Source: a virus
Length of the DNA stretch: 5,002 nt
IMG/VR virus record: IMGVR_UViG_3300045988_101410
Strand: one strand, 5' to 3'
Shown: positions 1 through 5,002 of the stretch, one piece after another
How positions within the stretch are numbered: position 1 is the first letter of the stretch
Layout of the letters: each line of letters begins with the position of its first letter
The notes under the pieces: model-generated
The model's input: the letters and a program-made list of their open reading frames with translations, nothing else
The model's database searches: none
What the model was told of the DNA's origin: nothing
Position numbers and translations under genes: made by a program

Positions 1-119
1 ACTTTTTTTTATTTACCTTGCTACGTTTAGCCATAAACGATACCTCCTAACAAAAAAAATACTGGGATTTTAAAGAGCATAGGTTAAACGCAATTACATT
101 ATAACACTAATCCATAAAA
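1..119. repeat. Terminal redundancy from linearising a circular genome; exact copy of 4884..5002
   Basis: Direct comparison shows 1..119 and 4884..5002 are identical, 119/119. The unique genome length is therefore 4883 nt, which fits a circular Microviridae genome. Confidence 0.95.
98..106 (-). promoter_or_regulatory. Extended -10 element TGTTATAAT on the coding strand, immediately after the VP2 stop and upstream of the small basic ORF
   Basis: The minus strand reads TAG-TGTTATAATG. It has a TGn plus a perfect TATAAT. No good -35 is present (TTACAG at 17 nt), which an extended -10 tolerates. It lies about 60 nt upstream of the ORF8-like ATG. Confidence 0.3.
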
Positions 120-1048
120 CCTGTAAACGGAGAAAATATCTTAATTAATTCTCCAGTACCAAATAAATCTTGTCTTAAACCTGTATTGCTATCCTTTCCA
201 CTTGTTAAAGGGTAACGATTATATAAAATATTGCCTTCCGTCTGTGTCTTAAAAGTCTGGGCATTATAATTATTAATACGAGCGGAAATCTCTCCAACTT
301 CTGCAAGTCCTTTTTGTGTCAAGGCTCCTTGTAATTGCCTTAAAGAAATACCATTCTGTTGGGCAACTTGTGCCATTAACTCCTGTGCAGCAGCGTTACG
401 TTGTGCGGCCGAAGCAGACATCAAAGCAGCGTCTCCAGTTTTTTGTAAATAAACAATTTTAGCAGCCAACTCCTGAACAGAATTAGTAATACGTTGCTGA
501 ATTTCGGAAATTTGCATTTTATTCATAGCTGTTTCATTTTCCTGCTTTTGTTTAGTATAATTAGTCATTGCGCCTAAATAACTAATATTTGCATTATTAT
601 ATTCTACGGCAGAATTAGTTTTAACTTGGTCGTTATGGGCTTCTATCATGCGAGCTTGGGAATTAATCTGATTAGCGTCTGCATTAGTTAAATTTGCTTT
701 TGCATTATCTTGTTTTACTTGTAATTCTTTTTCTAAAAGCTCAGTCTGTTTCTTAGCAAATGCAGAATTAGCAATCTTATTTAAAGCACCGGAAATATCA
801 GGGGCGGTTACATTTGCAGTAGCACCAGAAATACTACCACCAGCAGAATTAGTAGCAGATAAAATAGGATTTAAACCTGCTTTTCGCAAATCTTCAACTT
901 CCCATTGATGACGATTTTGCATAGACTCTCTTTGAGCATTAATAGAATTAGCTTGCATTTCAAAAGCGGCGGAATTTGATTGATTAGCACCCCAAATACT
1001 AGAACCAGCACCAATAACAGCGCCAGCAATATCACCTAAAAAACTCAT
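107..1048 (-). CDS. VP2: VP2 minor capsid / DNA pilot protein (313 aa from the second Met; the ORF track starts 3 codons earlier at 1057)
   Basis: 316-aa ORF with a Gly/Ala-rich hydrophobic N-terminus (FLGDIAGAVIGAGSSIWGA) and a long Q/N/A-rich coiled-coil-like body, typical of gokushovirus VP2 (the phiX174 H analogue). It lies directly downstream of VP1. An AAGGAG site abuts the first ATG with 0-nt spacing, but sits 9 nt before the ATG at 1046-1048 (the protein begins MFFM), so the second Met is the likelier start. Stop is TAG at 107-109. Confidence 0.8.
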   Translation of the reverse strand: MSFLGDIAGAVIGAGSSIWGANQSNSAAFEMQANSINAQRESMQNRHQWEVEDLRKAGLNPILSATNSAGGSISGATANVTAPDISGALNKIANSAFAKKQTELLEKELQVKQDNAKANLTNADANQINSQARMIEAHNDQVKTNSAVEYNNANISYLGAMTNYTKQKQENETAMNKMQISEIQQRITNSVQELAAKIVYLQKTGDAALMSASAAQRNAAAQELMAQVAQQNGISLRQLQGALTQKGLAEVGEISARINNYNAQTFKTQTEGNILYNRYPLTSGKDSNTGLRQDLFGTGELIKIFSPFTGFMD

Positions 1049-1074
1049 AAAAAACATCTCCTTTATATAAAAAT

Positions 1075-1093
1075 AAGGGGGATAAACCCCCTT
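1075..1093 (-). terminator. G5/C5 stem-loop (aaggggg-ataaa-ccccctt) between VP1 stop and VP2 RBS; terminator/attenuator-like
   Basis: Perfect 7-bp stem with a 5-nt loop. On the coding strand it is followed by ATTTTTAT and then AAGGAG-ATG of VP2. It sits 6 nt after the VP1 stop codon. Confidence 0.5.
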
Positions 1094-1098
1094 TATTA

Positions 1099-2667
1099 TT
1101 AAAAATGGTCAACAAGTCCAGGCACGCTATAAATCGGCATAGGACGTACACAACTAAGAGAAAAATAACAATCTAAAAAAATTTGTGGTTCATTCTGCAC
1201 CGCCAAAACACGAGCCACAGGCGGATTATCCACTATAAACTCCGCATTCAACTTAGGAAGCTCCGCAAACTCTTGAGCAAGGTGCCAAACATCTAAGCTT
1301 TGCGCATACGTACTCCTAAACTTACCAGTAATTTGACTAGGGAAATAACGATATTCTGCCCAGCGTTCCTGATATCCAAATACTTTATCATCATCAGCAG
1401 TACCTTGAGCATAAATTTCCTTATTTAACACAGCCTGCTCACCTAAATGAGCGAGCGCAGGCCAATAATAATCAAATCGAGTCTGACGGCTCCACATTCT
1501 ATTTAAGCCTTGCTGATATGTTAAATCTGCACGTACATTTACAAGACCTATAATATAACCATGTTCCACAAAACTTTTTGTAAAGCCATTAACTTTATCA
1601 CCGAGAACACCATAAGCGGCGAGGTTACCTTGTGGGCTTGTAGTATCCGTTGCGGAAGTCTGTTGCACTGGATTTATATTTATACGTGTAGAAGAACCAC
1701 CTAAATATTCAGGACGTTGAAGCCTAGCGTCCGGAGAAATGACTCCGAAATGCGCTCTTAAAATTTCTGTATAACGTGTACCACCTCTAGCATCACGCTC
1801 ATAAAGCTTTTGAAGCTGGAAAGCTTGTCTTAAGCTATTAATAGTGATAGCAGTCGCACTAGATAAATCTACAGTAACACCACTTTTAGACATATCTATG
1901 CGATTAGTAGGAACAGTAATAGTGGGATTAACAGAAGAACCACCTTGCCAAGTCCAATTCGGATTATGAGACAAACCATTACCATCAGTATTTACACTTA
2001 AAGTATAAGAACCACCCGGAACAGACAAAGTACCATTTAAATTTGCAATAGAACCAAGCGGCAATTCTACTCCGGGGCCTTTTTGTGGCCATGGCAAACA
2101 TGAAGTAAAATAATCATGTCGTTTACCACGTCTTACAAGATTATATTTATTAATAGGGTCGGGACCATCTCCGGTCGGCACCTCTAAACTATCCTGCAAA
2201 TTTTCATCGCGAAACCACTCATTATAAATAAGGTTATAAGCTCGAAACGGAAGAGCATTAATTTTGTCTAAACTTACACCAGTAGGAATACCAAAATAAT
2301 CCGCAATAGAGCCAACCTCATGTTTGCCAGCTTCTAGGGTTGGTATTAAAAAGTCTGTACTGTCTCCAGGGTTTTTCTGTTCTCCGTTAAATTTTTGCCA
2401 GTTATCCCAAACAAGACGATTGGGAACAAAAAAGAAGAACGTTTCTAAATACATATTATCCATAAAAGGAACAACAGGAGTACTCAAACGACCAAATAAA
2501 GTAGCCTTTAAATTAAAAGTATCTCCCGGAAGAACTTCGTCAACAAAAAATGGGACAAGATAACCACTATCAAGCGTGGTTTTATAACCGTGGGAACGAT
2601 TAAAGCTACTACGTTGTATATCAGCTCTCGGAATTTGACTAAACAAATGTTGATTACTAGATTTCAT
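1099..2667 (-). CDS. VP1: VP1 major capsid protein (Microviridae F-family), 522 aa
   Basis: Largest ORF. Its size and position are typical of a gokushovirus major capsid protein. ATG at 2667 is preceded by AAGGTGA at 7-nt spacing. Stop is TAA at 1099-1101. Context is a complete microvirus gene set (Rep VP4, scaffold VP3, VP2). Confidence 0.88.
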   Translation of the reverse strand: MKSSNQHLFSQIPRADIQRSSFNRSHGYKTTLDSGYLVPFFVDEVLPGDTFNLKATLFGRLSTPVVPFMDNMYLETFFFFVPNRLVWDNWQKFNGEQKNPGDSTDFLIPTLEAGKHEVGSIADYFGIPTGVSLDKINALPFRAYNLIYNEWFRDENLQDSLEVPTGDGPDPINKYNLVRRGKRHDYFTSCLPWPQKGPGVELPLGSIANLNGTLSVPGGSYTLSVNTDGNGLSHNPNWTWQGGSSVNPTITVPTNRIDMSKSGVTVDLSSATAITINSLRQAFQLQKLYERDARGGTRYTEILRAHFGVISPDARLQRPEYLGGSSTRININPVQQTSATDTTSPQGNLAAYGVLGDKVNGFTKSFVEHGYIIGLVNVRADLTYQQGLNRMWSRQTRFDYYWPALAHLGEQAVLNKEIYAQGTADDDKVFGYQERWAEYRYFPSQITGKFRSTYAQSLDVWHLAQEFAELPKLNAEFIVDNPPVARVLAVQNEPQIFLDCYFSLSCVRPMPIYSVPGLVDHF

Positions 2668-2702
2668 TATATCACCTTAAATTTTCAGATAATTTTATAA
2701 AA

Positions 2703-2731
2703 TTGACAAAAAAAAAAAAACCTTGTATTAT
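2703..2731 (+). promoter_or_regulatory. Sigma70-like promoter on the antisense strand: TTGACA (2703-2708), 17-nt spacer, TATTAT (2726-2731)
   Basis: Consensus -35 with the optimal 17-nt spacer and a 4/6 -10. It reads away from VP1 into the hairpin/terminator cluster. The genome is AT-rich, so a chance match is possible. The complementary strand also shows CTTATAATAC (a perfect TATAAT) at the same spot, which could serve VP1. Confidence 0.25.
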
Positions 2732-2747
2732 AAGGCTTAGAAGCCTA
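2708..2747 (-). terminator. Short hairpin (aggctt-ag-aagcct) followed by a 13-nt T-run on the coding strand, upstream of VP1
   Basis: Stem 2734-2739 / 2742-2747. A 13-A run at 2708-2720 on the plus strand is a 13-T run on the coding strand. The stem is weak, so this could instead be a poly-T spacer of a promoter. Confidence 0.3.
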
Positions 2748-2754
2748 ACGGATT

Positions 2755-2790
2755 AAAAAAACACCATTTCCAAAAGTATCAAAATGGTGT
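2755..2790 (-). terminator. Intrinsic-terminator-like hairpin plus T-run after VP3 (coding strand)
   Basis: Inverted repeat acaccattt (2761-2769) / aaatggtgt (2782-2790), a perfect 9 bp with a 12-nt loop. On the minus strand it is followed immediately by TTTTTT (plus-strand A-run 2755-2760). Confidence 0.45.
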
Positions 2791-2792
2791 CA

Positions 2793-2840
2793 GTCGGGAC
2801 AGTTACATCAAGTAAGGCTGTCCCGACCACACATTTTTTT
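2793..2840 (+). terminator. Plus-strand (antisense) intrinsic-terminator-like structure: 10-bp GC-rich stem plus T7
   Basis: gtcgggacag (2793-2802) / ctgtcccgac (2818-2827) is a perfect 10-bp stem with a 15-nt loop, followed by cacaca and ttttttt (2834-2840) on the plus strand. On the coding strand the same stem lies 11 nt after the VP3 stop. Confidence 0.4.
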
Positions 2841-3306
2841 ATTGTGTGCCTGCTCCCGCAGGTGCCGGCGGTTCCGGTTTTGGTTCCGGAGTTGGTTCCG
2901 GTTTTGGTTCCGGAGTTGGTTCCGGAGTTGAAGTTTTTTCCATTAATCCAAGTTCTACAGCTTCATCAAAATTGTCGGGGTTCTGCAGAAAACTGATAAG
3001 CTCCGCAGGGTTATTATTAAATCGCTGACGAATTTTAGCAGGTAAATCCATAAAATTTGCTTGTGCCTCTAAAAGCTGATTTTGTACCTGCATATAATCT
3101 TGAGGTAAATTGGAAAAATCGCCAAACATAGGCTGTCTAGCAGACCGTATAAGGGGATTTGTTAATAAACCAGTAGTATTATAAGAAGCAATAATATTAT
3201 TTATATCTGCTTCTTCCTTAAATTGCTGTTGAGCAAGCGAAGGCGCAGAATTAAAAGTCTGCACCTTAGGGGGAGTATCAAACCTAGTATAAAAATTACA
3301 CTTCTT
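2839..3306 (-). CDS. VP3: VP3 internal scaffolding protein (about 155 aa from a GTG start; the ORF track extends it to a TTG at 3387)
   Basis: It contains a segment APSLAQQQFKEEADINNIIASYNTTG that resembles the QxFK(D/E)ECDINNI core I recall for gokushovirus VP3 (Chlamy_scaf family). This is from memory and needs a search. AGGAG at 3319-3323 abuts the ATG at 3318 (0-nt spacing) but sits 9 nt before the GTG at 3304-3306, which also gives a typical ~150-aa VP3. The C-terminus carries (T/K)PEP x5 repeats. Stop is TAA at 2839-2841. Confidence 0.65.
   Translation of the reverse strand, partial: KKCNFYTRFDTPPKVQTFNSAPSLAQQQFKEEADINNIIASYNTTGLLTNPLIRSARQPMFGDFSNLPQDYMQVQNQLLEAQANFMDLPAKIRQRFNNNPAELISFLQNPDNFDEAVELGLMEKTSTPEPTPEPKPEPTPEPKPEPPAPAGAGTQ
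2870..2929. repeat. Five 12-nt tandem repeats (ggttccggtttt / ggttccggagtt) encoding the (T/K)PEP x5 tail of VP3
   Basis: Units at 2870-2881, 2882-2893, 2894-2905, 2906-2917 and 2918-2929, with a degenerate sixth unit at 2861-2869. On the coding strand they give TPEPTPEPKPEPTPEPKPEP. The repeat also creates spurious Gly/Ser-rich plus-strand ORFs. Confidence 0.9.
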
Positions 3307-3577
3307 CACAAATATCATCTCCTGAAGTAGATTGATAAGCAATAACCAAAGATTGAACCTCTGCAACAGTAGAAATATTTTCGGCAACTTTACCAGTATT
3401 TATATTTAAAGTTGCTAATTTATCCAATCTAAAATCTTGGGAAAAACGATTTAAAGAACAATCCGTGTCTGACAAAGCAGAATTAATAACAATTCTTTTC
3501 GCTTGTGCTTCACTTTCTGCAAAGAAAGGCATTAAATAATATTCGGCTTTTTTGTCATAAATAGAGTATAAATTCAC
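3296..3577 (-). CDS. Small conserved gokushovirus protein, VP5-like (possible phiX174 protein C analogue), 93 aa
   Basis: GTG start at 3575-3577, 9 nt after an AAGGAG embedded in the VP4 C-terminal codons (translational coupling: VP4's stop at 3579-3581 is 1 nt before the GTG). The N-terminus MNLYSIYDKKAEYYLMPFF resembles the conserved N-terminus of small gokushovirus proteins found next to VP4. It sits directly after VP4, as VP5 does in gokushoviruses. Function is inferred from position only. Confidence 0.55.
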   Translation of the reverse strand: MNLYSIYDKKAEYYLMPFFAESEAQAKRIVINSALSDTDCSLNRFSQDFRLDKLATLNINTGKVAENISTVAEVQSLVIAYQSTSGDDICEEV

Positions 3578-3578
3578 T

Positions 3579-4478
3579 TTAAATTTCTCCTTCCAAAGGT
3601 CTAATTAATTTTTGTGCTTTTAAAACTTGTATAGCTTCTTTAACTTCCATACGTTCCCAACTTTTTTCATGTTCATCAGATTGTAACGCAAGAAATTTTC
3701 GGCGAGTTTTAATATTGTGCATTTCCTCAGGGTTCCACTCATCATAGATTTTATCATAATAACGAGGGGGCTTGCACTTTATCCCATTTCTAATAACAAC
3801 ATAATCATGAGAGTAAACATCATTAGCAAATTTCTCTAACCAACCACGACCGATACCGGGTCGGCGAGACATTACAACATATTCGGGTTCTCTACCCTTA
3901 TAATGTTCTTCTGCCATATCTCCAGTAATTTTTTTAGTTACATATCTTGCAACATAAGCGCAAGACTCAAATGTAACATTGCCGATAGTAGAGAACCCGA
4001 AAGGCCATAACTTTTCTATCGAGGGGGAACGATAAAGAATATTACCATGTTTATAACTCCAAGGTTTTAAATCGGGGGGTTCAAAACCAAAAAATATAAC
4101 GTGGTAATGTGGTCTTTGTAACTGTTCTCCATATTCACCGCAAGCAAAATAACGAATACCTTCACCAAATTTTTTACGTAATCTCTTAAAAAAAAGTGTT
4201 AAAGCACGCTTATCTAAACTACCATTAGGGGGTAAATTTTGGGGGTTATAAGTAAGCGTTACAAAACAATTTTTCTCATGAAGGGTAGCCTCATGCACAC
4301 AACGAACAGCCCATTGACGGCTTTTTTCTAAACGACAACCAATACATTGACCACAAGGCACTAAAACCGGCATATCTATATAACCTTTTTTGGGATTAAA
4401 AACGATAGGCCAAGCGCCAGTATCGGGATTTCTACCCTCTTTACTTCTATAGCCTGTTATAGGGTGATAACAGGTCAT
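3579..4478 (-). CDS. VP4: VP4 rolling-circle replication initiator protein (phiX174 gpA-like HUH endonuclease), 299 aa
   Basis: It has RCR motif I CFVTLTY (aa 71-77), HUH motif PHYHVIFFG (H124-Y125-H126) and motif III with two tyrosines AYVARYVTKK (Y175 at 3954-3956, Y179 at 3942-3944; compare phiX174 gpA YVAKYV). An N-terminal CGQCIGC cysteine cluster is also present. ATG at 4478 follows AAGGAG at 11-nt spacing. Confidence 0.92.
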   Translation of the reverse strand: MTCYHPITGYRSKEGRNPDTGAWPIVFNPKKGYIDMPVLVPCGQCIGCRLEKSRQWAVRCVHEATLHEKNCFVTLTYNPQNLPPNGSLDKRALTLFFKRLRKKFGEGIRYFACGEYGEQLQRPHYHVIFFGFEPPDLKPWSYKHGNILYRSPSIEKLWPFGFSTIGNVTFESCAYVARYVTKKITGDMAEEHYKGREPEYVVMSRRPGIGRGWLEKFANDVYSHDYVVIRNGIKCKPPRYYDKIYDEWNPEEMHNIKTRRKFLALQSDEHEKSWERMEVKEAIQVLKAQKLIRPLEGEI

Positions 4479-4797
4479 AAAATTAACAACTCCTTATTAA
4501 GGACGTGGGGGATACACCCCCACACCCCTGTAATTTAGTACTACGGGTGCATAACAAGTCTGCACCACTCCGCACTAAATACGTATAACTATACTATTAA
4601 GTTACATGACTGTTGTTACTTAACAGCATATATTGTAATTATAAATGTTAAAACAAATAAAATATACAACAGTACGTATTTAGTTAAATTAATATCTTTC
4701 TTAAACCTAGCTATAATATCACCTCATCAAATAATCCTAAAATGTAACAATAAAAATAATAAAAAAATAATAAACAAATACAAAAGAAATAAACGCA
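4479..4797. promoter_or_regulatory. 319-nt AT-rich non-coding region between the small basic ORF and VP4; candidate origin/promoter region
   Basis: No ORF with a credible ribosome-binding site. It contains the G5/C5 hairpin, a 6-bp ggtgca/tgcacc stem (4546-4566), an imperfect ttaagttac/gttacttaa hairpin (4598-4624) and long A/T tracts. It is the only large non-coding stretch in the genome. Confidence 0.4.
4505..4523 (-). promoter_or_regulatory. Second G5/C5 stem-loop (gtggggg-ataca-cccccac), 12 nt upstream of the VP4 RBS
   Basis: Perfect 7-bp stem with a 5-nt loop. It has the same architecture and the same spacing to an (A)TAAGGAG site as the 1075-1093 hairpin. A C-rich tail cccctg follows. 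Confidence 0.45.
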
Positions 4798-4917
4798 TTA
4801 AATTCTAAAGCCTCCACGCATAGGCTTAGCACGCAAGTTTAAACCTTTTGTTTTTTCCGCAGTCCTAGAAAATAACTTCTTGGACTTTTTTTTATTTACC
4901 TTGCTACGTTTAGCCAT
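4798..4917 (-). CDS. 39-aa highly basic small protein, candidate DNA-binding/packaging protein (phiX174 J / Chlamydia-phage ORF8 analogue); absent from the ORF track
   Basis: Translated by hand: ATG at 4915-4917 (complement) gives MAKRSKVNKKKSKKLFSRTAEKTKGLNLRAKPMRGGFRI, then TAA at 4798-4800. It has 10 K and 6 R in 39 aa and an aromatic/hydrophobic C-terminus like J protein. A TAGGAGGT Shine-Dalgarno site lies 7 nt upstream. The N-terminal 11 codons are duplicated at 34..2 by the terminal redundancy, so the gene crosses the circular junction. Confidence 0.6.
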   Translation of the reverse strand: MAKRSKVNKKKSKKLFSRTAEKTKGLNLRAKPMRGGFRI

Positions 4918-5002
4918 AAACGATACCTCCTAACAAAAAAAATACTGGGATTTTAAAGAGCATAGGTTAAACGCAATTACATTATAACACTAATCCATAA
5001 AA
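4884..5002. repeat. Second copy of the terminal redundancy (circular wrap-around)
   Basis: Identical to 1..119. Confidence 0.95.

Follow-up and report, generated by a model that had tools for sequence, protein, structure and literature searches.

Gene content of the window

The window, as we call the whole 5,002-nt stretch of DNA analysed here, comes from a gut metagenome and holds a genome unit of 4,883 nt (36% G+C) followed by a second copy of its beginning (Table 1). The original prediction, made from the letters alone, had read it as a complete circle with identical ends, presented antisense. The ends do agree at 119/119 bases (1..119 against 4884..5002, the longest prefix equal to a suffix), and every family-matched ORF is read from the minus strand, where the order VP4-VP5-VP3-VP1-VP2-ORF8 is that of gokushoviruses. 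The predicted gene set (VP4, a VP5-like gene, VP3, VP1, VP2 and a small basic ORF) was recovered in full, with Pfam or PHROG family matches for all six genes. Each is preceded by a ribosome-binding site (RBS), and pN/pS values of 0.04-0.26 across the six point to purifying selection. Phage_F and Chlamy_scaf, the families suggested beforehand for VP1 and VP3, were both matched, whereas Phage_CRI and Rep_trans, suggested for the initiator, gave way to REP_ORF2-G2P (PF23343). PHROG searches returned no family match for the five plus-strand ORFs (47-79 aa) or the nested minus-strand ORFs, and genes for an external scaffold (D) and a major spike (G) are absent from the family-matched ORFs of both strands. 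The sole Rfam hit in the whole window at E ≤ 1, an AilA thermometer inside VP4, scored 29 bits where the gathering score is 81 and was rejected as chance.

Table 1. Features of the 5,002-nt window, by position
Feature	Position	Strand	Basis or remark
Complete genome unit	1..4883	-	Coding strand is the window's minus strand
Promoter-like site TTTACA-18-(TG)TATAAT	98..127	-	Consensus match only
VP2, minor capsid / DNA pilot protein, 316 aa	107..1057	-	phrog_8693 1e-29
Terminator-like hairpin AAGGGGG-TTTAT-CCCCCTT with T-rich tail	1067..1093	-	Between VP1 and VP2
VP1, major capsid protein, 522 aa	1099..2667	-	Phage_F 3e-194
Rest of VP3-VP1 spacer	2668..2791	-	Fold z-score -5.7
Candidate (+)-strand origin hairpin GGTCGGGACAG-CCTTACTTGATGTAA-CTGTCCCGACT	2792..2828	-	VP3-VP1 spacer
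VP3, internal scaffolding protein	2839..3318	-	Chlamy_scaf (PF09675) 1e-38, phrog_1642 5e-45
VP5 (ORF5 family), 93 aa	3296..3577	-	Phage_ORF5 (PF20577) 3e-15, phrog_1670
VP4, rolling-circle replication initiator (HUH endonuclease), 299 aa	3579..4478	-	Family and motif matches
Structured ORF8-VP4 spacer, clade-specific	4479..4715	-	Fold z-score -4.4
87-nt T-rich insertion after ORF8	4716..4802	-	Comparison with relatives
ORF8 (VP8 / J-like), 39-aa basic putative DNA-binding protein MAKRSKVNKKKSKKLFSRTAEKTKGLNLRAKPMRGGFRI	4798..4917	-	phrog_10695 2.8e-15
Wrap-around copy of 1..119	4884..5002	.	Assembly overlap (MEGAHIT, k=119) from a circular path; no biological repeat

VP1 matches PF02305 over residues 10-518 of 522 (E 2.8e-194) and phrog_514 at E 9e-236. 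Its best relative of solved structure is the capsid of the gokushovirus EC6098 (PDB 8DES; E 7e-218), with a central segment, residues ~207-273, left unaligned between two strongly aligned flanks. Within it lies a hypervariable surface-loop region (~aa 215-258; window 1894..2025) that is replaced in relatives 87% identical overall; by sequence alignment, the large VP1 hypervariable insertion loop of Gokushovirinae is thus present. The start of VP2 (pN/pS 0.12-0.17) is most likely the second ATG, at 1048, which would give 313 aa and is preferred because it has proper RBS spacing and fits the profile start. VP3 most likely begins at ATG 3318 (159 aa) or at GTG 3309 (156 aa), the latter with the better RBS spacing, and not at the longest-ORF TTG at 3387. 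The PEP(T/K) tail at its C terminus comes from a 24-nt tandem repeat (2870..2930) that has one unit more than in close relatives. VP5 (pN/pS 0.10-0.26) has a GTG start with GGAAGGAG upstream as its RBS, and VP3 starts inside its 3' end.

The small basic ORF proved to be ORF8, which crosses the contig junction (34..1 plus 4883..4798) and has its RBS, AGGAGG, at 4926..4931. It evolves under constraint (pN/pS 0.07-0.08), adjoins VP4 in nearly all of 83 relatives and carries a C-terminal MRGG(I/F)R motif common to Chp2 ORF8 and the phiMH2K J-like protein. The 87-nt insertion behind it is absent from MG945479, MG945583 and MG945491 and shared only with one IMG/VR contig, L004; it swaps the last codons and stop of ORF8 for synonymous equivalents, and an exact 46-nt pattern from it found no match in an IMG/VR search. 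A putative 23-aa hydrophobic ORF in the insertion (4727..4798; MRLFLLYLFIIFLLFLLLHFRII) has an ATG that overlaps the ORF8 stop (TAATG). L004 and the window differ there by one synonymous base, too little data for a coding call, and we regard a translationally coupled 23-aa membrane peptide as a less likely product of the insertion.

Both larger spacers are structured. Between ORF8 and VP4 lie a G+C-rich hairpin, GTGGGGG-TGTAT-CCCCCAC (4505..4523), a hairpin CTGTT..AACAG (4609..4627) and the VP4 RBS, AAGGAG; the stems of this spacer are kept in MG945491 with changed sequence. A second ACTTG hairpin, GGTGCA-GACTTGTTA-TGCACC (4546..4566), is present in the window's clade and weighs against the overall reading given below. 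The VP3-VP1 spacer holds a terminator-like hairpin followed by T7 (2755..2790), a small hairpin (2731..2747), a T13 run (2708..2720), a promoter-like site (2681..2709; consensus match only) and the VP1 RBS, AAGGTGA. The promoter-like site at 98..127, which precedes ORF8 and VP4 and overlaps the stop codon of VP2, is kept in MG945479 and MG945583. As sigma-70-like promoters number 17 in the window and 16.3 in shuffles, all promoter calls are to be read as consensus matches only.

A candidate viral-strand origin

VP4 matches PF23343 at E 5.5e-24 and phrog_942 at E 1e-128, and is 46% identical to Chp2 VP4. The HUH motifs that had been readable in the letters hold up: besides motif 1, FVTLTY (4248..4265), VP4 has HYHVIFF (4089..4109) and the Y-x3-Y motif YVARYVTKK (3930..3956), which align with HFHAVHF and YVAKYVNKK of phiX174 protein A.

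A likely target for this enzyme is the hairpin in the VP3-VP1 spacer. Its loop, TACTTG↓AT, carries an ACTTGAT core at 2813..2807, and a conserved TGACACC (2792..2786) adjoins the stem. The hairpin is present in nearly all relatives, with compensatory changes at 10/14 stem pairs; pairing is kept in 93.7% of cells, compared with 19-41% when partners are slid. The loop motif recurs in Chp2, phiMH2K and SpV4 and, unannotated, in at least 285 phage records. An invariant loop on a covarying stem points to a protein that recognises a specific sequence in single-stranded DNA. The core agrees base for base with that of the annotated phiX174 origin, CAACTTG↓ATATT at 4306, and this identity, together with the conservation, makes it likely that the predicted VP4 nick falls between G2809 and A2808, in the hairpin loop. 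The literature we searched contained neither a described gokushovirus origin or hairpin nor an experimentally mapped origin; older subscription literature may have one. We lean towards the view that the hairpin is the unmapped viral-strand origin of the whole Gokushovirinae, where VP4 would cut the extruded loop at TACTTG↓AT, the homologue of the phiX174 protein A site.

It is possible, if doubtful, that the TACTTGAT hairpin has a different role: to start complementary-strand synthesis (by primase or PriA), to signal packaging or to act as a terminator. The phiX174 origin lies inside gene A and not in a hairpin, and intergenic hairpins serve complementary-strand priming (PMC9865509); the literature searched, as noted, yielded no experimentally mapped gokushovirus origin. 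However, such roles sit poorly with a loop that stays invariant while its stem covaries, and with a 7-nt core equal to the protein A cleavage core in a genome whose VP4 has protein A's catalytic motifs. A terminator is further disfavoured in that no T-tract follows this hairpin, whereas the next one carries it. The hairpin could also be a transcript-processing signal.

Under an origin at the hairpin, and by analogy with phiX174 and cultured gokushoviruses, host enzymes would convert the incoming ssDNA circle into a double-stranded replicative form. VP4 would then nick the viral strand at TACTTG↓AT (window 2809/2808) through the tyrosines of YVARYVTKK, and rolling-circle synthesis would follow. 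Progeny strands, with ORF8, would be packed into VP1 procapsids built on VP3. From family membership, the genome is presumed to be ssDNA and its packaged strand to be the minus strand of the window; the coding strand is T-rich (33.5% T), which is compatible with positive-sense ssDNA packaging. If the origin assignment is true, the sequence would reveal the origin of thousands of metagenomic microviruses, and a sequence-defined candidate common to the subfamily would open the study of replication in uncultured gokushoviruses.

Circularity and integration

The exact VP1 protein is also found on contig k119_89901 of ENA ERZ27229809 (5,002 nt, 119-nt overlap). Its 4,883-nt unit equals that of the window with 0 mismatches, rotated by 4,070 nt. 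Because the identical unit, opened at another breakpoint, has the same 119-nt overlap, we take the repeat as an assembler k-mer overlap on a circle; contig name and second breakpoint together bear out the predicted 4,883-nt circle with its 119-nt wrap-around. Consistent with this, MG945479 and MG945583, two relatives with circular GenBank genomes, run collinearly with the window through its junction, and overlap lengths in 80 IMG/VR relatives cluster at the assembler k sizes 121, 55, 99, 119, 141 and 127.

Some relatives do integrate. Those with 74% VP1 identity (L005, L007, L008, L009 and L092) are prophages with dif-like flanks beside lexA, in a Veillonella MAG, and L004, a contig 95% identical to the window, is linear and has foreign sequence at its ends. 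Both observations would suit a window that was no free circle but a prophage in its integrated state, or a linear element whose ends were true 119-nt direct repeats. We nevertheless judge this very improbable. The window contains phage sequence only; its repeat has the length of the assembler k (contig name k119); the identical unit breaks 4,070 nt away; and the foreign sequence in L004 stems from the two termini of an IS607-family insertion rather than from a chromosome. Nor does a dif-like motif rise above shuffles: in a search of the window with five bacterial dif sites and the relatives' dif pair, the best 28-bp match was 17-18/28, equal to shuffles (mean ~17.6, max 19-21). In MG945479 and MG945583 the best match is a borderline 20/28, in the ORF8-VP4 spacer. 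As the window genome has neither an integrase gene nor a recognisable dif site, it probably does not integrate. One VP1 clade thus sets dif-carrying Veillonella prophages against a dif-less genome.

A sibling genome and the host

L004 (IMG/VR UViG_3300045988_052311, ENA OQHI01003558, human gut) matches the window at 95% identity across 4.4 kb and at 99% in the ORF8-VP4 spacer, and both have the 87-nt insertion; by the usual 95% rule the two are the same species. L004 alone has an IS607-family element directly after the ORF8 AGGAGG, and its contig ends are 72-74-nt stubs of that element. This insertion explains why L004 does not close as a circle. Prophage-chromosome junctions were rejected as the source of its foreign ends, since the stubs are the ends of a 1.98-kb IS607-family element that occurs at more than 20 other sites.

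IS607-family elements encode a serine-recombinase TnpA and a TnpB and insert at GG dinucleotides with no target duplication (PMC6188088), and the L004 element conforms: its TnpA has MerR_1 and Resolvase domains, its TnpB has HTH_OrfB_IS605, OrfB_IS605 and Cas12f1-like_TNB domains, and GG both precedes every full copy with a left flank (24/24) and closes the right end. A RAGATH-18 RNA lies at the right end. A group-I-intron IStron was considered and rejected, with only 89 nt before tnpA and an Rfam result of RAGATH-18 and no intron. In a bolder, less likely reading, the IS607/TnpB copy in L004 would be guided to target the ORF8 start region, which the window has uninterrupted.

To our knowledge, cultured hosts of gut gokushoviruses are almost unknown. 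The element has further copies on chromosomal contigs, the longest 2.3 Mb, and the HisF encoded beside one of these insertions clusters with Megamonas funiformis and M. hypermegale. Counting against this host, the near-identical TnpB is labelled MULTISPECIES [Bacteria], and relatives at 88-90% occur in both Fusobacterium and Megamonas. Megamonas and Veillonella are both Negativicutes. The element copies and the Veillonella prophage relatives together make a gut bacterium of the Negativicutes the probable host, and the element in the sibling points, tentatively, to the genus Megamonas, a host assignment derived from an insertion sequence caught in a sibling genome.

Collectively, we are highly confident that the window is a complete circular gut gokushovirus genome (Microviridae, Gokushovirinae), given as the complement of the coding strand plus 119 nt of assembler overlap, with the standard six-gene set, predicted rolling-circle replication and a probable Negativicutes host. 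Thousands of gut gokushoviruses have been deposited, and this genome adds little, as one 95% identical and two 86-87% identical relatives are already public; its use is as a clean, complete reference copy of its lineage.

Comparison with known phages

The genome has the traits of Microviridae: a small circle with genes on a single strand (4,883 nt, within about 4.3-6.3 kb for the family), an F/VP1 (Phage_F) capsid protein and an HUH initiator with two catalytic tyrosines (Y-x3-Y). It also has those of Gokushovirinae: a single internal scaffold (VP3, Chlamy_scaf), VP2, VP5 (ORF5) and a small basic ORF8/VP8. VP1 is 57% identical to that of Chp2, 53% to phiMH2K and 38% to SpV4, compared with 28% over only 134 aa for phiX174 F. 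These identities and the best PDB hit agree with a place beside Chp2, phiMH2K, SpV4 and EC6098, in line with the predicted subfamily. An origin in a Microviridae lineage outside it (Alpavirinae, Pichovirinae or another proposed subfamily), with a merely gokushovirus-like genome, is the least probable reading of all: loose labelling is common among metagenomic microviruses, but the identities to the ICTV gokushoviruses Chp2 and phiMH2K span full-length VP1, the EC6098 capsid is the best solved-structure match, VP3 and VP5 match families defined on Chlamydia phages, and the gene order is the six-gene enterogokushovirus order (PMC7062461).

The nearest GenBank genome is 87% identical (pig faeces), and one IMG/VR contig is 95-99% identical. 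MG945479 (isolate 605-1711, pig faeces) and MG945583 (3973-1602, dog faeces), Microviridae sp. from a gut virome survey (PMC6555873), share the window's gene order and are 87% and 86% identical in nucleotides over 94% of the genome, with VP4 99% and 95%, VP1 87% and ORF8 95% identical. Both have the origin-like hairpin and the ORF8-VP4 spacer hairpins, whereas the 87-nt insertion, the extra PEP(T/K) unit in VP3 and a wholly different VP1 hypervariable loop set the window apart. Divergence from them is mosaic (pS 0.2-0.26 in VP4 and VP5, 0.43-0.70 in VP1, VP2 and ORF8).

EC6098 (Enterogokushovirus) has the same six-gene arrangement, VP4-VP5-VP3-VP1-VP2-VP8, and a highly similar VP1 core with its hypervariable insertion in the same place, although the window's loop is shorter (~66 unaligned residues against ~98). 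Lysogeny of EC6098 in E. coli proceeds through XerC/XerD and a dif motif in the phage genome (PMC7062461); the window, in contrast, has no dif-like motif above chance.

Chp2 (Chlamydia), phiMH2K (Bdellovibrio) and SpV4 (Spiroplasma), all ICTV Gokushovirinae, have homologous VP1, VP4, VP3, VP2 and VP5, an ORF8 with MRGG(I/F)R, and an intergenic hairpin with a TACTTG(A/T)T loop. Unlike the window, Chp2 and phiMH2K place VP3 after VP2, and all three, whose hosts are intracellular or wall-less bacteria, are without the long structured ORF8-VP4 spacer.

phiX174 (Bullavirinae) shares with the window the Phage_F fold family, an HUH initiator with YVA(K/R)YV, the core ACTTG↓AT and a small basic packaging protein. 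The window lacks its D, G, H, E, K, C and B genes, and whereas the phiX174 origin lies inside gene A with no hairpin, the candidate here is an intergenic hairpin.

Circularity and gene content

The original prediction took the window to be a complete 4,883-nt circular genome whose ends, 1..119 and 4884..5002, are identical. The ends match exactly, and no longer prefix of the window equals a suffix. The unit is 36% G+C with a T-rich minus strand (33.5% T). An exact look-up of the VP1 protein led to ENA ERZ27229809, in which contig 'k119_89901' is also 5,002 nt long with a 119-nt overlap; its unit shows 0 mismatches to the 4,883-nt unit of the window, with the start shifted by 4,070 nt. Names of the type 'k119_...' are MEGAHIT labels for output at final k = 119. 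Given this name and the same unit opened at another breakpoint, the 119-nt repeat is an artefact of assembly, the overlap of a circular assembly-graph path written linearly. Terminal overlaps among 80 IMG/VR relatives likewise group at k-mer sizes (121, 55, 99, 119, 141 and 127), and circular GenBank relatives are collinear with the window over its junction. Collectively, these observations strongly support a circular, complete genome of the predicted length.

As also predicted, all genes lie on one strand: every family-matched ORF is on the minus strand, and each member of the expected set (VP4, VP5-like, VP3, VP1, VP2 and a small basic ORF) has a Pfam or PHROG match, among them Phage_F for VP1 and Chlamy_scaf for VP3. 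Plus-strand and nested ORFs had no family match in the PHROG search, and the gene set holds no D, G, H, E-like or integrase gene. The basic ORF8 spans the contig junction and ends in MRGGFRI, resembling MRGGIRF of Chp2 ORF8 and MRGGIRL of the phiMH2K J-like protein. All six genes have a Shine-Dalgarno sequence. For VP3 and VP2, AGGAG directly adjoins the first ATG; starts at GTG 3309 for VP3 and ATG 1048 for VP2 (9 nt downstream) fit ribosome-binding-site spacing and the profile starts better. Compared with three relatives, pN/pS is 0.04-0.26 in all six genes. The PEPKPEPT tail of VP3 is encoded by a 24-nt tandem repeat (2.3 copies, 100% match) with one more unit than in MG945479, MG945583 or the sibling contig L004.

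Features of the window
Feature	Position	Strand	Length	Match or remark
VP4	3579..4478	minus	299 aa	PF23343 5.5e-24; phrog_942 1e-128
VP5	3296..3577	minus	93 aa	PF20577 3e-15
VP3	2839..3318	minus	159 aa	PF09675 Chlamy_scaf 1e-38
VP3 tandem repeat	2870..2930			24-nt unit
VP1	1099..2667	minus	522 aa	PF02305 Phage_F 3e-194
VP1 surface loop	1894..2025			aa ~215-258
VP2	107..1057	minus	316 aa	phrog_8693 'pilot protein' 1e-29
ORF8	4798..4917	minus	39 aa	phrog_10695 2.8e-15
VP3-VP1 spacer	2668..2838			
First spacer hairpin	2792..2828	minus		GGTCGGGACAG-CCTTACTTGATGTAA-CTGTCCCGACT
Terminator-like hairpin	2755..2790			followed by T7
Similar terminator-like hairpin	1075..1093			after VP1
Second ACTTG hairpin	4546..4566	minus		GGTGCA-GACTTGTTA-TGCACC
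G+C-rich hairpin	4505..4523			in ORF8-VP4 spacer
T-rich insertion	4716..4802		87 nt	at ORF8 end
Putative hydrophobic ORF	4727..4798	minus	23 aa	inside insertion

Relatives and divergence

The best INPHARED matches are MG945479 from pig faeces (87.2% over 94%) and MG945583 from dog faeces (85.7%), both from one survey (PMC6555873). A tblastn search with VP1 gave 3,723 hits, and a single IMG/VR contig, L004 (UViG_3300045988_052311, the ENA entry OQHI01003558), is closest, with 95% identity across 4.4 kb and 99% across the remainder. The genome thus newly adds a strain- or species-level member to a well-populated group. Against MG945479, pS is 0.20-0.26 in VP4 and VP5 and 0.43-0.70 in VP1, VP2 and ORF8, a mosaic divergence between gene blocks that suggests recombination. 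A surface loop of VP1 is wholly replaced in otherwise 87%-identical relatives, and several of its residues differ even from the 97%-identical L004. In another IMG/VR contig of 6.8 kb (UViG_3300020036_010016, L081:1-6801), about 2 kb of a gokushovirus genome recurs ~4,785 nt further on at 82-93% identity, an arrangement that resembles a head-to-tail assembly of two related strains or a tandem dimer.

A candidate replication origin

The spacer between VP3 and VP1 is strongly folded (z-score -5.7 versus shuffles). Its first hairpin is seen in nearly all of 83 relatives as ...CAGTTAC-nTACTTGAT-GTAACTG..., then TGACACC. Among 38 distinct sequences the loop does not vary, compensatory changes occur in 10 of the 14 stem pairs, and 93.7% of cells pair, a share that falls to 19-41% if partners are shifted by 1-3 columns. 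Intergenic hairpin loops of three classical gokushovirus type species contain this motif as well: Chp2 (L089:2907-2944, TCTACTTGAT), phiMH2K (L090:3297-3336, CCTACTTGTTGTAA) and SpV4 (L091:512-544, ATTACTTGTTATA), whose records do not annotate the hairpin. These loops carry TACTTG(A/T)T, matching the core of the phiX174 protein A nick site. The phiX174 GenBank record places the origin of viral-strand synthesis at 4306, within CAACTTG|ATATTAATAAC, so that the window hairpin and phiX174 have a 7-nt core, ACTTGAT, in common. The motif is present in at least 285 phage records, nearly all of them microviruses, and is almost always unannotated.

The HUH Rep motifs predicted for VP4 are borne out, as HYHVIFF and YVARYVTKK align with HFHAVHF and YVAKYVNKK of phiX174 protein A. 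We infer that the hairpin is the VP4 nick site and a candidate origin: VP4 would nick the extruded loop between G2809 and A2808, and rolling-circle synthesis would start there. In the searchable, more recent literature we found neither an experimental mapping nor a description of a gokushovirus origin. The origin-like hairpin, found across the subfamily, is a useful by-product.

In most relatives ORF8 adjoins VP4; the window's clade instead has a 221-319-nt spacer, with a fold z-score of -4.4. There lies a second ACTTG hairpin, restricted to this clade, with a loop like the SpV4 and phiMH2K variant; in MG945491, a further relative, its stem is remodelled to 19 bp and the loop is kept. The hairpins of this spacer are a possible complementary-strand origin. 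The window and L004 share a T-rich insertion, positioned precisely where ORF8 ends, that restores the final two codons of ORF8 (...R-I) and its stop. Inside it is a putative, near-purely hydrophobic ORF, MRLFLLYLFIIFLLFLLLHFRII, whose ATG shares bases with the ORF8 stop (TAATG) and lies 12 nt downstream of GGAGG. Such hydrophobic ORFs arise easily in T-rich DNA. The window and L004, the sole comparison, differ in it by one synonymous change. It could encode a membrane peptide or simply be a by-product of T-rich DNA.

An insertion sequence in a sibling phage and the likely host

Both ends of L004 carry 72-74 nt of foreign DNA (1-74 and 4963-5035), and both meet the phage sequence at one and the same point, ...TTAGGAGG | TATCGTTTATGG, equivalent to window 4926|4925. 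The foreign stretches represent the two termini, left and right, of a 1,981-bp mobile element (short form 1,568 bp) that occurs in 87 or more gut-metagenome contigs of human and dog origin. A chromosomal junction was therefore rejected. The element encodes a MerR-Resolvase TnpA (serine recombinase) and TnpB, and its right end harbours a RAGATH-18 RNA, features that assign it to the IS607 family. Its left flank is ...GG, usually GGAGG, in 24/24 full copies with a known left flank, and in most copies an ATG comes about 5-12 nt past the right end. Insertion at GG with no duplication of the target is the rule for the IS607 family (PMC6188088). By its sequence, L004 is thus the same phage with the IS between the AGGAGG ribosome-binding site of ORF8 and its start codon; being a repeat, the IS caused the contig to break. 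The sequence beside the IS right end, the expected position of a TnpB guide, is the ORF8 start region, uninterrupted in the window. An IS-bearing genome would measure ~6.4-6.9 kb, beyond the usual microvirus size range.

The element also occupies more than 20 chromosomal sites (contigs L097-L183 and L185-L194; e.g. L163:6500-8481), nearly always right after a Shine-Dalgarno-like GGAGG, GGGGG, AGAGG or GAAGG and 5-12 nt ahead of a downstream start codon, as at hisA|hisF, queA|tgt, sufD|sufS and marR|ldh. The element strikingly favours the interval between a ribosome-binding site and its ATG.

The IS would have had to jump from a chromosome to the phage replicative form within one cell, making the IS607-bearing sibling a useful host clue. 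Identical or near-identical TnpB copies occur in contigs of up to 2.3 Mb. The HisF adjoining the hisA|hisF site has 100% identity to a cluster representative; the named proteins in that cluster (at least 90% identity) come from Megamonas funiformis and M. hypermegale, and Selenomonas follows as the next named source, at 85-86%. However, the near-identical TnpB carries the label 'MULTISPECIES [Bacteria]', and relatives at 88-90% come from Fusobacterium as well as Megamonas. Based on the HisF cluster and on prophage relatives in Veillonella, which like Megamonas belongs to the Negativicutes, we consider Megamonas the most likely host, with a little better than even confidence.

Integration of relatives at dif

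Five relatives with 74-75% VP1 identity (L005, L007, L008, L009 and L092) are prophages beside a Met-gamma-lyase-family gene and lexA, and L092 comes from a Veillonella MAG (Veillonella sp. UMGS1506). Their left flank is ACGTCCGATAATATATATTATGTAAAAT and their right flank TTCCCTGTTATATATATTATGTAAAGCA (L008:1524-1551 and 6052-6079). The left site matches 24/28 positions of Bacillus subtilis dif. One flank appears to be a bacterial dif and the other a degenerate phage dif, in a Negativicutes genome. This corresponds to the XerC/XerD route demonstrated for EC6098 (PMC7062461), and these prophages would extend such gokushovirus lysogeny past Enterobacteriaceae.

The window genome contains no dif-like motif; its best scores, 17-18/28, equal those of shuffles, so it most likely does not integrate by this route. 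MG945479 (L001:4602-4629) and MG945583 (L002:4576-4603) reach a borderline 20/28 against Veillonella dif in the ORF8-VP4 spacer, with a shuffle maximum of 19-20, and the homologous stretch of the window (~4650..4680) scores lower. These sites may be a decayed dif remnant. The contrast between the window genome and its dif-integrated relatives is a by-product of value.

Comparison with known gokushoviruses

Collectively, the window reads as an ordinary, complete gokushovirus genome, in agreement with the predicted assignment to Gokushovirinae. The closest solved structure to its VP1 is the EC6098 capsid (8DES, E 7e-218); the alignment covers both flanks but not the central 66 residues, which correspond to the hypervariable insertion typical of gokushoviruses (PMC7062461), the segment also replaced in the 87%-identical relatives. 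VP1 is 57% identical to that of Chp2, 53% to phiMH2K and 38% to SpV4, compared with 28% over 134 aa to phiX174 F, and VP4 is 46% identical to Chp2 VP4. The gene order, VP4-VP5-VP3-VP1-VP2-ORF8, is that described for enterogokushoviruses (PMC7062461).

Follow-up and report, generated by a model that had tools for sequence, protein, structure and literature searches.

Two stem-loops of nearly the same sequence stand ahead of two genes of a gokushovirus, one before VP2 and one before VP4, and the question they raise is whether they do anything for the phage and, if so, at which level. The window, meaning the whole stretch of DNA that we analysed (5,002 nt), comprises the circular 4,883-nt genome of a gokushovirus plus a terminal redundancy of 119 nt. 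The genome has 36.4% G+C and a non-coding share of ~12%, and all of its genes are carried on the minus strand (Table 1). Microviridae virion DNA is the strand of mRNA sense, so the minus strand of the window represents both the mRNA and the packaged DNA. A sequence-only reading of the window had proposed that the stem-loops are transcript 3′-end or stability hairpins, attenuators setting the VP1:VP2 ratio, or recognition sites for Rep or packaging. Its assignment of the flanking genes VP1 and VP4 was right, as judged by Pfam, and VP2 could be assigned by position and relatives. For VP2 we take ATG 1048 as the likely start: it lies 9 nt past GGAG and fits the N-terminus MSFLGD of relatives with annotated VP2 (tblastn), while ATG 1057, the start in the list of open reading frames and in frame with 1048, directly abuts GGAG.

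Table 1. Coordinates of genes, hairpins and signals in the window, with counterparts in relatives.
Feature	Position	Strand	Remarks
VP2	1048-107	(-)	Identified from its position and from relatives annotated 'similar to VP2'
VP2 ribosome-binding site and likely start	AAGGAG 1063-1058; ATG 1048-1046	(-)	
U-rich tail of hairpin 1	1065-1074	(-)	AUUUUUAUAU on the coding strand
Hairpin 1	1075-1093	(-)	Coding AAGGGGG-UUUAU-CCCCCUU, -11.6 kcal/mol
VP1 stop (1101-1099) and 5-nt gap to hairpin 1	1094-1101	(-)	TAA-TAA-TAA in frame
VP1	1099-2667	(-)	Pfam Phage_F, E 3e-194
VP3	3387-2839	(-)	
VP5	3577-3296	(-)	
VP4/Rep	3579-4478	(-)	Pfam REP_ORF2-G2P
VP4 ribosome-binding site and start	AAGGAG 4495-4490; ATG 4478-4476	(-)	
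Hairpin 2 core	4505-4523	(-)	Coding GUGGGGG-UGUAU-CCCCCAC, -13.4 kcal/mol
Extended 13-bp helix of hairpin 2	4499-4529	(-)	G-U pairs on the sense strand only
Neighbouring hairpin	4546-4566	(-)	GGUGCA-GACUUGUUA-UGCACC; 16 nt upstream of the extended helix of hairpin 2
Counterparts of the neighbouring hairpin	L003 ~4775-4820; L229 ~388-433; L231 ~165-210		
Small basic J-like ORF	Across the genome junction	(-)	

Re-reading of the plus strand confirmed both stem-loops, aaggggg-ataaa-ccccctt at 1075-1093 (hairpin 1) and gtggggg-ataca-cccccac at 4505-4523 (hairpin 2), each with a 7-bp stem containing five G:C pairs and a 5-nt loop, and both in non-coding spacers. The pattern GGGGGN5CCCCC had just two matches in the window (1077-1091 and 4507-4521) and none in 200 dinucleotide-preserving shuffles. 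C5 runs occurred on the plus strand solely within the two hairpins; G5 runs by themselves were not rare, that strand having eight G runs of at least five. As RNA of the coding strand both hairpins folded (hairpin 1, -11.6 kcal/mol; hairpin 2, -13.4 kcal/mol), with local z-scores (-1.4 and -2.5, respectively) that are modest because any shuffle of a G5/C5 19-mer folds too. Searching the whole window against Rfam 15 at a permissive threshold gave no match at either hairpin; the sole sub-threshold match, inside VP4, was AilA_thermometer (29 bits; gathering score, 81).

The distance to the ribosome-binding site, put earlier at 11-12 nt, was approximately right. Read along the coding strand, 9 nt separate hairpin 1 from TAAAGGAG, giving the 11 nt up to AAGGAG, and 8 nt separate hairpin 2 from TAAGGAG, which gives 9 nt. 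From stem end to start codon the distance was exactly 26 nt for both, with the VP2 start taken as ATG 1048; among relatives it spanned 26-27 nt (hairpin 1) and 26-33 nt (hairpin 2), and the distance to the Shine-Dalgarno sequence ranged from ~3 to 14 nt. Most of the gokushoviruses sampled had neither hairpin, with no spacer or hairpin at either junction, which marks the elements as optional and lineage-specific. Given this variation, the claim that the same geometry occurring twice implies a shared function proved to be a weak one.

The core 15-mers of the two hairpins were identical at 14 of 15 positions, and their 46-nt modules of hairpin plus ribosome-binding site aligned with a score of 36, compared with a shuffle maximum of 22. 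The bulk of this score came from the hairpin core and from generic Shine-Dalgarno/AUG context. The 15-mer GGGGGTNTATCCCCC was present in at least 120 unrelated IMG/VR viral contigs, at many sites in the order stop, hairpin, T-run, ribosome-binding site and ATG. T-rich tails followed at 23 of the 79 sites that were readable with flanks, and several sites were nearly like hairpin 1; contig L136, for example, reads taataataaag-GGGGGTTTATCCCCC-ctttattttaaggag...atg. Since the 15-mer is common in unrelated phages, the resemblance of the twins is what two independent uses of a cheap and common design would give. Judged on sequence, paralogy and convergence are indistinguishable for the two modules, and the cassette may possibly have been duplicated within the genome.

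With moderate confidence, and by analogy with phiX174, we read both stem-loops as spacer hairpins that punctuate a polycistronic microvirus transcript at the RNA level. phiX174 has four leaky Rho-independent terminators of this type, in its J-F, F-G, G-H and H-A spacers; 20-40% of transcription ends at TJ, TF and TG and ~70% at pA-TH, which produces an expression gradient (10.1101/2020.03.05.979765). Like these, the hairpins of the window are short and G:C-rich and lie in non-coding spacers, which are few in so small a single-stranded DNA phage, between a stop codon and the next ribosome-binding site. Hairpin 1 takes the position of TF, after the major capsid gene, and hairpin 2 that of TH, before the Rep gene. 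The two phages differ in that phiX174 belongs to another subfamily, the Bullavirinae, with no homology of spacer sequence, and TF is longer than hairpin 1 and doubles as ori(-). Function has been measured in phiX174, whereas in the window we show the anatomy, position and conservation of the hairpins, their replacement by others and the commonness of the motif, and infer that termination or stabilisation takes place at them, and how efficiently. They are probably functional, yet ordinary, spacer hairpins of the phiX174 type. A literature search on gokushovirus terminators, hairpins and origins found nothing specific.

Hairpin 1 has, by its sequence, the form of a textbook intrinsic terminator. 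In coding order, the VP1 stop TAA is followed by TAATA, AAGGGGG-UUUAU-CCCCCUU, AUUUUUAUAUA, AAGGAG, 9 nt and the AUG of VP2; 5 nt separate the stop from the hairpin, and AUUUUUAU lies between the stem and the VP2 ribosome-binding site. Of the features of intrinsic terminators, hairpin 1 had the stem and loop size, the U-rich tract and the position downstream of a stop; both hairpins resemble canonical terminators in stem (5-14 bp) and loop (3-8 nt), and hairpin 1 also in its U-rich tail. A terminator scan of the window gave 10 matches, against 3.4 +/- 1.7 expected, and scored hairpin 1 as terminator-like on both strands. Its matches at 1093-1075 and 1091-1078 were the only coding-strand matches within a spacer. 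Spurious terminator-like matches on the plus strand arose because of a 12-nt tandem repeat (GGTTCCGGAGTT/GGTTCCGGTTTT, ~5 copies, 2870-2929) at the 3′ end of VP3, which suggests a scaffold protein with a repetitive C-terminal tail.

The sigma-70-type consensus scan for promoters, the consensus of which may not be the host's, found no convincing promoter near either hairpin on the coding strand, and the boundaries of transcription units are therefore guesses. It detected no promoter-like site in the 50-nt VP1-VP2 spacer, the nearest on the coding strand lying inside VP1 (1524-1496). Elsewhere, an A13 run on the plus strand (U13 in the coding sense) at 2709-2721 is followed by TTGTCA-17-GAAAAT (2681-2709), just upstream of the VP1 ribosome-binding site. 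Judged by its sequence, it could be a late promoter, for which there is no other plausible candidate.

We consider it likely that hairpin 1 is a leaky terminator that also stabilises a 3′ end. RNA polymerase leaving VP1 would meet the 7-bp G:C-rich hairpin and then AUUUUUAU, and some fraction would terminate, with the hairpin protecting the 3′ end of the VP1 mRNA. Terminators near a stop codon are repressed by ribosomes, and in E. coli the repression of lambda tR2 is almost complete at a stop distance of 5 nt (PMC4824070). Hairpin 1, unlike canonical terminators, stands at just this distance, so a ribosome finishing VP1 would often block its folding, and termination would be leaky. The polymerases reading through would then suffice for the expression of VP2, for which the scan found no promoter-like site in the 50-nt spacer. 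The outcome would be more message for VP1, present at 60 copies per capsid, than for VP2. Internal terminators are known to set operon stoichiometry in Clostridia, for example in the ABC importer operons of Ruminiclostridium (PMC9045158), and hairpin 1 resembles them in following a highly expressed gene and preceding one needed in smaller amounts (PMC9045158).

Comparison with relatives bore on this reading. In L001 and L002 the stem-loop of hairpin 1 was identical at 19 of 19 positions, against 81-89% identity in the VP1 and VP2 flanks (last and first 300 nt, respectively); L001 had one additional T in the loop. L004 and L093 are much closer to the window, with VP1 97% and VP2 99% identical and flanks 96-97% identical at the nucleotide level, yet their VP1-VP2 spacer was just 38% identical and held an unrelated 11-bp hairpin instead (GUGCAUAGGUU-(21 nt)-AACCUAUGCAC, then UUUUGUUAU). 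This cassette also occupied the VP1-VP2 junction of L231, a genome with a VP4 only 64% identical, and it carried the T-rich tail TTTTGTTAT in both L004 and L231. That a 97%-identical relative has hairpin 1 swapped for an unrelated hairpin with a T-run argues that structure is kept, and not the G5/C5 sequence. The presence of the same ~60-nt cassette in L004/L093 and in L231, across a VP4 identity of ~64%, points, at the level of sequence, to recombinational exchange of spacer cassettes. Exact-pattern scans of IMG/VR for further copies of the L004 cassette and of hairpin 2 returned only contigs already among the relatives compared.

Other relatives showed the same pattern of different sequences in one place. 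L003 and L229 had two different G5/C5 hairpins at the VP1-VP2 junction, one of which (GGGGG-AUAAA-CCCCC on the coding strand) carries the loop of the window inverted. GC-rich hairpins after VP1 were also found in L077, L086, L089, L068 and the cultured phage phiMH2K, so that phiMH2K, L003, L077, L086 and L089 share with the window a G-run/C-run or GC-rich hairpin between the VP1 stop and the VP2 ribosome-binding site. Other gokushovirus spacers differ in holding unrelated sequences with one or two hairpins, and many lineages have no spacer or have a small hydrophobic ORF. No VP1-VP2 spacer was present in a large clade with 67-70% VP1 identity and in several other relatives. Instead of a spacer, members of that clade (L010-L054) have a TAAGGAG that overlaps the VP1 stop and, ahead of VP2, a small ORF (~20 codons) that encodes the hydrophobic peptide MALVIWLAVVGTVVIFALGQ. 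Wherever a spacer exists, the feature that persists after the VP1 stop, ahead of the VP2 ribosome-binding site, is a stable hairpin with a T-run. An automatic best-hairpin survey of VP1-VP2 spacers, in which window lengths were fixed at even values and ORFs had to reach 25 codons, served as a source of examples only.

The suggestion that the stem-loops are 3′-end or stability hairpins, or attenuators of VP1:VP2, thus fits hairpin 1, which follows the VP1 stop, has a U-rich tract, was picked up by the terminator scan, is conserved between diverged flanks, is replaced by a hairpin with a T-run in L004 and L231, and has a precedent in TF. If leaky punctuation is indeed the role of the two hairpins, uncultured gut gokushoviruses would set the amounts of capsid, pilot and replication protein in the manner of phiX174, with short leaky spacer hairpins, and these hairpins would be interchangeable cassettes swapped between lineages by recombination. 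This would be of use in annotating microvirus genomes and in designing synthetic ones, and would leave the general view of these phages unchanged.

The absence of the hairpins from most gokushoviruses would also be consistent with neutral palindromes that have no function, such as relics of recombination, as would the finding that just 14.6% of phiX174 terminator mutations are detrimental (10.64898/2026.07.25.740675). We think this very unlikely, because none of the 200 shuffles gave a match, both hairpins fall within the non-coding ~12% of the genome, the stem-loops do not vary against flanks that diverge by 11-19%, a compensatory change occurs in L228 (described below), and other hairpins, T-runs included, substitute at the same position.

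The sequence that the twins share, G5-U(N)UAU-C5, might alternatively mark sites recognised by a single factor, whether Rep/VP4, the small basic DNA-binding protein or the packaging machinery. The 14 of 15 identical core positions, the alignment of the 46-nt modules above the shuffle maximum and the invariance of both cores within the clade would all agree with this. We nevertheless regard it as highly improbable: the VP1-VP2 hairpin is an entirely different one in L004 and L093, although these retain hairpin 2, L003 and L229 have other loops and the opposite orientation, L231 lacks hairpin 2, and the loops UUUAU and UGUAU are without the ACTTG motif of the origin-like hairpins described below. 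The identical 15-mer is also common in unrelated phages, and the alignment score is mostly that of the hairpin core with generic Shine-Dalgarno/AUG context. The proposal of Rep or packaging recognition is accordingly not supported, with the G5/C5 sequence dispensable at the VP1-VP2 junction of the near-identical L004.

For hairpin 2, the punctuation reading takes a weaker form. The hairpin sits at the boundary where the late genes would end and the Rep gene begin, in the coding order ...ACAGGGGU, GUGGGGG-UGUAU-CCCCCAC, GUCCUUAAU, AAGGAG, 11 nt and the AUG of VP4. Three of the 8 nt in its tail, GUCCUUAA, are U; it has no U-tract, in which it differs from canonical intrinsic terminators, and it was not flagged by the terminator scan. 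The nearest annotated stop, that of the ORF for the small basic protein, lies ~275 nt upstream; a possible 33-codon ORF ends ~90 nt before the hairpin. The missing U-tract and the distance from the nearest annotated stop mean that hairpin 2 is not a canonical intrinsic terminator. In phiX174, TJ (before gene F) reads AGGGGC-UUCG-GCCCCU, then UACUU, then GAGG in the sequence record; the stem is followed by UACUUGAGG, and its 8-nt tail UACUUGAG has 3 U, as does that of hairpin 2. Hairpin 2 thus has the form of TJ in its geometry, its U-poor tail and its place just before the ribosome-binding site, an analogy that makes a weak, U-poor terminator or a 3′-end hairpin its most likely role. TH reads GCCUCC-AAAUCUU-GGAGGC, then U6 and AUG, and promoter pA abuts its stem; its 3′ arm is itself the ribosome-binding site of gene A, whereas in the window that site is outside the stem and no promoter is evident. 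A promoter-terminator overlap like pA-TH was considered for hairpin 2 and found unsupported, with no promoter in the scan and no convincing -35/-10 pair in the J-VP4 spacer when read by eye.

The core of hairpin 2 was identical in 8 genomes of the clade (19/19 in L001 and L002). Its 3′ flank had three variable positions, all of them C/U opposite G, so that the 13-bp helix stays fully paired, and in L228 (VP4 83% identical) the outer G:C pair was replaced by U:A. Counted over the helix, 100% of cells were paired, with one double and three one-sided changes among six distinct sequences; in the shuffle control 83 of 500 did as well, which is not significant with six distinct sequences. The covariation check that had been proposed thus yielded one compensatory pair, in hairpin 2, together with positional replacement by other hairpins, but remained statistically thin. 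L003 and L229 had CGGGGU-GCA-ACCCCG at this position; L231 lacked hairpin 2, and L230, L231 and L235 had other hairpins directly 5′ of the VP4 ribosome-binding site. Hairpin 2 was absent from more distant relatives, and those with a J-like gene abutting VP4 had no hairpin there.

As RNA, hairpin 2 folded better in the sense than in the antisense strand (locally, -21.3 versus -16.7 kcal/mol), as did the region 4480-4600 (-43.4 versus -31.5 kcal/mol), while with DNA parameters the two strands were nearly equal; this leans towards a role at the RNA level. The region as a whole was unusually structured (z = -3.4; 0 of 200 shuffles folded as well).

Hairpin 2 may also serve as a 5′-leader hairpin for the VP4 mRNA. 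A stronger version of this idea dispenses with termination: hairpin 2 would protect mRNA from 5′-end-dependent decay or tune the loading of ribosomes, and hairpin 1, once the RNA is processed, might do likewise. Both stems do lie 26 nt before start codons and 9-11 nt before the strong Shine-Dalgarno sequence AAGGAG, hairpin 2 has no U-tract, the extension of its helix by sense-only G-U pairs points to RNA, and a hairpin of some kind stands immediately 5′ of the VP4 Shine-Dalgarno sequence in each of L230, L231 and L235. Bacillus ermC and aprE mRNAs, which are stabilised by 5′ stem-loops combined with strong ribosome-binding sites, would be precedents. We hold the idea to be rather unlikely, since the scan found no promoter-like site just upstream, the hairpin-to-Shine-Dalgarno distance ranges from ~3 to 14 nt in relatives, and a Firmicutes host is only weakly hinted at by labels of metagenome-assembled genomes (MAGs). 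These labels are those of MAG contigs assigned to Veillonella or Clostridia (L221, L220, L223 and L224) that carry VP1 relatives 50-74% identical. In L221 (URNX01000007.1) the relative lies at the end of a 91-kb bacterial contig, and the labels weakly suggest a Firmicutes host and, possibly, a prophage. Host hints from the genome-collection scan were at MAG level alone, and a metagenome scan with VP4 added just three more close relatives.

Three further hairpins, two of them origin-like, lie in the spacer between VP3 and VP1 and in that ahead of VP4. At 2793-2827 (-), in the VP3-VP1 spacer, gucgggacag-CCUUACUUGAUGUAA-cugucccgac (DNA loop CCTTACTTGATGTAA) is followed by TGACACC and resembles the phiX174 origin CAACTTG^ATATT. 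A hairpin with an ACTTG[AT][AT] loop occurred in 79 of the 99 loci surveyed, nearly all of them this VP3-VP1 spacer element, for which we found no description in the literature searched. On its sequence, it is probably the viral-strand origin with the Rep nick site, and is the best candidate for these. Directly after it, at 2754-2790 (-), stands a hairpin (ACACCAUUUU-...-AAAUGGUGU) followed by a U7 run, with ACACC/GGUGU ends that are conserved and an interior that varies (L228, L229, L231, L232 and L235). This is a third terminator-like element, which possibly marks the end of the VP4-VP5-VP3 unit or belongs to the origin.

The ACTTG of the phiX174 nick motif CAACTTG^ATATTAATAAC was absent from the loops of hairpins 1 and 2 and present both in the 2793-2827 hairpin and in the neighbour of hairpin 2 at 4546-4566. 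The loop of this neighbour, GACUUGU(U)A, was conserved in relatives down to 64% VP4 identity and resembles both phiX174 ACTTG^AT and the loop of the near-universal 2793-2827 gokushovirus hairpin, while its stems were wholly rebuilt in L003, L229 and L231 (6 to 19 bp, of different sequences). In the L003 counterpart the loop and 3′ arm agreed with the first VP4 codons in 19 of 20 positions, a match that 0 of 500 shuffles reached. The 4546-4566 hairpin could be a pseudo-origin, a site of Rep autoregulation or the relic of a duplicated VP4 start. As a candidate for the viral-strand origin, with hairpin 2 included, it was rejected: the survey of 99 loci put the widely conserved ACTTGATG-loop hairpin in the VP3-VP1 spacer, so hairpin 2 does not lie beside the main origin candidate. 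We also considered that hairpin 2 might be one half of a rep leader that responds to Rep, with VP4 binding the 4546-4566 pseudo-origin, as mRNA or DNA, and limiting its own synthesis together with the GC clamp of hairpin 2. This is a long shot; if true, it would be an autoregulatory circuit of a kind not described for Microviridae. The near-universal ACTTGATG-loop hairpin and the lineage-specific ACTTG-loop hairpin just upstream of rep are more interesting leads than the twin stem-loops.

Action of the twin hairpins in the packaged single-stranded DNA, as entry sites for host priming and part of a complementary-strand origin, has its model in phiX174, where the TF hairpin in the F-G spacer, after the major capsid gene, is also the ori(-)/PriA site (10.64898/2026.07.25.740675). 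The G5:C5 cores are equally stable in DNA, and the marked structure of 4480-4600 would suit such a site. We judge it distinctly unlikely, as a 19-nt hairpin is far below the size of known minus-strand origins of single-stranded DNA phages, a near-identical genome has an unrelated hairpin in place of hairpin 1, many relatives are hairpin-free at both sites, the extension of hairpin 2 needs G-U pairs, which are weak as G-T in DNA, and more elaborate, widely conserved structures lie elsewhere (2754-2827). For punctuation hairpins, the same precedent makes a dual role at the DNA level possible, and, with ~15% of terminator mutations harmful, weak constraint is to be expected.

Two minor features were noted around the VP4 start. 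An inverted repeat at 4441-4486, CCTGTTAT-caccct-ATAACAGG, covers VP4 codons 2-9 and places the start of the rep ORF inside a hairpin. Positions 4616-4717 (-), in the spacer that separates the J-like gene from VP4, may hold a small ORF for a hydrophobic peptide, (D)IIARFKKDINLTKYVLLYILFVLTFIITIYAVK*, which is conserved in L001 and L002. Starts of the ATG, GTG or TTG type are absent from it; a GAGGTGAT motif is followed by ATT or ATA. Its product could be a lysis or membrane peptide.

Follow-up and report, generated by a model that had tools for sequence, protein, structure and literature searches.

A lysine-rich 39-codon gene across the genome join of a gokushovirus-type microvirus and its predicted identity as VP8

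The reading frame and its place in the genome

A reading frame of 39 codons that is rich in lysine and arginine and is cut by the ends of a linear virus sequence raises the question whether it is a gene at all and, if it is, whether its product could be a DNA-condensing protein like J of phiX174 or ORF8 of Chlamydia phage Chp2, as the original prediction proposed from the letters of the DNA. The window, by which we mean the whole stretch of DNA analysed (5,002 nucleotides, IMG/VR record IMGVR_UViG_3300045988_101410), contains a circular unit genome of 4883 nt and its ends are a 119-nt direct repeat, positions 1-119 being the same as 4884-5002. When the ORFs were listed, the minus-strand ORF at 4798..4917 gave exactly the translation that had been quoted, MAKRSKVNKKKSKKLFSRTAEKTKGLNLRAKPMRGGFRI, which is 39 aa long and starts at an ATG. 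The number of basic residues in it had been put at 16 but the composition count is 15 (10 K and 5 R), and with one Glu the net charge is +14. The genome join falls within this ORF and, as had been noticed, its 5' end is split by the linearisation point, the first 11 codons recurring at the other end of the window at 34..2. All the recognisable genes are on the minus strand in the order VP4-VP5-VP3-VP1-VP2-VP8, which is the conserved six-gene arrangement of enterogokushoviruses (PMC7062461), and the GC content of the genome is 36%. The features referred to below are the following.

4798..4917, minus strand: predicted VP8 (ORF8) coding sequence, 39 codons and a TAA stop at 4798-4800, assigned from the ORF listing, the translation, the PHROG and PDB matches and the selection analysis
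4925..4932, minus strand: Shine-Dalgarno site TAGGAGGT, with AGGAGG at 4926-4931 and a 7-nt spacer at 4918-4924 before the VP8 ATG
2..49, minus strand: duplicate due to the terminal redundancy, with the first 11 VP8 codons (34..2), the spacer and the Shine-Dalgarno site (42-49)
4846..4914, minus strand: N-terminal basic segment, VP8 residues 2-24, AKRSKVNKKKSKKLFSRTAEKTK, in which 12 of the 15 basic residues lie; it would face the DNA by analogy with SpV4
4798..4821, minus strand: C-terminal motif PMRGGFRI and the stop codon, a putative capsid anchor from the family alignment, the variation within the cluster and the SpV4 and phiEC6098 structures
3579..4478, minus strand: VP4, replication initiator (phrog_942, E = 1.2e-128; PF23343), the downstream neighbour of VP8
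3296..3577, minus strand: VP5
2839..3387, minus strand: VP3, scaffold
1099..2667, minus strand: VP1, capsid protein of 522 aa, which matches 8DES chain A and 9CGM chain A
107..1057, minus strand: VP2, DNA pilot protein (phrog_8693, E = 1.3e-29), the upstream neighbour of VP8

On the circular map the VP2 stop is 72 nt from the VP8 ATG, and a non-coding stretch of 319 nt lies between VP8 and VP4. The VP2-VP8-VP4 synteny is common to PQ006337, PQ006194 and phiEC6098, and VP1 of the window matched 8DES chain A with E = 7e-218, being 62% identical to phiEC6098 VP1, and it matched SpV4 VP1 (9CGM chain A) with E = 1e-101. VP8 has been used as a conserved marker that joins gokushoviral subfamilies (PMC9239249).

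Coding signal, conservation and family membership

The length of 39 codons is by itself not significant because the window holds 28 ORFs of at least 30 aa. The coding-strand sequence upstream of the start is GTTAGGAGGTATCGTTT-ATG, so that the near-perfect Shine-Dalgarno site 7 nt upstream of the ATG that had been pointed out is indeed there, and it is conserved in relatives. When both strands of the whole genome were scanned AGGAGG was found once only, at the VP8 ATG. The site is identical in L001 and L002, it is intact and linked to the gene in 11 of the 14 contigs that bear this VP8 ORF start, and more distant relatives have sites of the GGAG or GAGG type at the equivalent place. The only consensus Shine-Dalgarno site of the genome would drive the translation of VP8, and its uniqueness would suit a protein that is required in capsid-stoichiometric amounts.

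The closest GenBank genomes, MG945479 and MG945583, have about 86-87% DNA identity to the window genome, and VP1, which was compared with that of MG945479 only, is 88% identical. Both genomes retain the VP8 ATG, the length of 39 codons and TTAGGAGGTAT, although the VP8 of the window differs from theirs at 23 (MG945479) and 26 (MG945583) nucleotides. The changes in VP8 relative to MG945479 were 17 synonymous and 5 non-synonymous (pS 0.70, pN 0.054; binomial p = 2e-8) and those relative to MG945583 were 20 synonymous and 5 non-synonymous (pS 0.81, pN 0.054; binomial p = 5e-10), which gives a pN/pS of about 0.07 against both relatives. The VP8 ORF is therefore a real protein-coding gene under purifying selection; that it is coding follows from the unique AGGAGG, the excess of synonymous changes and the homology at the protein level (PHROG, E = 2.8e-15) taken together.

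The same conservation was seen in a wider set of sequences. There are 340 public contigs with the exact VP8 peptide. Its cluster at 90% identity has 27 members, and the 14 of them that were listed have neither frameshift nor truncation. Frameshifts or stops in relatives had been named beforehand as the finding that would speak against the gene, and among the fetched loci in which the ORF was reconstructable none had a frameshifted or interrupted VP8. The few point substitutions among the 14 listed members are T23 to A, I or V, R18K, K22R, and K31 to T, R, Q or N, and PMRGGFRI is unchanged in all of them. The length of the ORF is 38-44 codons in genomes that are more distant, one clade of which probably uses GTG as the start. 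By tblastn, VP8 matches were found in 422 phage records.

When the window peptide was compared with protein families it matched PHROG 10695 (phrog_10695) with E = 2.8e-15 over residues 1-38 of 39. The comparison with Chp2 ORF8 that had been suggested placed both proteins in this family (E = 5.8e-19 for Chp2 ORF8), and also in it are the phiMH2K protein recorded as 'putative DNA binding protein; similar to bacteriophage phiX174 J protein' (E = 8e-8) and two bajarodmic-virus proteins labelled 'DNA binding protein'. The label of PHROG 10695 itself is 'unknown function' and that of phiEC6098 vp8 and Chp2 ORF8 in RefSeq is 'nonstructural protein'. As a single sequence in phmmer, window VP8 matched chain E of PDB 8DES (the phiEC6098 'Putative DNA binding protein', 39 aa) weakly, with E = 0.039, and a profile of 11 family sequences matched the same chain with E = 1.2e-7, aligned over residues 3-39. 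In the alignment of the 11 family members F16, M33, R34, G35, G36 and R38 are invariant (MRGG-x-R), and the C-terminal motif M-R-G-G-[FI]-R-[ILF] directly before the stop is present in window VP8, which ends in ...PMRGGFRI. Its 39 aa and its charge also fit the relatives, which are 38-44 aa long with 11-19 K+R. A Pfam search with the peptide returned no family, and a PDB search with the window peptide or with the family profile gave no significant match to VP8 in the SpV4 entry, 9CGM. Judged from these comparisons the window ORF is the VP8/ORF8 orthologue of a gokushovirus-type microvirus.

Among the known systems the closest is VP8 of phiEC6098 (Enterogokushovirus; YP_009859313.1; 8DES chain E), which like window VP8 is 39 aa long (16/39 global identity), is encoded directly downstream of vp2, with the non-coding region and vp4 coming next, and has a basic N-terminus and then F...N...MRGG[FI]R[IL] up to the stop. 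The two differ in that phiEC6098 VP8 is arginine-rich with a net charge of +17 whereas window VP8 is lysine-rich (10 K, 5 R; net +14), in that phiEC6098 vp8 begins 2 nt past vp2 whereas a conserved 72-nt spacer is found in the window, and in that phiEC6098 carries a dif motif for XerCD integration whereas none was detectable in the window (the best match to the E. coli/phiEC6098-type motif had 11 mismatches of 28). Chp2 ORF8 (NP_054652.1) and the phiMH2K protein (NP_073546.1) are 38% and 32% identical to the window peptide, respectively. All three are small, very basic members of PHROG 10695 and have in common the C-terminal pattern LF-x-x-TA...N...MRGG-x-R-x, but the gene positions are different: the 44-aa Chp2 ORF8 comes after VP3 in the order VP1-VP2-VP3-ORF8-ORF4-ORF5 and the phiMH2K gene sits between the VP5 homologue and the replication gene. 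SpV4 VP8 (9CGM) is likewise a small basic protein of a gokushovirus, its location in the capsid being known from the structure (PMC11281519) and that of window VP8 being predicted from homology; as there was no significant sequence match, SpV4 VP8 is a more distant relative.

Predicted place in the virion and other readings of the ORF

J of phiX174, G4 and alpha3 (Bullavirinae) is a K/R-rich peptide (about 25-40 aa) that goes into the procapsid together with the ssDNA. There are 60 copies of it, whose C-termini are held in a cleft of the coat protein and whose N-termini neutralise the charge of the DNA. As to gokushoviruses, cryo-EM density of VP8 is known in two virions, SpV4 and phiEC6098 (PMC11281519). 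SpV4 VP8 (pI 12.9) was built into inner-capsid density. Near the 2-fold axis its C-terminal residue is buried in a pocket of VP1 that is hydrophobic, its N-terminus runs in the direction of the DNA, and the ordered part comprises residues 9-38 in full particles but only 14-38 in empty ones (PMC11281519). The additional N-terminal ordering in full particles only is consistent with the N-terminus contacting DNA. According to the same source, only the C-terminal 10 residues of phiEC6098 VP8 are ordered and its C-terminus is also buried in a hydrophobic VP1 pocket (PMC11281519).

By analogy with these proteins, it is very probable that the window ORF encodes gokushovirus VP8, an internal virion protein that would have its C-terminus in the VP1 pocket and its basic N-terminus on the ssDNA; the location in the virion, the copy number, the capsid anchoring and the DNA binding are all inferred from the homologues. 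There would be about one copy per VP1 and 60 per T=1 capsid. The PMRGGFRI tail would plug into the hydrophobic pocket on the inner face of VP1 and the K/R-rich N-terminal two thirds would point toward the capsid interior, where they may bind non-specifically to the backbone phosphates of the ssDNA, offset some of the charge, and tether or condense the genome while it is being packaged and afterwards. At this copy number 60 x 14 = 840 positive charges would be provided, which is about 17% of the 4883 phosphates, and the same share is about 13% for phiX174 J and about 23% for phiEC6098 VP8. The proposal that the ORF is a candidate for a J/ORF8-like DNA-condensing protein thus gained support as to the VP8/ORF8 family, from PHROG 10695 and the profile match to 8DES, and the role on DNA is predicted from the charge and from the ordering of the SpV4 VP8 N-terminus in DNA-filled particles.

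Whether window VP8 is a true homologue of phiX174 J (Pfam Microvir_J) and more than its functional analogue has to be considered, since the two are nearly equal in size (39 and 38 aa), both are basic (15 and 12 K+R), both have GG and then a hydrophobic or aromatic C-terminus (...GGFRI in the window), and the phiMH2K record, as quoted above, names J itself. Moreover, the last four residues of VP8 and of J have been reported to be superposable and to lie in the same capsid pocket (PMC11281519). However, the window peptide has no PF04726 match even at E <= 10, while phiX174 J scores 1.7e-16, and Chp2 ORF8 and the phiMH2K protein likewise have none. J is found in phrog_2354 and phrog_3780 and not in 10695, and BLASTP of window VP8 against J gave no alignment at E <= 100. 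The gene positions also differ, in that J (phiX174 848-964) comes after D/E, the genes for external scaffold and lysis, and just ahead of the coat gene F, and VP8 comes after VP2 and before VP4, and the window genome has no D, E or G genes. In the capsid the N-termini of VP8 and J take different paths and head to different symmetry axes (PMC11281519). True homology with J is therefore unlikely, and by the sequence criteria window VP8 is an analogue of J and not a member of Microvir_J.

Three other readings would take the ORF away from a DNA-binding virion protein to different degrees. That it is a chance ORF in AT-rich intergenic DNA, conserved because of a DNA element of the origin or promoter type, might be thought of for an ORF so short in a window with so many others of at least 30 aa, with flanking non-coding DNA that is highly conserved and structured and with no Pfam family. 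But changes are found at 70-80% of the synonymous and only about 5% of the non-synonymous sites, which is the opposite of constraint at the nucleotide level, the protein profile match has E = 2.8e-15, a homologue has been built into cryo-EM density, and the sole AGGAGG of the genome is correctly spaced from the ATG; this reading is effectively refuted, with next to no probability left. It is also highly improbable that the product is a small lysis or membrane-active peptide, of the amurin or phiX174 E/K kind. Microviruses do encode small lysis proteins, the lysis functions of gokushoviruses are poorly defined and cationic peptides can be membrane-active, but window VP8 has no hydrophobic or transmembrane stretch (its longest apolar runs are of 2-3 residues), 15 of its 39 residues are K or R, its homologues are located inside capsids (PMC11281519), and in phiMH2K the E/K-like candidate is a separate ORF, orfN. 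In the third reading VP8 is mainly an assembly or stabilisation staple on VP1 that is incorporated before or independently of the DNA, charge neutralisation being secondary. Residues 14-38 of SpV4 VP8 are ordered in empty capsids too (PMC11281519), so the role of VP8 may not be limited to DNA packaging; the capsid-binding C-terminus is the most conserved part and the basic N-terminus varies freely in sequence; and for Bullavirinae it has been proposed that the capsid is stabilised by conserved hydrogen bonds with the DNA-binding protein (PMC12328618). According to the authors, however, the empty SpV4 particles may merely have lost their DNA (PMC11281519), and a high basic charge has been kept throughout the family in spite of the turnover in sequence, which points to selection for nucleic-acid binding. 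We regard a mainly structural role as quite improbable and favour the reading of window VP8 as an internal protein that would be held by VP1 and would bind ssDNA.

Annotation, foreign junctions and flanking DNA

The gene had been described as unannotated and small basic proteins as rarely annotated in gokushoviruses. The former holds for the nearest GenBank genomes, since VP8 has no annotated feature in MG945479 or MG945583, but not for the peptide as such, which occurs on the 340 contigs mentioned above and is deposited in identical form as NCBI DAX09365.1, 'hypothetical protein [Microviridae sp.]'. The latter agrees with the tblastn matches listed (40 of the 422 records), among which 27 of 40 have no feature at the match and 3 are called 'DNA binding protein', but VP8 is a named core gene of gokushoviruses in the literature (PMC11281519, PMC7062461, PMC9239249). 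The VP8 family, its genome position and its place in the capsid are already published, and the gap is one of annotation and not of biological knowledge. The gene should be labelled VP8 (DNA-binding protein), and PHROG 10695 could receive a function. A search with a degenerate DNA pattern for KPMRGGFRI gave 6 viral and 16 metagenome loci; a motif scan of L010/L022, L017, L018, L021, L030 and L031, most of which are on contigs far larger than a microvirus, found no VP8-like ORF, and such loci may be chance matches. With VP2 as the anchor, only near-identical contigs were returned from the viral contigs.

Two related, independent public contigs were observed to break exactly at the GG of the VP8 Shine-Dalgarno site (AGGAGG/TATCG with the slash at the break, + coordinates about 4921-4931). 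One, from human gut (L012, the same as L020; 5035 nt, 4.4x coverage), holds the window genome complete and in permuted form, at 96-99% identity, with no terminal overlap and with foreign DNA on either side (72 and 73 nt). This foreign DNA consists of the right and left ends of an IS607-like element that carries TnpB and a TnpA of the MerR+resolvase type. The element also occurs in MAGs of an uncultured Clostridium (98.6% identity) and of Megamonas (94%), and the right end of the element terminates at ...GGCAACGG in all three contexts. The junction sequences in this contig are GTTAGGAGG/CTTAAAGC and CAACGG/TATCGTTT, which read through the phage as GTTAGGAGG/LE...RE-CAACGG/TATCGTTT-ATG, with the element within the VP8 Shine-Dalgarno site. 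IS607-type serine transposases cross over at GG. Other viral contigs have the same IS end at 13-14 nt from where they stop, as is typical when an assembly breaks at a repeat. The other, a bacterial chromosomal contig of 37.6 kb (L041), joins phage DNA at the same place, as ...GATAGAGG/TATCGTTT-ATG, and past the junction it continues through VP8 and the non-coding region at 99.3% identity, then switches to VP3 at a TCCCCC microhomology and ends. Both junctions may be real insertion or integration events or chimeric assemblies. That the VP8 ribosome-binding site is, besides a translation signal, a recombination hot spot of this phage lineage is a tentative and rather doubtful suggestion. If it were true, gokushoviruses of gut Firmicutes could be invaded by insertion sequences that carry TnpB, and they may integrate into host chromosomes at the VP8 site by a route other than XerCD/dif, which is the one used by enterogokushoviruses. 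A literature search returned no paper that links Microviridae with insertion sequences or TnpB. If confirmed, the junctions would be relevant to the way in which IS/TnpB elements get into very small ssDNA phages, to integration of non-enteric gokushoviruses and to the host of this uncultured lineage.

On the VP4 side of the gene, an AT-rich segment of about 87 nt (4716..4802, minus strand; placement ambiguous by 1-2 nt) is missing from MG945479 and MG945583. It starts inside the final Ile codon of VP8 and provides the last two bases of this codon and the TAA, the protein being unchanged. An overlapping 31-aa ORF at 4737..4832 (minus strand) was rejected because it extends into this segment. 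A scan of 4400-5002 for promoters and terminators was at the level of chance for promoters (3 found and 2.7 expected, all on the non-coding strand) and gave no terminators, and a search of the window against Rfam was negative. The 72-nt VP2-VP8 spacer and the non-coding DNA at 4479-4715 are near-invariant between the window, MG945479 and MG945583, whereas the synonymous sites of VP8 are 70-80% changed. Nested inverted repeats lie in the non-coding region, as does a GTGGGGG-TGTAT-CCCCCAC hairpin immediately ahead of the ribosome-binding site of VP4, and as viral-strand ssDNA the region folds better than all of 100 shuffles (z = -4.4). The conserved and structured non-coding flanks are candidates for origin or regulatory elements.

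Junctions at the VP8 Shine-Dalgarno site

The same phage genome, complete, permuted and 96-99% identical, was found in the contig IMGVR_UViG_3300045988_052311 / ENA OQHI01003558 (L012/L020), where it is flanked on both sides, up to the contig ends, by the left and the right end of an IS607-like element. This element encodes TnpB and TnpA (MerR+resolvase), and the same element is contained in MAG contigs of Clostridium sp. (L034) and Megamonas (L033). The phage-IS junction coincides with the GG in the Shine-Dalgarno sequence of VP8 and reads GTTAGGAGG|IS|TATCGTTT-ATG.

About 4925/4926 (duplicate at 42/43), window plus coordinates: IS junction of L012/L020

This arrangement suggests that an IS607-like element was inserted into the microvirus and that the host of this phage is a member of the Firmicutes; the contig, at a low coverage of 4.4x, carries the IS ends only, without the IS interior. 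With the IS inserted, the microvirus genome would be about 6.8 kb long.

The same Shine-Dalgarno breakpoint was found in L041 (Logan SRR31704310_4715), a bacterial chromosomal contig of 37,651 nt with pst/phoU, serine dehydratase, GH18, EamA and K+-channel-like ORF genes and a phage-related part at locus coordinates 9957-10437. Here it is bacterial DNA that passes into phage DNA, as ...GATAGAGG|TATCGTTT-ATG of VP8, and the phage stretch continues for 423 nt at 99.3% identity and then switches to VP3, from the hairpin upstream of VP4 via a TCCCCC microhomology. This junction could be that of a degraded prophage or could come from an integration mediated by Rep or a recombinase, or it could be a chimera of the k=31 assembly.

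Sequences flanking VP8

35-106 (= 4918-4989), minus strand: spacer from the VP2 stop to the VP8 ATG, 72 nt
About 4716-4802: AT-rich segment of ~87 nt, from comparison with relatives

The VP2-VP8 spacer is near-identical in two relatives that are ~86-87% identical overall, and thus its conservation exceeds that of synonymous sites in the adjoining genes. Within it there is a TATAAT-like GTTATAATG, and a simple promoter scan called no full promoter on the minus strand. At the other end of VP8, the window and the relatives nearly identical to it carry the AT-rich segment, which MG945479 and MG945583 lack. It starts within the last VP8 codon and brings the TAA stop, so that VP8 ends in ATT-TAA in the window instead of ATA-TAG and the protein is the same.

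The non-coding region and tandem genome units

The stretch at 4479-4715, where the minus strand is both coding and viral, is a candidate for a replication origin or a regulatory region. Nested inverted repeats, CTAAATACGTACTGTTGTA ... TACAACAGT ... TACGTATTTAG, lie within it, together with a GTGGGGG-TGTAT-CCCCCAC hairpin immediately 5' of the VP4 ribosome-binding site. Its ssDNA fold gave z = -4.4, and none of 100 shuffles folded as well. Searches for an Rfam match and for a dif-like motif found neither.

In the contig JGI 3300076543 Ga0564369_00201 (L042, 8581 nt), the genome of a close relative is present as about 1.75 tandem units with the repeated gene order VP1-VP2-VP8-VP4-VP5-VP3; this is either a rolling-circle product or a circular genome assembled as a concatemer.

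The start of VP3

2839-3387, minus strand: VP3 ORF as mechanically called, TTG start

The real VP3 start is probably a codon internal to this ORF, because the annotated VP3 products of relatives are 148-156 aa, the Chlamy_scaf match starts only at residue 36, and the called ORF has a TTG start and shares 92 nt with VP5. The C-terminus of VP3 in the window carries a proline-rich TPEP/KPEP repeat.
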